Source: Chloroflexota bacterium
GTDB lineage: Bacteria; Chloroflexota; Chloroflexia; Chloroflexales; Roseiflexaceae
Length of the DNA stretch: 64,000 bases
Direction: 5' to 3'
Assembly: GCA_039178835.1 (NCBI GenBank)
Contig: JBCDFA010000001.1
Coordinates: 15,500-79,499 of the forward strand
How positions within the stretch are numbered: the stretch's first letter is position 1; each line of letters begins with the position of its first letter. The translations under genes were made by a program, and so were the position numbers. The notes under the pieces were generated by a model. That model worked only from the letters and a program-made list of their open reading frames with translations, ran no database searches and had not been told where the DNA came from. Positions 1-64,000 of the stretch are shown here, one piece after another.

Positions 1-123
1 CAATACGAGCAGGTGCTTCCTGCCCACAGGATGCGAGCAACCATGTCAGCACTATGAGTGAGAGTAGTCGTATCCAAATTGACTGTATATGTAGTCTTGT
101 TTGCGGATACATAGCCGTGCTTT

Positions 124-642
124 CTAGCGTTCGAGTAGTTCAACAGGCGTAGGGTCCACTGCTATCTGATTTTGATATGTACGTGTTGGTTTGGCTGCGC
201 TTCCATCACCACAGTATGGACAGACAGACCACGTCAGGTCAACCACACGATCACAAGACTGACAGCGTCGCCTGAGTGATGTATGGCAATATGGACAGAC
301 GATAAAGTCAGGTTCAATGCCACGCTGGCAACTGGGGCATGCGTATTGCTCTTCCAGATCACGTCGAAGATATTGTTCTTCCAGCTCCCGCTCATACTTT
401 TGGCCTAGGGTCTGACGTGGGCGCAAAATGAGGTGCAAAATAATACCTGCAAACGGCAATAGAAACACCATTGAAATAGCAAGCACTTGCACAACAACAT
501 CATCGCTGCGAGAGCGGATATCACGATATGCCCAGAGTACTGAAGCAGCCCAGAGCAGTACTGCATAAATAGCTAGCACCCATCCAAGCGCTATGATGAG
601 GGGTACTACATTTGTAAGAAGATCCTGTATTCTTTCTATCAA
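124..642 (-). CDS. Small membrane protein with two N-terminal TM helices (PLD_N-like 'WAYRDIRSR' loop) and a C-terminal double zinc ribbon
   Basis: 172-aa ORF. TTG start at 642 has AAAGGAG about 8 nt upstream. Four CxxC pairs are present (CPSC, CPYC, CQSC, CPYC). Confidence 0.65.
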   Translation of the reverse strand: MIERIQDLLTNVVPLIIALGWVLAIYAVLLWAASVLWAYRDIRSRSDDVVVQVLAISMVFLLPFAGIILHLILRPRQTLGQKYERELEEQYLRRDLEEQYACPSCQRGIEPDFIVCPYCHTSLRRRCQSCDRVVDLTWSVCPYCGDGSAAKPTRTYQNQIAVDPTPVELLER

Positions 643-786
643 GCCTCAAACTCCTTTAGTATCACAGTGTTTTATGACACACTATCGCTTACAGCTTTCG
701 GCAGATTCTCGCGCACTTTACGAAAATGTCAAGCATGACAATCTGATAGATAGCTGAAAAGTGTACGTATTTCTGTGATTGATGCC

Positions 787-1116
787 TTACAGAATCCGTA
801 CCTGATCGGTCCTAAGCACAAAAACAACAGCACCACCAACTTGTACTTCAATAGGTGTTGGTGGATAAAATTCACCAGATTCGACCACAGGAGGTATGGG
901 GGAAACATGACGTGTGCGTGTATAACAGTGTTCTCGAATGAGTCTGATCAGCCGATCAACGGCCATATCTTCGACAAGAATAAGTAAGGTAATGTTGCTC
1001 TCGTGGAGAAACCCACCCTCACTACAGATCTGCGTGGCTTGGTAGTTGTGGATGGTGAGTTCTTTGACAAGTTCGCCGGCGTCCTGTTTTTGAACTACGG
1101 CGATGACCAATTTCAT
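787..1116 (-). CDS. darA: PII-like cyclic-di-AMP receptor DarA (YaaQ/DUF970 family)
   Basis: 109 aa. It aligns along its full length with B. subtilis YaaQ as I recall it (MKL..AVVQ.QD, GGFL, VGGA.VFVL). It sits immediately after tmk, as in Bacillus, and its ATG overlaps the tmk stop (ATGA). Confidence 0.88.
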   Translation of the reverse strand: MKLVIAVVQKQDAGELVKELTIHNYQATQICSEGGFLHESNITLLILVEDMAVDRLIRLIREHCYTRTRHVSPIPPVVESGEFYPPTPIEVQVGGAVVFVLRTDQVRIL

Positions 1117-1862
1117 GTTTCGGGCTCCAACAAACGCACATGTTCCAACAAAGGTTCAACTGTCATCTGAATCTGATGTGCCAAGATGTCAATTGGTTGC
1201 CGTGCATCGAAAATTTCCCACCTCTCAGGGGATTCGGCTATCAACTCACGATAACCCATTTCAACTCGTTGATGGTATGCTAACTCACGTGCATCTAGCC
1301 GATTCCATTCAGGTGTTTGTGTCGACGCCTCCTGTGGTACAGCGTCGGTTGTTCCTTCGATTTCCCAGCTATTTGCCAATGCCGATCTACGTATGGGCTG
1401 TTGTTTTATACGTTTGCGTTCAAGTCCTTCTTCAGCTCTCAGATCCAAAAAGATGGTGACATCTGGTTGAAGTTCTCCAGTCGCCATCGAAGTGACCATG
1501 CGTAACTCGTCCAAGTTGCGCCCCAGACCATATCCCTGATACGCATAGGTCGAGTCAGCATAACGATCACAAAGGACAATGCCCCCATGTTCAAACAGAT
1601 ATGGTCGGATGGTTTCAAGCACCAATTGGGCACGAGCAGCAGAAAAGAGTAGGGTTTCTGTGGTCGTCGCCATTTCGGTGTGTCGTAGATCAAGTAAGAT
1701 ACGTCGAATCCAGTCGCTTATAGGTGTACCACCCGGTTCACGTACTTTGATGACAGGATACCCACGTGCCTGAAGATACTCGTAGAGAAGTTGGATTTGT
1801 GTACTCTTTCCGCTACCATCAATACCTTCAAATGTGATAAACAAGCTCATTAGAACAACCAC
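1113..1862 (-). CDS. tmk: Thymidylate kinase (dTMP kinase) with an extended LID-region insertion
   Basis: P-loop FITFEGIDGSGKSTQ plus the DRY motif (LCDRYADST). The real start may be the internal Met at 1850 (MSLFITFEG). Confidence 0.95.
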   Translation of the reverse strand: MVVLMSLFITFEGIDGSGKSTQIQLLYEYLQARGYPVIKVREPGGTPISDWIRRILLDLRHTEMATTTETLLFSAARAQLVLETIRPYLFEHGGIVLCDRYADSTYAYQGYGLGRNLDELRMVTSMATGELQPDVTIFLDLRAEEGLERKRIKQQPIRRSALANSWEIEGTTDAVPQEASTQTPEWNRLDARELAYHQRVEMGYRELIAESPERWEIFDARQPIDILAHQIQMTVEPLLEHVRLLEPET

Positions 1863-1892
1863 ACCTTACATTAGAAACGGATCTCCGCCTGA

Positions 1893-3572
1893 TTATGATC
1901 GATAGAGCTTGACCCGACGATTCGGCTCATGCCCTTGACTCTCTGATTTGAGATTGTATCGTTCGGCCATCTGATGTTGGAGGCGGCGAATGTAGTTACT
2001 GCGTGGGGTCAACTCCACAGCCTGATGTTCACCATTCAACATTTGGGTAATGGCCTCTTCGGTTTCCAGCCGTGCTTGTACTTCTTCCTCACGATTGAGA
2101 TGAGGGCGTTTACCAGGAACCTGTTCAGCTATTTGAATGTTAAAAACATCTGCCAGCTGACGTTCCATTTGTGTGATAGTGTTATTACGCAAAACATAGA
2201 CAGGGACACCACGATCTGCAGCTTGCCGCACCCGGTTGGCCCCTTGACGATAATAGCTTTTCAGGGTCATGACCATAGTTGCGTCTTGCATATCACGTAC
2301 TATAGCTGCTGGTACTCGTAAATTGCCAATGGCACGCTCCAGTCGATCTCGGCTTACCCCATACGGGTAGATGCGCTGCTGTGGTTTTGCGAACACATTC
2401 CCTGCATCTGCTCGTACATTCCGATTGCGTGGCCCATTCACATACTGTGGTGTGGCACTGCGTTGTTCACGTGAGCCATTACGTTCTCGCCGCATACCAC
2501 CAACAGTTTGCTGTGCGAGCGTGACTTCTTGTTGACCAATAAAAGGGTCGCTCATTGGTTGGATGGTAATCTGACCATCCGCATCGCGTTGGCGTAACTC
2601 GGCCTGTGGTAATTCACTTCGTAATAAACTGTCAACAGCATTGGCAACATCATTATAAACGATAACTTCGTCCCAACTGCGGATTTCTACTAATACATCG
2701 AATGTTGGGGGGGCTTTGCGTTCCAGCACCGTTTTTTGTGTTCCGCGTCTCCGTGCCTCATCGTCGCCCAACGTTACTGCCTGGATGCCACCAATTAAGT
2801 CTGAAAGTGTTGGATTTACCATCAGATTATCGAGATTGTTGCCGTGCGCTGTGCCAATCAGCTGGACACCACGTTCGGCGATGGTACGTGCTGCCAGGGC
2901 TTCTAGTTCTGTACCAATCTCATCAATCACAATTACTTGGGGCATATGATTTTCGACTGCTTCGATCATGACCGCATGCTGTTCGGCTGGACGTGGGACC
3001 TGCATGCGTCGTGCACGTCCAATACCTTGATGGGGAATGTCGCCATCGCCGGCAATTTCATTTGATGTGTCAACAATCACTACTCGTTTGCGTAATTCTT
3101 CGGCCAACACACGGGCCGTTTCGCGTAGCATGGTCGTTTTTCCGACCCCTGGCTGACCAAGTAGCAGCACACTGCGCCCAGAGTCGATCAAGTCGCGCAA
3201 AATTGCTATTGTACCAAAGACAGCTCGTCCGACTCGACATGTCAGTCCAATAGCTTTACCCGCACGATTACGAATGGCCGAAATGCGATGTAGGGTTCGT
3301 GGAATACCAGCACGATTATCTTCACCAAACTCCCCAATGCGTGCCATAACATAATCGATATCATCTTGTGATACCTCATGATCACTGAGGAATACTTCGG
3401 AAGTGCGGTACCGTGCTTCTGGCATACGTCCGAGATCCATAATAATCTCAAGCAAGTCTTCTTTGCCTTCGGCGGTATTGTCAAGACTATGTCGAATGTG
3501 AGGAGGAAGAGCCTCCAGTAATAGATCTATGTTGCTGGTGATGTCGCGTTGCTCTGTCATATTGCTGTGCAT
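1893..3572 (-). CDS. R3H-domain AAA+ ATPase (ycf45 / SpoIIIAA-like)
   Basis: Walker A LLGQPGVGKTT and Walker B VIVIDEIG. C-terminal R3H-like segment (YIRRLQHQMAERYNL...EPNRRVKLY). The start is ambiguous: ATG 3572 or 3560, with AGGAG at 3575-3579, and the ORF is open up to 3608. Confidence 0.85.
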   Translation of the reverse strand: MHSNMTEQRDITSNIDLLLEALPPHIRHSLDNTAEGKEDLLEIIMDLGRMPEARYRTSEVFLSDHEVSQDDIDYVMARIGEFGEDNRAGIPRTLHRISAIRNRAGKAIGLTCRVGRAVFGTIAILRDLIDSGRSVLLLGQPGVGKTTMLRETARVLAEELRKRVVIVDTSNEIAGDGDIPHQGIGRARRMQVPRPAEQHAVMIEAVENHMPQVIVIDEIGTELEALAARTIAERGVQLIGTAHGNNLDNLMVNPTLSDLIGGIQAVTLGDDEARRRGTQKTVLERKAPPTFDVLVEIRSWDEVIVYNDVANAVDSLLRSELPQAELRQRDADGQITIQPMSDPFIGQQEVTLAQQTVGGMRRERNGSREQRSATPQYVNGPRNRNVRADAGNVFAKPQQRIYPYGVSRDRLERAIGNLRVPAAIVRDMQDATMVMTLKSYYRQGANRVRQAADRGVPVYVLRNNTITQMERQLADVFNIQIAEQVPGKRPHLNREEEVQARLETEEAITQMLNGEHQAVELTPRSNYIRRLQHQMAERYNLKSESQGHEPNRRVKLYRS

Positions 3573-4554
3573 CACTCCTATGTGGAAGTATGGTCGGCAC
3601 AGGGGCACGTGATTCCAGACTTGGTTCTAAGGCTGGCTTTAGGATTACGGAACTCCGTTCTGCCACTGTTGTTCGTTTACAAAGGAGCATTTGTTCACCA
3701 ATAGGTTGAAACCCCAGATCACCAGCGGGAAGCAAAATTTCACGCTGGTAATCCCGTAACAGAAGATACACTGGCTGTGAGTCCGGGATTTGTCCCAGGC
3801 CGAATCGTAAAATATCAGTTGTAATATCACGGTGTTCCGGTCGCAATAGTAGGGTGAATGTATGTCCCATCACTCCACTAGTAAGTTGCAAATATGCCGT
3901 AAGATCGTCATCAGGACCCAGCACCCAGCCACGTCGACGTAGTCGCTTACCCTGGCCACGTGGGAGTGCCCAAGTACGACTTTCACGCGCTTCTGCATAT
4001 TGTACGAGACGGGGTGTTATTGCGCCGTACAGTTTGTGAATAGCCCACACATCACGACGAGATTGGGAACGCATTGGAGCCAACGTTGTTCCCTGATCCC
4101 AATCGGGTCCTTCTAATCGAAGGACAGTTTGTTGTGTATAGTTGTCAAACCCAAGTTGTCGGAAAACCTCTCGTAGCTCCTCATGACCCTGTGAGAGGGC
4201 TGCATACAATCGTTGAATGTGGTGGTGTCCTGCTTGAATACATACGTCCTCCAGAAGACGAAACCAGATATCATGGTCCGTAATATGGCGACATCGTGCA
4301 CCATAGATAGCCATTAGGACAATATCTTGTTCCGGCCGCTTACTCCGCCCGACTGATTGAATGGCCGCACGCACACCCGGCTCACGATACATGAGGGTTA
4401 ACCCATCTGATCCATTGCCTTCCAGTAAACAACGAATGAGAAACCAAACACGTCGGTGTGGCCGAGCCAACATGATTTGGTTGTACAACATGACTTGATG
4501 ACGTGGTTTGCGTCGTAGTGTCCACAAGTCGCCTAGTGTGGCGGGTCCTATCAT
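3487..4554 (-). CDS. Hypothetical protein, possibly a tandem GNAT-like fold
   Basis: 355-aa ORF in the same orientation as its neighbours. I recognise no diagnostic motif. Its 3' end overlaps the R3H ATPase start by about 74-86 nt. Confidence 0.5.
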   Translation of the reverse strand: MIGPATLGDLWTLRRKPRHQVMLYNQIMLARPHRRVWFLIRCLLEGNGSDGLTLMYREPGVRAAIQSVGRSKRPEQDIVLMAIYGARCRHITDHDIWFRLLEDVCIQAGHHHIQRLYAALSQGHEELREVFRQLGFDNYTQQTVLRLEGPDWDQGTTLAPMRSQSRRDVWAIHKLYGAITPRLVQYAEARESRTWALPRGQGKRLRRRGWVLGPDDDLTAYLQLTSGVMGHTFTLLLRPEHRDITTDILRFGLGQIPDSQPVYLLLRDYQREILLPAGDLGFQPIGEQMLLCKRTTVAERSSVILKPALEPSLESRAPVPTILPHRSDAQQYDRATRHHQQHRSITGGSSSSHST

Positions 4555-4574
4555 AATTGTTCTAGTAGGCCTTG

Positions 4575-5147
4575 TTACAATTCTAGAAAATAGCGATGAA
4601 AGCGATCATCGTTTGATAATTCAGGGTGGAAGCAAGTCAACAGGAATGCCCCCTGTTGCGCTGCTACAATGTGTTGTCCTTCCAATGTTGCGATAGTATC
4701 TACATCACGTTCAGGTGATTCGAGCAATGGTGCTCGGATAAAGATGGCATGAAATGAATCTTCACCAAGTGATGGAACATTAAGATTGGCTTCAAAACTG
4801 TCCAATTGCCGTCCGAAAGCATTTCGTTTTGCCGTGATATCAACAAGTGCAAGGCTTGGCTGACCTGCTGGACGACCTTCTGCGATATGTTTGGCCATCA
4901 AAATGGCCCCTGCACAGGTCCCCCAGATAGGTAGGCCTTGGAGCCCCCGCTCTCGGATAGGTTCCAATAGGTTATACATAACAAGCAATTTCCCAATTGC
5001 GGTGCTTTCACCTCCTGGAATAATAAGACGATCAACATATTCCAGATGTTTCGGGAGACGGACTTGTTGTGTGGAAACGCCCAGCTTTTGAAGGACTTGT
5101 TCGTGTTCGCGAAAGTCACCTTGAAGGGCGAGAATACCTACTATCAT
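4575..5147 (-). CDS. pdxT: Pyridoxal 5'-phosphate synthase glutaminase subunit PdxT
   Basis: 190 aa. Class I GATase features are present (ILALQGDF, WGTCAG catalytic Cys, FHPE). It lies directly downstream of pdxS. Confidence 0.95.
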   Translation of the reverse strand: MIVGILALQGDFREHEQVLQKLGVSTQQVRLPKHLEYVDRLIIPGGESTAIGKLLVMYNLLEPIRERGLQGLPIWGTCAGAILMAKHIAEGRPAGQPSLALVDITAKRNAFGRQLDSFEANLNVPSLGEDSFHAIFIRAPLLESPERDVDTIATLEGQHIVAAQQGAFLLTCFHPELSNDDRFHRYFLEL

Positions 5148-5191
5148 AAGGACAAGAAACCTTCAATCGTTGGTGTCACACGGCAGTATGG

Positions 5192-6073
5192 CTACCATCC
5201 ACGTTCAGCCATACGTTGATCATCAGTCAGTGTTTGCACATTGATGCCTACCATTGCTTCGCCAAGTCCCCGACTGATCTGTCCGATGATTTCAGGTTCG
5301 TTGTAGTGAGTGGTTGCTTCAACAATTGCACGAGCGCGCTTGGCTGGATCACCAGATTTGAAGATACCTGAGCCAACGAACACACCATCTACACCAAGCT
5401 GCATCATCAGCGCAGCATCGGCAGGTGTAGCGATTCCACCCGCGGCAAAGTTGACGACCGGAAGTTTGCCTGTTTCGGCAATCTCTTTGACCAGATGATA
5501 TGGTGCCCTAAGGTCTTTTGCTGCACTATACAGTTCGTCCGTACTCATATTTTGTAAACGTCGAATAGTTCCATACACTGCACGAGCATGGCGAACCGCT
5601 TCGACAACGTTGCCGGTTCCGGCTTCTCCCTTGGTGCGAAGCATGGCTGCACCTTCGTTTACCCTGCGGAGTGCTTCATCCAAATCGCGACAACCACAGA
5701 CAAAGGGAACTTTAAACTCATGTTTATCAATGTGGTGCTCTTCATCCGCTGGAGTGAGCACTTCACTTTCATCTATATAATCGACACCTATGGCTTCAAG
5801 CACTTGTGCTTCTACAAAATGCCCAATACGTGCCTTGGCCATCACAGGTATCGTAACAGCTTCCATAATTTCAACAATAAGTTCTGGGTCACTCATCCGT
5901 GCAACCCCACCGTTAGCGCGTATGTCAGCAGGGACGCGCTCAAGTGCCATAACGGCAACGGCACCAGCCTCTTCGGCAATACGGGCCTGCTCAGCATTGA
6001 CAACGTCCATAATGACGCCGCCTTTTAACATTTGTGCCAAGCCCACTCTGGTTGTCCAGGTTGACTTTTCCAT
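5192..6073 (-). CDS. pdxS: Pyridoxal 5'-phosphate synthase lyase subunit PdxS
   Basis: 293 aa with highly conserved PdxS/SNZ sequence ([39 protein letters not shown]). Confidence 0.97.
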
Positions 6074-6286
6074 ACTTTACCCTCGCCGTTCAAATAATGA
6101 TTTGTTTTCGATAATAATTGTACCACCCTTCGACACGTGCGGCAATCGTCCTCTCGACTGAGGTGTTCATACAGGGGTCTTATAGTGCATAGCAGTCAGT
6201 GATTATACGTGTGAAAGAAGTACACACAAAAGAGGGTATGGTTGACCACACCCTCTTCCATCGTTCTCTTGAAATGTAGTTAGAAC

Positions 6287-6892
6287 TTACTTCTCAAAGT
6301 TTGCTGCTACAGTGTCCCAGTTCACGGTGTTCCACCACGCACTGAGGTAATCTGGTCGGCGGTTCTGGTACTTGAGGTAGTAGGCATGCTCCCATACATC
6401 AATACCCATGAGTGGGGTTTGACCATCCATAAAAGGGCTATCCTGATTGGCACTGCTCAGCACATGTAGTTTGCCGCTAGTGTCTTTCACAAGCCAAGAC
6501 CAGCCACTCCCAAAGCGCTTGACACCTGCATCAATCATTTGTTGCTTGAATGTGTTGAAATCACCAAATGTGCTGGTGATAGCCTGAGCCAGGGCGCCTT
6601 TTGGCTCGCCACCACCGTTTGGTCCCATAATGGACCAGAACAGGGTGTGGTTTGCATGCCCACCGCCATTGTTGCGTACTGCCATGCGAATACCTTCTGG
6701 CACATCGTTGATGTTGCGAAGAATGTCTTCAATGGTTTGACTTTGCAAATTAGCGTGTCCTTCGAGTGCGGCATTCAAATTGTTGACATAAGTTGCGTGG
6801 TGCTTGCCGTGATGAATCTGCATGGTTTGTGTGTCGATGTGTGGTTCCAATGCAGCAAAATCGTATGGAAGTGATGGTAGTGTAAAAGCCAT
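6287..6892 (-). CDS. sodA: Fe/Mn superoxide dismutase
   Basis: 201 aa. [19 protein letters not shown] and [18 protein letters not shown] are signature segments. Confidence 0.95.
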
Positions 6893-7045
6893 GAAATCCT
6901 CCTGAAAATTCTATAGAGACTACAAGACAAGACGAACAAACGAACTGAGCAGAGAAAACCTGCTCAGTTATAGGAGGGGAAATATCCCTATCAATCGTGT
7001 TACAGTGCTACTTTTGGATGGTTGATGCTAGACAAACGTACCGAT

Positions 7046-7681
7046 TTAAGCCATATTAATACGGTAACGACAAAATGTCGCACCTTCTACAATGGAAGTT
7101 TCACGTACAATAGATGCGCCGAGTACATCTTCATAGAGTATTAGCTCCGATGCACACATCTGCCGATATTCACGAGCCACGCAGTCAACGGGGCAGTTAT
7201 GTTGGGTGAGCACAAATACCCCTTCCTCTATCTGCTCCCATTCACACATGAATCCCTGCTCGTTCAGTATGACTGTTAACTCTTTTACTTGTTCTACTAA
7301 TGACTTGTTAGCCAGACGTGGCCCATAGATTTTAGCTAGGTGTTCACGACGCGCCGTCAGAAACTTATCAATGGCTGGTTTGCCTCCGGAGGCCTCAATA
7401 AATGTGATAGCTTCAACAGCAAGCTTATCATAACCTTTGGGAAACAGTGCTTCAGCCTCTTCGGTTAGTGCATACAGATGACTTGGTCGACCTACGCCTC
7501 GCCTTACACTGGAAACATAGACAAGATTGTCACGTTCCAGCAAAGCTAAATGTTGACGTATACCAACAGTACCAATCCCTAAAGCTTCCCCTAGTTCAGT
7601 GGCTGTCATCTCGCCCTGACGTCGAATCTGTTGTATGATCTGTTGACGTGTTTCACCTTGCTCACGATGCTCTGTGGTCAT
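7046..7681 (-). CDS. Winged-helix transcriptional regulator with a Cys-rich C-terminal domain (COG2345 / SufR-like architecture)
   Basis: 211 aa. N-terminal HTH (TATELGEALGIGTVGIRQHLALLERDNLV). The C-terminal half carries Cys residues in HNCPVDC, QMCASE and FCRY contexts. Confidence 0.7.
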   Translation of the reverse strand: MTTEHREQGETRQQIIQQIRRQGEMTATELGEALGIGTVGIRQHLALLERDNLVYVSSVRRGVGRPSHLYALTEEAEALFPKGYDKLAVEAITFIEASGGKPAIDKFLTARREHLAKIYGPRLANKSLVEQVKELTVILNEQGFMCEWEQIEEGVFVLTQHNCPVDCVAREYRQMCASELILYEDVLGASIVRETSIVEGATFCRYRINMA

Positions 7682-7825
7682 CGATATGCTCCTGAAACTG
7701 ATCTATATTACATTTTTTGTACATAATATAACAATGAGTATAGCACTCCGTTTTCTGCTTTGTCAAGTAAATACTTTTGAAACTGTTCTTTTGTTCAGGC
7801 TGCATCATATACCAACAGAAAAAAC

Positions 7826-7854
7826 TTGACAATTGGTCTGCTTACTCGTACACT
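7826..7854 (+). promoter_or_regulatory. Sigma-70-like promoter for the SDR gene
   Basis: TTGACA (7826-7831), a 17-nt spacer, then TACACT (7849-7854). It lies about 80 nt upstream of the ATG at 7936. Confidence 0.4.
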
Positions 7855-7935
7855 CGCACACAATTCATATCTTATCTAAGCAATTCTTTAATCGCTACAC
7901 TGTGGTTTTACACTTTTTAACGTCCCATATACACT

Positions 7936-8712
7936 ATGGTTGCTTTACAAAACAAAGTTGTTGTTATTACAGGTGCTTCGAGTGGTTTTGGTAAAATTAT
8001 CGCTCAGAAGTGTGTGCAATCTGGTGCTTCGGTAGTTCTTGCTGCCCGTTCAGAAGAACCTTTGGCACATGTTGCAGCTACCTTACAAGGCAATCGTATT
8101 TTAGCTATCCCAACGGATGTGACACAAGATAAGGATGTGGCGCATTTAGTTCGCAGAACACTTGAGCGATTTGGCTCTGTTGATGTTTTGGTTAACAGCG
8201 CTGGATTTGGTGTCATCGATTCGGTGGTAAATGCCTCCCTGTCAGATTTTAATGAGATGTTGGATGTTAATCTTTGTGGTGTTACCCGCTGTACTCAAGC
8301 TTTTTTGCCACATATGCTAGCACAAAGGAGTGGTCATATCATTATGATGGCTTCACTAGCTGGCCTCATTGCAACCAATAACATGGGATTTTATAGCGCC
8401 AGTAAGTTTGCACTCATAGGGATGTCACGTGCCTTAATGCTTGAACTACATGGGACGGGTGTGCTTTGTACAGTCGTATGTCCAGGGATTGCATTGACAG
8501 GATTTCAACGACGTGCACCTCTTGAGCGTTATGCACGCAGCACACAGTTAGTACCTTGGACAACCGCTGAACGTGTTGCAGATGTTACGTTACGGGCAGT
8601 TGAACGAAAGATACAGGGTGAAATAGTGATTCCACACGTTGGGCGTGTCTTTGCTGTCGCCTGCACTTTGTTCCCTGGTTTGGCTCGACGGGTTATGTCG
8701 ATTATTGGATGA
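7936..8712 (+). CDS. Short-chain dehydrogenase/reductase (SDR family)
   Basis: 258 aa. Cofactor motif TGASSGFG, NSAG, and the catalytic YSASK tetrad element. Confidence 0.9.
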   Translation: MVALQNKVVVITGASSGFGKIIAQKCVQSGASVVLAARSEEPLAHVAATLQGNRILAIPTDVTQDKDVAHLVRRTLERFGSVDVLVNSAGFGVIDSVVNASLSDFNEMLDVNLCGVTRCTQAFLPHMLAQRSGHIIMMASLAGLIATNNMGFYSASKFALIGMSRALMLELHGTGVLCTVVCPGIALTGFQRRAPLERYARSTQLVPWTTAERVADVTLRAVERKIQGEIVIPHVGRVFAVACTLFPGLARRVMSIIG

Positions 8713-8863
8713 GTTTAATCAACTCCCGAACTACAGCATGTGATGAAAATGGTACTAACGTCATGGCAAGCTATCTCCTGCGAAAATAAGGAAATATGGT
8801 ACGATTTGCGATAAACAACCAGCAAGTATTTTGACTGTATACTATTGATGGTAAGAGGATGTT

Positions 8864-10027
8864 ATGACACATGAGCGTATTGCCAAACGAGTAGATCGAG
8901 TACCACCTTCTGGGATACGACGATTTTTCGACATTGCCGCAACAATGCCAGAAGTGATTTCGTTAGGAATCGGTGAGCCTGATTTTGTAACTCCAGCACC
9001 GTTTCGGGATGCTGCAGTACGCTCCATTCAGGATGGACATACCGCTTATACCTCAAATTCGGGGCTGTTTGAACTGCGTGAGGCAATAGCTCATCATCTT
9101 CAGCGCTTATATGATGTACGTTATGATCCTGAGACAGAGATCCTCATCACTGTGGGTGTGAGTGAAGCACTACAATTGGCCATGCTTGCAACTGTCAATG
9201 ATGGAGATGAAGTGATCGTCCCTGAGCCCTGTTTTGTGGCGTATGCTGCGACAGTAGCTTTCGCGGATGGGATTCCACAACATGTCGCCACATCAGTTGA
9301 AGATGATTTTCAAGTCACCGGTCAAGCTATCGAAGCAGCTATCACACCACGCACACGAGCCATTCTAATCGGTTACCCCAACAATCCAACTGGCGCAGTG
9401 ATGCCCCGTGAGCGATTGCTTGAGGTGGCGAAGATTGCAGAAACGCATGATCTGCTCGTATTTTCGGATGAAATTTATGATCGTTTGGTATATGGCGTTG
9501 ATCATACCTGTTTTGCAACTTTACCCAACATGCGTGAGCGTACAGTCTTGCTCGGTGGCTTCTCCAAAGCCTATGCGATGACTGGCTGGCGTCTTGGTTG
9601 GATGGCGGCCCCTGCCGATGTGACTGCTGCAGTTCGCAAAATCCACCAGTATGCGATCATGTCTGCTCCGACAATGAGCCAGTATGCCGGGTTGGAAGCG
9701 ATCTTAAATGGGGAGCCTGCTGTCCACGAAATGGTCACCGAATATAATCGGCGTCGGCAAACAATCGTCGCTGGATTCAACCAGATTGGCTTGCCTACCT
9801 TTGAACCAAAGGGTGCATTTTATACATTTCCACAGGTAGGTCATTTGGGTATTACCTGTGAGGAGTTTGCCGAACGATTGCTTTTGGAGCAGCAGGTAGC
9901 TGTTGTTCCAGGGAACGCTTTTGGTCCGAGTGGTGAAGGATTTGTACGTGCCTGTTATGCAACTGCATATGAAAAAATTGAAACGGCGCTTGAACGAATT
10001 GATGCATTTGTGAAAACACTTCGTTGA
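8864..10027 (+). CDS. PLP-dependent aminotransferase, class I/II (aspartate/aromatic type)
   Basis: 387 aa. NPTG motif and the PLP-lysine context SFSKAYAMTGWRLGW. AAGAGG lies upstream of the ATG. Confidence 0.9.
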   Translation: MTHERIAKRVDRVPPSGIRRFFDIAATMPEVISLGIGEPDFVTPAPFRDAAVRSIQDGHTAYTSNSGLFELREAIAHHLQRLYDVRYDPETEILITVGVSEALQLAMLATVNDGDEVIVPEPCFVAYAATVAFADGIPQHVATSVEDDFQVTGQAIEAAITPRTRAILIGYPNNPTGAVMPRERLLEVAKIAETHDLLVFSDEIYDRLVYGVDHTCFATLPNMRERTVLLGGFSKAYAMTGWRLGWMAAPADVTAAVRKIHQYAIMSAPTMSQYAGLEAILNGEPAVHEMVTEYNRRRQTIVAGFNQIGLPTFEPKGAFYTFPQVGHLGITCEEFAERLLLEQQVAVVPGNAFGPSGEGFVRACYATAYEKIETALERIDAFVKTLR

Positions 10028-10102
10028 ATTACAAGTGTGTGATTCGGATGTAACATGACCTCAATCGAACATACTGCTATGTGTAACACGAGGAGTACTA
10101 CT

Positions 10103-10450
10103 ATGACTGAGCAAACAATACCAACAACATCGTCCGATCAGTCGAAGGTTACCGAGGAGCAGCTTTTTTGCTCCCTGACTGGCAAGCCTGTAAGCCGTGA
10201 AGAGGCATACTGGGCACCACCATTTGTTACTGCCCGTGATCTTGTCGTCGTCATATTTCGAACACTCACACAATCGCCAAGCGCTCTTGGTCAGTTGTTA
10301 TTTGCTGAACCAGTCAATGTGCCATATGCACCTGACGCACGTGAACAATTAGCTTCGCGCCGCTCAAGTGAGCAGATGAAGCTATTACTTGGCTTATTGC
10401 TCATTGTAGCGCTCATTGCTGTACCGATTATTCTTTTATCGATGGGTTAG
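10103..10450 (+). CDS. Hypothetical tail-anchored membrane protein
   Basis: ATG at 10103 with AGGAG at 10091-10095. A single C-terminal TM helix (LLLGLLLIVALIAVPIILL). The longer ORF from 10055 has no RBS. Confidence 0.5.
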   Translation: MTEQTIPTTSSDQSKVTEEQLFCSLTGKPVSREEAYWAPPFVTARDLVVVIFRTLTQSPSALGQLLFAEPVNVPYAPDAREQLASRRSSEQMKLLLGLLLIVALIAVPIILLSMG

Positions 10451-10457
10451 GAGACGC

Positions 10458-11141
10458 ATGTTACTCTCAGTTATTATGCCTTGTTACAACGAAGAGGCAA
10501 CGCTTCAACATATTTTGGCGCGTGTACGAACGGTAGAGATGCCAAAGGAGATTATTGCCGTTGATGATCATTCGTCGGACAATACCTATGAAATCTTGTG
10601 TGAGTCTGCCGCAGCAGATCCCGCAATGACCGTGATCCGTCATCCAAGCAATCGTGGGAAAGGTGCGGCCGTTCGTACCGGGCTGGCACGTGCACGTGGC
10701 GACATTGCCATCATCCAGGATGCTGATTTAGAGTATGATCCCAATGATTATTATGAACTTATCCAGCCAATTGCTGATGGACGAGTTAATGTTGTTTTTG
10801 GTTCTCGTTTCATGGGGCGTCATACAGGTATGTATTTCTGGAATGCGATAGGTAACAAGGGTCTTACATTTCTTACCAACTTTTTATTCAATTGTTGGAT
10901 ATCTGACATGGAAACCTGTTATAAGGCTATGAGAACAGATATTCTGCGTGATCTACGACTCGAGAGTAACGATTTTCGACTGGAGCCGGAAATTGCAGCA
11001 AAAGTGCTTAAACGAGGCCACCGCATCTACGAAGTTCCGGTGAGTTACCTTGGACGAACCTATGAAGAGGGAAAGAAGATGCGTCCAAGTCAAGGTTTTC
11101 TTGCTATTGCAGCCTTGTTACGTTATCGGTTATGGGGGTGA
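10458..11141 (+). CDS. Family 2 glycosyltransferase (polyprenol-phosphate sugar transferase-like)
   Basis: The sequence begins MLLSVIMPCYNEE. DDHSSD and QDADLEYDP (DxD) motifs are present. GGAG lies just upstream of the ATG at 10458. Confidence 0.85.
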   Translation: MLLSVIMPCYNEEATLQHILARVRTVEMPKEIIAVDDHSSDNTYEILCESAAADPAMTVIRHPSNRGKGAAVRTGLARARGDIAIIQDADLEYDPNDYYELIQPIADGRVNVVFGSRFMGRHTGMYFWNAIGNKGLTFLTNFLFNCWISDMETCYKAMRTDILRDLRLESNDFRLEPEIAAKVLKRGHRIYEVPVSYLGRTYEEGKKMRPSQGFLAIAALLRYRLWG

Positions 11142-11191
11142 TCTGAACACTCTTTTATGCTATCTCCCCCACAATGTGAGGCAGGTATATT

Positions 11192-11752
11192 GTGGAGAAT
11201 ATAGGCGCTTACTTGGAAAGTCTCGCAACAACCCTCTCAGCTACACCACAGGAATCACTACAATCTATCGAACGGGCGTTATGGGAAACCTACGCACGTG
11301 ATGGTGCCATCATCATATGTGGGAATGGTGGGAGTGCAGCGACTGCCTCCCACTTTGCATGCGATTTATCAAAATGGACCATTTGTGAAGATCGGCCTCG
11401 TATGCGTGCCATCGCACTCACAGATAACATTCCAGTAATGCTTGCTTGGGCCAATGATACTCATTATGAGCGTGTATTTGTTGAGCAACTCATGAACATC
11501 TATCGAACTGGCGACACGTTGGTGTCTATTTCTGGTAGTGGCAACTCGCCAAATGTCCTACGTGCTGTTGAATGGGCAAATGAACAGGGCGCCAATACTA
11601 TTAGTATGACTGGGTTTGGTGGCGGGCAATTGTCCAAGATGACCCATGTTGGAGTTGTTGTGCCAAGCCACTTTATGCCTGAAGTGGAAGATGTCCATAT
11701 GGCGATATGTCACGCGTTGGCGGTGAGTATTGGCAAACGTATACAACAATAG
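11192..11752 (+). CDS. gmhA: SIS-domain sugar-phosphate isomerase (phosphoheptose isomerase GmhA-like)
   Basis: 186 aa. CGNGGSAATASHFACDL and SGSGNSPNV are typical of GmhA/DiaA SIS proteins. GTG start. Confidence 0.75.
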   Translation: MENIGAYLESLATTLSATPQESLQSIERALWETYARDGAIIICGNGGSAATASHFACDLSKWTICEDRPRMRAIALTDNIPVMLAWANDTHYERVFVEQLMNIYRTGDTLVSISGSGNSPNVLRAVEWANEQGANTISMTGFGGGQLSKMTHVGVVVPSHFMPEVEDVHMAICHALAVSIGKRIQQ

Positions 11753-11777
11753 ACTACTCTATACATTGCATTGTGTG

Positions 11778-12575
11778 TCAATCACACATACGTTTCGCAT
11801 CGGCGACCTCGCCAAAGACCAGTAACTTATCGTTTGTCAAAATACGTGTGTCAGCAGATGGACTGACAAGCACTTCTTCGTTGCGCCAGATTGCCAGGAT
11901 GTTCAGGCCATGTTTCTGGCGTAGGTCTGCCTCTGCCAATGTTTTGCCCTGGAGATGCTCTGGCGCAATCACCTCGATAATCCCAATATTGGGATTGAGT
12001 TCCAAAAAATCCACTAGCCGAATGGATGAAAGTCGCCGTGCCAGCCGGACCCCGGCTTCGTGCTCAGGCAGAATGACTTCGTCCGCGCCGACCTGAATGA
12101 GAATGTCCCGTTGTGTTCGTGTACGCGCTTTGGCAATTACGCGTGGGACGCCCAATTTGCACAAAAGGACGGTTGCAAGCAGGTTGCTCTCAAAATCGGT
12201 ACCAATGCAAACCACCCCAATATCAAAGTGATCGATCCCAATTTCGCGCAGTGCATCAATATTTGTAGCGTCGATATTCACAACGTTGGGCAACTCAGAG
12301 GCAATGGCCTGTACTCGCTGATAGTCGCTATCGACGGTAAGGACGGTATGTCCCTGCTCAACAAGCGATTTAGCCAAACTGGTTCCAAATCGGCCTAAGC
12401 CAATAATAATAAATTGCCGTTTGTCGCGGTGCAAGAATGGGCGGCGGTTCCGACCGTGCGAGCGTAGATCTGGCAAGGAACGGGTATCTTGTGTGATAAG
12501 TTCTTTCTGGGTTTTTTGGGTTTGTTCTGTTGTATGATTGGTGAACTTCCACCATTGTCTAAATCGTTCTAACAT
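11778..12575 (-). CDS. trkA: K+ uptake system NAD-binding (RCK) subunit, TrkA/KtrA family, with an N-terminal extension of about 50 aa
   Basis: Rossmann motif IIIGLGRFG followed by an RCK_C-type C-terminal domain. It lies directly downstream of the TrkH/KtrB gene. Confidence 0.85.
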   Translation of the reverse strand: MLERFRQWWKFTNHTTEQTQKTQKELITQDTRSLPDLRSHGRNRRPFLHRDKRQFIIIGLGRFGTSLAKSLVEQGHTVLTVDSDYQRVQAIASELPNVVNIDATNIDALREIGIDHFDIGVVCIGTDFESNLLATVLLCKLGVPRVIAKARTRTQRDILIQVGADEVILPEHEAGVRLARRLSSIRLVDFLELNPNIGIIEVIAPEHLQGKTLAEADLRQKHGLNILAIWRNEEVLVSPSADTRILTNDKLLVFGEVADAKRMCD

Positions 12576-12657
12576 AGCATCCTCTTGGATTATGAATGTA
12601 TGTGTTTATAGCTATCAATAGAGTTGTCTGTCGTTTAGATACATGATCGTCGTTATT

Positions 12658-14037
12658 TTAACCTATAACGATTTGCTCTGACGGGTAGAGCGCGGTAGTT
12701 GGTTTTTCTTGTTGGGCAATCAGGATGACGAGTGTAAGCGGGCCAAGGCGTCCCCAGAACATGGTAAAAGCGATCAGAAGGCGGCCTAGATCATCCAACT
12801 CTGAAGTTGTTCCAAGCGAGTATCCCGTATTCGAAAAGGCACTGATAACCTCAAAACCTACTTCAAATCCTGCTCCTGTACGATCAACGAGGAGGATCAA
12901 GGTAACGATAAAACATAAGAGAGTCGAGACCGTCATAACGGCTACGGCTTTGCCAATAGTCTCAAGCGGCAATGTACGTCCAAAGACGACGGATTGTGGT
13001 TTTCCACGCACGGTGGACACCACTGCTACGATAAGGACACCAACCGTGCTGATCGTTACACCACCAGCCATTGAGGCAGGAGCACCTCCGATAAACATAG
13101 ATATCATAAGAGTCAACGCACTTGCTTCGTTTAATTCATTTAATGGCACAATCGTTAAACCAGCAGTCCGTGATGATACGACACTAAAGAGTGCTATCCA
13201 GAAACGTTCGAGGGGGGTAGCCTGGGTAATTGTCCCAAAAAAATCATCGAATGCGAAGACGATTAACCCTAAAACAATAAGTATGGCTGAAATGATTAAT
13301 GTTAGCTTCGTATGGACAAGTAATTTGTTATCCCAGGGGAAGGTGATAAGATCGAGGGCAACCAGGATACCAAGTCCCCCTAGTATAATGAGCCCCATTA
13401 AAACGGTTAGCGTAAATATGTCATTGCCAAAGCCAAAGAGCGGGCTATCAACACCACTGTATAAATCAAACCCTGCATTGCAGAAGGCACTGATTGAGTG
13501 AAAAATAGCCAGATATGCTGCCCGTCCCATACCCATTTCGGGCCACCAACGGAGCCAGAGCAAGATGGCTCCAGCAAGCTGGATAATAGATGTAACGAAC
13601 AATACAGAAAGTGTTAGACGACCAATACCAATGGTATGCATAACACCGAGAGATTGGCGTAGTAGTAATCGTTCAGCGATACCAAGACGTCGACCAATGA
13701 GGGCAAACAAAAGGACCGAGAACGCTACAAAGCCGATTCCCCCAATCTGTATTAGAAGCAGAACTACAATCTGACCAAAAAGGGAGAGATCACGTGCTGG
13801 GGTAATCACAACAAGACCAGTGACGGTCGTAGCACTTGTTGAGGTGAATAGGGCCTCGCTCCACGTGAGTGGACGCTCGGTTCCAGCTATGGGCAGCCGC
13901 AGCAGCACAGTACCAACCAATATAATGAGCGCAAACCCGATCACCAATGTTTGCGCGTTCTTACGAGCCAGTGGATTGATCGGCTGACGTACTACTGTGG
14001 CATTTGAGAGATTGCCATCTTTCGTCATATGTGCCAT
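12658..14037 (-). CDS. trkH: K+ transporter membrane subunit, TrkH/KtrB family
   Basis: 459 aa and polytopic. Repeated pore-loop-like segments are present (TATTVTG, NAGFD, SRTAGL, NTGYS). Confidence 0.9.
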   Translation of the reverse strand: MAHMTKDGNLSNATVVRQPINPLARKNAQTLVIGFALIILVGTVLLRLPIAGTERPLTWSEALFTSTSATTVTGLVVITPARDLSLFGQIVVLLLIQIGGIGFVAFSVLLFALIGRRLGIAERLLLRQSLGVMHTIGIGRLTLSVLFVTSIIQLAGAILLWLRWWPEMGMGRAAYLAIFHSISAFCNAGFDLYSGVDSPLFGFGNDIFTLTVLMGLIILGGLGILVALDLITFPWDNKLLVHTKLTLIISAILIVLGLIVFAFDDFFGTITQATPLERFWIALFSVVSSRTAGLTIVPLNELNEASALTLMISMFIGGAPASMAGGVTISTVGVLIVAVVSTVRGKPQSVVFGRTLPLETIGKAVAVMTVSTLLCFIVTLILLVDRTGAGFEVGFEVISAFSNTGYSLGTTSELDDLGRLLIAFTMFWGRLGPLTLVILIAQQEKPTTALYPSEQIVIG

Positions 14038-14228
14038 AGCGGATTGTCCTGTAGGAGAGGCTCATTATTGCATCTCGATCTCTTGCTATCGAGTATAGCT
14101 GTTTTACTGATTGTACAAAGAGGATTGGAGGGAACTCGATACAAAGTAGAACGTGTAACATCGGCAAGAGATCATTATTCTATCTCTCCAACACCGCTTT
14201 GTGTGCATATTCACGAAGCAATGCCTGT

Positions 14229-14257
14229 ATTATATGACTTCCCCTGGTTTTGGGCAA
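14229..14257 (-). promoter_or_regulatory. Sigma-70-like promoter upstream of trkH, implying a 5' leader of about 180 nt
   Basis: On the minus strand: TTGCCC (14257-14252), a 17-nt spacer, then TATAAT (14234-14229). Confidence 0.4.
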
Positions 14258-14496
14258 TACATCTCTTGACGGGCTCCAAGAGTGGCTTAACATCTTCTCT
14301 TGATCCGTATTATATCCTATTTCTCATGATGCATAGCTCTATATTACCTGTGGTTTGTTCTTTTTGAGAGAAGCATGTATCACCTAATATGGTCCATTTC
14401 ACTATTATTGATACCTGAATGGATGACACAATACGCCTTTTTGCATACTGATCGTATAATAGTCAAACACACATTCTCGTTCAAAGTAGGTGACAG

Positions 14497-15351
14497 ATGG
14501 CAGCAATGATTTTGGATGGACGTATGTTGGCCAAAACACTTCGTGAGGAATTGCGCACAGAGATCCAACAGTTTACGTCCGAAGTTGGAATAACCCCCAC
14601 ATTGGCAGTAGTTCACGTCGAAGGAGATAGTGCTTCAGAGCGGTATGTACGAAGCATTCAAAAAGCCTGTGACAATCTCGGCATTCATTTTATTAAGCCA
14701 CATCTCGCAGAAGGAACCCAACAGGATCGCCTTGAGTCAGTGGTGCGCGGTCTCAGTGAGGATGAAAAGACACATGGTATTCTTTTACAACTTCCTCTTC
14801 CGGCAGGCCTTGATGCTGATACGGCAATTGCCCAGCTTGATCCACGCAAAGATGTCGATGGTATCCATCCTTCTAATGCCGGATTGCTTATGCAAGGTGA
14901 GCCACGTTTTGTACCCAATACACCTGCAGGTGGTATAGAACTTCTGCAACGTTACAATATTGAGATATCTGGTAAGCGTGCTGTTATCGTTGGGCGGAGC
15001 ATGGTCGTCGGGAAACCTATGTCATTACTCCTGCTCCAGTCTCACGCGACAGTCACGATTGCTCATTCCCGTACTCCTGATCTTGCTGCAGTTGTACGAG
15101 AGGCAGACATCGTAGTGGTTGCTGCTGGCCGTGCCAAACTGGTCGATGGTTCTATGATTCGACCAGGAGCAGTGGTTGTCGATTTTGGCATCAATGTGCA
15201 GGATGATGGCTCAATGACAGGTGATGTCGATTTTGCAAGTGCATCAGAGGTAGCTAGTGCCATAACGCCGGTCCCCGGTGGCACCGGACCTGTCACCAAT
15301 GTCATGTTGCTGCGGAATGTTTTACATGCTGCTCGTTTGTTACAAACGTAG
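14497..15351 (+). CDS. folD: Bifunctional methylenetetrahydrofolate dehydrogenase / methenyl-THF cyclohydrolase
   Basis: 284 aa. ILLQLPLP, DVDG and PVPGGTGPVT are signature segments. Confidence 0.95.
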   Translation: MAAMILDGRMLAKTLREELRTEIQQFTSEVGITPTLAVVHVEGDSASERYVRSIQKACDNLGIHFIKPHLAEGTQQDRLESVVRGLSEDEKTHGILLQLPLPAGLDADTAIAQLDPRKDVDGIHPSNAGLLMQGEPRFVPNTPAGGIELLQRYNIEISGKRAVIVGRSMVVGKPMSLLLLQSHATVTIAHSRTPDLAAVVREADIVVVAAGRAKLVDGSMIRPGAVVVDFGINVQDDGSMTGDVDFASASEVASAITPVPGGTGPVTNVMLLRNVLHAARLLQT

Positions 15352-15367
15352 CCGTTTCTATCGACAG

Positions 15368-17041
15368 CTATGGGTCACCGCGACGTATGATGCTCACAAG
15401 CAGTGCTAAGCCAGTAAGGATGGCACCGATGCTGCCAATCAGGCTAAAAATAAACATGAACTGATTGTTCCATCCGAGACTAGCGGCGACACCGGTCATC
15501 CCTAATGTCAGCATAAAGGACATAAAAGTAACCGACAGCGCGATCCGCATGCTTGCCAATGTCAGTGCAGAGGCAAGGCGTCGTGTCTCTGTCTCCCGTG
15601 TTTGAAGTGTTAGTTCACCATCCTCGAGACGACGGAGTGTATCGCTCAGTTGTCTCGGCAGAATCGTTGCTACTTCGCGAACCTCTTGTACTTGCTCCAA
15701 TGTGCGTTTTGCAACGGTTTCTGGTGAAGCAAGTTCTGCCAAGGCACGAGTCGCATAAGGCCGTGCCACGGCAAATGTATCAAGGTGGGGATCAAGTTGT
15801 ATACCAACGCCTTCCATCATCACGATTGCTTTCAACAATAACGCAAGAGGAACCGGCATGCGTAAATGATGCCGTCGGATAATCTGCAGTAATTCTTCGT
15901 TTGTCTCGTGTGCCGACATTTCTTCCAGTGGGCTGTCAACAATGCGATCCATGAACCGCATCAGATCGCGTCGCAACGTGGGTGTGACATCACGTCGGTC
16001 TAAGATATCTAGATGTTGCATGGCCCGTAATGCACCATTTGCATCATTGCGTGTGAGCGCTACTAACAGCAGGAGCAGGTTGTTAATGGTTTCTCGATCA
16101 AGCGAAACAACCTGCCCGAAATCGACGACACCAATGACGGCATTTGGTAGTGCAAAAAAATTACCTGGATGGGGATCAGCGTGAAAGAAGCCATCACGAA
16201 AAATCTCGCGAAGAATAAGTTCAACGCTATTACGAGCAAGCGATTTTTGATCAATGCCGTTCTCTTGTAGTTGTTGGATATCGTTAATTTTGACACCAAA
16301 TAATCGTTCGCTCGTGAGTACACGCAGGCTGGTATGTTCCCAATAGATAGTTGGTATGTGTATGATGGTACTACCACGAAAGTTCTTGCGAAAGCGATCA
16401 GCATTACGTCCTTCACGTCGATAATCTAATTCGGAACGTAATGTGGTACTAAGCTCCCAGGCCAGATCGACAAGGTTATATTGACTCCCCAGTGCTGTGC
16501 GCTCTTGTGCTAAGGCTGCGATATCGTTGAGAATAGCTAGATCGAGGGTCATTGTTTGCTGAATGTCTGGCCGTTGGATCTTCACGACGACCCGCTCTCC
16601 ACTGTGAAGGGTGGCAGTGTGCACCTGCCCGAGCGATGCAGCGGCCAGAGGCTCATAGCAGAAGTCTTGAAACGCGGTATGCAATGGTCGACCCAGTTCA
16701 GACTCGATGATCTTGATGGCGACATCAGCAGGAAATGGTGGGACAGTATCCTGCAGTTTGGTTAATTCGATCAGGAAGGCAGGTGGCAAAATATCACCAC
16801 GGGTACTGAGCATTTGCCCTAGCTTGACAAATGTTGGACCAAGTGCGATTAACGTTTGTCGTAGTCGTTCTGGCCCACTGAGTGGATCAGGAACAGAGTG
16901 ACGAACAATACGGCTAGGTAACGATAAGAGATTGGAAAGACCTAACTGCTCTACAAGATACCCAAAGCCATGATGCCCAAGGACCTGGGCTATTTGGCGA
17001 TAACGTCCCAAGTAGCGTGCCTGACGGACGATTGGCCACAT
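15368..17041 (-). CDS. ABC1/UbiB-family atypical kinase with C-terminal TM helices
   Basis: 557 aa. AAASLGQVH, VVKIQRP and FHADPHPGN are motifs typical of the ABC1/ADCK family. Confidence 0.9.
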   Translation of the reverse strand: MWPIVRQARYLGRYRQIAQVLGHHGFGYLVEQLGLSNLLSLPSRIVRHSVPDPLSGPERLRQTLIALGPTFVKLGQMLSTRGDILPPAFLIELTKLQDTVPPFPADVAIKIIESELGRPLHTAFQDFCYEPLAAASLGQVHTATLHSGERVVVKIQRPDIQQTMTLDLAILNDIAALAQERTALGSQYNLVDLAWELSTTLRSELDYRREGRNADRFRKNFRGSTIIHIPTIYWEHTSLRVLTSERLFGVKINDIQQLQENGIDQKSLARNSVELILREIFRDGFFHADPHPGNFFALPNAVIGVVDFGQVVSLDRETINNLLLLLVALTRNDANGALRAMQHLDILDRRDVTPTLRRDLMRFMDRIVDSPLEEMSAHETNEELLQIIRRHHLRMPVPLALLLKAIVMMEGVGIQLDPHLDTFAVARPYATRALAELASPETVAKRTLEQVQEVREVATILPRQLSDTLRRLEDGELTLQTRETETRRLASALTLASMRIALSVTFMSFMLTLGMTGVAASLGWNNQFMFIFSLIGSIGAILTGLALLVSIIRRGDP

Positions 17042-17324
17042 GTGTGTATTCCTTCATATAGCTAGAATCCCACGGTATTATAAGGAGTGGGAGTAATAGT
17101 ATGTTCCATGATATTGTGTCATACTCTGGATCTTACTCTGTTGCATGTTCGCCGTCAATGTGCTAACTGTTCATTATGGTTGAGATTATATGTTTCTGTG
17201 GTATGCTAGTAGCAGATACACAGATTAACAATATCTTCTCCTGTAGCTTTCAAAACACAGGATCGTTGGTGTTAACCAAGGGTCTTATAGCTATGCCTAA
17301 AACTAGGCGAGAGAACACAGTAGA

Positions 17325-17750
17325 ATGGTAGTAGATATCACCCTTTACAGTCTCGATATGATTGTTTCAACGGTGCAGTACCGTAAAATTGCCGAAATTC
17401 GGGGGAGTATTGTGTATCGGCTTATTCCTCTTGGATTATCACCACAATTTGCTCCACTTGCCGAAATCCGTGGCAACGCCGTCTACATGGTACACGACTC
17501 ATCGCTATCAGGAACACATGGCGCTGCTTTTGCTGAGATTCGTGGCGGTCGTGTGTATGAAATTATCGGAACAGTAGCACATCCGCAGTACCGTCAGATT
17601 GCAGAAGTGCGTGGTATGAGTGTGTACAAAATGACCTCAAGCCTAGATATGGGGCGCCCTCGAAAAGTGGTTGAGGCGCAGGGAGAAGCTGACACTGTCC
17701 GTATTGGTGGCGCTGTTGCAGCACTTATGTATGCCGGATGGATTATTTAG
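17325..17750 (+). CDS. Hypothetical small protein built of four 'AEIRGxxVY' repeats
   Basis: 141 aa. The repeats are IAEIRGSIVYRL, LAEIRGNAVYMV, FAEIRGGRVYEI and IAEVRGMSVYKM, spaced about 21-26 aa apart. Confidence 0.55.
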   Translation: MVVDITLYSLDMIVSTVQYRKIAEIRGSIVYRLIPLGLSPQFAPLAEIRGNAVYMVHDSSLSGTHGAAFAEIRGGRVYEIIGTVAHPQYRQIAEVRGMSVYKMTSSLDMGRPRKVVEAQGEADTVRIGGAVAALMYAGWII

Positions 17751-18076
17751 ATTCAATCTCTGTCTGTTGTGCTTGCTTACATCTGATATCTCAAGGATAT
17801 CTTAAGGTTTCTTGGGGGAAACTTGTGTTGAAATTGAGGCTATCATCATAGACTTGTGTGAACTCCTCTCTCCTCTACTTCTTGCCCTGCCGCAATTAAT
17901 AGACGGTAGGGCAAGAAAATATCACACAACTGATACATCTTCCATGTTTTTTGTTACGTATACTAATGGCAGGCTGAAGTGGTGATATTTGGCGTGGAAG
18001 TTGCATAACACAGAACGTGAAGTTATCATGAAAAATGACGAATAGAGCGAGATGACGTCTAGAGTCAGGAGTATGT

Positions 18077-18415
18077 ATGAAACCAGAGTATAACGATCAG
18101 CAGGTGATTAGTGACGTCAGTCCTGTTGTGCGAAACCAACTTCACGAGCGTATTGTGTATGCGGAAGGCGACCTTGATACGGTTGAGGAAGAAATTCGGG
18201 CGCAAATTGAGGAGATTGATTATGGTATGAAATATCACAACGAAACTGTTCAACGCCGCCGCAGGTCCGATAGAGCATTTTTTGTTGCTCAGTTACGCTA
18301 TCTCAGGAAACATACGCAATCTCTACGAGCAATCCGACAGCCAAAATCTACTGTCTTCAAACGTATCATATCATTTCTTCGTTCTCGAAAAATGATACCT
18401 TACAACGTCCCATAG
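18077..18415 (+). CDS. Hypothetical protein, acidic N-terminal half and basic C-terminal half
   Basis: 112-aa ORF with AGGAG 6 nt upstream of the ATG. I recognise no family. Confidence 0.45.
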   Translation: MKPEYNDQQVISDVSPVVRNQLHERIVYAEGDLDTVEEEIRAQIEEIDYGMKYHNETVQRRRRSDRAFFVAQLRYLRKHTQSLRAIRQPKSTVFKRIISFLRSRKMIPYNVP

Positions 18416-18458
18416 CTATAGTTGTATAAAACAAAAGGAGTGCACGGTTGTACTGTCA

Positions 18459-20378
18459 ATGCAAACAGTCCATACCGTGCGATTTGTTATGAGCGCACAC
18501 GACATTCTCATTATGATGGGGTTGGTTCTCTCTATGGGTATCGCAACCCAACTACTCGCTGACTATATTAAATTACCAGCTATTGTTCCGTTGTTGGCAG
18601 TTGGGGTATTACTTGGCCCTGAGGTGCTGAACCTTGTTCGGCCTGATGAACTGGGTTTGGGGCTACGTGTAATCATTCCGCTTATGGTTGCTATTATTGT
18701 CTTCGAGGGAGGGATGGCACTGGATATCACCTATCTCCGACAAGTCTCACGTGTGGTGCGTAACCTCATTACGATTGGCTGTATCGTAACAGCACTCTTG
18801 GCTTCTGCCATTGCACACTGGCTGGTTGGTCTTGATTGGTCACTGGCTCTTTTGTTTGGTGCATTGGTCAGTATTACAGGGCCAACAGTCATCAATCCTT
18901 TGTTACGCCGGGCAGCGGTCACACAAAAGCTCAAAACAATCCTTATTGCTGAGGGTGTTTTGGTTGATGCGGTTGGTGCTGTTCTTGCCGTAGTCGTGTT
19001 GGAAGCCATCCTTGCACAACGCCAACCGCTCACAGGTTTTAGTGAGTGGGCCATTCGTGTGGGCGGTGGTGCGCTCATTGGTATTGCTGGTGGATGGTTG
19101 TTGGGGCGTGGCCTCCAACAGATAGGAAAACAGTTTTCACCTGAACTGACGCGACTGAGTGCTCTTGGCGGTGCGATTGCCATTTACACCATCGCTGACA
19201 CATTTAGTGCGGAAGCTGGTATTGCTGCGGCTGCGGCTGCTGGTATTGTAGTAGGCAATACACGATTTCCTCACGAGGAAGAAGTTCATCATTTTAAAGG
19301 TGATCTCACAACACTCGGTATCGGGGTCATCTTTATCTTATTGGCAGCCAACATACAGTTTGGTGATCTCGCGGCTCTTGGGTGGAATGGCGTGTTAGGA
19401 GTCGTTGCGTTGATGCTTTTGGTTCGCCCAGTGGCGGTGCTACTTTCAACGATTGGTACACGACTTACTATCAAAGAACGCTTGTTTATCTCCGCGGTCG
19501 GGCCACGTGGTATTGTTTCAGCCTCTTTTGCTACGTTCGCAGCGCTCCGTCTTGAAGATGCTGGTTATGCTGATAGTAATTTGCTTATTGGTCTGGTGTT
19601 CATGGTTGTTATTGGTACTGTCGTGGTCCAAAGTTTTTCAACGCCGTGGGTGGCCAAATGGTTAGGAGTACGTCCGATGCTTACAGTTATTATTGGTGCA
19701 GATCCACTAGGACGTGATCTGGCGCGTAATTTGCAGGCACAAGGCGAAGAGGTTGTGCTGATTGATCGAGATCCTCAAAGTGTTGCTCAGGCTCGCCAAC
19801 AGGAATTAACAGTCCTTGAAGGTGATGCATCCCATGAACAGGTGTTACGCAAAGCAGGTATTGAACGTGCACACAGTATTGTTGCAACAACGTCAAGCGA
19901 TAAGGCGAATCTCCTTATCTGTCAGTTAGCACGTTCGCGCTTTGGTATTAATGATCTTGTTGCACGTGTCAATGATGATGCAAATATCAAAATGTTTACA
20001 GAGCTTGGTATTCGTGCGATGAGTCCGAATGCTGTAGCTGTAATGGTCTTGGAAAATCTTTTGCGTCGCCCCAGTACACTCCAGTTATTGACCGATCTAG
20101 ATCCTGGCAAAGAGGTGCGAGAGGCGACGGTTCACAATCAGGTATTTGTTGGGAAAGCCTTGAAAGACCTTTCTCTCGAAGGTGATGTCCTGATCGTCAT
20201 GATCCGTCGCGCAAACAAGCTCTTTGTGCCACATGGGAGTACGACGCTGGCATATGGTGATCAAATTACGATTATTGGTGCTTCAGAAGATGCCGCATAT
20301 GCAGCATCTAATTTTGAGATCCAGACTGGCTCAGGTAAAGCATCGGTTGTTGGTGCAACCCCGGATATGTCCTCCTAA
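18459..20378 (+). CDS. Cation:proton antiporter (CPA1/Na+/H+ exchanger type) fused to C-terminal RCK (TrkA-N plus TrkA-C) domains
   Basis: 639 aa. About 12 TM segments are followed by a soluble region (VIIGADPLGRDLARNL Rossmann-like motif and a TrkA-C-like end). The start may instead be Met11 at 18489. Confidence 0.85.
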   Translation: MQTVHTVRFVMSAHDILIMMGLVLSMGIATQLLADYIKLPAIVPLLAVGVLLGPEVLNLVRPDELGLGLRVIIPLMVAIIVFEGGMALDITYLRQVSRVVRNLITIGCIVTALLASAIAHWLVGLDWSLALLFGALVSITGPTVINPLLRRAAVTQKLKTILIAEGVLVDAVGAVLAVVVLEAILAQRQPLTGFSEWAIRVGGGALIGIAGGWLLGRGLQQIGKQFSPELTRLSALGGAIAIYTIADTFSAEAGIAAAAAAGIVVGNTRFPHEEEVHHFKGDLTTLGIGVIFILLAANIQFGDLAALGWNGVLGVVALMLLVRPVAVLLSTIGTRLTIKERLFISAVGPRGIVSASFATFAALRLEDAGYADSNLLIGLVFMVVIGTVVVQSFSTPWVAKWLGVRPMLTVIIGADPLGRDLARNLQAQGEEVVLIDRDPQSVAQARQQELTVLEGDASHEQVLRKAGIERAHSIVATTSSDKANLLICQLARSRFGINDLVARVNDDANIKMFTELGIRAMSPNAVAVMVLENLLRRPSTLQLLTDLDPGKEVREATVHNQVFVGKALKDLSLEGDVLIVMIRRANKLFVPHGSTTLAYGDQITIIGASEDAAYAASNFEIQTGSGKASVVGATPDMSS

Positions 20379-20382
20379 TAAT

Positions 20383-21663
20383 TTATGATACGGCCATAGT
20401 GCGATATTGTGTGTCCAGTTCAAAGTTTTGGGCGGCTGTGTCAGCAATCGAATCGCCTATGGCCAACGACGATGTTGCTGCGGGAGAAGGTGCATTTCGT
20501 ACATGAATGATCCGATCATCCTGGTTAAAAACAAAATCATCAACAAGGCTGCCATCTGGTGCCAATGCCTGGGCACGTATTCCTGAAGGACCTTCTACTA
20601 CATCTTCTGAACGTATTTCTGGTACAAAGCGTTGAGCAGCCTTGACAAATAGATCTTTGCTAAAGTCACGAATCATTTCATCTAGCCCTGTACGCCAGTA
20701 CTTCAAAGCCAGTGACTGAAAACCACGGTAACTCATGGCTTCCCATAAATCCTGTGGGTTGATATCCCAGCGTTTGTATCCTTCTCGTCCAAAGGCCAGT
20801 ACCGCATTTGGTCCCAACCACATTGAACCATCCATTCGTAATGTGGAATGTACGCCGAGGAACGGAAATTCTGGATCAGGGACCGGGTAAATAAGCGCTC
20901 GAATCAAATGTTGTCGTTCTGGTTTGAGAACATAGTAGTCGCCACGGAAAGGAACGATCCGTGGCTCACGTGGAGCACCGCTCATCGCTGCAACTCGATC
21001 AGCATACACCCCTGCACAGCCAATTAAAAACCGTGTTGTAAAGGAGCCTGTCGTTGTTTGCACACGTACCTCAGTGGTTTGACGATCTATAGAGGTAACG
21101 CCACAATTGGTCAGAATGGTGCCTCCTGCTGTCTGGACCTCCTCAGCATAGGCTTCTGTTACTTGCTCATAATCGATAATACCAGTCTGTGGTGAGTAGA
21201 TAGCTTTAATACCGGTTGCATGTGGCTCGATCTCATGGAGCCGCTCAGGACCTATCATTTCGACTCCAGGGACTCCATTGGCGATCCCACGCCGATAAAT
21301 CTCTTCCAGTCGTGGAATCTCAGCTTCTTCTGTTGCCACAATGACCTTACCACACAGATTGTAGGGAATGCCTCGTTCTTCACAATATTGGATGAGGTCT
21401 GCCTTTCCTTGCACACACATACGGGCTTTGAGTGAACCAGGAGTGTAGTAAATTCCTGAATGCAAAACCCCACTGTTACGCCCTGTTTGATGCTGGGCGA
21501 TGGCAGGTTCTTTATCTAACACTGTTAATCGCAATGTCGGATAACGCTTCAGAAGTGTACGTGCTGTTGCAAGACCAATAATGCCTGCCCCAATAATGGT
21601 TACATCAGTATGGTGCCCTTCTGCAGAACCGTTTGTGGTCATAGCTGTGCCCCCGTTGATCAT
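20383..21663 (-). CDS. lhgO: FAD-dependent L-2-hydroxyglutarate oxidase/dehydrogenase
   Basis: 426 aa. GAGIIG dinucleotide motif. Long collinear similarity to E. coli LhgO as I recall it (HQTGRNSGV.H.G.YY.PGSLKA, PFRG.Y, IYP.PDP..PFLGVH, NAPSPAATS). Confidence 0.88.
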   Translation of the reverse strand: MINGGTAMTTNGSAEGHHTDVTIIGAGIIGLATARTLLKRYPTLRLTVLDKEPAIAQHQTGRNSGVLHSGIYYTPGSLKARMCVQGKADLIQYCEERGIPYNLCGKVIVATEEAEIPRLEEIYRRGIANGVPGVEMIGPERLHEIEPHATGIKAIYSPQTGIIDYEQVTEAYAEEVQTAGGTILTNCGVTSIDRQTTEVRVQTTTGSFTTRFLIGCAGVYADRVAAMSGAPREPRIVPFRGDYYVLKPERQHLIRALIYPVPDPEFPFLGVHSTLRMDGSMWLGPNAVLAFGREGYKRWDINPQDLWEAMSYRGFQSLALKYWRTGLDEMIRDFSKDLFVKAAQRFVPEIRSEDVVEGPSGIRAQALAPDGSLVDDFVFNQDDRIIHVRNAPSPAATSSLAIGDSIADTAAQNFELDTQYRTMAVS

Positions 21664-21762
21664 AAAGCTTTGTGCTTGATTATAGGTAACATTATAACAG
21701 GGGCCAGATTGTCTCTCAATGAATCCGATACGAACATCTTTTAAAGGTTTTTTGTTGACATA

Positions 21763-21804
21763 CTAAAAGGGTGTCAGATAACAAATTGCTTGTACTGACA
21801 CCCT
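21763..21804 (-). terminator. Hairpin terminator after the vWA lipoprotein gene
   Basis: Stem AAAGGGTGTCAG / CTGACACCCTTT with a 17-nt loop. On the minus strand it is followed by TTTTAG. It lies 26 nt past the stop at 21830. Confidence 0.5.
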
Positions 21805-21829
21805 TTCTTATCATCATAGGTTATTTAAT

Positions 21830-23335
21830 TTAGGTTGCCCCAACGGCCCGTGCAAGTTCTCGCTGGATAACTTGCACAACCAGATCGTCAAGCCGTTCAA
21901 CAGTAAAGGCATCAGGATCAACATTGTGCGTTGTTGTCTCACCTGGTGTTCCTGCTTCCTGCCCTGGTTGATAGGTTAAGAAGATAAAGGTGGCTAGCGT
22001 TTGTTGGGCTAATTGACGGAAAACATATTCTGCGTGATCATCCGTATTGCTGGCTGCGATTGGATAAATCTTGATGCCTTGCGTGACTGCGGCTCGGACT
22101 TCATCAACGTAGTTGTAATTGTTCGGCTCGTGGGGTGGTGCATCGGCAACAAGGAACACTAATCGCACCGCGTCGTCTGACCATGTTACTTTATTCATCG
22201 TCTCATGCAATCCTTCGTTGAGTGCCTCTGGTTCATCGCCGCCGCCATCAGCAGACACACTCAAGAGCAACTCTTCGAAAGCATCTACATCTGAAGTGAA
22301 ATCATAGGTGCGTGTCACAAAATCATCGCCATGATCACGATAGGCTACCAATCCAAAGCGTAACTCTGGTCGTGGTGAGAATTGGTCAATACGATCAGCA
22401 ATACTTATAATTGTTTGCTGAATTTGTGCAATCTCGTCTCCCATGCTGCCTGTCGCATCAAGCAAAAAGAGTACATCAAGGCGTGGCTGTTCTGGGCGTG
22501 CTTCTGCTCCCTCCAGCATATACGAGAAGGTCTCCTCCTGCCCACGGCTAAGCGTACCTTCTACCGCAGCGTTGCCCTTCTCGATCAGGACGCGTAGGGT
22601 TTGGCTACTGTCATTGATTCCCAGTGCCTTTGGAAAAGCAACGGTTGAACCACCGGCATAGGTGCGCCCTTCAAAGACTTGTTCTTCACCATCGAACAGC
22701 CGTACACGGGCATCAAGCACAGGTTGTTGCTGATCATTCGTTACCGTGAGCAGATACCGTTCGCTTACATCGATAATACGTCCTGGTGGGCTATAGAATG
22801 AGGAAAGGTAGGCCTGATATGCCGTAAAATCAGCATTGTCATCAACTTCGCCTGCCCTGAGTGGTGTTCCCTGTTGTTCGTTTTGCGTTGTCTGTTCAGG
22901 TGGTTGAATCTGTTCTGGTGGAGCAGGTGTTGGTGCGGGGCCACGGATTTCGGCTGCTGGCTCTGATGCAGCAAAATGTTCGTCCTCTGCTACACTACCT
23001 TCCTCTGAGGGGTTTCGGCTTGTTTCTGGTGGTGCCTCCATTGACTCTTCTACTGGCGCCTCTTCTTCTACAGGTGCATCTATAGCCCCGTGTCTAGATG
23101 TTCCTGTGGCATCATCGCCTGCGGAACCTGATACTGACTCTTCTGCTGGCGCCTCTTCTTGTTCACGGTTAACTGCACCTGTCGGTTGATTGACTCCGCT
23201 ACTAACTGAGCCACTTCCACCACACGCGGCAAAGAGGGGAAGTAGCAGTGCAAGAAGCAGGACAATCACAAGAGGAGATCGGTGGTACACAATAAGCCTC
23301 CTTGTGTAAGAGCATCTGAAGTAATACATACGCAT
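21830..23335 (-). CDS. Secreted lipoprotein with an acidic low-complexity linker and a C-terminal von Willebrand factor A domain
   Basis: Signal peptide plus lipobox (LFAAC|GG). MIDAS-like LLDATGSMGDE. vWA-type beta-alpha pattern through VFLVADAPPH. Confidence 0.8.
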   Translation of the reverse strand: MRMYYFRCSYTRRLIVYHRSPLVIVLLLALLLPLFAACGGSGSVSSGVNQPTGAVNREQEEAPAEESVSGSAGDDATGTSRHGAIDAPVEEEAPVEESMEAPPETSRNPSEEGSVAEDEHFAASEPAAEIRGPAPTPAPPEQIQPPEQTTQNEQQGTPLRAGEVDDNADFTAYQAYLSSFYSPPGRIIDVSERYLLTVTNDQQQPVLDARVRLFDGEEQVFEGRTYAGGSTVAFPKALGINDSSQTLRVLIEKGNAAVEGTLSRGQEETFSYMLEGAEARPEQPRLDVLFLLDATGSMGDEIAQIQQTIISIADRIDQFSPRPELRFGLVAYRDHGDDFVTRTYDFTSDVDAFEELLLSVSADGGGDEPEALNEGLHETMNKVTWSDDAVRLVFLVADAPPHEPNNYNYVDEVRAAVTQGIKIYPIAASNTDDHAEYVFRQLAQQTLATFIFLTYQPGQEAGTPGETTTHNVDPDAFTVERLDDLVVQVIQRELARAVGAT

Positions 23336-23378
23336 GACGTTGTATCTCTTACAAAGGTTCCCGCTGGAGATTTGCTTG

Positions 23379-24866
23379 TTAGTCCTCCCAGAATGGACGG
23401 ACCCAGCCGCGTTGTGCGAGGTCTGCGCGGAGTTCTAGCATGGCGGTATATGTTGGTAATACATAGAGGGTTTGATCTTGCGGTAATTGCTGTATCGCAT
23501 TATCTATAGCGTGAGAAAGCTCTGGTTCAATATGACAGCATTCTTCTGGAATGCCAGCATACTTAAGACGCACTGCCATATCCTCTGCACGGGTGCCACT
23601 GATGACGATATGTGAGACGTGTTTGTTGAGCTGCTCAAAGTCGGCATCCCACAACCACGATACGTCGGTACCATCGGCATGTTTGTCATTAATGGCAATA
23701 AGCAAATGCAAACGACGAGGTGTGGATTGGTCGCTAGCGCTGATCAACATACGTACTGTCTCACTTGCTCCTACCGGATTTTTGATCAACGCCAGCAATA
23801 GTGGCTTCCCGTCTGCATCAATGTGCTCGATCCGACCAAATGCAGCGTCAAAGTGTTCAAGGGTGGTGCGGATTTGCCTGGGTGGAATGCCTAATAAGAG
23901 TGCCGCTGAACTGGCCGCAAGAGCGTTTAAGGCGTTGTACAGACCTGGCAATGGAAGACGGCTCTCAAAAGCTCCTTCTGGATACAGAAGAAAGAGCCGA
24001 CTGGCAGAGGTTCCTTCAAGGTCAAGGCGTTCCAGTCGGTACTTTGGTGATGGTCGGTGTTTGTCACATTGGGGGCAGGTATAATGGCCGATATGTGCAT
24101 AAAAAATAGTACTGTACGTATATGGTGCACCACACGAATGACAGAATTGAGAATCGGCAATGTGCACAGTATGGTTGCTGGCGTGACGGGTATCTTCAAG
24201 TCCATAGAAAACAATCTGTGCCTTGAGCCCCTGTCCAAGATTGGCAATAGCTGGATCATCGGCATTCAGCAGGACGGTCGACGTTTCGGGCAGTTGGGTG
24301 AGTGCTGCATGCCATTGTTGTGCAATTGTGTCAACTTCCCCATAACGGTCGAGTTGGTCTCGAAAAAGGTTGTGCAAAATGATGAGGCGTGGTTGTGTTT
24401 CCCAAAGTGCTTCTGGCAGTGCTGCCTCATCGGTCTCGAACAGTGCTAATGATGCGTGTGGTTGTCCGGTCAAGGAGCTTTGTGTGAGTGCTGTTGCGGT
24501 CAGTCCGCTTAGGAGATTTGCACCGGCACGGTTGTGAATCAGCTCGTAGCCGTGGTCAGTAAGAATATTGGCAAGTAAGCGTGCCATGGTTGTTTTGCCA
24601 TTAGTACCCGCAATGAGTATGACCCCCTGATCAAGCTGTGCACTCAATCGGTGTAGTATATCCGGGGCTAGACGACGCGCGATAGTACCGGGGAGTGTTG
24701 TTCCTCCACCAAATTGCAAAACACGACTGGCGAACCCTGCTGTTTTGCCGATAGCAATAGCTGTGTAAAGGCGTATGTTGTGCAAATTGAACTTGTACTC
24801 CAGAATTATCCATGTCTTTGATACAGAAGCACGCGGTATTGTAGGGGTGTTTAGAATAACTGTCAA
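23379..24866 (-). CDS. murT: Lipid II isoglutaminyl synthase subunit MurT (Mur-ligase family with a Cys4 ribbon and DUF1727 C-terminus)
   Basis: 495 aa. AGTNGKTT P-loop, FRDQLDRYGE, Cys4 insert CHSCG...CPQC, and C-terminal NDKHADGTDVSWLWDADFE. It is collinear with S. aureus MurT as I recall it. Confidence 0.88.
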   Translation of the reverse strand: MTVILNTPTIPRASVSKTWIILEYKFNLHNIRLYTAIAIGKTAGFASRVLQFGGGTTLPGTIARRLAPDILHRLSAQLDQGVILIAGTNGKTTMARLLANILTDHGYELIHNRAGANLLSGLTATALTQSSLTGQPHASLALFETDEAALPEALWETQPRLIILHNLFRDQLDRYGEVDTIAQQWHAALTQLPETSTVLLNADDPAIANLGQGLKAQIVFYGLEDTRHASNHTVHIADSQFCHSCGAPYTYSTIFYAHIGHYTCPQCDKHRPSPKYRLERLDLEGTSASRLFLLYPEGAFESRLPLPGLYNALNALAASSAALLLGIPPRQIRTTLEHFDAAFGRIEHIDADGKPLLLALIKNPVGASETVRMLISASDQSTPRRLHLLIAINDKHADGTDVSWLWDADFEQLNKHVSHIVISGTRAEDMAVRLKYAGIPEECCHIEPELSHAIDNAIQQLPQDQTLYVLPTYTAMLELRADLAQRGWVRPFWED

Positions 24867-24952
24867 TGTGATGGGAAATCAAACAAAAGCGCCAGCAATA
24901 CTGCTGACGCCCTTTCAAAAACCAATATCTTTTATTTCAAAATCATCTTATT

Positions 24953-25609
24953 TTACCAAGCATCACCAGACTGTAAACCTCGGGTTGACAATAACGATTT
25001 TAATTTATGGAGACCTAAACGAACACGAGTCTTAATTGTTCCAAGTGGTCTATCTAATTTTGTTGCGATTTCCTGATGTGACATACCCCCGAAATAAGCC
25101 ATTTCCACTGCTTGACGCTGCGATTCCGGCAACTGACTCAGTGCATCGGTTATCACACGACGCCGCTCTGAATTCCAAGCTGTTTCTGCAATATCTATTT
25201 TGTCATCAGCTAACTGCTGAATAAGGGGGTGCTCCACGTCTTCATAAACAGACACAGGACGTGAACGCATACGTCGTAGCTCGTCAATACATAAATTATG
25301 AGCTACACCGAATAGCCATTGTGCTACACGGCCTCGATCCTTTTCAAAGCTACTACTGCGGCGCCAAACACGCCAGAACACTTCTTGCACCACATCTTCT
25401 GCCAATTCAGAATTTTTGACAATGCGAAGTGCCATTCGATAAATAACTGCTCCATATCGATCATACAGCACTTCCAAAGCTTGACTGTCTCCCATGGAGA
25501 TTGCTTCAATTAACGCATTATCATCTAGTTCGGCTGTCTTCCCTGGTAACACGGAAGTTCCCAAGGAGGTTGGATTAGGTGGGTAACTCTGTGTGCGTTC
25601 GACTGCCAT
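24953..25609 (-). CDS. ECF-type sigma-70 family RNA polymerase sigma factor
   Basis: 218 aa. Region 2 (DVVQEVFWRVWRR) and region 4.2 HTH (MSHQEIATKLDRPLGTIKTRVRLGLHKL). Confidence 0.9.
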   Translation of the reverse strand: MAVERTQSYPPNPTSLGTSVLPGKTAELDDNALIEAISMGDSQALEVLYDRYGAVIYRMALRIVKNSELAEDVVQEVFWRVWRRSSSFEKDRGRVAQWLFGVAHNLCIDELRRMRSRPVSVYEDVEHPLIQQLADDKIDIAETAWNSERRRVITDALSQLPESQRQAVEMAYFGGMSHQEIATKLDRPLGTIKTRVRLGLHKLKSLLSTRGLQSGDAW

Positions 25610-25800
25610 AACTTGTACTGCTCCTACCCTTATAGGGATTTGTATGCCTCAACTTTGTAGAAGGAGTATACGATACATACCAGGTTTTGTCAATACTTTG
25701 AACAGCTATTGCAAAAACTTTTGATTCAGCAAAGCGATGGCTTATAACAAGCCATCGCTTTGTCTCGGAACATTATGGGAACTTTAAGAAATCCTGAGAA

Positions 25801-26250
25801 TTAGGAAGTAAACATAAGTGTACGATCAGGCATGCTAAACATTTTGTCATCAGATGGATTGGCATGCCATTCTGTCTGCGTGCTGAATGGTGTTTTTTCT
25901 CGCTCCTCTTCAAAGTCATCATTGTGGTAGTCGTCAATGATAACTGCGCCACGCTCTTGTGACCAAGCAATCAGATCATCCATAGAAAACCAACCTGTGC
26001 GGTAGTTGCTTTGGTCATGTGGATTAAGCCAGAAACGCACTTCGCCATCCATCCATTGCCAGCGCTCTAACGAGTACCAGTCTTTTCCCTGGTTCTGGAG
26101 CGTAGCTTTTACCTCTTCCAGCAAGTGTAACAAATCTGGTAGGGACAGCCCTTTGGTTTGGCGCATCTCAAGAATGCGGCGATTACATTCGTTTCGCAAG
26201 TCTTCAAGCTCATCTATAGTCAAAGTATCAAAGTCAACCATTGCGATCAT
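25801..26250 (-). CDS. Hypothetical acidic protein
   Basis: ORF is open from 26265. The ATG at 26250 has GAGG about 8 nt upstream. I recognise no family. A hairpin at 25731-25762 follows the stop. Confidence 0.45.
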   Translation of the reverse strand: MIAMVDFDTLTIDELEDLRNECNRRILEMRQTKGLSLPDLLHLLEEVKATLQNQGKDWYSLERWQWMDGEVRFWLNPHDQSNYRTGWFSMDDLIAWSQERGAVIIDDYHNDDFEEEREKTPFSTQTEWHANPSDDKMFSMPDRTLMFTS

Positions 26251-26332
26251 TTTGGGATACCTCACAATTCTAGTGGTAATTATCCGTTGTGATTACATAA
26301 TGTATCTTGTGATCTTCGTATCCTTTACACTC

Positions 26333-26362
26333 ATTATAAAACGATAGTTATGACAGGCGCAA
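26333..26362 (-). promoter_or_regulatory. Sigma-70-like promoter for the 25801-26250 gene
   Basis: On the minus strand: TTGCGC (26362-26357), an 18-nt spacer, then TATAAT (26338-26333). Confidence 0.4.
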
Positions 26363-26380
26363 CGGGATTTTTTGCAATAA

Positions 26381-26460
26381 AAGATAAGAGTTTTGACATC
26401 TGTCAGGTCATATTTCTCCAAAGATAAGAGTTTTGACATCTGTCAGGTCATATTTCTCCA
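26381..26460. repeat. Perfect tandem duplication, 2 x 40 bp
   Basis: AAGATAAGAGTTTTGACATCTGTCAGGTCATATTTCTCCA occurs at 26381-26420 and again at 26421-26460 with no mismatch. Each copy contains the inverted repeat TGACA-tc-TGTCA. Confidence 0.97.
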
Positions 26461-26537
26461 TGGTTACACCTTCTATAGCATGTACGACCAAAATGGCGTA
26501 GTTGTTTCACTCCTTTATTTGGTGGCCAGGTAAATAC

Positions 26538-26569
26538 AAAAAAGCACACTGTACTATCACAGCATGCTT
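26538..26569 (-). terminator. Rho-independent terminator of tRNA-Cys
   Basis: Minus-strand stem AAGCATGCTGT / ACAGTGTGCTT (two G-U pairs) followed by TTTTTT. Confidence 0.5.
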
Positions 26570-26582
26570 TGCCAATATCGTA

Positions 26583-26657
<75 letters not shown>

Positions 26658-26666
26658 ACATTCAGG

Positions 26667-26695
26667 ATTCTAGCATAATCATTATGTCCTGTCAA
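26667..26695 (-). promoter_or_regulatory. Near-consensus promoter of tRNA-Cys
   Basis: On the minus strand: TTGACA (26695-26690), a 17-nt spacer, then TAGAAT (26672-26667). It ends 9 nt before the mature tRNA 5' end. Confidence 0.6.
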
Positions 26696-26935
26696 AGCTA
26701 TTGATTTACGGCTCTTTTTGTGATAGGATACAGGTATGTTTAAGATAAAAAAAGTGTACATATGTGCCGTTTTGTGCTACTAAGATTGTTTTATACACAT
26801 TCAGTAGTAGTTGTTTGAATATAAACATTACCTGCGTAATATTATAGATTTTACTACTTTACCCCATATCTATGTACACGATGTGGGGTTTTGTGTTTTC
26901 ATTACTCACAATGGTGTGATATCAGGAGTTGACCT

Positions 26936-27865
26936 ATGCAAGCTTTTGTTTTAAGTGGTGGGGGAAATCGTGGAGGAATTCAGGCAGGTGCGCTACTTGC
27001 TCTTATTGAGCGTGGTGTAAAGCCTAAGCTTATTGTAGGCACGTCGGTTGGCGCCATTAATAGTGTTGCACTCGCTGCTGACCCGACGCGCACAGGTATA
27101 GATCGTGTCGTTCGCTTGTGGCAAAATGTACGGCGCATTGATGTTTTTCCCGGTAACCCACTCACTGTTGGCTGGCGTATTCTTACAGGTCAAGGAAGCT
27201 TACATGATCAACGGAATTTTCAGCACTTTATTCGTGGAATGACACCAACAGATATTAAGTATTTTGCGGATCTCCACATTCCGTGTATTGTCACGGCCAC
27301 AAAGTTAGGTTCAGGTGAATTGCATCTCTTTGGTGTTGATAGGCAGGATTTGCTTATGGATGCTTTGATGGCTAGTACGGCTGTTCCGCCTTTTTTTGCG
27401 CCCTACCGCTACAAAGGTGAGTGGTTGGTGGATGGTGCTGTTGTAGCTAATTTACCGCTTGTTCCTGCATTAGAGCGCGGTGCACAGACGATCTATGTGC
27501 TGGAGATTATGGAGGAACATCGGCCAGCAGGTACCTATGGTTTGTTGCAAACACTTTCATCAGCCTTTCGTGCAATGTTGCGACGCCAACACGATATGGA
27601 ACGTCGTATTGCCGTGCTAAAACGTCGAGGTATTGCCATCCACACGATCAGGTTGTCGACCGATCCCGATCTGGCCTACGATAATTTTCGTACAACTGCT
27701 GCACAGGTTACAACCGGATATGATATAACCGCACGTTACCTTGATGAACAAATATCATCTGCTTCGACCACAAACATCATGGCTGGCATTGTGCGAAACC
27801 TCCTATCTCAATACCGGAATCGAAAACCTGGCGTTCCCACACCTTCTCGGAGCACCCCAACATAA
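26936..27865 (+). CDS. Patatin-like phospholipase
   Basis: 309 aa. Oxyanion GGGNRGG, nucleophile GTSVGA (GxSxG) and catalytic DGA (VDGAV). AGGAG lies upstream. Confidence 0.9.
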   Translation: MQAFVLSGGGNRGGIQAGALLALIERGVKPKLIVGTSVGAINSVALAADPTRTGIDRVVRLWQNVRRIDVFPGNPLTVGWRILTGQGSLHDQRNFQHFIRGMTPTDIKYFADLHIPCIVTATKLGSGELHLFGVDRQDLLMDALMASTAVPPFFAPYRYKGEWLVDGAVVANLPLVPALERGAQTIYVLEIMEEHRPAGTYGLLQTLSSAFRAMLRRQHDMERRIAVLKRRGIAIHTIRLSTDPDLAYDNFRTTAAQVTTGYDITARYLDEQISSASTTNIMAGIVRNLLSQYRNRKPGVPTPSRSTPT

Positions 27866-27975
27866 ACCAAGTTGCAGGGCCGTTCATACCTGTCGATACT
27901 GGGTATCGGTATTATTTGTGGTACTATTGAATATATCGATACACAGCAGTTCTAGTACAATTTTATGGAGGCAAC

Positions 27976-28845
27976 ATGCGTCTTGTTACGTATCGTGATT
28001 CGGAGGGTACACATATTGGTGCACTCAAGGATTCTGTAGTAGTTTCGCTTGATTCTATTGCACCTGATATGCTTACATTCATAGATAGAGGGAGTGAGGC
28101 ACTTACAGCAGCACGTGATGCACTTGAACAGGCTAAGGTGACTACACCACTTAATGATATACAATTGTTAGCACCCATTCCTCGTCCGCGCCAGAATGTC
28201 GTGTGTATTGGCATGAATTATGTGGCCCATGCCATAGAGTCAAACAAAGCACGTGGTTTGGAGCCAAAATTGCCAGAATATCCAGTCTTTTTTACCAAAG
28301 CCCCCAATACTGTATGTGCTTTAGATGATGAGATTCCTCTCGATCCGCGTGTGACAGAACAGATGGATTATGAAGTAGAACTGGCTTTTATTGTCGGTCG
28401 TGGAGGAAAGAACATCTCCCGTAATGATGCCCTCAGCCATGTCTTTGGCTACACAATTGTGAATGATATTTCGGCCCGCGATCTCCAGATAAAGCATCAA
28501 CAGTTCTATAAGAGCAAGAGTCTTGAACGAAGTTGTCCAATGGGTCCCTATATTGTCACTGCCGATGAGATTCCTGATCCTGCGGCATTGAATATCTGTT
28601 TGCGATTAAATGGTGAAACCCGTCAGGAATCCACAACTGGTGATCTCATTTTTAATATCCCGGCGACAATAGAATCATTATCGTTTGGTGCAGTGCTTGA
28701 GGCAGGGACGATTGTTTCTACTGGCACACCAAGTGGTGTAGGTATGGGGAGAACACCACCAGAGTACTTACGCGCTGGTGATATGATGGAGGCTGAGATA
28801 GAAGGAATAGGTATTCTGCGTAACCGCATTGTTGCAGCCAAATAG
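27976..28845 (+). CDS. Fumarylacetoacetate hydrolase (FAH) family protein
   Basis: 289 aa. The YEVELAF...NDISARD...K...GP...TG(T)PSGVG pattern is typical of the FAH/YcgM family. GGAGG RBS. Confidence 0.9.
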   Translation: MRLVTYRDSEGTHIGALKDSVVVSLDSIAPDMLTFIDRGSEALTAARDALEQAKVTTPLNDIQLLAPIPRPRQNVVCIGMNYVAHAIESNKARGLEPKLPEYPVFFTKAPNTVCALDDEIPLDPRVTEQMDYEVELAFIVGRGGKNISRNDALSHVFGYTIVNDISARDLQIKHQQFYKSKSLERSCPMGPYIVTADEIPDPAALNICLRLNGETRQESTTGDLIFNIPATIESLSFGAVLEAGTIVSTGTPSGVGMGRTPPEYLRAGDMMEAEIEGIGILRNRIVAAK

Positions 28846-28982
28846 TTCAATCTGGGAGGACTCAAGATAGTCCTTGGTTTGAAAAGTTAGGCTTAAGTTT
28901 TTATAATGGAGAGTACTAATACTTGTATGACCTTCTTGTATTTGTGCTATTTGTAACCTGAATATTTGGAATAATCATTACT

Positions 28983-29249
28983 ATGACAAGTCAACAAATT
29001 ACTATTTATGGCACTACTTGGTGCGGTGATTGTAAACGGGCTATTCGTGTGTTGGATAACCATGATCTAGGCTACAATTATATCAATATTGAGAATGATG
29101 AGGCAGCCTGTCGGTACGTGGAAGAAGTAAATAATGGGAATCAGAGTGTCCCAACTATCGTTTTTTCTGACGGCTCGATTATGGTTGAGCCATCATCTGC
29201 CAAACTTACAGAAAAACTGGTGTCACTACAGTTGATTACACCATCGTAG
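28983..29249 (+). CDS. Glutaredoxin-like / mycoredoxin-like small thiol-disulfide protein
   Basis: 88 aa. Thioredoxin-fold start ITIYGTTWCGDCKRA (CxxC) and cis-Pro context SVPTIVF. Confidence 0.8.
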   Translation: MTSQQITIYGTTWCGDCKRAIRVLDNHDLGYNYINIENDEAACRYVEEVNNGNQSVPTIVFSDGSIMVEPSSAKLTEKLVSLQLITPS

Positions 29250-29274
29250 TTCTTTCTTTTCTACATATGTATTC

Positions 29275-29304
29275 AGCCCTGGTATCAAACCAGGGCTCTT
29301 TTTT
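29275..29304 (+). terminator. Rho-independent terminator
   Basis: Stem AGCCCTGG / CCAGGGCT with a 7-nt loop, followed by CTTTTTT. It lies 26 nt after the stop at 29249. Confidence 0.65.
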
Positions 29305-29319
29305 ATTTGTTGTCTCTAT

Positions 29320-30114
29320 TCAAGAGTTACCTTCTTCTTCTTCACCCAAGCGAGCAAAGTCAGCAGTCCAATAATGATAATTTCCCGATGGATCATCGGA
29401 TCGATAGCAATATCCTGTACCAACCGCGTCTTGTTCTAGATCGAGAATGTTGACGCGATGCCATCCATCAGGCGGCTCATCCATCCAGAAAGCAACAACC
29501 GTTTGGGCATCTGCAAAACTCACAGCGATATTTTCGCTTGGCCATACCCACGGAAGCTCGCTCCCTGAGAGGCGTTGAGTCAGAGTACGACCGTCTGAAG
29601 AGGTATGTGAGATCATCGCATTTGCAGCCATATCGCAGCTATGCAAGCGCGCCGCAGCAGACAAATCAGGGCTAACTGTGTAAGGTGGTAGGCCATGAGC
29701 AGTGCGAACATCATTAATGGCTGTTGTGAGGAGTTCTTCTGCTTCCTCTTGATCAAGTTCTGCCCATATATCCCTCTCAGGTGTGTTCAAATCAACAGGA
29801 ACGGGTGTAGCGTGAGGTATTGCCGAAACCTGGAGCGGTTTTTGTGTTGATGTATTCGCGGCGAAACGAAGCGATTCGGTGTTTGGTATGACTTCTGATG
29901 CAAGCGTGGGAGCAGCAACATCGGCGGTTGGGAGGGGGATGTCACTGATGCGATGCACTGATTGATTGTGACAAGCAGTAAGTAACACACAGATGAAGAA
30001 AGTTGTTGCTCCAGTTTTGACAGACACCAATGCCTCCTTTGGCGATAGTGTTGCATGTATGTCTTGAACACAATAATGCGCTCTGCATGATACATCATGC
30101 AGAGCGCGTGCCAC
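29320..30114 (-). CDS. Secreted CAP/SCP (YkwD-like) domain protein
   Basis: 264 aa. N-terminal hydrophobic segment with Cys (CVLLTAC). C-terminal CAP motifs (RLHSCDMAANAMISHTSSDG, NILD...VGTGY). Confidence 0.75.
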   Translation of the reverse strand: MARALHDVSCRAHYCVQDIHATLSPKEALVSVKTGATTFFICVLLTACHNQSVHRISDIPLPTADVAAPTLASEVIPNTESLRFAANTSTQKPLQVSAIPHATPVPVDLNTPERDIWAELDQEEAEELLTTAINDVRTAHGLPPYTVSPDLSAAARLHSCDMAANAMISHTSSDGRTLTQRLSGSELPWVWPSENIAVSFADAQTVVAFWMDEPPDGWHRVNILDLEQDAVGTGYCYRSDDPSGNYHYWTADFARLGEEEEGNS

Positions 30115-30146
30115 GATTTTGTCAATCTAGTTACTTTGTGTATTGT

Positions 30147-30710
30147 TTAGCGTTGGCCGAAGTCCTGGGTCCAGTAGTGCCTGAATGTACTATCTTCATC
30201 ATACACATATCCAATGCCAATTTCGTTATAGGTACAATTGAGCATATTTTCTCGATGTCCAGGACTATTAATCCATGCCTCAATGACTTCTTCTGGCGTT
30301 ATATAACCAGCAGCAATATTTTCTCCTGCTGATTGAAAGTCAGTATAGCCTGCTTTTTTCATCCGATCCCATGGCAAATCTCCATTTTGGCTGTTGTGAC
30401 TAAAGTAGTTGTTTTCGGCCATATCGGCACTGTGACCGCGAGCAGCAGCAACTAGTTCTGGTACCATAGTAAGCGTTGAGAGGCAACCATTTGCCTGTCG
30501 ATATTGGTTCGTTAGCGCAATAGCCATCTGCTCAAACTCCGAAGGAGTGATACCTTCACTACCTAACTCTGCTCCTCTTATAATGAGAGGGAGGTTGACA
30601 ATATACTCATCATCAGATGTTTGGCCATGTATATTCGAGGAGAAGAGAAATGTGCTTGAGGAAAGAATTATCCAGGTACTGAGGAGAAAGAGAAGGTGCG
30701 TGCGTTTCAT
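30147..30710 (-). CDS. Secreted CAP/SCP (YkwD-like) domain protein, paralog of the downstream gene
   Basis: The likely start is MKRTHLLFLLSTWIILSSS at 30710, a signal peptide. CAP motifs are present (ARGHSADMAENNYFSHNS, GHRENML....IGIGY). Confidence 0.75.
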   Translation of the reverse strand: MKRTHLLFLLSTWIILSSSTFLFSSNIHGQTSDDEYIVNLPLIIRGAELGSEGITPSEFEQMAIALTNQYRQANGCLSTLTMVPELVAAARGHSADMAENNYFSHNSQNGDLPWDRMKKAGYTDFQSAGENIAAGYITPEEVIEAWINSPGHRENMLNCTYNEIGIGYVYDEDSTFRHYWTQDFGQR

Positions 30711-30921
30711 TGAGTTTCCTTGTATGTAATATTCTGCACACAAAATATTTGTATATGTAAAATTATAGGGCTTGTGTTTTTTGTGGGAATGTTTTTTGTA
30801 GTACACGAGTCCCGTCACGGCTTAGTGCTTTTGTTAACACGTACGTGCATATGTGGTAATGCCCTGAATTTAGGTGACAACAGATATGTGATGCTATACT
30901 CTAAGGAACAACACATGAGGG

Positions 30922-32058
30922 ATGGGCTACAGTATCATGCATTACATACACTACTATCTCGGTTTTAATCTCACTCCTGGTATTGGACCTAGCCGTCTTA
31001 ACAAATTGATTGATTACTTTGGTTCCATTGCTGATGCCTGGAATGCTTCAACATCCGATCTGTGGTCCAGTGGACTAGATCATAAAAGCTGTGAATCTCT
31101 GTTGGCTACACGTAAGCAGGTTGACCTAGAAGCTGAGGTTGAACGAGCAACACAGTTGGGAGTCGATTTAATCTGCATTGAAGATGAGCAGTATCCACCA
31201 TTGCTACGACAAATTGCCCAACCACCACCTCTGCTCTATGTCCGTGGCAATTTTGGTGTGCTGGACGAATCAGCACTTGCTGTAGTTGGTACTCGTAGTC
31301 CCACAAGTTATGGCAAAGAGGCGACTCGACGCGTGGTACACGATCTGTCCAGTGCCGGCATGACAATTGTGAGTGGGTTGGCACTTGGTATCGACAGTGT
31401 TGCTCATAGAGTTGCATTGGAGGCGGGTGGGCGCACGCTTGCAGTCTTGGGTAGTGGTGTGGATGTACCGTATCCAGAACGGAACAGCCGTTTGGCGCAA
31501 GATATTATCGAAAATGGGGCGCTAATTAGCGAATATCCACTGGGGACCAAGCCTACGCCTGCGAATTTTCCGCCACGAAACCGTCTGATTAGTGGACTGT
31601 CGTTAGGGACACTAGTGGCGGAGGCTGGTGCCAGAAGTGGTGCACTTATCACTGTGACATTTGCGCTTGAACAGGGGCGTGATGTCTTTGCTATTCCTGG
31701 TTCAATCTTCAGCCGTACGAGTGCTGGCCCTCATCGCCTGTTGCGTGATGGTGCAGGTCTGGTGGCAGATGCCCAGGATATCCTTGATGCTCTCAATTGG
31801 GATGTTGTAACGCTACAGCAGGAAGCTAAACAAAGTTTGCCAGATGATCCGACCGAAGCCCTATTACTCGAACTCATAGCATATGAACCATGCCATATCG
31901 ATGATCTCAGTCGTGTGAGTAATTTGCCAATTGCGACGATCTCCGCAACACTGGCTATGCTTGAGCTAAAGGGTTTGATTCGTCAGGCGGGGGCTATGCA
32001 GTATGTATTGATGCGCGAAGATCGAGCATCATACAACATTGATTGTGATAGCCCATAA
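30922..32058 (+). CDS. dprA: DNA-processing protein DprA (Smf)
   Basis: 378 aa. Rossmann-like core GLALGIDS.AHR.AL..GG.T.AVLG.G.D..YP..N, then a C-terminal winged-helix region. Confidence 0.9.
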   Translation: MGYSIMHYIHYYLGFNLTPGIGPSRLNKLIDYFGSIADAWNASTSDLWSSGLDHKSCESLLATRKQVDLEAEVERATQLGVDLICIEDEQYPPLLRQIAQPPPLLYVRGNFGVLDESALAVVGTRSPTSYGKEATRRVVHDLSSAGMTIVSGLALGIDSVAHRVALEAGGRTLAVLGSGVDVPYPERNSRLAQDIIENGALISEYPLGTKPTPANFPPRNRLISGLSLGTLVAEAGARSGALITVTFALEQGRDVFAIPGSIFSRTSAGPHRLLRDGAGLVADAQDILDALNWDVVTLQQEAKQSLPDDPTEALLLELIAYEPCHIDDLSRVSNLPIATISATLAMLELKGLIRQAGAMQYVLMREDRASYNIDCDSP

Positions 32059-32107
32059 AAAGAAGTTAGTGTGAGCCGATTTTTCTCACTTTTAGTTTTA
32101 CAGACAA

Positions 32108-33919
32108 CTATTCCTCTCCACGTTGCCATTCGGTAATATTCCATGTTAGTGGTGCAAACGTATCTGGCTGGATGCCTTGAACATTTGGCGCGGCCAGAGT
32201 CACGTTCAATCGCTGAAAGAGTGGCATTGCCGGGATTTCGCGAGTCCACATTTCTTGCTGGTCGATGTAGGCAGCGCGACGTTCTTCTGAATCAAGGGTT
32301 GTAACACCTGTTCGAATAGCCCGATCAGCATTGCGAAAACACCAACCAGAGAAATTCTCACCACGCCAACCGTTCTGTTCGCTTGGGATCGCATTACAAC
32401 TCCACAAAGACAAACCACCTGCGTTGGGGCTAGCACCCCACCCAAATAATGCCATCTCAAATTCGCGTCGTTGTAAAGGCCCTTCAACAGAGAAAAAGTC
32501 TGATGCGGGAACTTCTGTTATGATGACATCTATTCCGATTTCCTGCATATTCTGGGTAAATTGTTCAGCAATAGTGCTACGTACGGGGTTGTTGGTATTA
32601 TCAGTCGTGAGTAGCTCGAGCGTAAGAGGAAATCCTTCGGATGTAGAGCGAATACCATCCTCATCGGTATCAATGTAATCTCCTTCATCAAGGAGTTCTC
32701 GAGCCGCATCGGGATTGTAAGGGTACTGGGTAAGTCCATCGGAAGGAGCAGCCTCTGGTTGATTTGGTAATACCCAGCTATCTAGGACAGGAGTATGTCC
32801 ATCAAAGATGGTATTGACCATTCCCTGTCGATTGGTCCCTAACAAAATAGCACGTCGTACTCGAATATCTTGAAGGAGTTGTACATCCAGATTAAAATCG
32901 ATATGTTCCCAGATTGTATTTGGTGTGTAGGTCACCTGGAGTTGTTCGTTACCCACATCCTGATCGAGTTGTTCAAATTGTTCTGGCACAATTTGATCAG
33001 TCATGGCCACATCTAGATTTCCGTTGAGAATATTGGCACGCAAGAGATCGAGATTCGGAAGGAATGAGATCGCTATTTCGGAGACGGTTGGTGTGGGGCC
33101 AAAGTAGTGTTCATTGCGAACCAGCCGAATCTCACTGGTTGTACGTTCTTCAATAGCATATGGACCATAGCCGATTGGCTGGCGTGCAAAATCGCTGTCT
33201 AGAATCTCTGCCGGTTCCATTCCTTCAAGTAAATGGCGTGGCAGTGGCGTCCAGTAGTTCAGAAAATAAGTGACGCCGGTGAGGTCTGGTTGAAGAATTG
33301 CACGGGTTGTATGTTCATCGATTGCTTCGTATGATACCGTCTGTGCAAGACGATCAATAGCTGTATTGTTTGGTGGTGCAGCGCGAGCCAATTCGTAGGC
33401 AAATACCGAATCTTCGGAGGTAACTGGTGTTCCATCAGACCAGTGCAATTCGGGATTCCAACGATAAGTGACGACCAACTGATCGACTTGGGTAATGACA
33501 TCCGTAACCGTTGTCGTAATTTCGCCTGCCGCATCCAGATACACGTCGACTGGTTGTATTTCTGCCCCGCCATTGTCAAGCGTCGGTATTTGTTCAAGGA
33601 CTTCGGTGGTGGTATAACCGTAACTGTAGGCAAGCACAGGAGCAGGAAAAAGGAGTTCAGTAATAGGACTGGCAACCCGCTCAGTTGTAGGGGATGCATG
33701 ATATGGATATAAATTCTGTGGCTGATTGATCAGACCAATGCTCCATGTATCTTCACGTGCCTCGATAGCTGCCAGCGATTCCTCGTTCGTTGATGCATCA
33801 GGAGGTGTTTCCATGTCTACAGTTGGTGTTGGAACACCACCTTCAATTTCACATGCACTGAGCACTAGACCAAGTATTGTCAATATAGCAATGCAGAAAA
33901 AAATGCGCGAATGTCTCAT
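32108..33919 (-). CDS. ABC transporter substrate-binding lipoprotein, family 5 (peptide/nickel type)
   Basis: 603 aa. Signal peptide plus lipobox (LVLSAC|E). Length and composition fit SBP_bac_5. No permease or ATPase gene is adjacent. Confidence 0.8.
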   Translation of the reverse strand: MRHSRIFFCIAILTILGLVLSACEIEGGVPTPTVDMETPPDASTNEESLAAIEAREDTWSIGLINQPQNLYPYHASPTTERVASPITELLFPAPVLAYSYGYTTTEVLEQIPTLDNGGAEIQPVDVYLDAAGEITTTVTDVITQVDQLVVTYRWNPELHWSDGTPVTSEDSVFAYELARAAPPNNTAIDRLAQTVSYEAIDEHTTRAILQPDLTGVTYFLNYWTPLPRHLLEGMEPAEILDSDFARQPIGYGPYAIEERTTSEIRLVRNEHYFGPTPTVSEIAISFLPNLDLLRANILNGNLDVAMTDQIVPEQFEQLDQDVGNEQLQVTYTPNTIWEHIDFNLDVQLLQDIRVRRAILLGTNRQGMVNTIFDGHTPVLDSWVLPNQPEAAPSDGLTQYPYNPDAARELLDEGDYIDTDEDGIRSTSEGFPLTLELLTTDNTNNPVRSTIAEQFTQNMQEIGIDVIITEVPASDFFSVEGPLQRREFEMALFGWGASPNAGGLSLWSCNAIPSEQNGWRGENFSGWCFRNADRAIRTGVTTLDSEERRAAYIDQQEMWTREIPAMPLFQRLNVTLAAPNVQGIQPDTFAPLTWNITEWQRGEE

Positions 33920-34081
33920 AAGTCTCGTGTGTTCGTTGTATTGTCTTGGGATTGATATGTATTCATCATAGCTGCCAGATTCTACCGCGCATTGCCTGAT
34001 TTGTCCATTTTATGGTAGCTGTAGGAAACGTAATGATTGTGCTATAATAACATTTGTAAAGTCTCCCCATTGGAGCGCCAT

Positions 34082-35419
34082 GTGACCGAGTCTGCAACAA
34101 TTGTAACCGAACATTTACTTGACGATTTAAGTCGCCTGTGTGCTTTACCAGGTCGGGCGGAGTATGACGATGAGCTTGCCATTGTTGCAACGCGCATTGC
34201 GACAATGATGGGCCAACGCGGGTTGCGTACTCACCTTATTCCAACATCAGGTGCACCAGTCGTGATCGGATGGTGTTCTGGTCGTAGCCCATACACACTC
34301 TTGCTCTATCACCACTATGATGTAGCCCCAACCGGTCCCTGGCGTGCATGGCATCACGAACCTTTTCAGCTTGCTGAACGTGACCAAGTGCTTTATGGGC
34401 GCGGTGTTGCAGATGGTAAAGGACCATTGCTTGCACATTTGTCAGCCTTGTCAGCCATCATGGAAGCCGAGGGCGAACTTCCTTGTGGTGTGGTTGTGCT
34501 CGTTGAAGGTGAAGGGTTACAGGGAAGCCCCAGTTTGCCGTTTGCTGTCTCACAGTTGCCCGATGACATGAGAGTGGATGCATGTCTTGCAACGGGTGGT
34601 GAGCGTGATGCAACTGGAATGCCGCTATGCTATACCGGGGTCAAAGGTTGGTTGCATATGCAAATGACAGCAGTGGGGGCAAACCAGACGCTACCGCCTG
34701 GTTTCGCAACAAGCGTTTCAAACCCGCTCTGGCGTCTTGTATGGGCACTGAGTCATATTAAGAATGAAGATGAAGAGATTCTTATCGAAGGATTTTATGA
34801 TTCGATTGAGAGTCCTGATCGTGCGATTAACAAAGCGATTCGCAAAATACACTTAGATGAAGATGGTCGTTTGAGATCGTGGGGAACCGGACAGTTTTTA
34901 TTTACTATGGAAGGTACGTCCCTTACCAGTGCGGAAGCGACGCTTCCGACGTGTAACGTTAGCCGTCTAGTCGTTGAGCCAACCAATGACATTGCAGCAA
35001 TTCCCATGGTAGCTACCACCCGCCTTGATTTTCAGCTTGTTCCTGGTCAAAAGCCACAAGTGGTAGTTGATCTTGTACACAAACATCTCAAGAACAAGGG
35101 GATTACAGATATTACTATTGAGTGGTTTGGCAAATATCCTCCTGCCGCTACACCATTTGACCATGCTTTTGTCAAGCAGGTATGTGATATTGGCCAGCAT
35201 TTGTACGGGATGTCATTGAAATGGTTGCCGCTGGGTGCATTTGCTCAACCGCTCTGTTTTTTTCAAGAGACATTTCAGGCTCCTATTGCGGTGATTGGTT
35301 GTGCACGGCCAGACAGTGCCATCTATGGGCCTAACGAACACATACCACTCAACGATCTGGTGCGCCATGGTCAGTTGTTGATGGAACTGCTTTACTCCTG
35401 TGCGAAGAACGAAGTCTAG
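34082..35419 (+). CDS. M20-family metallopeptidase (dipeptidase/ArgE-DapE-like)
   Basis: LLYHHYDVAP and GRGVADGKGP metal-ligand contexts, plus EGEG. GTG at 34082 has GGAG 6 nt upstream. The ORF is open from 34037. Confidence 0.82.
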   Translation: MTESATIVTEHLLDDLSRLCALPGRAEYDDELAIVATRIATMMGQRGLRTHLIPTSGAPVVIGWCSGRSPYTLLLYHHYDVAPTGPWRAWHHEPFQLAERDQVLYGRGVADGKGPLLAHLSALSAIMEAEGELPCGVVVLVEGEGLQGSPSLPFAVSQLPDDMRVDACLATGGERDATGMPLCYTGVKGWLHMQMTAVGANQTLPPGFATSVSNPLWRLVWALSHIKNEDEEILIEGFYDSIESPDRAINKAIRKIHLDEDGRLRSWGTGQFLFTMEGTSLTSAEATLPTCNVSRLVVEPTNDIAAIPMVATTRLDFQLVPGQKPQVVVDLVHKHLKNKGITDITIEWFGKYPPAATPFDHAFVKQVCDIGQHLYGMSLKWLPLGAFAQPLCFFQETFQAPIAVIGCARPDSAIYGPNEHIPLNDLVRHGQLLMELLYSCAKNEV

Positions 35420-35577
35420 TTACCCCTCTACCTGCCTCACTATACCCGCAGTCACGAACAGCACAGTCTGGACTTGCTGATGTGTACCTTGTATGGTATC
35501 GTGCATCCGTTTTCTGAACGTCACAATACGATTGTAATGAAAAAGAAGCCCATCGCAACGATAGAAGATAGATTCGT

Positions 35578-37695
35578 ATGTCTGCCGGAAGGGTAGCGAA
35601 AACGCAAAAGCGACATCTCGATATGGTGCGTGGTGAGATACCACGGGCTGTAACGCTTTTCCAGGATTGGTGGTTCGCCTCGATCTTGTCTTTAGTGTTG
35701 CTGCTGCTCGTACTGGCTGCCCAGATCCCATTCCAATACACAGTTGAGGTAGGTCAGGAAGATGGTCCGGGTGGTGATCTGCCGACTGTGAGTGGTTTCT
35801 GGCCACCAGAACGCGATACCCATGGTTCATTTCGTTGGACTCGTGATCAGGCTGAGTTTCGTTTCCCCGGTGTGGGGCAGCGACCGTTGCAGGTCTCCAT
35901 GCGTGTCTTGCCGGTCAATGATGAGGTGGCACAGCGTGGCCCACAGGTGATCGAGGTGCGGATGGCAGATCGCCTTATCGGTACGCTGCCAGTACGACCG
36001 CAGGGTGCGACGTATCAGTTTACCTTGCCGCCACCATCTGATGGGAGTGGTGACCATGTTTTCTCGCTACAGACGGCTACCTTTGTACCAACAGGTGATG
36101 AACGTGCTATTGGTACCCCTGTCGATACGATTACGGTATCCGGCATCGGGGGACCTATCTTGCCAGCCTGGCAGAGTTTGCTGTGGTGGTTATTGGCGGT
36201 TAGCATCTGTTGGGTATTACTACGTCTGATCGGTTTTGCTTCACGTGAGACATTCGCATTGCTCCTACCCCTGGTGATGCTGCTTGGCCTTGCAGCGCTC
36301 CTCGATCCACCACGGGTTGCATTTGGCGCATGGCCAGCCGTTGTGGCGCTCGCGCTTGGTGGTGTGGTGGTGCTTGTTTTGCGAACAGCAATGCCTCTGG
36401 CTGCGCGGCGTTTTCGCATCCCTCTGGGAGCAGATGCATTGCGCTGGTTGTTGCTGTTGTCGTTGGCAGTGTTTAGTTTGCGTTATGGTGGCAAGATCTA
36501 TCCAGATTCGATGCCAGGCGATATTGGGTTTCACTCGAATCGCTACGATGATCTGGTGCGTGGAACGGTGCTGCTACTCTCCCGCAATCGCGGCGTTGAC
36601 TTTCCCTATCCGACTGCGCTGTATTTGCTACTCGCACCATTCTCCTTGCTGGGCCTTCCCACGCGTGTGTTGCTTCAGGTCGGTGCTGGCGTCATGGATG
36701 CGATCAGTCCATTTTTGATCTACGCGATTGCCGCCCAGCCGCTGCGGAGAAATGAGGTACCACCAAGCCAGGATTCATCCTTTCCTGTACCACTTATTGC
36801 TGCGGGCATCTACTCATTAAGTGCCGCCGGTTTTATGACAACATGGTGGAATTTTAGCACCCATATTTTCGCTCAGTTTGTCCACCTTTTATTTATGACG
36901 GCTCTTATACTCTGGTGGCGTGGCCAGACCAGTCGTGTATCAGAAGAAGCTACTTCGCAAGGCAGGTTCTCTGTTGCATGGCTTGCGGTCCTTGGTCTTG
37001 TGGTCTTTCAGTCGTTTGTGTATCTGGGTCATTTTGGCTTTTGGATGAATATGGCCCTACTTGGCTCGTTTATTATTCTGATACTGTTTGTTGTCAGTAT
37101 ACGAACAAACGCTAATCAGCGATATTGGCGTACACTGTTTGCCGGGTTTGTGCTGGCCGAGATTATCAGTGTGCTCTTCTTCTATAGCGCCTACACAGGT
37201 ATGTTTGTCGATCAGGCTGTTGCAACGGCTACTGGTGGACTTACCGGACTGGCTGAACGTGATGCAGTGCCATTTGACGTTCTTTGGAGCACACTGTGGG
37301 ATGCCGGCTTTCGGGTGCACTTTGGCTTTCTGCCGGTCCCATTAGCGCTGGCGGGTCTGGCCTTCCTCTGGCAGCGATATCAGCGCACAACTGAGCCACC
37401 TGAACTCAAGCAGCAATCATTGATGATGCCGCTATTGATGACAGGGACTTTTCTGATTGCGACCTTTTTTGCTGTGCTTCCGTTTCTGTCAGGCTCAACC
37501 CTCTCGACGCGCTGGCTGATGTTTTCAGCGTGGGCCATTGCAGTGGGTGCAGCGGTGGCTGCCCGGTATCTCTGGCGAAGTGGATGGGCTGGGCAGATCG
37601 TTGTATGGATGGCGGGCAGCTACATTTTGTGGATTACGCTTAGTCAGTGGTTGGCCGCGCTGGCGTGGCGTGTCCGTCCACCAGAGCCGTTTTGA
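35578..37695 (+). CDS. Large polytopic membrane protein with an N-terminal extracytoplasmic beta-rich module, possibly a GT-C-type glycosyltransferase
   Basis: 705 aa. One TM helix, then a soluble segment of about 150 aa (SFRWTRDQAEFRFPG), then 12 or more TM helices. I see no diagnostic catalytic motif. Confidence 0.6.
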   Translation: MSAGRVAKTQKRHLDMVRGEIPRAVTLFQDWWFASILSLVLLLLVLAAQIPFQYTVEVGQEDGPGGDLPTVSGFWPPERDTHGSFRWTRDQAEFRFPGVGQRPLQVSMRVLPVNDEVAQRGPQVIEVRMADRLIGTLPVRPQGATYQFTLPPPSDGSGDHVFSLQTATFVPTGDERAIGTPVDTITVSGIGGPILPAWQSLLWWLLAVSICWVLLRLIGFASRETFALLLPLVMLLGLAALLDPPRVAFGAWPAVVALALGGVVVLVLRTAMPLAARRFRIPLGADALRWLLLLSLAVFSLRYGGKIYPDSMPGDIGFHSNRYDDLVRGTVLLLSRNRGVDFPYPTALYLLLAPFSLLGLPTRVLLQVGAGVMDAISPFLIYAIAAQPLRRNEVPPSQDSSFPVPLIAAGIYSLSAAGFMTTWWNFSTHIFAQFVHLLFMTALILWWRGQTSRVSEEATSQGRFSVAWLAVLGLVVFQSFVYLGHFGFWMNMALLGSFIILILFVVSIRTNANQRYWRTLFAGFVLAEIISVLFFYSAYTGMFVDQAVATATGGLTGLAERDAVPFDVLWSTLWDAGFRVHFGFLPVPLALAGLAFLWQRYQRTTEPPELKQQSLMMPLLMTGTFLIATFFAVLPFLSGSTLSTRWLMFSAWAIAVGAAVAARYLWRSGWAGQIVVWMAGSYILWITLSQWLAALAWRVRPPEPF

Positions 37696-37762
37696 TCACA
37701 AAGACCAGAAAGAGGTTGATCTCTCTGGTCTGGCCAGTGTATCCTGCTCAATCAGTCCATTT

Positions 37763-38638
37763 TCAATCGGTGGTATTGTCTTCGGAGCCTGTTGCCGCAG
37801 GTCGTGCTGGATCGCTGCTCCAATCACTCCATGAGCCTTCGTAGAGCAGTGCTTCGGGAAAGCCAGCAAGCTCAAGTGCGAGTATGTTATGTGCTGCCGT
37901 CACGCCTGACCCACAGTAGCAAATTACCTTGTCAGCCTGGTTAGCCCCCACGCTAGTGAATCGCTCACGCAATGCTTCAGGGCTTTTGAATGTGCCATCC
38001 GGGTTGAGGTTTTCGCCAAAGAAAGCCTGCCTAGCACCAGGAATGTGACCTGCGTGTGAATCTATTGGTTCGCTGCGTCCTTCGTAACGTTCAGCATTAC
38101 GAGCATCGATGAGCAAGACGCCAGGTGTGTGCCGTAGCCTTTCAACATCATCGGCATTGACCAGCACTTCGGGACGTGGTCGCGGGGTGAAAGTCGTTGG
38201 TGAAATGTTAGGTGCTTCGGTTTCGATAGGGTGACCTGTTGCTTGCCATGCCTGCCAGCCACCATCGAGCATGGAGACCTTTTTGTGTCCCAGATAGCGT
38301 AGCATCCACCAGAGGCGTGCGCCAAATGCGCCGCCGACACTATCGTAGATAACCACATGTGTCTCGGGACTAATACCCGCACGTCCGACTGTTACGGCAA
38401 ACTCTTCGATTGGTGGAAGTGGGTGGCGTCCGGGGCCGTGAAATGGTGGGGCAGCCAAGTCCTGATCGATATCAAGGTGGGGCGCGCCGGGGATGTGCGA
38501 CTCATGATATTCTTGACGGCCCCGACCTGGTTCACCTAAATACCAGCGTGTGTCAACCGGCAGAACGTTTGGGTCGTTGAGGTGTTCGGCCAGCCAGTCA
38601 GCGGTAACCAGCGTTGGGACAGTGTTAGCCTGCGTCAT
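37763..38638 (-). CDS. sseA: Tandem-rhodanese sulfurtransferase (3-mercaptopyruvate/thiosulfate sulfurtransferase)
   Basis: 291 aa with two rhodanese modules. The active-site loop CYCGSGVTA is characteristic of the MST type. Confidence 0.88.
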   Translation of the reverse strand: MTQANTVPTLVTADWLAEHLNDPNVLPVDTRWYLGEPGRGRQEYHESHIPGAPHLDIDQDLAAPPFHGPGRHPLPPIEEFAVTVGRAGISPETHVVIYDSVGGAFGARLWWMLRYLGHKKVSMLDGGWQAWQATGHPIETEAPNISPTTFTPRPRPEVLVNADDVERLRHTPGVLLIDARNAERYEGRSEPIDSHAGHIPGARQAFFGENLNPDGTFKSPEALRERFTSVGANQADKVICYCGSGVTAAHNILALELAGFPEALLYEGSWSDWSSDPARPAATGSEDNTTD

Positions 38639-39866
38639 GCCTTGTCTCCTTTGTCCATTGCAGAAGAAGTGATGGGTAGATTTGTTCAGTTAAGAGACGA
38701 CGATATACTGTGTTTCGGCGAGAGCTATTGAGCAGTGGTTGGATGAGATGTTGACCGTGAGAGTAGGTGAAAGCATACGTATCCATCAATGGTCGCTTCA
38801 TGACATCAAGGAACTTACGTGCACGTTCTTCTGGTTTGATCGTGTAATGCATCAAGTAACGTATGATATCTTCATCGGATTGCCCTTCGCGCAGCATAAA
38901 GACCGCATTACCCCATGCCTTTTGTGCCTGCGCCATAGCATGATTCAGTTTTACCAGGTCGACACCATCCTGCCATTCCATGCCTGCCTGTGGGTAGAAT
39001 TGTTCCGCCAGCAGTGTCTCTGCCTCACCGGGGCCAAAAATAATGTCCAGTGCAACCATGGCAATTCCTTCGGCAATAACGAGTTGTGGTGTATGAATGA
39101 GAAATATGGATTGTTCCAAATAGTGCTGTTTTCGGTAGAGCACCTGCTCTTTCATCACCGATTCGGTATGGTGACCGGGATATATTTCGTGACAGATTAA
39201 AAATGGCAGTCGTGCGAGGTTGATCGGGAGATCGGTATTGAACTCTGCACGGGAATGGAAATTGCCCAGATACCAATTAGCTGCACCACCAGATGTGTTT
39301 TGTACAAGTTGTATATCGACCCCTTCTGCTTCAGGTAAGTCGATGATTGTCTGAGTACGCTTTTGTGTTTCAACCGCCATCTGTTTTAACAAGTCTGGCA
39401 GGAGATGATTGTGTGTAGGCGGTAGCTCGTTTTGCTTCTGCCAGGTGAGATATCGTTCTACAAGTGGCGTATTGCCAGGAATGGCGTCGGCAAACAACTC
39501 ACGGTTCTGTTCGAGGTGTTCTTCCGGGATGCGTTGGGGACAAATATCAAAGCAGCGTTCAATTTCTTCTTCCAGAGCAAATGTTTCACCGTTTAGTTTT
39601 CGCGTGATGGTTTCGATTGCCTGCACCTGTTTCTCAAGGTAGTTTGCACGTTGTGTTTCAAATTGCTGCAATGGAAGAGAATCCAGAAGGTGTGTCGCTT
39701 CTCGGAGGAGGTTCAATGGCTCTGGGTCAGGTTCGGTGTCTACATCTGCTTTCCACTCAGGTGGGCCATAGTAGTAATCAACAAACCAACTTCCGGTGGT
39801 TCGCTGCAATACTTTGTCAATTCGTAAGCCTAGTTGTATGTAATTTTGAAGCCAGTCATTGTTCAT
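38625..39866 (-). CDS. DUF885-like putative metalloprotein (HEIYPGHH motif)
   Basis: 413 aa. CHEIYPGHHTE resembles the HE..PGHH.Q signature I associate with DUF885. Its stop overlaps the rhodanese start by 14 nt. Confidence 0.55.
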   Translation of the reverse strand: MNNDWLQNYIQLGLRIDKVLQRTTGSWFVDYYYGPPEWKADVDTEPDPEPLNLLREATHLLDSLPLQQFETQRANYLEKQVQAIETITRKLNGETFALEEEIERCFDICPQRIPEEHLEQNRELFADAIPGNTPLVERYLTWQKQNELPPTHNHLLPDLLKQMAVETQKRTQTIIDLPEAEGVDIQLVQNTSGGAANWYLGNFHSRAEFNTDLPINLARLPFLICHEIYPGHHTESVMKEQVLYRKQHYLEQSIFLIHTPQLVIAEGIAMVALDIIFGPGEAETLLAEQFYPQAGMEWQDGVDLVKLNHAMAQAQKAWGNAVFMLREGQSDEDIIRYLMHYTIKPEERARKFLDVMKRPLMDTYAFTYSHGQHLIQPLLNSSRRNTVYRRLLTEQIYPSLLLQWTKETRHDAG

Positions 39867-39876
39867 GTTTCCCCTC

Positions 39877-40503
39877 TCAGTGATCAGGTGTTAATCGCCA
39901 CGAGTGGAGCAATTCCCACTGTAGGGTGTGCCACCATGCGCCGTTCCAATTTTCGCTGGTAAAGGCAAACAGTTGCAAGGTGTGGGCCACGAAACTGGCT
40001 GGCCCAATCGGTTTCGCTTCGCGCACAAAATCCAGAATCTCGTCAAAGAATTGGGGTGGGATGTCCGCCATAGCCAGGGTCAGGTGGGCGTCGAAGTGCT
40101 CACCATTCCACTCGCGAGGTGTGAAATCGCATGCTGAGTGGACCAATGACAGAAGGACATCAAGTGTTGTCTGATGCAGGGCTTGCAGCGACTCGTTGCG
40201 AGTACCGTCTGGCATGCCTTTGATACGAATAGCAATGCCACCTTTCCCATATGCTTGTACACCGTTGTTGTAGGCGGTAAAGGGCTGATGTTGCACTATT
40301 ACTGGGGTCAGGCGAGCCACGATCTCGTCAGGTGATGCATCGGAGCGAAAGAAGCCCTTCATTGTTGCGTGCGGCATAAACTTCCCGGCTGTTTGCAAAC
40401 CATACTGTTGCAATAAAAGCTGGTGCATTTCAACCTGGGCACGACACATCGCAAAAGAAGGGCGTAAATAAAAGCCGTAGCGTGTATTTTCCATATAATA
40501 CAC
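39877..40503 (-). CDS. 2H phosphoesterase superfamily protein (DUF1045 / 2',5'-RNA-ligase-like)
   Basis: 208 aa. Two HxT motifs in the expected spacing and context (PHATMKGFF and DAHLTLAMA), with an N-terminal RYGFYLRP. Confidence 0.65.
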   Translation of the reverse strand: MYYMENTRYGFYLRPSFAMCRAQVEMHQLLLQQYGLQTAGKFMPHATMKGFFRSDASPDEIVARLTPVIVQHQPFTAYNNGVQAYGKGGIAIRIKGMPDGTRNESLQALHQTTLDVLLSLVHSACDFTPREWNGEHFDAHLTLAMADIPPQFFDEILDFVREAKPIGPASFVAHTLQLFAFTSENWNGAWWHTLQWELLHSWRLTPDH

Positions 40504-40518
40504 ATCCTTCTCTCAATA

Positions 40519-41805
40519 TTAGGCGCGTCGGTATTGTGGTGCGACGCGTTCGTCTGCGGAAACATCATCAAGGTTGGCAATAGCGAGTTCGCCGCGCTGG
40601 TCGAGATACTCGATGTGTGCGCCGACTTCGGTGAGTGCTAACAGGATGTTATAGCCATCCAGTTTGGCGTATATTTCCCGTGACAGGTCTTTGATCGTGT
40701 GTGGTGTGGCGCAGATATCCAGAATACGTTTGAGCTTGTGCTGGTGTGATTGCGTAATGGCGTTGATACGCTCATTAAGTGTTTCGATAGGTTGCTCGTG
40801 CCCGGCCAGCGCCAGACGAATATTTGGCACCTCGGCTATTTTTTGTAGAGATTGGAAGTAGTGATCGAGTCCATTCCAGGGTGTCAAGCTTTCGGGTGAG
40901 ATATGTGGTGAAGTGCGCCACAGGATGTGATCGGCACTAAACAACACATCCTCTAGTTGTAGACAGACCTGTCCAGGGCAGTGACCGGGAGTGTGGTACA
41001 CGCGGAACAGGCCATCGAGCAGGTCGCCGTCGTGGAGAATGGTCGAGATATCGATGGAGCGGAAGAGCCCTTTGCTCCAGGCATACATGCCCATAAGCGT
41101 CTTGTGGCTCTCTTCCGAAACACCGGCACGCCACAAAAATGACGAAAGCGCTCGACTTGCTAATACCAGACGCTCCTGATGGTTGACCAGTACGCGACGG
41201 TCGAGTTCGTGAACGGCCACCGGGGCATTGGCGTGCGATACGACAAAGCCGAGACCTCCATAATGATCGATGTGAGAATGTGTGATGATGATGCGCTTGA
41301 AATCCGCCCAGTCGAGAGTCTCATTCCACTCCTCCCGCAGTGTGGCTAGCCCTGCCTGGAGTTGTTTATTGCTTTCTTCGAGACCACTGCCCGTGTCGAT
41401 GAGGGCAATGTAGTCACCTGCAATAACGACATGAATATTCGTAACTAACTGTGGGAATGTCCGAATCGGAATGCGGTATATTCGCACACCGCCAGTGGTT
41501 TCAAAACGTGCGATGGTTCCTGTCGACACAGTAGATAAACTTTCGTAACTAGAAACGATATCGGGCCAACAGTATACACCTTTTTGGTGTTGAGCGACAA
41601 AAGTGTGAAGGGCCTTTTCAGGGTTGTAGTCGTGTGCCAAGTGATCTGGCTGCGTCAGCCAATGGTTTGAGGTTAGCGTCGGTTGCGAGTTCGATGGCAG
41701 TGTCAAGAAGGGGCAGTGAAGCGGGGGCGCTATCAAAATCGCGTTCGATACGGATGATCTCGATAACGGTTCGCACATATTCAGGGAGCAAGCTGCGTCG
41801 GGCAC
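40519..41805 (-). CDS. Metallo-beta-lactamase-fold hydrolase with a C-terminal helical extension
   Basis: Contains HxHxDH (THSHIDHYGG) and HTPGH. The longest ORF overlaps the upstream regulator by 188 nt, so the real start is probably internal (for example GTG at 41529, VSTGTIARFETTGGVRIY). Confidence 0.82.
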   Translation of the reverse strand: MPDAACSLNMCEPLSRSSVSNAILIAPPLHCPFLTLPSNSQPTLTSNHWLTQPDHLAHDYNPEKALHTFVAQHQKGVYCWPDIVSSYESLSTVSTGTIARFETTGGVRIYRIPIRTFPQLVTNIHVVIAGDYIALIDTGSGLEESNKQLQAGLATLREEWNETLDWADFKRIIITHSHIDHYGGLGFVVSHANAPVAVHELDRRVLVNHQERLVLASRALSSFLWRAGVSEESHKTLMGMYAWSKGLFRSIDISTILHDGDLLDGLFRVYHTPGHCPGQVCLQLEDVLFSADHILWRTSPHISPESLTPWNGLDHYFQSLQKIAEVPNIRLALAGHEQPIETLNERINAITQSHQHKLKRILDICATPHTIKDLSREIYAKLDGYNILLALTEVGAHIEYLDQRGELAIANLDDVSADERVAPQYRRA

Positions 41806-44800
41806 TGTAATCCAGTGTGTGGCGGAGGATGGCCTGAGTCTGTTTCATATCACTACGAAGGGCGGCCAGTCGTGCGCGACCATGCTGGGCAGTAACATAC
41901 ACAAAGCCATAGAGCAGTTGTGGTGATGTGAGAGCTTCCTGTAATAGATTGGTTGCTGGTTTCAACTGGCCATTTTTAAGTGCAAGTAAGCCCAGGGCGG
42001 CCTGAACGCTGGTGCGGTGCGATTGAAAAGCGGGGAAATTGGCAAGTTGTGCCGACATCGTCTCGAAGCGTTCCTGTGCCAGATCGAATTGGTCATCCAG
42101 CAGCCAGAGAAAGCCCTGATGGATGCGTGGCCAGATCGAGGCCCATGCCGCCTCGGGTGCCTGTTGTGCCAGATCAAGACTTTGGGCCAGGTGGCGCTCA
42201 CGCTCAATGAAGTCTCCGCGTAGTGCATGCAGGTGAGCAAGCTGGAGTGCACTGACGACGGCAGCGGCAGCCTGGCCCGTTTCAATAGCTAATTCGTGTG
42301 ATTTTTGCAGACACGGATCGGCTCCTTCCAGCAGCCCCTGCATGAGCGCCGCCCAGCCGACCTGGAATAATGCCAGTACGGCCTCATCGTCACCAAGATA
42401 TTCGGGCAATTCGAGGGTTGGTTTTCCTGGTACGGGAGAAGCAGCAACAAACGGCGTCCACGTGGTTACACCAGCAGTGGCAACTGGCTGAAGAATAGTT
42501 GCTGTACGTGCCAGCATATCTACGAGAATGGGATGGGACGTTGGTTGTGATGCATCGTCGGAGGGGGTAGTAGCTACAGGAACACGTTGCCTGTTTTCCA
42601 GAAAGACACTCATGGCAGATGCCCCGGCCAGATCGCCCATGAGTGCCCGCAGCAGCAGCAGTCGGCGTGGTGTTACCAGAGGGGGCAGTGGCTCGCTTTG
42701 CTCTGCTGCCCAGTCATCGTATGCTGTGGCGGTATTTGTGATCCCATCAAGGTCGAGCAAGGTTTCATAGGTGATCAGGCGGCCTTTGAATGCACGACGA
42801 ACGTTTTCTAATGGCGCATCAGGACCGAGTGATTGTGCACTCTGGAGGGCTAAGTCGTAGTGATTGAGGGCCTGTGCATAGCCAAAGGCCCGCCGTGCTT
42901 GATCACCTGCTATGACTGCGTAATGCAGGGTATTGGCCTCGGTACCACGACCGGATTTGTGAAAGTGAAAGGCTAATTCAGCAGCATACTCGGATTTGGT
43001 GTGGTGGATATTTGCAATAGCTTCAGCCGCATGACGGTGAAGTTGGCGGCGACGTGGTGAAGAGAGCGACGCCACGATCACCGAGCGCATGAGATCGTGG
43101 CCCAGTTCCAGTCGTCCACCAGGGTTTTCGATCAGCAGTCCTCGTTGGAGCAGCGTGTTCGCGAGATCCAGCGCATCTGTTCCGGCAAGTTGTTCCACAA
43201 GATCGAGTGATACAGGTCGACCAATGATGGCTAATTGTTCGAGTAACAGGCGTGCTTCTTCAGCCAAACGTTCGAGCCGCGATAGCATAATATCGCGGAT
43301 TTGTGGTGCCGTAGTAAGCTCCGGTATTGGTACTGAGTCGATCTCTGGGAGCAGTGACGTCAGCGAGGTAACGTTGTGATCTTCGAGCAATGATTGTATT
43401 GCGACAATCACAAAGAGCGGATTACCGCTGGTACGCGTTGCGAGTCGTTCTGCCGTGTTGGTAAGCTGGGTTGGTTCTGCGTGAGACAACTCGGCGAGTA
43501 GGTGCGCGATATCTTTTGGCGTAAAGCGTGTCAGGAGCAGTGGCCGCAACAAGTTTTCACGTCCAAGTGTGCGTAACAGGGTATGGAGGGCTGGATTTTC
43601 GCCTAACTCTTCGGAGCGATATGCCAGTATAACAAGCAATGAGCGGCGGGCAGCGCGACGGGCCAGGCGACCAAGAGTGGTGAGTGTGGCCTCATCAATC
43701 CACTGGGCATCGTCGCAGACAAGTACCAGGGGCTGTTGACGCGCAATGGCCAGTGCAATATCGACCAGTCCATCAAGGAGTTGTTCGTGGCGCTCGGTCG
43801 GTGAAACAGATAGTGGTGGTGGGAGATCAGGAATACGCTCGCGGAGTATTGGCAGAAGTTCAGCAACCTGTGCGACGGCTGTTGAGGGCAAGCGGCGCAG
43901 GAGTGACTCTGGTGCGGCGCGGATCAGGGGGCGTAGCGCTTCACTCAACTGTGCAAACGGTAGTACGCGCTCAAGCGCTGCAGCACGCACGGTAATGACA
44001 AGGGCGCCCTGAGCAATGGCCAGTTGCCGCCCTTCTTCGACCAACCGTGTTTTGCCAATACCAGCTTCACCAACGATGGTTATGACCCCGCCGTTGCCCT
44101 GTACAAACGTGCCAATCCATTCGCGTAAGGAACGCAACTCACGTGTACGACCCACGAAGGGAAGTGGTGCTGTACGTGGTGTCATCAAGGCAGGGCGTGA
44201 GGAGGCCAGATACAGTCCTTTTTCGCCACGAATGGTTTCTTCTTCTCCACGTAAAATTGCACTGTGGAGTTCCCGTGTCTGGAGTGAGGGTTCGGCACCA
44301 AGGGCTTCGCTCAGGTCGTTGCGATAGCGTTCATAGCTGCGCAGTGCGCCTGCATTATCGCCGGCCAATGCCTGAGCACGCATGAGTAGTCGGTAAAGTA
44401 GTTCGCGTAGTGGGTCGCGCATCAATCCCTGCTGTGCAAGGCTAATGGCTATCGCATATTCACCCCGTGCAATGTGTAGTTCAACAAGCGTTTGGAGGGC
44501 GTGCAGATAGGCTTCTCGTAGCCGTTCGCGTTCAGCAATGCTCCAAGGACTGTCCAATTCATCTTCGAGGTAATCACCGCGGTACAGCTCTATGGCACGA
44601 GTTAATGTTGCAATTTGATACTCTTCATCTTTGGGCGAGAGGTTGTGAATATGGTTTGCTGTAAATCGTTCCTCATTTGTCCGGTTGGGATCACTTCCAG
44701 CTGCCTGGAGATTGGACATGAAGTCATCAACATCGATCCATGCATCGCTGTCAGTATTCCAGGCATAACTGCCGTGACGCGTCACAATATAGCGTGAGGA

Positions 44801-45064
44801 AGCCCGTGGTGGTTTATCAGGCTCAAGCATGTGACGGAGATGGCTGATTGAACTTCGTAGTGTGGTAGAGACAGTGTGTGGTTCTGCCTCTGGCCAGAGC
44901 CATTCGATGAGCCGTTCTGCGGGGACACTGTTGCCACGTGATGTCAGCAGGATCGTCAACAGGCGGCGTTGCTGGCGTGATCGCCACGCTGAATCGGGGA
45001 GGCGTGTACCGTTGTGATGCACAACTAATGGACCAAGCAGCGCAATTTCCAGATTGCTAGACAT
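41618..45064 (-). CDS. SARP/BTAD-family transcriptional regulator fused to an AAA/STAND ATPase and TPR-like repeats
   Basis: 1148 aa. OmpR-type winged helix at the N-terminus, then a BTAD segment (ELYRGDYLED...). Walker A is GEAGIGKTRL and Walker B is LVLVCDDAQWID. A long helical-repeat C-terminus follows. Confidence 0.9.
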   Translation of the reverse strand: MSSNLEIALLGPLVVHHNGTRLPDSAWRSRQQRRLLTILLTSRGNSVPAERLIEWLWPEAEPHTVSTTLRSSISHLRHMLEPDKPPRASSRYIVTRHGSYAWNTDSDAWIDVDDFMSNLQAAGSDPNRTNEERFTANHIHNLSPKDEEYQIATLTRAIELYRGDYLEDELDSPWSIAERERLREAYLHALQTLVELHIARGEYAIAISLAQQGLMRDPLRELLYRLLMRAQALAGDNAGALRSYERYRNDLSEALGAEPSLQTRELHSAILRGEEETIRGEKGLYLASSRPALMTPRTAPLPFVGRTRELRSLREWIGTFVQGNGGVITIVGEAGIGKTRLVEEGRQLAIAQGALVITVRAAALERVLPFAQLSEALRPLIRAAPESLLRRLPSTAVAQVAELLPILRERIPDLPPPLSVSPTERHEQLLDGLVDIALAIARQQPLVLVCDDAQWIDEATLTTLGRLARRAARRSLLVILAYRSEELGENPALHTLLRTLGRENLLRPLLLTRFTPKDIAHLLAELSHAEPTQLTNTAERLATRTSGNPLFVIVAIQSLLEDHNVTSLTSLLPEIDSVPIPELTTAPQIRDIMLSRLERLAEEARLLLEQLAIIGRPVSLDLVEQLAGTDALDLANTLLQRGLLIENPGGRLELGHDLMRSVIVASLSSPRRRQLHRHAAEAIANIHHTKSEYAAELAFHFHKSGRGTEANTLHYAVIAGDQARRAFGYAQALNHYDLALQSAQSLGPDAPLENVRRAFKGRLITYETLLDLDGITNTATAYDDWAAEQSEPLPPLVTPRRLLLLRALMGDLAGASAMSVFLENRQRVPVATTPSDDASQPTSHPILVDMLARTATILQPVATAGVTTWTPFVAASPVPGKPTLELPEYLGDDEAVLALFQVGWAALMQGLLEGADPCLQKSHELAIETGQAAAAVVSALQLAHLHALRGDFIERERHLAQSLDLAQQAPEAAWASIWPRIHQGFLWLLDDQFDLAQERFETMSAQLANFPAFQSHRTSVQAALGLLALKNGQLKPATNLLQEALTSPQLLYGFVYVTAQHGRARLAALRSDMKQTQAILRHTLDYSARRSLLPEYVRTVIEIIRIERDFDSAPASLPLLDTAIELATDANLKPLADAARSLGTRLQP

Positions 45065-45364
45065 AGGTGATCCTGTGATTGCCCACTAGTGTATCCTGAT
45101 TCCAGTGCACGCATGCCGCAGTGCATCATGAGTATACCATTTTTGTGTCTTTTGTGCAGCCTGCTCATGCTTTGTTTTTGTCTCATCAAGTATATAGTAT
45201 ACTAATTGTAACCGGACCTGTGTTAAAGCGACATATTCATAGGCGATGAGGAGGGTCTTCTGTTTACCAGATTGTTGGTATGTGTGAGCAATGTTGGTTG
45301 CATACAATCATGGTAGATACTCCTATAATGAGACGCCTTGTCATCGCATAGACAGGGGTTTTTT

Positions 45365-46312
45365 ATGACATTCGTTGACACAATGATGTTGCCCGACGAA
45401 GTTCGTTTGATTGATGATCATCATCTCGATAGACCCGGCGTGATTGGAACCTATGTCCTGCTTGGTGATGAGCCAGCACTTGTTGATCCAGGGCCTGCCA
45501 CTGTTCTTCCCCATCTTGAAGCCGGATTGCAGAAAATCGGGCTCACATTTGCTGATATTCGTGCGGTGCTGTTGAGCCATATCCATCTTGACCATGCTGG
45601 TGCTACTGGTACGATTGTTGCCGCTCATCCACATATCAAGGTTTATGTCCATCAGCGTGGGGCACCACACATGGTTGCACCAGAGCGACTTCTGCGTAGT
45701 GCCACGCGGCTGTACGGAGATATGATGGATTATCTCTGGGGTGAGTTTCGTGCCGTTCCGGAGGACAATGTTATACCGCTGAGTGGTGGTGAGACGCTAA
45801 CATTTGGCTCACGTAAGCTACACGTCTATGATGCACCAGGCCATGCATCACATCATGTGGTGTATTTTGAAGAAGCCACTGGTGCTGCGTTTATCGGCGA
45901 CAATGGTGGAGTTTGTCTGCCTGGTGCGTCGCATGCGCGTCCAGCTTCTCCACCACCTGATATTGACGTTGAGGCATGGGTTCAAACTCTCAATATGGTG
46001 TTGGATCTTCAACCAAAGTGGTTATTGCTCACGCATTTTGGTGCGATGGACAATCCTACAGCATACGTTGACGATTACCGCACACGCTTGATCCAGTGGG
46101 CCGATATGGTACGTGAAGGAATGCTGAGTGGTGTTGATGAAGCGACACAGGTTGCCCAGTTGCAGGCACGTGCTGATGCTGATCTGGGCGCTTCTGCCGA
46201 GAGTGAGCTAGGGGTACGTTACGAACAGGCAATCTCGCTTGAACAGACCTGGCAGGGATTAGTTCGTTATTGGAACAAGCGTATAGAGCGTGAGCGTTCA
46301 GCAGAAGGCTAG
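45365..46312 (+). CDS. Metallo-beta-lactamase-fold hydrolase
   Basis: Contains HxHxDH (LSHIHLDHAG) and APGHASHH. ATG at 45365, with the ORF open from TTG at 45338. It is divergent from the SARP regulator. Confidence 0.85.
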   Translation: MTFVDTMMLPDEVRLIDDHHLDRPGVIGTYVLLGDEPALVDPGPATVLPHLEAGLQKIGLTFADIRAVLLSHIHLDHAGATGTIVAAHPHIKVYVHQRGAPHMVAPERLLRSATRLYGDMMDYLWGEFRAVPEDNVIPLSGGETLTFGSRKLHVYDAPGHASHHVVYFEEATGAAFIGDNGGVCLPGASHARPASPPPDIDVEAWVQTLNMVLDLQPKWLLLTHFGAMDNPTAYVDDYRTRLIQWADMVREGMLSGVDEATQVAQLQARADADLGASAESELGVRYEQAISLEQTWQGLVRYWNKRIERERSAEG

Positions 46313-46694
46313 CATTTGCTCAAGATTTACTGCACATACTATGCACTTGTTTTGTCAAAATGCTGTTGGGTCAGTGACAAGCTTTTGCAATTCTTATGTT
46401 ACAATACAGACGTATACAAAAACAACCTACAAGCGCATAGTATGAATTTCAGTAAAAGATGCACTGATGTATCTTGGCTGTATGGCACAGAAATTCCAAC
46501 GGCGGCAACACAATCCTGAGCTTAATTAGCGCACAATAGCGTGCAACTGTGTATTTGCAGAATGCAGATAACACCATCTACAGATGCCGTCTATATGACC
46601 TTGTTCAGTTTGTAATAAGTATTCTGGACACCACGTATTCGTGTTACAGAGAGGTGACCTTTTACTCCGATAAAATTATCACGGATAAGGAAGA

Positions 46695-47630
46695 TTGCGA
46701 ATGGCCGACCGAGTGCTTTGCCAATCGACATTGGAGAACCGCTTTGCTCGTTGGGAAACATTGCGTGCAGCAGTCGATGACCTAGTGCGTCAACGACCAC
46801 AATTGCTCTCCCACCATTCTGACCAACCAACTCAACCATATGTTTACGAAATCTATGATCGTGGTCTACAGTCTGTTCCGATCTATATGATTGTGGATCA
46901 AGTACACTCATACGATGACATTAATCAACGGTTGAAGGCTGGTAACCATAGTAGAATACGGAATCGATCACAAAATAGATCTCGTAATGATGCAGTCGCT
47001 TTAGCACCAGTAACGTTGTATAAAGTTGGTGAAACATATTTCGTAAAGGATGGTAATAAGCGGGTGCAATTTGCTCGTTCCCGTGGGCAGGTTTTTCTTC
47101 CTGCATATGTTACTGAGTATGTGATTGACTCGGCGTTGGATGGACTAGCTGATGCACGGCGTATTTTATTGTATGAAGAGCGCCAGCGTTTTTTGGAAAC
47201 AACCAAATTGCTGACTTCACGTCCAACACACATGGTTCATTGTACGCTTCTTGGGGGATATCCCAAACTCATCCAACATATCAATGTCTATCGTGAAGAG
47301 TTGCAAACCGAGTGGAATCGATATATTCCACGGCATATTGCTGCCGCGAGTTGGTACGACACTGTTTACATGCCAATTGTTCATATGGTTCGTCGGCAAC
47401 ATATTGTGTCGTATCTCGATAGTTGTGTTGAGGGAGATATTTATCTCTGGAGTATGGAATATTACTCACGTTTGTCCGAAGCAGAACAACGAGTAACGTC
47501 CACAGAAATCTCCACTCAGTCAACCATAACAGTACGAAATCAACTGAGAGGAGCCCTGAGCACGGTTATACAACTTGGCAGGGCTCTGCGGAATGATTAT
47601 GGTGGAGTGCATCCATACAGCATAGAGTAG
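46695..47630 (+). CDS. ParB/Srx-fold (ParB-like nuclease domain) protein, DUF4032-like
   Basis: 311 aa. LQSVPIYMIV ... LAPVTLYKVGETYFVKDGNKRVQFARSRG matches the 'DG.HR' ParB-like core, here DGNKR. The start codon is uncertain. Confidence 0.55.
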   Translation: MRMADRVLCQSTLENRFARWETLRAAVDDLVRQRPQLLSHHSDQPTQPYVYEIYDRGLQSVPIYMIVDQVHSYDDINQRLKAGNHSRIRNRSQNRSRNDAVALAPVTLYKVGETYFVKDGNKRVQFARSRGQVFLPAYVTEYVIDSALDGLADARRILLYEERQRFLETTKLLTSRPTHMVHCTLLGGYPKLIQHINVYREELQTEWNRYIPRHIAAASWYDTVYMPIVHMVRRQHIVSYLDSCVEGDIYLWSMEYYSRLSEAEQRVTSTEISTQSTITVRNQLRGALSTVIQLGRALRNDYGGVHPYSIE

Positions 47631-47655
47631 TTTTGCTTGGGACTGCCTATGATAC

Positions 47656-47684
47656 TTGCCTCGCTTCCTGTGCTATGGTACAAT
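47656..47684 (+). promoter_or_regulatory. Promoter of tRNA-Leu with an extended -10
   Basis: TTGCCT (47656-47661), a 17-nt spacer, then TGgTACAAT (-10 at 47679-47684). It ends 12 nt before the tRNA 5' end. Confidence 0.55.
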
Positions 47685-47696
47685 CGTCTGGTGTAC

Positions 47697-47780
47697 GGGG
47701 ACGTGGCGAAATGGCAGACGCGCAAGTCTTAGGAACTTGTGGAGCAATCCGTGAGGGTTCGACTCCCTCCGTCCCCACCA
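47697..47780 (+). tRNA. tRNA-Leu (anticodon TAG), long variable arm, CCA encoded
   Basis: GGGGACGTGGCGAAATGGCAGACGCGCAAGTCTTAGGAACTTGTGGAGCAATCCGTGAGGGTTCGACTCCCTCCGTCCCCACCA. Anticodon stem CAAGT/ACTTG with loop CTTAGGA, and T-loop GGTTCGACTCC. Confidence 0.95.
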
Positions 47781-47785
47781 GACAC

Positions 47786-47817
47786 AAAAAACACAGCCTT
47801 AAGGCTGTGTTTTTTTA
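47786..47817. terminator. Bidirectional rho-independent terminator shared by tRNA-Leu (+) and fprA (-)
   Basis: AAAAAACACAGCC-TTAA-GGCTGTGTTTTTTT. The GC-rich 8-bp stem is flanked by an A-run and a T-run. It sits between the tRNA end (47780) and the fprA stop (47845). Confidence 0.7.
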
Positions 47818-47844
47818 TTGCAGCAGTCAATATAGAGTTTGTTG

Positions 47845-49242
47845 TTACCCCTCATTGATGACAGTTAGCATCTCTGGCACACGGGTAACCTTTACCCGTG
47901 GGCGATCTTGCTCTTGGCCTTGGGTGATTTCATGAGTGTCCAGCACTTTCCAATCACTATAGGTAATATAGTTCGGCTTGCTTTCTCTGAGTACGTTTTC
48001 AATCAGGGCCGGATCTCTATTTTCATCAGCAATGCCAGTAAGGTGGTTAAGATCTTCTATCATTGAGACAACCGTTGAAACAGCGTCAGGTTTGTTGGTG
48101 CCAATGACACCTGTTGGCCCACGCTTCGCCCAACCGACTACATACTCTCCTTCGTGTGGATCACCGCTGGTGGCATGAATCACGCGCCCCGCAATGTTGG
48201 GGATTTTGTAGGAAACTTCATCGAACGGTACGCCTTCGAGTGGAACACCACGATACCCAACAGAACGCAGTACCAAACCAGCATCAAAAGTCTCAAATGT
48301 CCCTGTGCCACGGGCGCGTAGTCCACCATTTTCATCGACTACAAGATGGTTTTTCTCAATCGTGATCGCTGTTACCTTCCCGTTGTGTCCACGGATTTCT
48401 ACCGGGGATACGAGAAATCGCAGATGAATGTTGCGAGGTCCAGGATGTTCTGTCCGCGCAGCAAACCCACGTAAGATATCTACATTTTTGGTTGCAACCT
48501 TATCTTCTGCCAGTGCGAGAGAACTATGTTCATCTAGTTCGAGATCAGCCTGGTCAACGATAGGGTTGACATCGGTGAGGACACCCAATTCTTTGATTTC
48601 AGCGTTGGTAAAAGCTGCCTGTGCTGGGCCTCGGCGACCAAGCATGACAACCTCTTGTACCTTACTCTCACGTAATTTGGCCAGCGCAGCATCAGCAATA
48701 TCGGTTTTGGCAAGCTCATCCGGGGAACTGACCAGAATACGTGCGACATCTATAGCAACATTTCCATTACCAATGACGACGGCACGAGGATGGGTGAGAT
48801 CAAATTCGAGATCTTGATAGTCAGGATGTCCATTGTACCAACCAACAAACGCAGTTGCAGGAAAGCTTCCAGAGAGATCTTCGCCGGGTATGCCCATCCG
48901 TCGATCTGCTTGCGCTCCAACTGCATATACGATTTGATCATAGTATCGTTTTAGGGTTTCGTGATGGATATCTGTGCCGAAGGTAATGTTCCCAAAATAA
49001 CGAACTTGCGGATTTTGTGCAATGCGATCATAGATACGTGTTACAGCTTTGATGGATTGATGATCGGGTGCGACGCCTTCTCGTACAAGGCCAAAGGGGG
49101 TTGGAAAGCGATTGAAGAAGTCTATAGAACAGACAAGATCTTTTTGTTTTAACAACGCCTCAGCGGTATAGAAGCCCGCTGGTCCTGCACCGACAATAGC
49201 AATACGTAGAGGTCGTGTTTCCGTTCCTAACGTTTGATCCAC
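47845..49242 (-). CDS. fprA: NADPH:ferredoxin/adrenodoxin reductase (FprA type)
   Basis: 465 aa. RIAIVGAGPAGFYTA FAD motif, a second dinucleotide motif VVIGNGNVAIDVARIL, and GW.KRGPTGVIGTN. GTG start with GGGAGG RBS. Confidence 0.85.
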   Translation of the reverse strand: MDQTLGTETRPLRIAIVGAGPAGFYTAEALLKQKDLVCSIDFFNRFPTPFGLVREGVAPDHQSIKAVTRIYDRIAQNPQVRYFGNITFGTDIHHETLKRYYDQIVYAVGAQADRRMGIPGEDLSGSFPATAFVGWYNGHPDYQDLEFDLTHPRAVVIGNGNVAIDVARILVSSPDELAKTDIADAALAKLRESKVQEVVMLGRRGPAQAAFTNAEIKELGVLTDVNPIVDQADLELDEHSSLALAEDKVATKNVDILRGFAARTEHPGPRNIHLRFLVSPVEIRGHNGKVTAITIEKNHLVVDENGGLRARGTGTFETFDAGLVLRSVGYRGVPLEGVPFDEVSYKIPNIAGRVIHATSGDPHEGEYVVGWAKRGPTGVIGTNKPDAVSTVVSMIEDLNHLTGIADENRDPALIENVLRESKPNYITYSDWKVLDTHEITQGQEQDRPRVKVTRVPEMLTVINEG

Positions 49243-49528
49243 AGTGATCCTCCCTTAAAACAATGAATAGTATTTTACTATCGTATGTACCCATAATCAA
49301 TACACAAAAACTGCTGTTTCTTGGTTGTACCATTGATACTGACAATATCAGCGTGATAACCAGGAGAACCAGTATGATTCTTCTGGCTGTACACCTACTA
49401 TACTAAGCAGGATGAGAGTAGTATTTAATTGTTACTTTTGGAACAGACGTTATAGCAATGTAGCATGTGCGCAAGTCATTTGTCAACACGTCACATGGGC
49501 AGAGGAGTTAGAAGGGCTTGTTTCCGTA

Positions 49529-50272
49529 TTATACTGGTGGCCAGGGTACACAGTGGCTTGATCCAGGTTCTGGGTGTTTCCCTGTATGAACAAGGGTATC
49601 TATGCGACGACGAAGTGCATGTACTTCACTCTGCGACAACAACTGGTCAAATATGTCAAAGGCTGAGTCTTTGGCATGCATACGTTCGTGAAGCTTGTTT
49701 ACATCTTCAAAGATATCGGTCCGTAGATCCTGACCAGCGAAGTCCCAAAGAACGGTTCGCAGTTTGTATTCTGTATGAAAGCATAACCCGTGGTCAATGG
49801 CCCAGATTCGTCCATCAGAACCTTTGAGGCAATGACCGCTCTTGCGGTCAGCATTGTTGGCGAGAAAATCAAATGCCGACAGGCGTTCAATCTGAAACTC
49901 AAAGCCTCCCTCTTGTTGCATGGTAAAGAGGTGTTCCTCGTGGTTGGCATCTATGAACAGCTGTACAGAACCAATGCCATATGGTCCATCTCGCAAAACA
50001 GTAGGTGGTACTAATAACCAGCCCAACATCTCACTTAGGATGTAAGTAGCTGTTTCACGTTGACATAAAGTTCCGCGCGGGAAATCCCACAGAGGACGTT
50101 CGCCACGACGTGGTTTGTAGACTCCTAGTCCTTGCATGTCTTTATGTTGCACACTGGCGAGGAGTGTATAGTTACTGCTCCAGGGCAACATGCCTTGAAC
50201 TTCTAATTCGCCTGTTGCTAAAAGCTCAAGAATCGATGCTGCATCCATTTCAGTTGATTCGTGTATATTCAT
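49529..50272 (-). CDS. SCO1664-family protein (PI3/PI4-kinase-like fold)
   Basis: 247 aa. The kinase catalytic-loop-like NNADRKSGHCL and the metal-binding-like IDHGLCF are present. It is the third gene of the conserved triad with DUF3090 and the histidine phosphatase. Confidence 0.72.
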   Translation of the reverse strand: MNIHESTEMDAASILELLATGELEVQGMLPWSSNYTLLASVQHKDMQGLGVYKPRRGERPLWDFPRGTLCQRETATYILSEMLGWLLVPPTVLRDGPYGIGSVQLFIDANHEEHLFTMQQEGGFEFQIERLSAFDFLANNADRKSGHCLKGSDGRIWAIDHGLCFHTEYKLRTVLWDFAGQDLRTDIFEDVNKLHERMHAKDSAFDIFDQLLSQSEVHALRRRIDTLVHTGKHPEPGSSHCVPWPPV

Positions 50273-50344
50273 GTTATATCTAACGAAGGGTTGTTGTTGT
50301 TTGGATGTCTAGCCACTTCTTTCATGTATACAGCGTGCATGAAG

Positions 50345-50857
50345 CTAATTCATTCGTGGGCAGAAATGGCCATCAGCATTTATTGGTTGGAGACAGTTGC
50401 CACAAATTTTACGGCCACTGGCAACAACTTGTGTTGCATGTTGACTCAGTGCTTGTATTTGTTGTCGTGTGACGCCAAATCTGACGCTTGGTGATTCTCC
50501 ATCATCATCCTGTGGGAAGCCGTGAATGAGAAGTATCACGACATCACGCTCTTTATCGTATCCAAACTGTATTTCTGATACCCGAAAGATAGGTTCCAGT
50601 GGTTCTTCTAATGTCATGTTGATTAGTGGAATTAGCGTCTCTGATGCAGTAAGTAATGGCTCTTTTTCGGAGAGTTCCTCAAGGAACTGGTCAATAATTT
50701 CGGCTAGTGCCTTTACCTGTTCTTTTTCGGCTATCAATGATACCAGATCGTGATCACGGCGTGCCTGAATGTAGAAGATACGTTGACCTGGTTCGCCGAC
50801 AGCATCAGCCGTAATACGGGTAACAGGATCAAGATCGTAGGTGAATTCGGGTTCCAT
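50345..50857 (-). CDS. DUF3090-family protein
   Basis: 170 aa. N-terminal VGEPGQRIFYIQAR and C-terminal Cys cluster CGNC...HFCPRMN, as I recall for DUF3090 (Rv2134c-like). Confidence 0.72.
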   Translation of the reverse strand: MEPEFTYDLDPVTRITADAVGEPGQRIFYIQARRDHDLVSLIAEKEQVKALAEIIDQFLEELSEKEPLLTASETLIPLINMTLEEPLEPIFRVSEIQFGYDKERDVVILLIHGFPQDDDGESPSVRFGVTRQQIQALSQHATQVVASGRKICGNCLQPINADGHFCPRMN

Positions 50858-50890
50858 TATCTTTTATCTTGTATCTAAATAATACTCAAT

Positions 50891-51676
50891 CTAAATTCCA
50901 TTGTCTGTCGAAGTAGTTGATACGTGCGTTTCCTCTGATTGTGTGTTGGTATTCTCATTTATGTGATCGGTTGCCAATTCAGCATTGGTAGTTTCTTTGG
51001 TGCCAGCCTGACCATTCTGTGTGACATGATCATCTGTTTTCTGTTCTGTGGCTGACTGTTGTGGTTTGATCTGGAGGTGTTCCAGTGATCCGGTATCGTT
51101 GTAGGCCAACAAGCGTGGTCCCATCTTTGTAAATTGTACAGCCGTTACCGAACATGTACTGATTTCTAGACGTTGGAAGAGATCCATATGCATACCAACA
51201 TAGTAAGCGATGGCCAGTTTGATTATATCTGCGTGTGATACTACCGCAATCATCGTTTGGGGATGCCGGGCACGCAGTGTATCCAGTGTTGATACCATTC
51301 GCATCTGGGCTTCACCAAGTGTTTCACCTCCAGGGAAGCGTGTCCCGCTAGGATAGTGCTGAACACCGGGCCAGAGTTCGTGCTTATATAACTCTTTAAG
51401 CTCAGCTCCCTGCCATTCCCCATATTTAACTTCACCAAGGCCCTCGACAATGTGCAATGTCAGGCCACGAGGCCCAGCAATCGCCTGAGCAGTCTCAACG
51501 GTGCGATCCAACGGACTTGTATAGATTGTATCAATGGGTAACGATGCTAGTCGTGTAGCCAATGTGATGGCTTGCTGGCGCCCCTCATCATTCAGATGTA
51601 CACCAGGAGTCCAACCAGCGAGGCGACCGTGTACCCAATCGTTCTTTCCATGCCGTATCAAGAGCAAAAGAGTCAC
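50891..51676 (-). CDS. Histidine phosphatase family protein (phosphoglycerate-mutase-like; MSMEG_4193/Rv2135c-like) with an acidic/Thr-rich tail
   Basis: The RHG catalytic motif (LLLIRHGKNDW) and a later SHAD His motif are present. GTG start with GGAG RBS. Confidence 0.85.
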   Translation of the reverse strand: MTLLLLIRHGKNDWVHGRLAGWTPGVHLNDEGRQQAITLATRLASLPIDTIYTSPLDRTVETAQAIAGPRGLTLHIVEGLGEVKYGEWQGAELKELYKHELWPGVQHYPSGTRFPGGETLGEAQMRMVSTLDTLRARHPQTMIAVVSHADIIKLAIAYYVGMHMDLFQRLEISTCSVTAVQFTKMGPRLLAYNDTGSLEHLQIKPQQSATEQKTDDHVTQNGQAGTKETTNAELATDHINENTNTQSEETHVSTTSTDNGI

Positions 51677-51901
51677 AACAACTCCTTATAGTGATGGTTT
51701 AATATTACAAAATTTATGATACCACAAGTCGTTAAAATATGTCGGGATCAGGGCATACTTTTTTGGTTTGCTTGCAAGCTGGGGTTTTGTTTTATTATTT
51801 TTTAATGAAAATAAAGATTGCTGAATAGGATGAGCAGTATTTTATCTGTTTACCCAAGATTGTCGCTGAAGAATTCCGCTACCTGTGCTATAATCCCCAC
51901 T

Positions 51902-52384
51902 ATGCTAAAACAAAAATTTGATATCAAAACATTTCTCTTCATCTTTGGAGCTGCCCTTGTTGGAACAATTTGGGCTATATATAACCGAAGTTTAATAGCG
52001 CATCCTTACCAGTATGAGATGTTTCGCTCTCTGGTATGGATTATTTTTGCTATTCCATTTGCCATGTTCTGGGGTTGGTTTTTTGCCCGGCCCACTGAGC
52101 GCTGGTGGGCCGCATTTGTGTGTTTTTGTGTCTACTTCTTCTCGCCTTTCGTTGCCGCACGTTATGAATCGTGTACAGTATTAACCGGATCATTCAATCT
52201 TGTAAGTTGTTTTGTGGAGACAGCCGCTGCCCAGGAGGCTGCCAGTGGAAATGGACACGCAATCTACTTTCAAGCGATTGTTGTCATTCATGTGGTAGTT
52301 GCATTGGTCATAGCTTTGCATCGCGGGTTAAGAAGTAGTACAATGCCAAGGAATGAAGAAGTACCACAATATGAAGCATCATAA
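51902..52384 (+). CDS. Hypothetical integral membrane protein (4-5 TM helices)
   Basis: ATG at 51902 lies 7 nt after an extended -10 (TGcTATAAT, 51886-51894), so it may be leaderless. The ORF is open from 51818. Confidence 0.5.
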   Translation: MLKQKFDIKTFLFIFGAALVGTIWAIYNRSLIAHPYQYEMFRSLVWIIFAIPFAMFWGWFFARPTERWWAAFVCFCVYFFSPFVAARYESCTVLTGSFNLVSCFVETAAAQEAASGNGHAIYFQAIVVIHVVVALVIALHRGLRSSTMPRNEEVPQYEAS

Positions 52385-52517
52385 TCTGTGGTGGGTTTAG
52401 ATAAAGAAATGTTATCTTCATCGTTCCGCTATTTGTGACTTTGTTTTCTCGTATCATGTTTACTGTAGTTAGATTTGCTAACTACACTATTCTTGATCAA
52501 TCTGGGAGACATTGTAT

Positions 52518-53600
52518 ATGAGTGGTCACACCTCTGCTCATAAGAGTGTTCGTGAATGGCTCCAAACGCAAGAGCGCACGCTCTTGTCGCCATTTGCTGC
52601 TTTCAGCGATGTCGCTCAACGAGATTATCCCGAAATAGAGTCGGCAGTACGTACACGTTTTCAACGTGATCGTGATCGCATCCTCCATTCCAAACCTTTT
52701 CGGCGATTGAAACACAAAACACAAGTCTTCATTGCACCAGTTGGAGACCACTATCGGACTCGTCTCACCCATACCCTTGAAGTAACACAAATTGCACGAA
52801 CTGTAGCACGAGCATTGCGATTGAATGAAGACTTGGTGGAGGCCATTGGTCTGGGACACGATCTTGGTCACACACCTTTTGGCCATGCTGGTGAGACAGC
52901 GCTCTCCAAAGCATTGGGACACTCTTTTCGCCATAACGAACAGAGTTTGCGAATTGTAGAGGTTCTGGAAAAACAGGGTCGTGGCTTGAACTTGACATAT
53001 CCCGTGCGAGAAGGTATTTTCATGCATTCCAAAGGGCGTCGCAGTATCGCCGCAAAGGCATGGGGGACGGCCAGTACATTGGAAGGCCAAATTATTAAGA
53101 TTGCTGATTCAATTGCTTACATCAATCATGATATTGATGATGCGATACGTGCAGGTGTGTTGGATCGGGGCGATTTACCTTCTGAACCAATTGAGATGCT
53201 TGGTGATACGCATTCTCAACGTATCAACACCATGGTGTGCGATTTCATCGATCATAATTGGTGGGTGACCGGAGAAGGGACACCTCCCGAACCACAGGAA
53301 CTAGCATTGAGTGATCATATTTTGAACGCTACAAACGCGTTACGTGAATTTATGTATCAGAATGTGTATCTTGACTCGAAAGCAAAATTGGATGATGGCA
53401 AAGTTAAGGTGATGATAGAGATGTTGTTTATACATTTCCTTGAGCATCCCGAAGAACTACCAGCAGAACTCCAACAAATTAATCGTGATCGTAGCGAACC
53501 TACCACACGTGCAGTGATCGACTATATTGCTGGTATGACGGATCGTTATGCTATTGAGACCTTTAAGAAATTATATGTTCCGACAACTTGGGGGGGGTAA
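52518..53600 (+). CDS. dgt: dGTPase-like HD-domain triphosphohydrolase
   Basis: FQRDRDRILHSKPFRRLKHKTQVF, RTRLTHTLEV and the HD motif GLGHDLGHTPFGH. ATG at 52518 has GGGAG upstream. Confidence 0.9.
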   Translation: MSGHTSAHKSVREWLQTQERTLLSPFAAFSDVAQRDYPEIESAVRTRFQRDRDRILHSKPFRRLKHKTQVFIAPVGDHYRTRLTHTLEVTQIARTVARALRLNEDLVEAIGLGHDLGHTPFGHAGETALSKALGHSFRHNEQSLRIVEVLEKQGRGLNLTYPVREGIFMHSKGRRSIAAKAWGTASTLEGQIIKIADSIAYINHDIDDAIRAGVLDRGDLPSEPIEMLGDTHSQRINTMVCDFIDHNWWVTGEGTPPEPQELALSDHILNATNALREFMYQNVYLDSKAKLDDGKVKVMIEMLFIHFLEHPEELPAELQQINRDRSEPTTRAVIDYIAGMTDRYAIETFKKLYVPTTWGG

Positions 53601-53652
53601 TGTGTGTAGATATGGTCATGCTTTTAGTTATAGATGCTGTTATTAATACATA

Positions 53653-55560
53653 ATGAACTCAGTTATTGACACCGTCAAAGAACGTATAGATATTGTTGAT
53701 TTTATTGGAGAATACGTCCAGCTCCGCAAAGCTGGTCGCAACTACGTGGGTTTTTGCCCATTTCATCAGAATACACGCACTCCGGCCTTTACAGTTTTCT
53801 CTGAAACGCAAAGTTATCATTGTTTTGGATGCAAAGCATCTGGGACTGTCTTTGATTTCGTGATGCAAAGAGAAGGTCTGGAGTTTCGTGAAACGCTTGA
53901 AATGCTGGCACATCGTGTTGGTGTGGAATTGAAGCCCCGTACTGAAGCTGATGAGCAACGCCATCAGTTGCATGAACGTCTTTTGGAAATCAATGCCGCC
54001 GCAGCTAAGTTCTTTCAGCATACGTTGCTCAAATCTCCTCATAGCGTCGCCGCACGTGCGTATGTCGAACAGCGTGGATTCGATGCCGCAACTATCGAAG
54101 CGTTTCAACTTGGCTACTCTCGAGAAGATTGGTCTGCATTGCTGGCATATCTGACCAACCACAAAGGTTTTGAGCCAGAGGAAGTGGAAGCTGCTGGTTT
54201 GGCGATTAAACGTGATGGAAGTGGCTATTATGATCGATTTCGTGGCCGGCTCATGTTTCCTATTCGGAATGTCAAAGGTCAAGTCATTGCATTCGGAGGG
54301 CGTGCGCTTGGTGATGCGAATCCCAAGTATTTAAATTCTCCACAAACCCCTCTGTTTGACAAAAGTCACATTTTGTATGGCCTGGATCTTGCACGTTCAA
54401 CAATTCGTAACCAAGAGACGGCTGTGATCGTTGAAGGATATATAGACGTTATTGTGGCATACCAGTATGGGTTTCGCAATGTTGTTGCCCCATTAGGAAC
54501 AGCCCTGACAAGTGAGCATGCTGCTGTACTCAAAAAGCTGACCAAACGTATCTATCTTGCACTAGATGCAGATGCAGCGGGAATTAATGCGACTCTCAAA
54601 GGAATCGAAACACTTCGTCATCAATCAGAAGGCGATGTGATAACAGTTCCGACGCCACAGGGGGTGATGCAGTGGGGGGCTGATACCACAACAGAGATAC
54701 GGGTCATTGCCATGCCAGATGGGCAGGACCCTGATAATGTCATTCAGGCTGATCCAGAACAGTGGCGGGCTTTAGTAGAAAACGCTCAGCCGATTATGGA
54801 CTTTTACATCGCAGCATTGACCAGCGATCTCGACTTACGGAGTGCGCGTGGAAAAGCTGATGCGGTTGCACGTCTGGCGCCCCTTTTGGTACAAGTGTCG
54901 AATCCAATCGAGCAAGCACACTATATTCAGCGAGTTGCGCGTTTAGTAGAAGTAGAGGATCATGTTATTCGTGCTGCTTTGCCTGGCTCACAACGACCCA
55001 CACCAACACGCACTAAGGCCATCAAGCAGCCTGAGGGAGATACTCCGACAACGCGTGAGGATGCGCTCCTTGCCCTATTATTACGATATCCTTCAATGCG
55101 AACGGCGGTCCAGGAAAAGATGAAAAGTGATATATCATTGTTTCCGCTTGTAAGCGAAATGATAACGGGGATCTTGTTGGAATTGTTTGATCGGGCTGAT
55201 AATCGTGCTATTTGGCAAACGTGGATGGAGCAAGCACCAGACACCGATATTGAACACTGGATTACGACATTGGACGCAGTACTAGCTGAACAGGTTCGTC
55301 ATATTATGCACATTCATCTACCAGACTCACAGTCATATCGTTATATGAACGATGGTCTAGAATGTGCTACAATCCTACAATTACGTTTGGCACGTCGTTG
55401 GAAAGATCGTTGTAGTCAGGAAGAGGTGGAGGCACACAACGACGAAGAACGTTACGCATTGCTTGAGCGTATTATTCAGCTTAAGCAATATATCGACACT
55501 ATTAGTATACCTAAACGAAGTTCGACGTACGCTGATCTCCATGCACTTCGCACGGCCTGA
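53653..55560 (+). CDS. dnaG: DNA primase
   Basis: 635 aa. Zinc ribbon [14 protein letters not shown]...YHCFGC, the RNA-polymerase core and a TOPRIM segment ([15 protein letters not shown]). Confidence 0.95.
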
Positions 55561-55571
55561 GGGGGGCAATC

Positions 55572-57206
55572 ATGGCGAATCATAAAGATATTATGATTGA
55601 TAACAATCTACCAACCGATAATTCTCGCAACAGTGTTACCACAATAGGTGGGGATACCGACGAAAATGAATCGGGGCAAAATACCATCAACAATCTGCAA
55701 GATTTGATTGCTATTGGTCGTCAACGTGGTTATGTCATTGAGAGTGAAGTTTTACAATTGGTTCCTAATCCTGAGGCAGACCTTGATAAGTTGGAAAAGA
55801 TCCAGACGGCCTTGTCGCAAGCAGGTGTGTCAACTCGTGATGAGATTATTTCTGGTGGCTCGGATGTTGAGGTGTCTTTTGATGATGACGCTGACCTCGA
55901 AAATGGTCTGAATGTCGAAGGTATCAGTGTTAACGACACGGTTCGTATGTATCTTCGGGAGATAGGCCGTGTACCGTTGCTCAAGACAAGCCAAGAACGT
56001 GATCTGGCAGAGAAAATTGCGATTGGTGAGTACGTGAGTGCCATTAAGACACAAGAAGGTGCAGATTGGATTTTTACCAATGTACCACGTGTTGGTACCG
56101 CCATGTATGCACGTCTCGTGAAAAATTGGCCCATTGCCTATACGGTATTGCGTGAGTTGTGCACATTGCTCAATCAAGATGTGACACATCTTCCACCATC
56201 GCGTTTGCGCGAATTTCTCGATTTGCAAGATAAATTGTCATTTGAGAAGAAACCAACATTTGATGCACATCTGAATGCTGTCGCGCAAGAATATGAGTTA
56301 CCAGCCGAAAATATCGATCAGCTCTTGTCACAATCTATGATTATCTTTGAGCTATTACCGGCCAAATTGCAAGAAACGCTCAATCAGAGTACTGACTGGC
56401 CAGATGAGAGCACAGTTACTTCATTTTTTGTAGGTCAGGAAATGACTCTGTGGCGCAGTTGGAATGGTGCTATTGATGCAAGTAAAATTGCACGTGAGCA
56501 TCTCACGGAAGCCAACCTGCGCCTTGTCGTGAGTGTCGCGAAAAAGTACATCGGTCGTGGGCTGGGCTTGTTGGACTTGATCCAAGAGGGTAATGTCGGC
56601 CTTATTCGCGCTGTTGAAAAATTTGACTACCTGAAACGTTTCAAATTTAGTACTTATGCGACGTGGTGGATTCGTCAAGCTATTACACGGGCAATTGCTG
56701 ACCAAGCGCGTACTATTCGTATTCCTGTCCATATGGTTGAGACGATAAATCGTCTTTTGCGTGAGCAGCGTCGGTTACTGCAGGAATTGGGTCGTGACCC
56801 GTCGGACGAAGAACTTTCGAAGTCGCTTGATATGCCGGTAGAAAAAGTTCGCTCAATCCGTAAGACATCGCTTGAACCAGTGTCTTTGGAAACGCCTGTT
56901 GGTCAAGAAGAAGATAGCCAGTTAGGTGATTTTATCGAGGACTCGAAGGTGCTGGCTCCTTCCGATGCGGCAAGTCATCAGATGTTGCGCGAACAGGTTG
57001 AACAAGTTCTGAATCAGCTCACTGAGCGTGAACGTCGAGTATTACAGTTGCGTTTTGGTTTAGAGGATGGTCATAGTCGCACACTTGAAGAAGTAGGGAA
57101 AGAATTCGGTGTCACTCGTGAACGGATTCGCCAAATCGAAGTAAAAGCATTACGAAAACTACGCCATCCGCGTTTGGGTAAAAAGTTGCGGGATTATTTA
57201 GAGTAA
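55572..57206 (+). CDS. rpoD: Primary (housekeeping) RNA polymerase sigma factor
   Basis: 544 aa. Regions 1.2 through 4.2 are present, including [35 protein letters not shown] and [20 protein letters not shown]. Confidence 0.97.
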
Positions 57207-57250
57207 TACGTTATAGTCAAATGGGTTGGCATGCTTCCCTGTAGTACGGT

Positions 57251-57279
57251 TTGTCAAACGCAGCCAACTCGTCTATAAT
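57251..57279 (+). promoter_or_regulatory. Sigma-70-like promoter for the J-domain membrane protein gene
   Basis: TTGTCA (57251-57256), a 17-nt spacer, then TATAAT (57274-57279). It lies 30 nt upstream of the GTG start, which has a CAGGAG RBS. Confidence 0.5.
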
Positions 57280-57308
57280 GGCGCGGCCGTTGCAGACAGG
57301 AGTACCCC

Positions 57309-58673
57309 GTGCCGGACTTTGAAGATTTAGATTTTTACGAGTTGCTGAACGTACAGCGAACAGCATCGCTCGATGAAATACGGCGTGCATATCGCCGTGA
57401 GATATCAAAGTATCATCCTGATCGCTTTGTAAACGCTTCGTCTGATGAGCAAATGTATGCACAGCAGCGTAGTCAGCGTCTTACAGGTGCCTACAGCGTT
57501 TTAAGTGACCCTCGGGCGCGGAGTGCGTACAATCTTAATTTGGTTCCCGGTACTATTCCAAAACGTCAATCTGCATCAGGTCAAGCGCCAATACCACAGG
57601 CACAACCACGTGATTATCAGGCTGAATTATACGATCAAGCGCAGTCACATCTTACAGCTGGTCGAAAATTGCAAGCCATCGGGGTATTGCGGCAACTTCA
57701 ACAGATCAATCCTTTCTATCGTGACAGTGCTGAATTGTTGGCCAAACTGGAAGCACAAACACAACCACGTACCTCTGATGATAAACGTAAAACAATTCCC
57801 CCCTTCATGCTTTTTAGTGGTTTGGCTGGCATTGTCGTTGTGGTGATAGTTACGTGGTTTATCTTTCAGTCAGCAAATCCTTTTGGTATTGGTGTTTCCG
57901 AAGCGCGAATAGAACCTGTAGCTGCTGAGATGGCTACTGAGACCACACCAGAATTTTCAGATGCTACGGCTGTTCCTGCACCAACTGATGTACCTGTTCC
58001 ACCAACAGAGGTACCACCAACGGAAGTCCCAACCGAAATTCCACCAACAGAGGTACCACCAACGGAAGTCCCAACCGAAATTCCACCAACAGAGGTACCA
58101 CCAACGGAAGTTCCGCCTACCCAGCCACCTGAAGAGAGTGGTACAATATTAGTAGCAGATGGATTTGATAGCGTGGAGTGGGCCAGTCTTTCTGGTCGTG
58201 GTTGGCGTATCGGTTATCTTAACAGCCAATATCGTATTGCCGTTGATCCAGGCATTGGGAATATTTGGAGTTTTCGTACAAATGCGCCACGGGATGTAAG
58301 CATTGGTGTCGATGTACAAGTCATTAGTGGATCCGGGGGGGTACTCCTACGCTATCTTGATGATCAAAACTTTTTAGGTTTTACTATCAATCCTGCTGAA
58401 GCAAGCTATCAATTAGAACAACGTATTGCTGGGAACACGACCGTTCTTGCCGAAGGTGAGAGTTCAGCAATCATCAACGGAAGCGACGCTCAGAATCGTC
58501 TTGTGGTGCGGATGCAAGGATCACAGGTACAACTTATCGCAAATGGCCAGCCACTTGCCAGTGTTGAGATTCCGACTAATACAGGTAGTGCACGTTATGG
58601 AATGCTTGCCGTTTCAAGCGATGTGCCAGCAGAAGTCATCTTCGACAATCTTGAACTTCGAACTTTGGAGTAA
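57309..58673 (+). CDS. J-domain (DnaJ-like) membrane protein with a Pro/Thr/Glu repeat linker and a C-terminal beta-sandwich-like domain
   Basis: DFYELLNV...YRREISKYHPDR (HPD motif). One TM helix (FMLFSGLAGIVVVVIVTWFIF). A PPTEVP(T/P)E repeat linker, then a beta-rich C-terminal domain of about 175 aa. Confidence 0.85.
   Translation: MPDFEDLDFYELLNVQRTASLDEIRRAYRREISKYHPDRFVNASSDEQMYAQQRSQRLTGAYSVLSDPRARSAYNLNLVPGTIPKRQSASGQAPIPQAQPRDYQAELYDQAQSHLTAGRKLQAIGVLRQLQQINPFYRDSAELLAKLEAQTQPRTSDDKRKTIPPFMLFSGLAGIVVVVIVTWFIFQSANPFGIGVSEARIEPVAAEMATETTPEFSDATAVPAPTDVPVPPTEVPPTEVPTEIPPTEVPPTEVPTEIPPTEVPPTEVPPTQPPEESGTILVADGFDSVEWASLSGRGWRIGYLNSQYRIAVDPGIGNIWSFRTNAPRDVSIGVDVQVISGSGGVLLRYLDDQNFLGFTINPAEASYQLEQRIAGNTTVLAEGESSAIINGSDAQNRLVVRMQGSQVQLIANGQPLASVEIPTNTGSARYGMLAVSSDVPAEVIFDNLELRTLE
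57999..58111 (+). repeat. In-frame 42-bp tandem repeat (2.7 copies) encoding the PPTEVPPTEVPTEI linker
   Basis: CCACCAACAGAGGTACCACCAACGGAAGTCCCAACCGAAATT occurs at 57999-58040 and is repeated exactly at 58041-58082. A partial third copy runs to 58111. Confidence 0.95.
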
Positions 58674-58701
58674 ACATATTAGCCAATAGAAAAACAGTCC
58701 T

Positions 58702-59574
58702 ATGCGAAATGACATTATTGCCACTTTTTCCATCGTTGCGTACGATCCACAGAATGACGATTTTGGAGTAGCGGTTGCCTCAAAGTTTTTAGGGGTTGGT
58801 TCGGTTGTTCCCTGGGTGCGTTCAGATGCTGGTGCTATTGCGACACAGGCATTGGGGAATATGAGTTATGGTCCGCGAGGGTTAGATTTGATGGTGTCCG
58901 GTAAGTCTGCCGAAGAGACGCTCCAAACATTGCTTGCTGATGATGATCAGCGCGATCATCGACAAGTTGGCATTGTCGATAGTCAAGGACGTGCCGCGGC
59001 GTATACCGGTAAGAAATGTCTTGACTGGGCCGGGCATGTAACAGGAAATGGTTTTACGATACAGGGGAATATTCTGAGCAGTTCAACCGTCGTTGATAAC
59101 ATGGCCACTGCCTTCACCAGTACCCAGGGTGAGTTGGCTGAGCGCTTACTCGCAGCATTGCAAGTTGGTGACCAGACCGGTGGTGATCGACGTGGGCGAC
59201 AGTCTGCAGCTTTGTATGTTGCACGTCAGGGTGGCTCGTATGGCGGTTTCCTCGACCGGTACGTCGATCTGCGTGTGGATGATCACCAGAATCCAGTTGC
59301 CGAGCTTGTCCGGTTACTCCAATTACATCGCTTCTATCTGACTCGACCACGCCAAGAGGATCTTATGGCGATCAGTGAGCCAATTGCGCGGGAGCTACAA
59401 CAGTTGCTTCAAAAGGCTGGTTTCTACGATGGCCCCATTAGTGGAACACACGACGAAGCCACACAATCAGCCCTTGAACAGTATGGGGGGGTTGAGAATC
59501 TGGAAGAACGTTTGGTGAGCAAGACACACATTGATCCAGAAGTGCTAGATTTTATGCGAAGAAAACTTGCGTAA
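58702..59574 (+). CDS. DUF1028 (Ntn-hydrolase-like) protein with a C-terminal peptidoglycan-binding-like domain
   Basis: N-terminus TFSIVAYDPQNDDFGVAVASKFLGVGSVVPW is typical of DUF1028. The C-terminus LQQLLQKAGFYDGPISGTHDEATQSALEQY resembles PG_binding_1. Confidence 0.78.
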   Translation: MRNDIIATFSIVAYDPQNDDFGVAVASKFLGVGSVVPWVRSDAGAIATQALGNMSYGPRGLDLMVSGKSAEETLQTLLADDDQRDHRQVGIVDSQGRAAAYTGKKCLDWAGHVTGNGFTIQGNILSSSTVVDNMATAFTSTQGELAERLLAALQVGDQTGGDRRGRQSAALYVARQGGSYGGFLDRYVDLRVDDHQNPVAELVRLLQLHRFYLTRPRQEDLMAISEPIARELQQLLQKAGFYDGPISGTHDEATQSALEQYGGVENLEERLVSKTHIDPEVLDFMRRKLA

Positions 59575-59614
59575 TAAAGTATCTCGTATGTCTGTTTCTA
59601 GTGTGATATGATCA

Positions 59615-60724
59615 ATGTTTCATTTATCGACCGTTTCTCGTTTAGTATGCCCGCTGATCTGCCTACTTGCTGTTGGTTGTGCTTCGCTTTATACGCCGCA
59701 GCCTTCTGGTTCTTTACAACCAGTAGTAGTTGACGGTATACAATTGCGTGCTGGTAGTAAGATACTGGAGGTGCGAGGTACAAATTATGTTCACACCTTC
59801 AACGCTGATCTAAGCATGTGTCCAGAAATTCAATTTGGGGCGGATGGAAATTGTCCTTGGGATCTTGCGGCCATTGCCACGGATATGGAGCGGCTGCAAG
59901 GTCTGGGCATCAATACAGTTCGGATATTTCTGAACTATTATGCTTTCGGCGGCGCACGTGAAGTTGACCCCAATTACGACCTTTCGATTCCTCTCTCCCA
60001 TCTTGATGACTTCATCGATGTCGCGAACGAACATGGCATTTATGTTATGCCAGTACTTCTCGTCAAGTATCCACAGGATCGTTTTGGCCCAGAGCACTAT
60101 GAGACTGCTCTTGATCTCCATGTGCGTCCGGTTATCGAGTATCTGTCTGGCCGGGCGGGTGTCCTCGCCTGGGACGTGTTCAATGAGCCTGATCTCGGTG
60201 GCCCCATCGACCCGCGCTGTTGGGATTGGGACAATGGTGATTTTCCTCTGTGCTTCGAGTTGGCACAGGAGCGCTCACGTTTTGTAGTTGCCATATACGA
60301 CGAAGTTAAGCGCTTCGATCCTGAGCGCCTTGTAACGGTGAGTATGGGCTTTGGCAAGAACTATTTCAAACCCGATACAGCCGATATTCATCTGGCCGAG
60401 GTGGTTGATCTGTATTCCTACCACTATTATGACGACGACCCGTATGATAGTGGTCGTTACCGCGCTCATTGGTATTATGGTGAGGGTTTTCCTGCCGATC
60501 TTCATCGTGCGAATGCCGAACTCCATGCCCTTGATCTGGACAAGCCGATTCTTATTACGGAGATTGGCTTCCCAACTGGCCCTGATGCTACCCGTACCCT
60601 TGAAGAACTTCCCCAAGATCTGCAGACCGCTCTTGATGTTGCGCGTGATGATAGTACGGCTGGCATTATGGTGTGGCCCTTCCAGCCAGATCCTGATGAA
60701 TTGATCGGTGATCTCTTTCAGTAA
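59615..60724 (+). CDS. Glycoside hydrolase family 5-like lipoprotein
   Basis: Signal peptide plus lipobox (LLAVGC|A). Acid/base motif WDVFNEPD and nucleophile context ILITEIGFP. Confidence 0.78.
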   Translation: MFHLSTVSRLVCPLICLLAVGCASLYTPQPSGSLQPVVVDGIQLRAGSKILEVRGTNYVHTFNADLSMCPEIQFGADGNCPWDLAAIATDMERLQGLGINTVRIFLNYYAFGGAREVDPNYDLSIPLSHLDDFIDVANEHGIYVMPVLLVKYPQDRFGPEHYETALDLHVRPVIEYLSGRAGVLAWDVFNEPDLGGPIDPRCWDWDNGDFPLCFELAQERSRFVVAIYDEVKRFDPERLVTVSMGFGKNYFKPDTADIHLAEVVDLYSYHYYDDDPYDSGRYRAHWYYGEGFPADLHRANAELHALDLDKPILITEIGFPTGPDATRTLEELPQDLQTALDVARDDSTAGIMVWPFQPDPDELIGDLFQ

Positions 60725-60725
60725 G

Positions 60726-60755
60726 ATTGCCGATTAGCTTCCCATTGACGTATAA
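60726..60755 (+). promoter_or_regulatory. Candidate promoter of the CHAT operon
   Basis: TTGCCG (60726-60731), an 18-nt spacer, then TATAAT (60750-60755). A CAGGAG RBS lies 7 nt before the ATG at 60825. Confidence 0.35.
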
Positions 60756-60824
60756 TACCCACGACTTATATTCGCTCCACGCTGTGCTCGTTCGTTAGAA
60801 AGCCTCACAATCAGGAGCACGATT

Positions 60825-62243
60825 ATGTTCAACATCTATCACGACTTTGAAATTACTATTCAGCCGCCAAATGGTGACACCTTTCCTTATTTCATTCAGT
60901 CTCCTGGTGGTGAAGCACAGGGCATATTACGTCTGCCCACCAATACACCAACCTATCAGGAACTCGAACAACGATTGAGCCAACTCGACACAGACGAGGA
61001 CGCACTACATCAGCTGGGAACATTACTCTTTGACGCGCTGTTTGAGGGGAAGTCTGGTGAAGTATTCTCGATTAGTCGGGGGCGTTTGCAACCGAACGAA
61101 GGGTTGCGTTTTAAGTTAAGTATTGCAGCTGAAGAGAGTGTGGTAGCGTCTCTACCATGGGAGTTTATTGCCGATCCCAACCGTGGCCCATTGGCACTGC
61201 TTGATATGCCAATTGTGCGCTACTTGCCGTTAGCACTGCCAACATCGACATTGCGAACTGAGCTTCCATTGAGGGTGCTTTTGACCGGTGCCCATACGCC
61301 CCCGAATCCTGATGCAGTCACAAGCGAGCTTCGGTCTGTCAGAGAGTCGTTAGCAGCAGCTGTGCAGCGCGGGTTGGTCCAGCTTGAAGTCGAAGAGCAT
61401 CTGACCCCACGCAAATTACAGGCGTTGCTACGTCAGGACTTTCATGTCTGGCATTTTGTCGGCCATGGTGGTTTTGACCAGTCAGGTCGTAATGCACGTT
61501 TGTCGTTTGAGGACGATGATGGTGATGTGCAACGTGTGAGTGCTATGCAACTTGGCATTATGCTCAATCGGAGCAGTCTGCGACTGGTAGTGCTCAACGC
61601 GTGTGAGAGCGCCCGCCTCGCTGTTGAGCCGTTCCGTAGCCTCGCTCCAGCGCTGATCCGTGGTCAGGTGCCAGCCGTTGTTGCGATGCAGTTCTCGGTG
61701 CCGCAAGAATCGACGCGTGCTTTTGCAGGCGAGTTTTATTGTGCGCTTGCCGAGGGTTTTCCCATCGACGCGTGTGTGACAGAGGGCCGCAAAGCGATTA
61801 TGAACGAGATTGGATTGGGACGACCCGATTGGGGTATTCCGGTCGTGTACACCCGTGCGGCTGATGGCAAACTGTTTGAGACGCCAACCCCTGCGCCATC
61901 AGAGACGAATGCAACTGGTACTGGTGGTGTCAGTATCAATATCGAGAACAGCCAGCTTGATCACTCCAATGTAACTGTGAGTGAAGTGGGCAACATCGTC
62001 AAGGGCAACTCCACAAGTGACGCTGACGTAGATGTGGATAATGAGGAACTTGATGCGGAGATTGCAGCATTGAAAGACCAGGTGAGGTTAAAGAAACAGC
62101 GTCTGCGTAGACTAAGAAATCAGGAAGCTGTACATGGCATGAATACTGATCCATCGATCATAATAGAAATTGATCATTTGCAACAGGAAATAGCCGAGCT
62201 TGAAAAGCAAAGAAAGGCTCTTGAGAGCCAACGCGCCAGATAG
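60825..62243 (+). CDS. CHAT-domain (caspase-fold) protease with a C-terminal helical-hairpin/coiled-coil tail
   Basis: 472 aa. N-terminal segment with LPWEF. His/Cys dyad contexts are VWHFVGHGGF and LRLVVLNACESA. The last 60 aa or so are heptad-like (EIAALKDQVRLKKQRLRRL...EIAELEKQRKALE). Confidence 0.85.
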   Translation: MFNIYHDFEITIQPPNGDTFPYFIQSPGGEAQGILRLPTNTPTYQELEQRLSQLDTDEDALHQLGTLLFDALFEGKSGEVFSISRGRLQPNEGLRFKLSIAAEESVVASLPWEFIADPNRGPLALLDMPIVRYLPLALPTSTLRTELPLRVLLTGAHTPPNPDAVTSELRSVRESLAAAVQRGLVQLEVEEHLTPRKLQALLRQDFHVWHFVGHGGFDQSGRNARLSFEDDDGDVQRVSAMQLGIMLNRSSLRLVVLNACESARLAVEPFRSLAPALIRGQVPAVVAMQFSVPQESTRAFAGEFYCALAEGFPIDACVTEGRKAIMNEIGLGRPDWGIPVVYTRAADGKLFETPTPAPSETNATGTGGVSINIENSQLDHSNVTVSEVGNIVKGNSTSDADVDVDNEELDAEIAALKDQVRLKKQRLRRLRNQEAVHGMNTDPSIIIEIDHLQQEIAELEKQRKALESQRAR

Positions 62244-62262
62244 TATCCAGGGAGGAAGTCTT

Positions 62263-62463
62263 ATGTCACACGATGCTGAGCGTGCTGAAGAGATTGCAGC
62301 ATTAGAAAAACAGATAAGCTTAAAGAAGCGCCGCTTGCACGCCTTACAAAATCAAGCAGCCGTATACGGTATTAGTGCCGATCCGTCGATCTCGATTCAG
62401 ATTGAGGATCTAGAGCAGGAAATTAGACAACTCAGAGAAGAATTGCGTGATCTGAATGGCTGA
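62263..62463 (+). CDS. 66-aa helical protein paralogous to the C-terminal tail of the upstream CHAT protein
   Basis: ATG at 62263 has GGGAGGAAG 6 nt upstream. By eye, about 55% identity to CHAT residues ~412-462. It starts 19 nt after the CHAT stop. Confidence 0.65.
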   Translation: MSHDAERAEEIAALEKQISLKKRRLHALQNQAAVYGISADPSISIQIEDLEQEIRQLREELRDLNG

Positions 62464-62487
62464 GTTTACAAGACGAAGGAGTCGCTT

Positions 62488-63000
62488 ATGCTCATATCCA
62501 CTAGAAAATACCTGTTGCTATCAATTGTCTTGATGATTAGTCTGCGTATCGTTGCATGTTCGCCTGCACCCTCTGGCCAGTCTGAAAGTGCAGAGGAGCC
62601 GTTGGAAGGTGACTCGTCTGGCCTGGAACCAATCTCTGTTGAAGAGTCACGGGTAGTGGTCGATGTCTTTTCTGGTCGTACCAATCCGTCGTGGAGTCTT
62701 TCTGACCAGGAAACAGTAACGCTGACAACCATGCTGGAAGGGCTTGAAGAAGTGGAGGTGGCTCATTCGCCAGCCGGGCAGCTTGGGTTCCGCCAGTTTG
62801 TGGTGATGCTGGCAAGCCCAACGGCGGATGCTTCAGCAATGGTGTCTGTCTACGATACAACAGTCGAAGTGGACCATGGTGATGCGGTGAAGTACTACAC
62901 TGATACAGATGGTCAGGTTAGCCGCTGGCTCTTAGAGAGCAGCAAATCACATTTGGATGATGAGCTGTTTGCTGCCATCAAAGAAGCTGTCACACAATAA
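62488..63000 (+). CDS. Hypothetical secreted lipoprotein
   Basis: 170 aa. AAGGAG RBS. Signal peptide with lipobox-like LRIVAC|S. An acidic linker precedes a mixed alpha/beta domain of about 110 aa. I recognise no family. Confidence 0.6.
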   Translation: MLISTRKYLLLSIVLMISLRIVACSPAPSGQSESAEEPLEGDSSGLEPISVEESRVVVDVFSGRTNPSWSLSDQETVTLTTMLEGLEEVEVAHSPAGQLGFRQFVVMLASPTADASAMVSVYDTTVEVDHGDAVKYYTDTDGQVSRWLLESSKSHLDDELFAAIKEAVTQ

Positions 63001-63074
63001 CAATCACTTCAGTTCTACCGAGATGGCCAGATGAGATGTCGATTCGTTCACACTTCGCCTAGCCATCTGACATA

Positions 63075-64000
63075 TTACTGATCAGCGACATCAAACCCAA
63101 GTATCACCACAATATCTGCGGTACTCGTAACTCCATCGGGTGTGCCCTGTCGCACGTCGGCATTTAATGTATTTGCCAGCCGCCGACTCGTGCGTGGTTT
63201 ATTCCCGTTCACATCATAGATAATCGTTTGCTGCACATCTGTGTTCGGCGCGTCGGAGGCTGGAATGATCGTGAAGCCATCACTTTCGAGATCGCCAGAG
63301 ATCTGCCCGGCAAGGCCATTCACACCCGTGCCGTTCAGCACCTGCACTATTGCCGCCTCAGTTGCTTCACCCGGTGGTGTCAGCATGGCGTCCATCGCAG
63401 CCTGTTTGCCCGTTTCACTCCAGATAAGACTGAAGTTGCCATCTTCAACAACCTGTGGATCAAGCTCTGGTGAGAAGCGTACCTGACCAATATCATCAGG
63501 ATTCAGTCCACTCCCGACCCATGTGAGCGCCAATAACACATCGACTCTGCCCAATGGCATGGTTGTCGTAACGGCACCGTCCAGTCCCTCACGGAGATTC
63601 GGTAGCGTCATCACCTGTCCCACAGGACCACGTTGCTGAAATTCTGTCACAATAGCACGAATAACCTGTTGCTGGCGGGCGTTGCGATCAAAGTCACTAT
63701 CGCCGTGACGGGTACGAGCATACACAAGCGCAGTCTGGCCATCCATAACCTGCGGTCCAGGTTGGAACTCGACCTGTCTTGTGCTAAAATCTGGGTTGGG
63801 ATACGCATCGTCGATGATGAGTTCTGGTACATCGATAGTCACACCACCAAGCGCATCAATAATCTGAGCAAATCCGTCAAAGTTGACTTGCATCACATAA
63901 TCGATCCGCTGACCGCGTGTGGGCCAGCCGAGGAACTCCTCAATGGTCTGGGCTGTAAGCGCCATACCACCCTGTTGCGGTGTTGTGCCAGCGCCATAGA
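63075..64000 (-). CDS. LytR-CpsA-Psr (LCP) family cell-envelope phosphotransferase with a LytR_C domain; 5' end lies beyond the window
   Basis: LCP-core segments NFDGFAQIIDALGGVTIDV and MDGQTALVYARTRHGDSDFDRNARQQQV. The reading frame stays open to position 64000. Confidence 0.85.
   Translation of the reverse strand, partial: YGAGTTPQQGGMALTAQTIEEFLGWPTRGQRIDYVMQVNFDGFAQIIDALGGVTIDVPELIIDDAYPNPDFSTRQVEFQPGPQVMDGQTALVYARTRHGDSDFDRNARQQQVIRAIVTEFQQRGPVGQVMTLPNLREGLDGAVTTTMPLGRVDVLLALTWVGSGLNPDDIGQVRFSPELDPQVVEDGNFSLIWSETGKQAAMDAMLTPPGEATEAAIVQVLNGTGVNGLAGQISGDLESDGFTIIPASDAPNTDVQQTIIYDVNGNKPRTSRRLANTLNADVRQGTPDGVTSTADIVVILGFDVADQ

Follow-up and report, generated by a model that had tools for sequence, protein, structure and literature searches.

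The CARD-only and pyrin-only proteins (COPs and POPs) are adaptor-only proteins of mammalian inflammasomes. Prokaryotic systems close to the locus described here include NTP-dependent conflict systems with EAD-coupled effectors, known from multicellular prokaryotes (Kaur, Burroughs, Iyer and Aravind, 2020, PMC7159879; Kaur et al., 2021, PMC8195603), a network in which effectors are often encoded apart from their sensor (PMC7159879; PMC8195603). A two-gene system, EACC1-caspase, has EACC1 as its 5' single-TM gene (PMC7159879). In filamentous bacteria, the NLR-associated amyloid signaling motifs known as BASS link effectors to NLR N-termini; these beta-forming motifs of approximately 25 aa usually occur in adjacent gene pairs, and CHAT is among the effector domains that carry them (Dyrka et al., bioRxiv 10.1101/2020.01.06.895854). 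Both EADs and amyloid signaling motifs are known to follow an all-in-one versus split pattern (PMC7159879; PMC8195603; bioRxiv 10.1101/2020.01.06.895854). In addition, one CHAT protein, HetF, is divisome-associated in Anabaena (PMC8406250).

Organization of the locus

The locus described here lies within a 64-kb stretch of DNA from a member of the Chloroflexota, and this whole stretch is referred to as the window. Its relevant features, in window coordinates, are as follows.

53653..60724, plus strand: conserved upstream block of dnaG, rpoD, a DnaJ-domain gene, a DUF1028/PG_binding gene and a GH5-like lipoprotein gene (synteny and Pfam)
60727..60772, plus strand: overlapping promoter-like pair, TTGCCG-18-TATAAT (60727-60756) and TTGACG-16-TATATT (60745-60772), matching a sigma-70-like consensus
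60825..62243, plus strand: CHAT (caspase-fold) cysteine protease gene, 472 aa, Pfam CHAT 9e-25
61464..61466, plus strand: codon of catalytic His214 (HFVGHGG), read from the sequence
61602..61604, plus strand: codon of catalytic Cys260 (LNACES), read from the sequence
62058..62222, plus strand: tail module copy 1 (CHAT residues 412-466), helix-turn-helix, signature-bearing
62250..62258, plus strand: Shine-Dalgarno GGGAGGAAG of the 66-aa gene, read from the sequence
62263..62463, plus strand: putative adaptor-only gene of 66 aa, tail module copy 2, 53% identity to the tail
62476..62481, plus strand: Shine-Dalgarno AAGGAG of the lipoprotein gene, read from the sequence
62488..63000, plus strand: predicted lipoprotein gene of 170 aa, lipobox IVAC, Cys24 codon 62557-62559
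63075..63965, minus strand: convergent LytR-CpsA-Psr (LCP) gene, Pfam LytR_cpsA_psr 4e-24, LytR_C 1e-14

Both promoter-like sites fall within the 100 nt that separate the GH5 and CHAT genes, and each matches the consensus at 10 of 12 positions; they are consensus matches only, eight such sites occurring in the region against 3.4 expected. The 66-aa gene begins 19 nt past the CHAT stop and the lipoprotein gene 24 nt further on, no terminator was found at the CHAT/66-aa/lipoprotein junctions, and an Rfam search of positions 57000-64000 returned no match. The unit is bounded by the LCP gene, a recurrent convergent neighbor of CHAT orthologues whose true start is past the end of the window (LCP orthologues are approximately 475 aa). 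No STAND, TPR, gasdermin, TIR or CRISPR gene adjoins the CHAT gene.

An earlier, sequence-only reading of this DNA had described the three open reading frames with their spacing, ribosome-binding sites, lipobox and promoter-like site, as well as the convergent orientation of the LCP gene, all of which were confirmed. The start that it gave, 60726, is that of the promoter-like site, while the CHAT reading frame itself begins at 60825. Its statement that no sensor partner is adjacent holds for the gene calls of the window and their Pfam matches. Its assignments of the first gene to a CHAT protease with a His/Cys dyad, of the second to a mini-copy of the protease tail, and of the third to a predicted lipoprotein are likewise upheld by the analyses detailed below. 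Family searches with all three proteins placed CHAT in Pfam and yielded no family for either of the small genes.

The CHAT protease

Pfam CHAT (PF12770) matches residues 93-327 of the first gene product with a score of 88.1 bits (cut-off 24; E 9e-25), and neither His214 (VWHFVGHGG) nor Cys260 (VLNACES) varies among 25 CHAT orthologues. The protein consists of an N-terminal beta/helical domain (residues 1-90), the CHAT core (approximately 93-355), a G/S/N-rich linker (356-404, low confidence) and a two-helix tail (405-472), and is predicted to be cytoplasmic, with neither signal peptide nor membrane anchor. In the AF2 model (pLDDT 70) the tail helices span residues 401-440 and 443-471. The top Foldseek match is the SAVED-CHAT filament 8TL0 (E 1.6e-9), followed by Csx29 (7ZOQ, 8EEY, E ~1e-5), DdvA, separase and caspases 1, 3, 4 and 9; the flexible linker and tail keep the TM-scores low (0.3). 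With profile, orthologue alignment and fold in agreement, the gene product is predicted to be an active caspase-fold protease with an intact dyad.

Identity with several described systems was considered and rejected. The PADLOC SAVED_CHAT model matches the CHAT portion only (residues 186-357, 1.9e-7), there is no TPR or SAVED match, and no CRISPR-Cas or cyclic-oligonucleotide gene was found among the neighbors scanned, such that the protein is neither SAVED-CHAT nor the Craspase protease. The NCBIfam HetF model (NF045509, 2e-14) scores 52.9 bits where its cut-off is 1200, aligns only with the CHAT core, and identity with HetF was set aside. A gasdermin-protease pair was also dismissed, the neighbors being the GH5 gene, the tail copy, an orphan lipoprotein and LCP, with no gasdermin match. 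Finally, EACC1 has no match in any protein scanned, and the upstream gene matches Cellulase/GH5 only, which excludes EACC1-caspase.

A tail module shared with STAND proteins and effectors

The C-terminal tail of the CHAT protein carries the signature RRL-x3-Q-x-Q-x-A-x-YG-x3-DP-x-I-x-I-EIEDL-x2-EI-x2-L. This module has no entry in Pfam, NCBIfam or PADLOC, and the Pfam EAD families gave no match at E<=1 to the tail or to the 66-aa protein, generic coiled-coil noise aside. While a word-indexed search using a profile of five tail sequences retrieved only two close orthologues of the 66-aa protein, an exhaustive HMMER search with the tail-module profile identified 3,168 cluster representatives at E<=1e-3, of which 428 reach E<=1e-10. 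Among the 147 best profile matches the module is N-terminal in 66 and C-terminal in 39; 23 of these matches are standalone (<=95 aa), and 42 contain more than one copy. Pfam partners in 86 module matches include EAD7 (11), TIR_2 (8), CHAT (6), AAA_16 (6), NACHT, nSTAND1 and EAD2 (3 each), as well as TCAD2/9, Roc and FGE-sulfatase. The module is also present on PT-HINT toxins, and nSTAND2 is found among its STAND hosts.

It takes several forms in multicellular bacteria: it occupies STAND N-termini, accompanies EAD7, is carried by TIR and CHAT effectors, repeats in tandem arrays, and also makes up standalone proteins of 60-90 aa. Representative architectures are module-EAD7-NACHT-FGE-sulfatase (P0183), module-AAA_16-TPR (P0174), module-nSTAND (P0132) and three modules followed by EAD7-nSTAND1 (P0130), while P0139, P0141, P0178, P0193 and P0223 are standalone module proteins of 60-75 aa. 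The contig that carries P0139 is shorter than 1 kb. The tail would work like an EAD but corresponds to no catalogued EAD. A profile of the module would annotate thousands of proteins and would help to pair split effectors with STAND sensors in filamentous bacteria.

A partner for the tail was also sought directly. The window and the flanks retrieved from relatives contain no tail-module copy beyond the two adjacent ones, and no module-bearing partner was found in the window or in 1.38 Mb of retrieved loci. At the two STAND loci inspected (L087 and L089) no second module-bearing gene adjoins, which counts against heterotypic coupling. The module could be merely a self-oligomerizing coiled coil; furthermore, it often sits in the same protein as EAD7, and it may be accessory to a true adaptor and not the adaptor itself. 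The linker motif of the CHAT protein was evaluated as a shared, amyloid-type coupling signal and discarded: among 274 proteins its HMM matches CHAT orthologues only, with no match on STAND N-termini.

Conservation and proposed role of the CHAT protein

At least 626 CHAT homologues were found, dozens of which, with lengths of approximately 440-480 aa, are roughly 50% identical over 98-99% of their length, tail included. Orthologues at this level of identity span Roseiflexaceae-level Chloroflexia, and the gene order dnaG-rpoD-DnaJ-DUF1028-GH5-CHAT is common to loci L008/L015, L010/L011, L012/L013, L018, L033, L034, L039 and L041, and to the place of P0043. What travels with the CHAT gene is the upstream block from dnaG to GH5, and not the two downstream genes. 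The CHAT gene is vertically inherited at a fixed site downstream of dnaG-rpoD, which is unusual for such effectors. Paralogues of its core are fused directly to NB-ARC or AAA_16 (P0051, P0062), and in one paralogue (P0013) EAD7 lies between core and tail; set against the split arrangement of the present CHAT protein, these all-in-one fusions reproduce the pattern of EADs and amyloid signaling motifs.

Since the CHAT tail is shared with STAND N-termini and with EAD7, TIR and CHAT proteins, the gene can be placed in the EAD-coupled conflict network. With moderate confidence, we read the CHAT protein as an effector protease of the EAD/STAND conflict network of multicellular bacteria, its sensor probably encoded elsewhere, accompanied by a newly born adaptor-only paralogue. 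What the data show directly is homology, the contexts in which the domains occur, synteny, which way the duplication went, and selection; tail-tail binding, a trans-encoded sensor and a regulatory role for the 66-aa protein we infer. The sequence-only reading had treated the sensor as missing; none is adjacent, and the sharing of the tail with STAND N-termini would account for this. An apparently sensor-less CHAT operon would then be an effector wired into an NLR-like network by a module that the family databases named above lack.

Specifically, the two-helix tail would serve as a portable, non-catalytic docking or oligomerization module, and its presence on STANDs as well as effectors would make the CHAT protein the effector-plus-adaptor half of a split NLR-like pathway of cell suicide or immunity. 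A sensor bearing the same module, encoded elsewhere in the genome, would oligomerize when activated, and would then recruit and cluster the CHAT protein via tail-tail contacts. Proximity would in turn switch on the protease, as in CARD-caspases. The 66-aa protein may act as an adaptor-only protein, competing for or bridging tail-mediated assembly in the manner of CARD-only and pyrin-only proteins. A more ambitious version of this proposal, which is offered only tentatively, would have the tail be a new, widespread homotypic adaptor equivalent to EAD and Death-like domains, the CHAT protein of Roseiflexaceae-level Chloroflexia a conserved "hub caspase" that many diversifying STAND sensors reach by way of this adaptor, and the 66-aa protein a CARD-only/pyrin-only-like decoy that tunes the threshold of a death protease.

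The fixed site of the gene, beside housekeeping and envelope genes family-wide, is atypical for fast-turnover conflict systems. It invites a different and, in our judgment, rather unlikely explanation, namely that the CHAT protein is a housekeeping or developmental, HetF-like protease involved in division, filament or envelope of filamentous Chloroflexia, and that its tail is a self-oligomerizing coiled coil and nothing else. Consistent with such a role are an apparently single-copy orthologue fixed by dnaG-rpoD across Roseiflexaceae-level divergence, the surrounding envelope genes (DUF1028/PG_binding, the GH5 lipoprotein and LCP), strong constraint on the CHAT core (dN/dS 0.074), and the lack of a module-bearing partner beside the STANDs inspected. 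The similarity to HetF that would support it is weak, however, falling far below the model cut-off and confined to the core, and the CHAT protein has no membrane anchor. Moreover, the other hosts of the module are overwhelmingly conflict proteins (STAND NTPases, TIR, EAD7/EAD2, TCADs and PT-HINT toxins), and the nearest paralogues of the core are those fused to NB-ARC or AAA_16. On the effector reading that we prefer, one may ask, given the fixed position by dnaG-rpoD, whether the core physiology of a filamentous lineage has absorbed a death effector.

The downstream genes

In the sequence-only reading, the three genes were taken to form a self-contained system, in which the 66-aa protein and the lipoprotein would serve the protease as dedicated partners (substrate, inhibitor or sensor), making an external one unnecessary for sensing. 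The tight co-directional spacing, the ribosome-binding site of each gene, the promoter-like site upstream, the convergent gene downstream and the lack of a detectable internal terminator all agree with this proposal, as does retention of the trio in a TARA relative. In the neighborhoods compared, however, the two small genes do not accompany CHAT genes outside very close relatives, an outcome that the sequence-only reading had itself named as refuting it. Only CHAT persists outside a few near-identical genomes: the lipoprotein occurs in five such relatives and the 66-aa gene in some of them, whereas CHAT orthologues at approximately 50% identity retain both tail and upstream synteny without either downstream gene. 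Additionally, the lipoprotein is predicted to be exported while the CHAT protein has no signal peptide, and its gene has the highest dN/dS among those compared. The lack of co-occurrence largely refutes a self-contained system, which we now regard as very unlikely.

The lipoprotein is predicted from the sequence pattern of its N-terminus, MLISTRKYLLLSIVLMISLRIVAC|S, in which the signal peptide ends IVAC|S and fits the lipobox [LVI][ASTVI][GAS]C; the lipobox Cys24 is invariant in all five homologues. These five, 68-100% identical and all from very close relatives, are the only ones among 5.8 billion proteins; the lipoprotein has no match in Pfam, NCBIfam or PADLOC, and its gene is absent downstream of CHAT orthologues outside close relatives. 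Its dN/dS is 0.27, and an AF2 model built from the 5-sequence alignment is unusable (pLDDT 34.5). The lipoprotein is a clade-specific orphan between the CHAT and LCP genes and probably not part of the mechanism. Its gene is probably co-transcribed with CHAT, and a functional link between the two is formally possible given the 24-nt gap and the lack of a terminator.

The 66-aa protein, for which Pfam, NCBIfam and PADLOC offer no family, is 53% identical to CHAT residues 412-466 (E 1e-15). Its gene is present in the window, at L001 and L005/L006, and in P0007, and these represent independent assemblies (an NCBI MAG, two Logan contigs, a TARA scaffold and P0007). Two relatives, AL-W (L002) and AL-N1 (L014), lack it, and their CHAT gene is followed directly by the lipoprotein gene. 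Alignment with AL-W indicates how the gene arose: the AL-W tail corresponds to the 5' part of window copy 1 joined to the 3' part of copy 2 and followed by the same spacer. Orthology pairs the end of the AL-W CHAT gene with the 3' end of the 66-aa gene and the spacer that follows it, and the AAGGAG spacer of the window is that which follows the CHAT stop in AL-W. Because outgroup CHAT proteins all end ...L-x-x-LGG, as the 66-aa protein does, the duplication is the derived state. These alignments show that the 66-aa gene was born in this sub-lineage by a tandem duplication of approximately 220 bp of the CHAT 3' end; the duplicated segment probably comprised the tail, stop codon and spacer as far as the ribosome-binding site and ATG of the lipoprotein gene. 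The Shine-Dalgarno GGGAGGAAG is probably derived from the duplicated ribosome-binding site of the lipoprotein gene, although so short a stretch is suggestive only. The 66-aa gene is not an ancestral partner of the CHAT protease.

A DNA repeat finder missed the duplication, since the DNA sequences of the two copies have diverged too far; it is visible in protein and guided DNA alignments only. A tblastn search of phages and plasmids with the 66-aa protein and the consensus module gave no match, to which the low-complexity filter may contribute. A 66-aa reading frame upstream of the CHAT gene in L010 (7257-7457) is no tail homologue.

Following its birth, the 66-aa gene has been kept under strong purifying selection (dN/dS 0.061 at dS 0.87) while the attached tail diverged faster, its dN/dS of 0.18 against the TARA relative being relaxed compared with the free copy. 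That the reading frame is an unexpressed, non-functional by-product of duplication or a repeat-assembly artefact, as its very short length, derivation from a neighboring gene, absence from sister genomes and lack of family annotation might suggest, is hardly credible in view of its recovery from independent assemblies, its intact ATG and strong ribosome-binding site, a dN/dS below that of the attached tail, and the recurrence of standalone 60-75-aa module proteins elsewhere. The locus thus provides a clean case of gene birth, in which a putative adaptor-only gene arose by tandem duplication and subsequently became subject to strong purifying selection.

Comparison with known systems

A close resemblance is to the EAD-coupled effectors. 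As in those systems, a small non-catalytic helical module is carried by a caspase-like effector (and by TIR and PT-HINT effectors), the same module is found N-terminally on STAND NTPases and sensors (the 66 N-terminal cases among the 147 top matches), and it co-occurs with EAD7, EAD2, TCAD2/9, nSTAND1/2 and FGE-sulfatase; the CHAT effector gene is also separate from any core system, and its host belongs to a filamentous phylum (Chloroflexota). Unlike the EAD families (EAD1-12 and bDLDs), none of which it matches in Pfam, the tail is a two-helix hairpin, often in tandem, and the CHAT gene is a positionally conserved core-genome gene and not a variable island gene.

With SAVED-CHAT (8TL0) and the TPR-CHAT protease Csx29 of the type III-E Craspase, the CHAT protein shares the caspase-like CHAT fold and the catalytic dyad, and activation by induced oligomerization is, by analogy, a plausible shared principle. 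It has no SAVED or TPR domain, however, and its appendage is instead a C-terminal coiled-coil hairpin. Like EACC1-caspase, the locus combines, within a multicellular bacterium, a caspase-superfamily protease and a small protein, but here the upstream gene encodes a GH5-like lipoprotein, and the small gene lies 3' and encodes a soluble copy of the protease tail. As with BASS, a short element is shared between the effector C-terminus and the NLR N-terminus, and all-in-one and split versions coexist; in contrast to BASS, the tail is alpha-helical in the AF2 model and no NLR is adjacent.

Finally, the 66-aa gene invites comparison with COPs and POPs, being a putative adaptor-only minigene that arose by duplication from a neighboring caspase-pathway gene, has been retained by selection and would, by analogy, be expected to modulate homotypic assembly. 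The helical hairpin and the six-helix death fold are unrelated, and any similarity between the two would be convergent. Nonetheless, this gene lets one ask whether bacteria, as animals do with COPs and POPs, regulate caspase-like effectors by decoy adaptors.

Organization of the CHAT locus

The locus comprises three open reading frames whose coordinates, spacing and ribosome-binding sites agree with the sequence-only reading, as do the promoter-like site ahead of them and the convergent LytR-CpsA-Psr (LCP) gene:

60727-60756, +, promoter-like TTGCCG-18-TATAAT
60825-62243, +, CHAT protease gene (472 aa)
62250-62258, +, ribosome-binding site of the 66-aa gene, GGGAGGAAG
62263-62463, +, small gene (66 aa), starting 19 nt past the CHAT stop codon
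62476-62481, +, AAGGAG ahead of the 170-aa gene
62488-63000, +, predicted lipoprotein gene (170 aa), 24 nt past the small gene
from 63075, -, LCP gene, convergent with the trio

No terminator-like sites were found between the three genes, and no STAND (NLR-like NTPase), TPR, TIR, gasdermin or cas gene adjoins them, as had also been observed.

The product of the first gene matches the Pfam CHAT profile (E 9e-25), carries a dyad (His214 and Cys260) that is invariant in 25 orthologues, and has a fold closest to those of SAVED-CHAT, Csx29 and the caspases. By profile, dyad and fold it is a CHAT family member and an intact CHAT protease. In the AF2 model the protein ends in a tail of two long helices (residues 401-440 and 443-471) located past a disordered linker. 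Between core and tail lies a conserved G/S/N-rich linker motif of ~30 aa (window 61917-62018; CHAT residues ~365-398), GxSVxIGSGNxLxxxSxIxISxVGNT, which is modelled with low confidence, tends toward beta structure, recalls amyloid signalling motifs, and was found by HMM only in CHAT orthologues among 274 proteins.

Conservation of the CHAT gene and its neighborhood

Annotated proteins of a Chloroflexota MAG match those of the trio exactly, and the nearest named relatives are Chloroflexi bacterium AL-W (GCA_013122415.1) and AL-N1 (WYDT01). For the CHAT protein, at least 626 homologues were found; dozens of them (~440-480 aa) are ~50% identical across 98-99% of the query, including the tail, and are hosted by Roseiflexaceae, Kouleothrix and other Chloroflexia. 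The window's gene order, dGTPase-dnaG-rpoD-DnaJ-DUF1028/PG_binding-GH5-CHAT, recurs in all the long contigs examined that carry a CHAT orthologue:

53653-62243, +, synteny block including the CHAT gene, with counterparts in loci L008, L010-L013, L015, L018, L033, L034, L039 and L041

Among 72 genome loci surveyed by tblastn, the block order likewise appeared in L014, L015, L018, L033, L034, L039 and L041, and a rearranged order in L019. Downstream of the ~50%-identical orthologues, neither a lipoprotein homologue nor a separate small gene was found, and the convergent LCP gene is the only recurrent neighbor. Because the downstream genes are missing beside these distant orthologues, the conserved unit is the CHAT gene with its upstream neighborhood rather than the trio. 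The proposal of a novel, self-contained trio is not supported, and this lack of both downstream genes beside conserved CHAT genes is an outcome that the sequence-only reading had itself counted as refuting.

Several features of the neighborhood were recorded in passing. The GH5-like gene directly 5' of the CHAT gene (59615-60724) encodes a lipobox-like N-terminus (LLAVGC), and predicted lipoprotein genes therefore lie on both sides of the CHAT gene. In the upstream DnaJ-domain protein (57309-58673), a hydrophobic segment precedes a tandem repeat rich in proline (PTEVPPTEVPTEI...), and the C-terminus forms a globular domain; the C-terminal part of one orthologue gives a weak 3keto-disac_hyd match. 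In Candidatus Ribeiella danica (L015) the LCP gene 3' of the CHAT orthologue (11454-12330) matches as two pieces meeting at 11794/11795, which suggests a frameshift or pseudogene.

A caspase-like effector at a conserved position in filamentous Chloroflexia is itself worth noting. Conflict effectors of the caspase-like type do not usually hold their position so stably, here among Roseiflexaceae-level Chloroflexia whose CHAT proteins are ~50% identical. The fixed site beside dnaG-rpoD across a family keeps alive the alternative that the protein is a housekeeping or developmental (HetF-like) protease, but a HetF-like role is opposed by a HetF match of 52.9 bits against a threshold of 1200 and by the lack of a membrane anchor.

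The lipoprotein gene

The third gene encodes, as had been recognized, a predicted lipoprotein, whose signal peptide ends IVAC|S and whose Cys is invariant in all homologues; only five of these (68-100% identical) exist among 5.8 billion proteins. A TARA relative (L005) has the complete trio; in AL-W (L002) and AL-N1 (L014) the lipoprotein gene lies ~24-27 nt past the CHAT gene, and the small gene is absent from both loci. The lipoprotein gene is probably co-transcribed with the CHAT gene, and its product is best read as an orphan confined to this clade, set among envelope-related genes (GH5 lipoprotein, DUF1028/PG_binding, LCP), and not as a partner of the cytoplasmic protease.

The tail as a portable module

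When a 16-sequence tail profile was run exhaustively with HMMER against 1.84 billion cluster representatives, 3,168 matched at E<=1e-3, 428 of them at E<=1e-10. The listed module sequences share a specific signature, Q-x-A-x-YG-x3-(D/P)P-x-I-x-IEIED, and are therefore not generic coiled coils; the module matched no Pfam, NCBIfam or PADLOC family. That so widespread a docking module is missing from the domain libraries searched is worth noting.

Position and partners of the tail module
N-terminal: 66 of the 147 best matches
C-terminal: 39/147
Standalone (<=95 aa): 23/147, 20 beginning with Met
At both ends or spanning the protein: 11/147
Internal: 8/147
More than one copy: 42/147
Pfam partners (86 longer matches): EAD7 11, TIR_2 8, CHAT 6, AAA_16 6, NACHT 3, nSTAND1 3, EAD2 3
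Further Pfam partners: Roc, TCAD2, TCAD9, FGE-sulfatase, WD40, TPR
Architectures: module-EAD7-NACHT-FGE-sulfatase; module-AAA_16-TPR; module-nSTAND; module x3-EAD7-nSTAND1; module x4-CHAT

Among close CHAT-core paralogues, the core is either joined directly to NB-ARC or AAA_16 or separated from the tail by EAD7 (an effector-associated domain, EAD). The tail is shown by these distributions to be a portable helical module common to STAND N-termini and other effectors, and its partner set is the domain universe of multicellular-prokaryote conflict systems.

Tandem arrays of the module (proteins P0128, P0133, P0134 and P0137) include five copies after a PT-HINT pretoxin domain, three copies alone, and nine stretches in an 1837-aa protein; in P0137, two copies precede a probable TIR domain recognized by eye. 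Two STAND NTPases with N-terminal modules (L087 5679-11084 and L089 1607-9347) lie in conflict-type neighborhoods, one flanked by JAB and ThiF/E1-like genes and the other next to AAA_35-bDLD1 and a Peptidase_C14 caspase.

A search of the window and of 1.38 Mb of related loci turned up no gene for a module-bearing partner, and the window's 64 kb contain just the two tail copies. Since no second module gene occurs near the two STAND loci, the module may act only in self-oligomerisation or as an EAD7 accessory.

Birth and selection of the 66-aa gene

The description of the 66-aa protein as a mini-copy of the protease tail is borne out by 53% identity to CHAT residues 412-466 (E 1e-15). Tail C-termini read ...L-x-x-LGG in all outgroups, a type of ending shared by the small protein (RDLNG) and by the tail of AL-W (CDLSA); a derived extension, KQRKALESQRAR, closes the window's CHAT protein. 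The AL-W tail DNA corresponds to the 5' part of the attached window copy and then the 3' part of the free copy, and, ahead of the lipoprotein gene, it has the same spacer and ribosome-binding site as those following the free copy. On these alignments, the simplest history is that a segment comprising tail, stop codon, spacer, ribosome-binding site and ATG was duplicated in tandem within the sub-lineage of the window and the TARA relative. In the small gene, the ribosome-binding site and start resemble those of the lipoprotein gene, from whose duplicated start the small ORF may have inherited ready-made translation signals; because the resembling stretch is short, this is suggestive only.

The small gene is present in independent assemblies and is therefore no assembly artefact. 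Between the window and the TARA relative its dN/dS is 0.061 (dS 0.87), as compared to 0.074 for the CHAT core, 0.18 for the attached tail and 0.27 for the lipoprotein: constraint on the free copy matches that on the catalytic core, and the attached copy diverges faster. The small gene's value contradicts the notion that the ORF is an untranslated by-product. Identity between tail and small protein is 53% in the window (60825-62463) and 75% in L005 (5986-7624), and the free copies of the two are 88% identical, which points to either asymmetric divergence or, in one lineage, gene conversion. The 66-aa gene is shown to be a recent, selected, adaptor-only duplicate, and is worth noting as a clear case of adaptor-only gene birth.

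Proposed mechanism and comparison with known systems

Conflict systems of multicellular prokaryotes use small effector-associated domains to link effectors with core NTPases via homotypic contacts, and the genes for effectors that bear such domains often lie elsewhere in the genome (PMC7159879, PMC8195603). The same division into split and all-in-one forms was described for NLR-associated amyloid motifs, where CHAT is one of the effectors (bioRxiv 10.1101/2020.01.06.895854). We infer that a sensor encoded elsewhere in the genome would, once activated, form an oligomer on which tail-tail contacts would recruit and cluster the CHAT protease, whose activation would then follow from proximity. By analogy with CARD-only and pyrin-only proteins, the 66-aa protein may compete with, or bridge, these contacts.

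The defining features of Craspase, SAVED-CHAT, gasdermin pairs, EACC1-caspases and HetF were each tested, and the CHAT protein has those of none. It would work much like EAD-coupled effectors, but through an adaptor that is no catalogued EAD.

What the first reader, a model, noticed from the sequence alone, without database searches (positions are those of the whole stretch)
62040..62463. The CHAT protein's last ~55 residues are duplicated as the free-standing downstream mini-protein
I aligned two segments by eye without gaps. The CHAT tail (residues ~412-462) reads EIAALKDQVRLKKQRLRRLRNQEAVHGMNTDPSIIIEIDHLQQEIAELEKQ. The mini-protein (residues 10-60) reads EIAALEKQISLKKRRLHALQNQAAVYGISADPSISIQIEDLEQEIRQLREE. 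I count about 28 identical positions of 51. Both share a helix, then a 'NQxAV(H/Y)G..(T/A)DPS' turn, then a helix. A 14-nt identical DNA string, GAGATTGCAGCATT, occurs at 62058 and 62290. A detachable copy of an enzyme's own tail suggests homotypic helical-hairpin pairing. The mini-protein could be a competitor or inhibitor of tail-mediated oligomerisation, an adaptor, or a decoy substrate. That logic resembles adaptor-domain coupling in eukaryotic caspase systems, but this interpretation is inference only.
Basis: seen in the sequence. Interest (0 to 1): 0.7.

Follow-up and report, generated by a model that had tools for sequence, protein, structure and literature searches.

The report
Protease tail duplicated as mini-protein
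A caspase-like (CHAT) protease of a Chloroflexota bacterium ends in a two-helix hairpin, and a selected, free-standing 66-residue copy of that hairpin is encoded right after it. The hairpin belongs to a widespread, unnamed adaptor-type module found on bacterial cell-death and immunity proteins.

Summary
CHAT residues 412-466 and mini-protein residues 10-64 share 29/55 identities (BLASTP E=2e-17; score 144 against 30±6 for ordinary and heptad-preserving shuffles).

The mini ORF (62263-62463) is a real gene. It has its own Shine-Dalgarno site and ATG, and dN/dS is 0.06 against a TARA relative.

Both copies are a ~55-residue alpha-hairpin (AlphaFold2 pLDDT 93). An exhaustive profile search found 2963 protein clusters carrying it. 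It sits at N- or C-termini, in tandem arrays, or alone. Its partner domains are TIR, CHAT, STAND NTPases, EAD2/7/9 and Roc. No Pfam or NCBIfam model matches it.

The CHAT-plus-mini arrangement recurs in at least four CHAT lineages. Close relatives AL-W and AL-N1 lack the mini and carry a hybrid tail, which looks like a collapsed repeat.

In four of five pairs the free copy is the more canonical one. In this lineage the tethered tail evolves about 5 times faster.

Best reading: an adaptor-only paralogue works in trans with the protease's tail. This resembles the effector-associated-domain principle and, by analogy, the human CARD-only proteins next to caspase-1. Physical pairing is inferred, not shown. 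The locus is a conserved dnaG-rpoD/cell-envelope neighbourhood, not a defence island.

The parts
60825..62243 (+). CHAT (caspase-fold) protease gene, 472 aa
   Evidence: ORF. Pfam CHAT PF12770 E=9e-25 over residues 93-327. 100% identical to an NCBI 'MAG: CHAT domain-containing protein [Chloroflexota bacterium]'. Foldseek best matches are SAVED-CHAT, Csx29/TPR-CHAT, DdvA and caspases.
60825..61094 (+). N-terminal alpha/beta domain (residues 1-90) in front of the protease domain
   Evidence: AlphaFold2 on 45 orthologues: strands 4-36 and helices 42-86, pLDDT about 76-94. No Pfam match.
61101..61805 (+). CHAT peptidase domain with the catalytic dyad: His214 (CAT, 61464-61466) and Cys260 (TGT, 61602-61604)
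   Evidence: Pfam envelope 93-327. G213-H214-G215 and A259-C260 are invariant in 45 orthologues. Codons read.
61815..62033 (+). Linker of about 70 residues (331-403), predicted disordered, that tethers the tail
   Evidence: AlphaFold2 pLDDT <50 for residues 331-403.
62034..62240 (+). C-terminal alpha-hairpin tail of the CHAT protein. The module proper is residues 412-466 (62058-62222).
   Evidence: Helices 403-440 and 443-471 with pLDDT 91-97. Aligned to the mini. The same tail is present in most CHAT orthologues.
62058..62071 (+). 14-nt string GAGATTGCAGCATT, copy 1 (start of the module; a candidate crossover site)
62244..62262 (+). 19-nt spacer between the CHAT stop (TAG 62241-62243) and the mini start. 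It contains the Shine-Dalgarno-like GGGAGGAAG (62250-62258).
   Evidence: Read. The same layout occurs in the TARA relative. No terminator-like site on the + strand in this spacer.
62263..62463 (+). Free-standing mini-protein gene, 66 aa, in the +1 frame relative to CHAT. The module is residues 10-64 (62290-62454).
   Evidence: Orthologues P0001 (94% identical) and P0002 (88%). dN/dS 0.06 against the TARA copy. AlphaFold2 hairpin, pLDDT 93.
62290..62303 (+). 14-nt string GAGATTGCAGCATT, copy 2
62488..63000 (+). Downstream co-directional 170-aa gene, 24 nt after the mini. It has a lipoprotein-like signal (…RIVAC). This is context only; no functional link is shown.
   Evidence: ORF. No Pfam or NCBIfam match. 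Conserved in TARA and AL-W but absent in L009.

Best explanation
SHOWN. (1) The last ~60 residues of the CHAT protease and the 66-aa protein encoded 19 nt downstream are paralogous copies of one alpha-helical hairpin. Helix 1 is basic and helix 2 acidic, with a conserved A..G....P turn. (2) The mini is a real gene under strong purifying selection. (3) The hairpin belongs to a large, un-annotated family of small non-catalytic modules. These sit at the N- or C-termini of TIR, CHAT, STAND-NTPase, Roc and EAD-bearing proteins, in tandem arrays, or alone. (4) The 'CHAT tail plus free mini' arrangement has arisen or been retained in at least four CHAT lineages. In at least one lineage (AL-W/AL-N1) it seems to have collapsed back to one copy by recombination between the copies. 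(5) In four of five pairs the free copy keeps the family-canonical sequence, while the tethered copy diverges yet stays a hairpin.

INFERRED mechanism. The hairpin is a self-associating adaptor. Two hairpins would pack into an antiparallel four-helix bundle. This would control assembly of the caspase-like protease and its recruitment to other module-bearing proteins, in the way proposed for effector-associated domains. In this lineage the job is split. The mini supplies the canonical adaptor surface in trans. The tail, held on a ~70-residue flexible linker, has specialised as its docking site. The mini would therefore act as an adaptor-only partner that sets the protease's oligomeric or partnered state. 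I favour a bridging or gating subunit over a pure dominant-negative decoy. The sign of the effect (activation or inhibition) is not resolved.
For: Paralogy and significance.

Real gene: its own SD and ATG; the same 66-aa gene in two further assemblies; 22 synonymous against 8 non-synonymous differences to the TARA copy, dN/dS 0.06, binomial P=2e-9 against neutrality.

Hairpin fold: pLDDT 93, helices 2-33 and 36-60. In the full-length model the hairpin has pLDDT above 90 behind a 331-403 segment with pLDDT below 50. Net charge is +3 to +6 for helix 1 and -3 to -5 for helix 2.

Family: 2963 clusters at E<=1e-3 and 381 at E<=1e-10. Among the top 147 hits, 51 are N-terminal, 37 C-terminal, 45 multi-copy or internal, and 14 free-standing at <=90 aa. 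Pfam partners are EAD7 (11 proteins), TIR_2 (7), CHAT (6), AAA_16, nSTAND1/2, NACHT, EAD2, EAD9, Roc, TCAD2/9.

Recurrence: L009/L010/L138 (CHAT P0019 plus 73-aa P0270, same dnaG-rpoD synteny); P0026 plus P0136; L095-L097/L100. These lineages are scattered in an NJ tree of CHAT bodies.

Asymmetry: dN is 0.05 for the mini and 0.25 for the tail module between window and TARA, with the CHAT body at 0.054. The mini is 70% identical to the AL-W single tail but 45% to its own tail. P0270 is 79% identical to the single tail of P0010 but 50% to its own tail. Scores against an independent HMM built from 37 N-terminal modules of other proteins, mini versus tail: 80.6/61.5, 83.3/64.3, 75.9/65.7, 84.9/70.3; TARA is a tie at 74.7/76.3.

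Collapsed repeat in AL-W: it combines the tail-type pre-module with the mini-type last helix turns and C-terminus.

Assembly-regulated CHAT precedents: the nearest solved structures are an activated SAVED-CHAT filament and Csx29 in the Craspase complex.

Conceptual precedent: the EAD principle (PMC7159879 section 30; PMC8195603).
Against: There is no direct evidence of tail-mini, mini-mini or tail-tail binding, and no multimer model could be run.

The mini is dispensable. It is absent in AL-W/AL-N1, the P0015 lineage and Kouleothrix/Ribeiella. None of the 7 tail-bearing CHAT loci among GTDB species representatives has a second copy.

No other module-bearing protein, NTPase or recognised defence gene lies in the 64-kb window. 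The gene sits in a conserved dnaG-rpoD-DnaJ-DUF1028/PG-binding-GH5-like-CHAT-…-LytR neighbourhood.

If the tail's job were to bind the mini, one might expect co-evolution. Instead the tail drifts away from it, to 53% identity.

In the TARA lineage the two copies look partly homogenised (dS 0.39 over the first 43 codons), and there the asymmetry disappears.

Coiled-coil-like sequences inflate profile hits, so the size of the family carries some uncertainty.
Confidence: 0.42

Rival explanations
1. CARD-only-protein-like decoy. The mini caps the CHAT tail and blocks the tail-tail oligomerisation needed for protease activation, acting as a dominant-negative safety catch.
For: It is a lineage-restricted, domain-only copy of the protease's own interaction module, encoded immediately next to the protease. 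Human COP/INCA/ICEBERG have the same layout beside caspase-1 and act as non-enzymatic decoys (PMC3775265). The nearest solved CHAT structures are proteases in regulated assemblies. The mini is dispensable in many orthologues, as expected for a modulator.
Against: A decoy should track the domain it mimics. Here the mini stays family-canonical (dN/dS 0.06), and the tail diverges from it about 5 times faster at non-synonymous sites. No binding data exist.
Confidence: 0.2
2. Division of labour without pairing. The canonical hairpin has a function of its own, such as binding a third partner or another module-bearing protein elsewhere in the genome, and that function does not need covalent linkage to CHAT. 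After duplication the free copy kept this function. The attached copy is relaxed or neo-functionalised, and the two do not interact.
For: The free copy is the conserved one in 4 of 5 pairs. About 10% of top family hits are free-standing and many are fused to unrelated domains, so the module works in many contexts. The tail sits on a long linker predicted to be disordered. In single-copy species the protease might even release it, as Kaur et al. proposed for effectors in caspase-containing systems.
Against: The tail module is still under constraint (dN/dS 0.25, intact heptads and turn). The tight operon arrangement with a 19-nt spacer is conserved across independent lineages, which suggests stoichiometric co-expression with CHAT. 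No third partner has been identified.
Confidence: 0.2
3. Decoy substrate or pro-peptide. The hairpin, or the linker in front of it, is cleaved by the CHAT protease, and the mini competes as a substrate or mimics the released product.
For: Caspase-like proteases in these systems are proposed to auto-process and release C-terminal domains (PMC7159879). The linker is predicted to be disordered.
Against: The mini holds only the hairpin and about 9 preceding residues, not the linker where cleavage would be expected. No conserved cleavage motif was identified. Nothing here tests proteolysis.
Confidence: 0.07
4. Non-functional by-product: a neutral tandem duplication remnant, or an assembly or frameshift artefact of a CHAT protein that really carries two tandem hairpins.
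For: Tandem duplications of gene ends are common. Some family members do carry two degenerate hairpins in one ORF (P0032, P0067, P0071, P0105). The mini's frame is open back to 62194 and overlaps the CHAT 3' end.
Against: The same two-ORF layout, with stop, SD and ATG, appears in independent assemblies (NCBI MAG, TARA ENA scaffold, Logan contig). There are 22 synonymous against 8 non-synonymous changes (P=2e-9). Synonymous sites between the copies are saturated, so the copy has survived a long time. The arrangement recurs in at least 3 other lineages.
Confidence: 0.04

Closest known systems
Effector-associated domains (EAD1-EAD12) of prokaryotic NTP-dependent conflict systems (Kaur, Burroughs, Iyer, Aravind 2020, PMC7159879; Kaur et al. 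2021, PMC8195603)
   Same: Both are small non-catalytic, all-alpha modules. Both sit at the N- or C-terminus of effectors (caspase/CHAT, TIR) and of STAND NTPases or GTPases. Copies occur in adjacent genes and are closer to each other than to other family members. Both are enriched in filamentous or multicellular bacteria. The hairpin is physically fused in the same proteins as EAD7, EAD2 and EAD9.
   Different: None of the Pfam EAD models matches the hairpin. It is a bare two-helix hairpin, not a globular helical bundle. It forms tandem arrays of up to 6 copies. Here the second copy is a domain-less 66-aa protein rather than a core NTPase/VMAP/GAP1 component. The locus has no ternary-system core and lies in a housekeeping/cell-envelope neighbourhood.
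Human CARD-only proteins COP/CARD16, INCA/CARD17 and ICEBERG/CARD18 next to CASP1 (and pyrin-only proteins) (PMC3775265)
   Same: In both cases the interaction domain of a caspase-fold protease is duplicated as a stand-alone small protein encoded right beside the protease gene. Both are restricted to particular lineages and arise by local duplication.
   Different: They are not homologous: a six-helix death fold at the N-terminus versus a two-helix hairpin at the C-terminus. COPs are the derived copies that mimic the parent CARD. Here the stand-alone copy is the conservative one and the parent's copy diverges. COP function is shown by experiment; nothing is shown here.
CHAT-family proteases regulated by assembly or partners: SAVED-CHAT (8tl0), Csx29/TPR-CHAT of Craspase (8eey, 7y85), DdvA (8rot)
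   Same: They share the protease fold and the His-Cys dyad. In these entries the CHAT protease is seen in a filament or in a complex with partner proteins, going by the entry titles; that they are activated in this way is my own knowledge.
   Different: Their regulatory domains differ (SAVED, TPR, transmembrane anti-sigma). None has this hairpin tail. Sequence identity is only 11-20%.
HetF, the CHAT protease of filamentous cyanobacteria (NCBIfam NF045509)
   Same: Both are CHAT proteases of filamentous bacteria. There is a weak hit at E=2e-14 over the catalytic core.
   Different: The score of 52.9 bits is far below the family cut-off of 1200. The proteins are 836 versus 472 aa, and HetF has no hairpin tail. 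This protein is not a HetF member.

Membership tests
[quoted passage not shown] 2020) | Small domain with no enzymatic features | tested here: met
   A two-helix hairpin of about 55-60 residues, pLDDT 93. No catalytic family hit.
[quoted passage not shown] 2020) | Found at the N- or C-terminus of effector or signalling domains and of core NTPase components | tested here: met
   51 N-terminal and 37 C-terminal among the top 147 hits. Fused to TIR, CHAT, NACHT, nSTAND1/2, AAA_16 and Roc.
[quoted passage not shown] 2020) | One copy on a core component (VMAP, iSTAND, Ubl, GAP1…) and a second copy on an effector, often in the adjacent gene | tested here: not met
   In this locus the second copy is a domain-less 66-aa protein. 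No NTPase, vWA or MoxR gene and no third module copy lies in the 64-kb window. Genome-wide partners could not be searched.
[quoted passage not shown] 2020) | [quoted passage not shown] | tested here: met
   Outside their orthologues, the window tail's closest relatives are the W/T/AL-W group, including its own mini (45-48% against 29-41% to other lineages). They share the lineage-specific 'NQ.A' and EIAAL features.
[quoted passage not shown] 2020) | Sequence membership in one of the described EAD families (Pfam EAD models) | tested here: not met
   No EAD model appears among the hits listed for the tail or the mini at E<=1, or among the 25 most-matched families for 104 diverse module sequences at E<=0.01. 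There is a single sub-threshold EAD10 hit, 19 bits against a cut-off of 24.1, for one mini.
[quoted passage not shown] 2020) | Homotypic interaction between copies | not testable with these tools
   This is itself a prediction in the source papers. No multimer modelling or experiment was available here.
CHAT / clan CD caspase-like peptidases (Pfam PF12770) | Profile match above the curated threshold, a conserved His-Cys catalytic dyad, and a caspase-like fold | tested here: met
   88.1 bits against a cut-off of 24. H214 and C260 are invariant in 45 orthologues. Foldseek matches SAVED-CHAT, Csx29 and caspases at E=2e-9 to 1e-3.
CARD-only / pyrin-only proteins | Death-fold (six-helix) domain homologous to the CARD of caspase-1 or the PYD of ASC | tested here: not met
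   The model has two helices only. There is no Pfam CARD/PYD/Death hit. The resemblance is functional and architectural only.
CARD-only / pyrin-only proteins | Stand-alone copy of the protease's own interaction domain, encoded adjacent to it, arisen by local duplication, lineage-restricted | tested here: met
   comparison with PMC3775265.
HetF (NCBIfam NF045509) | Full-length equivalog score >=1200 bits | tested here: not met
   52.9 bits, catalytic core only.
EACC1-caspase two-gene system (Kaur et al. 2020) | A 5' gene encoding the single-TM EACC1 domain, followed by a caspase gene with a variable C-terminus | tested here: inconclusive
   The 5' neighbour is a 369-aa GH5-like protein (its orthologues hit Pfam Cellulase), not a small TM protein. 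No EACC1 hit was seen. I did not confirm that an EACC1 model is in the Pfam copy used.

The most novel reading that the evidence does not exclude
The hairpin is a previously unnamed, very widespread adaptor of bacterial cell-death and immunity networks (about 3000 clusters at 50% identity). Caspase-like CHAT proteases have repeatedly spun off 'adaptor-only' mini-proteins from their own tails. This would be a prokaryotic, independently evolved counterpart of the CARD-only and pyrin-only regulators of inflammasome caspases. A phage-like contig (L011) encodes a two-hairpin mini-protein nearly identical in its core to the window's mini, which would then be a viral mimic that subverts this assembly, as poxviral pyrin-only proteins do.
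Probability: 0.2. Interest if true: 0.75.

Novelty: new variant of a known kind. Interest (0 to 1): 0.55.

Why it matters
Homotypic adaptor domains such as CARD, PYD and Death are the wiring of animal caspase and NLR signalling. For bacteria the equivalent 'EAD principle' is so far a purely computational proposal. This locus offers a very small, tractable test case: one caspase-like protease, one flexible linker, one 55-residue hairpin, and one 66-residue free copy under strong selection. Natural controls exist, namely close relatives with the repeat collapsed to a single hybrid copy.

If the two hairpins pair, this is a minimal system for asking how adaptor-only proteins tune a prokaryotic caspase. 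It would also show that the COP/POP solution evolved more than once. Separately, the hairpin family is large, is missing from Pfam and NCBIfam, and is attached to TIR, STAND and CHAT proteins. A model for it would improve annotation of many 'hypothetical' N- and C-terminal extensions in cyanobacterial and Chloroflexota immune-like proteins.

Tried and rejected
(1) Known-family assignment of the module. Pfam, NCBIfam, PADLOC and PHROGs gave only coiled-coil noise (Med9, Wtap, SlyX, uL29 and similar), all below their cut-offs. A PDB sequence search found only designed coiled coils and uL29 at E>0.005. Foldseek with the hairpin model found only generic hairpins at E>0.2.

(2) 'RBS capture': the idea that the duplicated unit included the start region of the downstream gene, giving the mini its SD and ATG. 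The alignment score was 20 against 11.8±2.6 for shuffles (P about 0.013), but 2 of 31 ordinary start regions in the window score as well. I rejected this as not significant.

(3) The mini as a very recent, clade-private birth. I rejected this. The mini keeps the family-ancestral 'ERAEEI' pre-module, which all three CHAT tails (window, TARA, AL-W) have lost. AL-W combines the two derived states. Other lineages also have minis.

(4) A rule that 'loss of the aromatic residue before the turn glycine predicts a mini'. It fails. P0017, P0061 and P0080 have non-aromatic tails and no mini.

(5) The EACC1 idea recalled from memory. EACC1 is a single-TM domain encoded 5' of the caspase gene, so it is not this.

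(6) Phage occurrence of the module. There was no match in IMG/VR or INPHARED.

(7) dN/dS in the second lineage (L009 against L138). There are too few differences to be informative.

(8) The search for related loci with the module alignment failed because no stretch of columns is conserved enough.
Full report
1. THE OBSERVATION

The region holds a 472-aa ORF (60825..62243, +) and, 19 nt after its TAG, a small ORF. I start the small ORF at ATG 62263 (66 aa, stop 62461-62463) because GGGAGGAAG lies 5-13 nt upstream. Pfam places a CHAT domain at residues 93-327 (E=9e-25).

CHAT residues 412-466 align without gaps to mini residues 10-64. The alignment has 29/55 identities and BLASTP E=2e-17.

The Smith-Waterman score is 144. 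Residue shuffles give 30±6, and shuffles that keep the heptad register give 32±6, with no shuffle above 76. The similarity is therefore not generic coiled-coil resemblance.

The 14-mer occurs exactly at 62058 and 62290. At the DNA level the copies are only 62% identical, with 45% at third positions, and synonymous sites are saturated. The duplication is old and is maintained at the protein level. No further copy exists in the window.

2. THE MINI IS A REAL GENE

The word-indexed search found two near-identical 66-aa proteins. One lies on a 126-kb TARA scaffold directly after the orthologous CHAT gene (86% identical), with the same stop/SD/ATG layout.

Between window and TARA the mini shows 22 synonymous and 8 non-synonymous differences. 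This gives dN/dS 0.06 and P=2e-9 against neutrality. The CHAT body is equally constrained (dN/dS 0.085, dN 0.054). The CHAT-attached hairpin has dN 0.25 and dN/dS 0.26.

3. ANATOMY

AlphaFold2 with 27 module sequences gives a two-helix hairpin (helices 2-33 and 36-60) at mean pLDDT 93.

The full-length model, built from 45 orthologues, has these parts:
- an N-terminal alpha/beta domain (residues 1-90);
- the caspase-like core;
- a segment at residues 331-403 with pLDDT below 50;
- the hairpin at residues 403-471 with pLDDT 91-97.

So the tail is a folded unit on a roughly 70-residue flexible tether. His214 and Cys260 are invariant. The nearest solved folds are an activated SAVED-CHAT filament, Csx29/TPR-CHAT of Craspase, DdvA and the caspases. 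Helix 1 is basic (+3 to +6) and helix 2 acidic (-3 to -5).

4. THE TAIL IS STANDARD FOR THIS CHAT FAMILY, AND THE LOCUS IS CORE GENOME

The CHAT protein has 624 homologues at E<=1e-5, mostly proteins of 440-480 aa from Roseiflexaceae, Kouleothrix and other Chloroflexota. Most of the best 120 end in the same hairpin. The consensus is xRAEEIAxLxxLIxxKxRRLxxLxxQxAxYGIxxDPxIxIEIEDLxxEIAxLxxxLxxLxG.

The gene order dnaG - rpoD - DnaJ-domain - DUF1028/PG-binding - GH5-like - CHAT - … - LytR(-) is found in the window. It recurs in relatives down to about 50% CHAT identity. This is a vertically inherited orthologue in a housekeeping/cell-envelope neighbourhood, not a mobile defence island. PADLOC gives only a weak SAVED_CHAT core hit.

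Paralogues with the same CHAT body carry other C-termini: EAD7 plus hairpin, NB-ARC/STAND NTPases, or an Hsp70 fragment.

5. THE HAIRPIN IS A WIDESPREAD, PROMISCUOUS, UN-ANNOTATED MODULE

A profile of 27 hairpins was searched exhaustively against 1.84 billion cluster representatives. It found 2963 proteins at E<=1e-3 and 381 at E<=1e-10.

In the top 147 hits the module is N-terminal in 51, C-terminal in 37, multi-copy or internal in 45 (up to 6 tandem copies), and free-standing at <=90 aa in 14.

The Pfam partners in those proteins are EAD7 (11), TIR_2 (7), CHAT (6), AAA_16, nSTAND1, nSTAND2, NACHT, EAD2, EAD9, Roc/Ras, TCAD2/TCAD9, FGE-sulfatase, WD40/TPR and PT-HINT. This is the domain network of the NTP-dependent conflict systems of multicellular bacteria (PMC7159879; PMC8195603).

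The nearly invariant columns are L20, A28, G31, P36, I42 and L52. The invariant A..G....P turn gives the family specificity beyond heptads.

I found no model for it. No Pfam or NCBIfam family rises above coiled-coil noise for 104 diverse members. There is no PDB sequence relative, and only generic hairpins match by fold. The two eLife papers do not describe such a hairpin.

6. THE CHAT-PLUS-MINI ARRANGEMENT RECURS, WITH A CONSISTENT ASYMMETRY

Three further lineages show it:
- L009/L010/L138: CHAT P0019 (51% identical to the window protein, same synteny) is followed after 34 nt by the 73-aa P0270 and a terminator.
- L095-L097/L100: a fused CHAT-hairpin-CHAT ORF of 923 aa is followed after 23 nt by a 66-aa mini.

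These lineages are scattered in an NJ tree of CHAT bodies, with single-copy sisters. Their repeat periods differ: 232 nt here and about 256 nt in L009.

The mini is absent in AL-W/AL-N1 (83% identical CHAT), the P0015 lineage, Kouleothrix/Ribeiella, and all 7 tail-bearing loci among GTDB species representatives. It is also absent from several metagenomic orthologues with enough downstream sequence.

In each pair the free copy is the family-canonical one. P0270 is 79% identical to the single tail of P0010 but only 50% to its own CHAT's tail. The window mini is 70% identical to the AL-W tail but 45% to its own tail.

I scored each pair against an independent HMM built only from N-terminal modules of unrelated architectures. 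Mini versus tail scores are 80.6/61.5 (window), 83.3/64.3, 75.9/65.7 and 84.9/70.3. TARA is a tie at 74.7/76.3.

7. HISTORY IN THE WINDOW'S CLADE

I built a PSSM from 23 outgroup tails.
- In the five residues before the module, the minis score +14.7. They keep the ancestral ERAEE. The three CHAT tails score -5.6 to +0.9, sharing the derived EELD.
- In the last helix turns, the window and TARA tails are ancestral-like (+12.6 and +21.1). The minis and AL-W are derived (+3.2 and -2.0).

AL-W thus combines the tail-type 5' edge with the mini-type body, C-terminus (+2 residues) and 24-nt spacer to the next gene. The most parsimonious reading is that the two-copy state predates the window/TARA/AL-W split. 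AL-W and AL-N1 then collapsed the repeat by recombination near the shared GAGATTGCAGC string. This is inference.

In TARA the first 43 codons of tail and mini differ by dS 0.39. That is less than the window-TARA orthologue divergence (dS 0.63-0.9), which suggests gene conversion (inference). I cannot decide whether the four lineages reflect independent duplications or one ancient duplication with repeated collapse.

8. MECHANISM

What is shown stops at points 1-7 above. The inference runs as follows.
- A roughly 55-residue amphipathic hairpin with a broad hydrophobic face would normally bury it by pairing into a four-helix bundle. This is general knowledge about two-helix hairpins, not something tested here.
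- Its terminal positions, tandem arrays and fusion partners match the grammar of homotypic adaptors (the EAD principle).
- Related CHAT and caspase proteases are controlled by assembly. One search shows the structural neighbours only; their activation by assembly is my own knowledge.

I therefore propose that the mini is an adaptor-only partner of the protease's tail. The mini keeps the canonical surface while the tethered copy diverges under weaker but real constraint. For that reason I favour a split arrangement, with the canonical adaptor supplied in trans and the tail specialised as its docking site, over a simple decoy that mimics the tail. Confidence is modest (0.42).

The rivals are a COP-like inhibitor, an independently acting module, a substrate decoy, and a neutral remnant or artefact. 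They are listed with their tests in the rival explanations.

9. COMPARISON WITH WHAT IS KNOWN, AND NOVELTY

Functionally and architecturally the closest described concept is the EAD principle. The module meets the descriptive EAD criteria but fails sequence membership in the Pfam EAD models. In this locus it also fails the 'one copy on a core NTPase component' criterion.

The closest analogy for a stand-alone copy of a caspase-fold protease's own interaction domain, encoded next to it, is the human CARD-only protein cluster beside CASP1 (PMC3775265). The fold is different and the polarity of divergence is reversed.

I rate the finding a new variant of a known kind. It is a real and fairly interesting feature, but the underlying logic of homotypic adaptors in prokaryotic caspase systems has been proposed before, and nothing here demonstrates binding.

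Noticed in passing
L011:7931-8200 (Logan SRR22808026 contig, 12.3 kb): A phage- or prophage-like early region (cI/Cro-type HTH, LexA-like, primase Zn-ribbon, DnaB_2, DnaB_C) encodes an 89-aa protein, P0273, made of two tandem hairpin modules. The second module (RRLHALLEKAAVYGISADPSISIEIEDIQ) is strikingly close to the window's mini. P0271 (91 aa) is similar. It could be a viral mimic of the host adaptor. No relatives were found in IMG/VR or INPHARED.
   Followed up: partly
L096:2456-5450 (also L095, L097, L100): A 923-aa ORF fuses CHAT, hairpin and a second CHAT domain. A canonical 66-aa mini follows 23 nt later. It looks like a whole-gene tandem duplicate in which the first junction fused in frame and the last hairpin was split off.
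   Followed up: partly
window 61930-62020 (CHAT residues ~370-400): The linker, predicted to be disordered, contains a semi-conserved motif, G.N..IG.GN.L..S.I..S.VG (window: GGVSINIENSQLDHSNVTVSEVGNIVKGN). A similar Gly/Asn/Val-rich stretch follows the module in P0274. Its function is unknown; it could be a beta-strand repeat or a processing site.
   Followed up: no
window 53653-63965: The CHAT gene sits in a gene order conserved across Chloroflexales-like genomes: dnaG, rpoD, DnaJ-domain protein with a Pro/Thr/Glu-rich repeat, DUF1028 with PG-binding domains, GH5-like protein, CHAT, (mini), small lipoprotein-like gene, LytR-CpsA-Psr on the opposite strand. This hints at a cell-envelope or filament-development role rather than a mobile defence role.
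   Followed up: partly
window 57960-58110 (inside the DnaJ-domain gene 57309-58673): There is a tandem peptide repeat (PTEVPPTEVPTEI…) in the DnaJ-domain protein. It also produces spurious repeat ORFs on both strands.
   Followed up: no
P0124 (333 aa), P0130 (275 aa), P0123 (756 aa): Three other architectures carry the module: a PT-HINT pretoxin domain followed by five short hairpin repeats; two N-terminal hairpins followed by what looks like a TIR domain (by eye; no per-protein Pfam result); and six hairpins plus EAD7 plus NACHT. So the module also occurs in polymorphic-toxin-like and NLR-like proteins.
   Followed up: no
P0032, P0067, P0071, P0105 (CHAT homologues of ~550 aa): These carry two degenerate hairpins in tandem within one ORF after the CHAT domain. 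Duplicated tails therefore exist both fused and split.
   Followed up: partly
L159:1-4332 and the P0017 contig: A paralogous locus has a ~1140-aa CHAT protein immediately upstream of a 440-aa CHAT-plus-hairpin protein, next to SET-domain and cyanophycin synthetase genes. There is no mini there.
   Followed up: partly
hairpin model mbd7f45bcb81d: Ribosomal protein uL29 chains give TM 0.7-0.78 and 29-32% identity to the hairpin. Six of 104 module sequences weakly hit Pfam Ribosomal_L29. None of this is significant (E about 0.6-1), and it is probably generic hairpin similarity.
   Followed up: no
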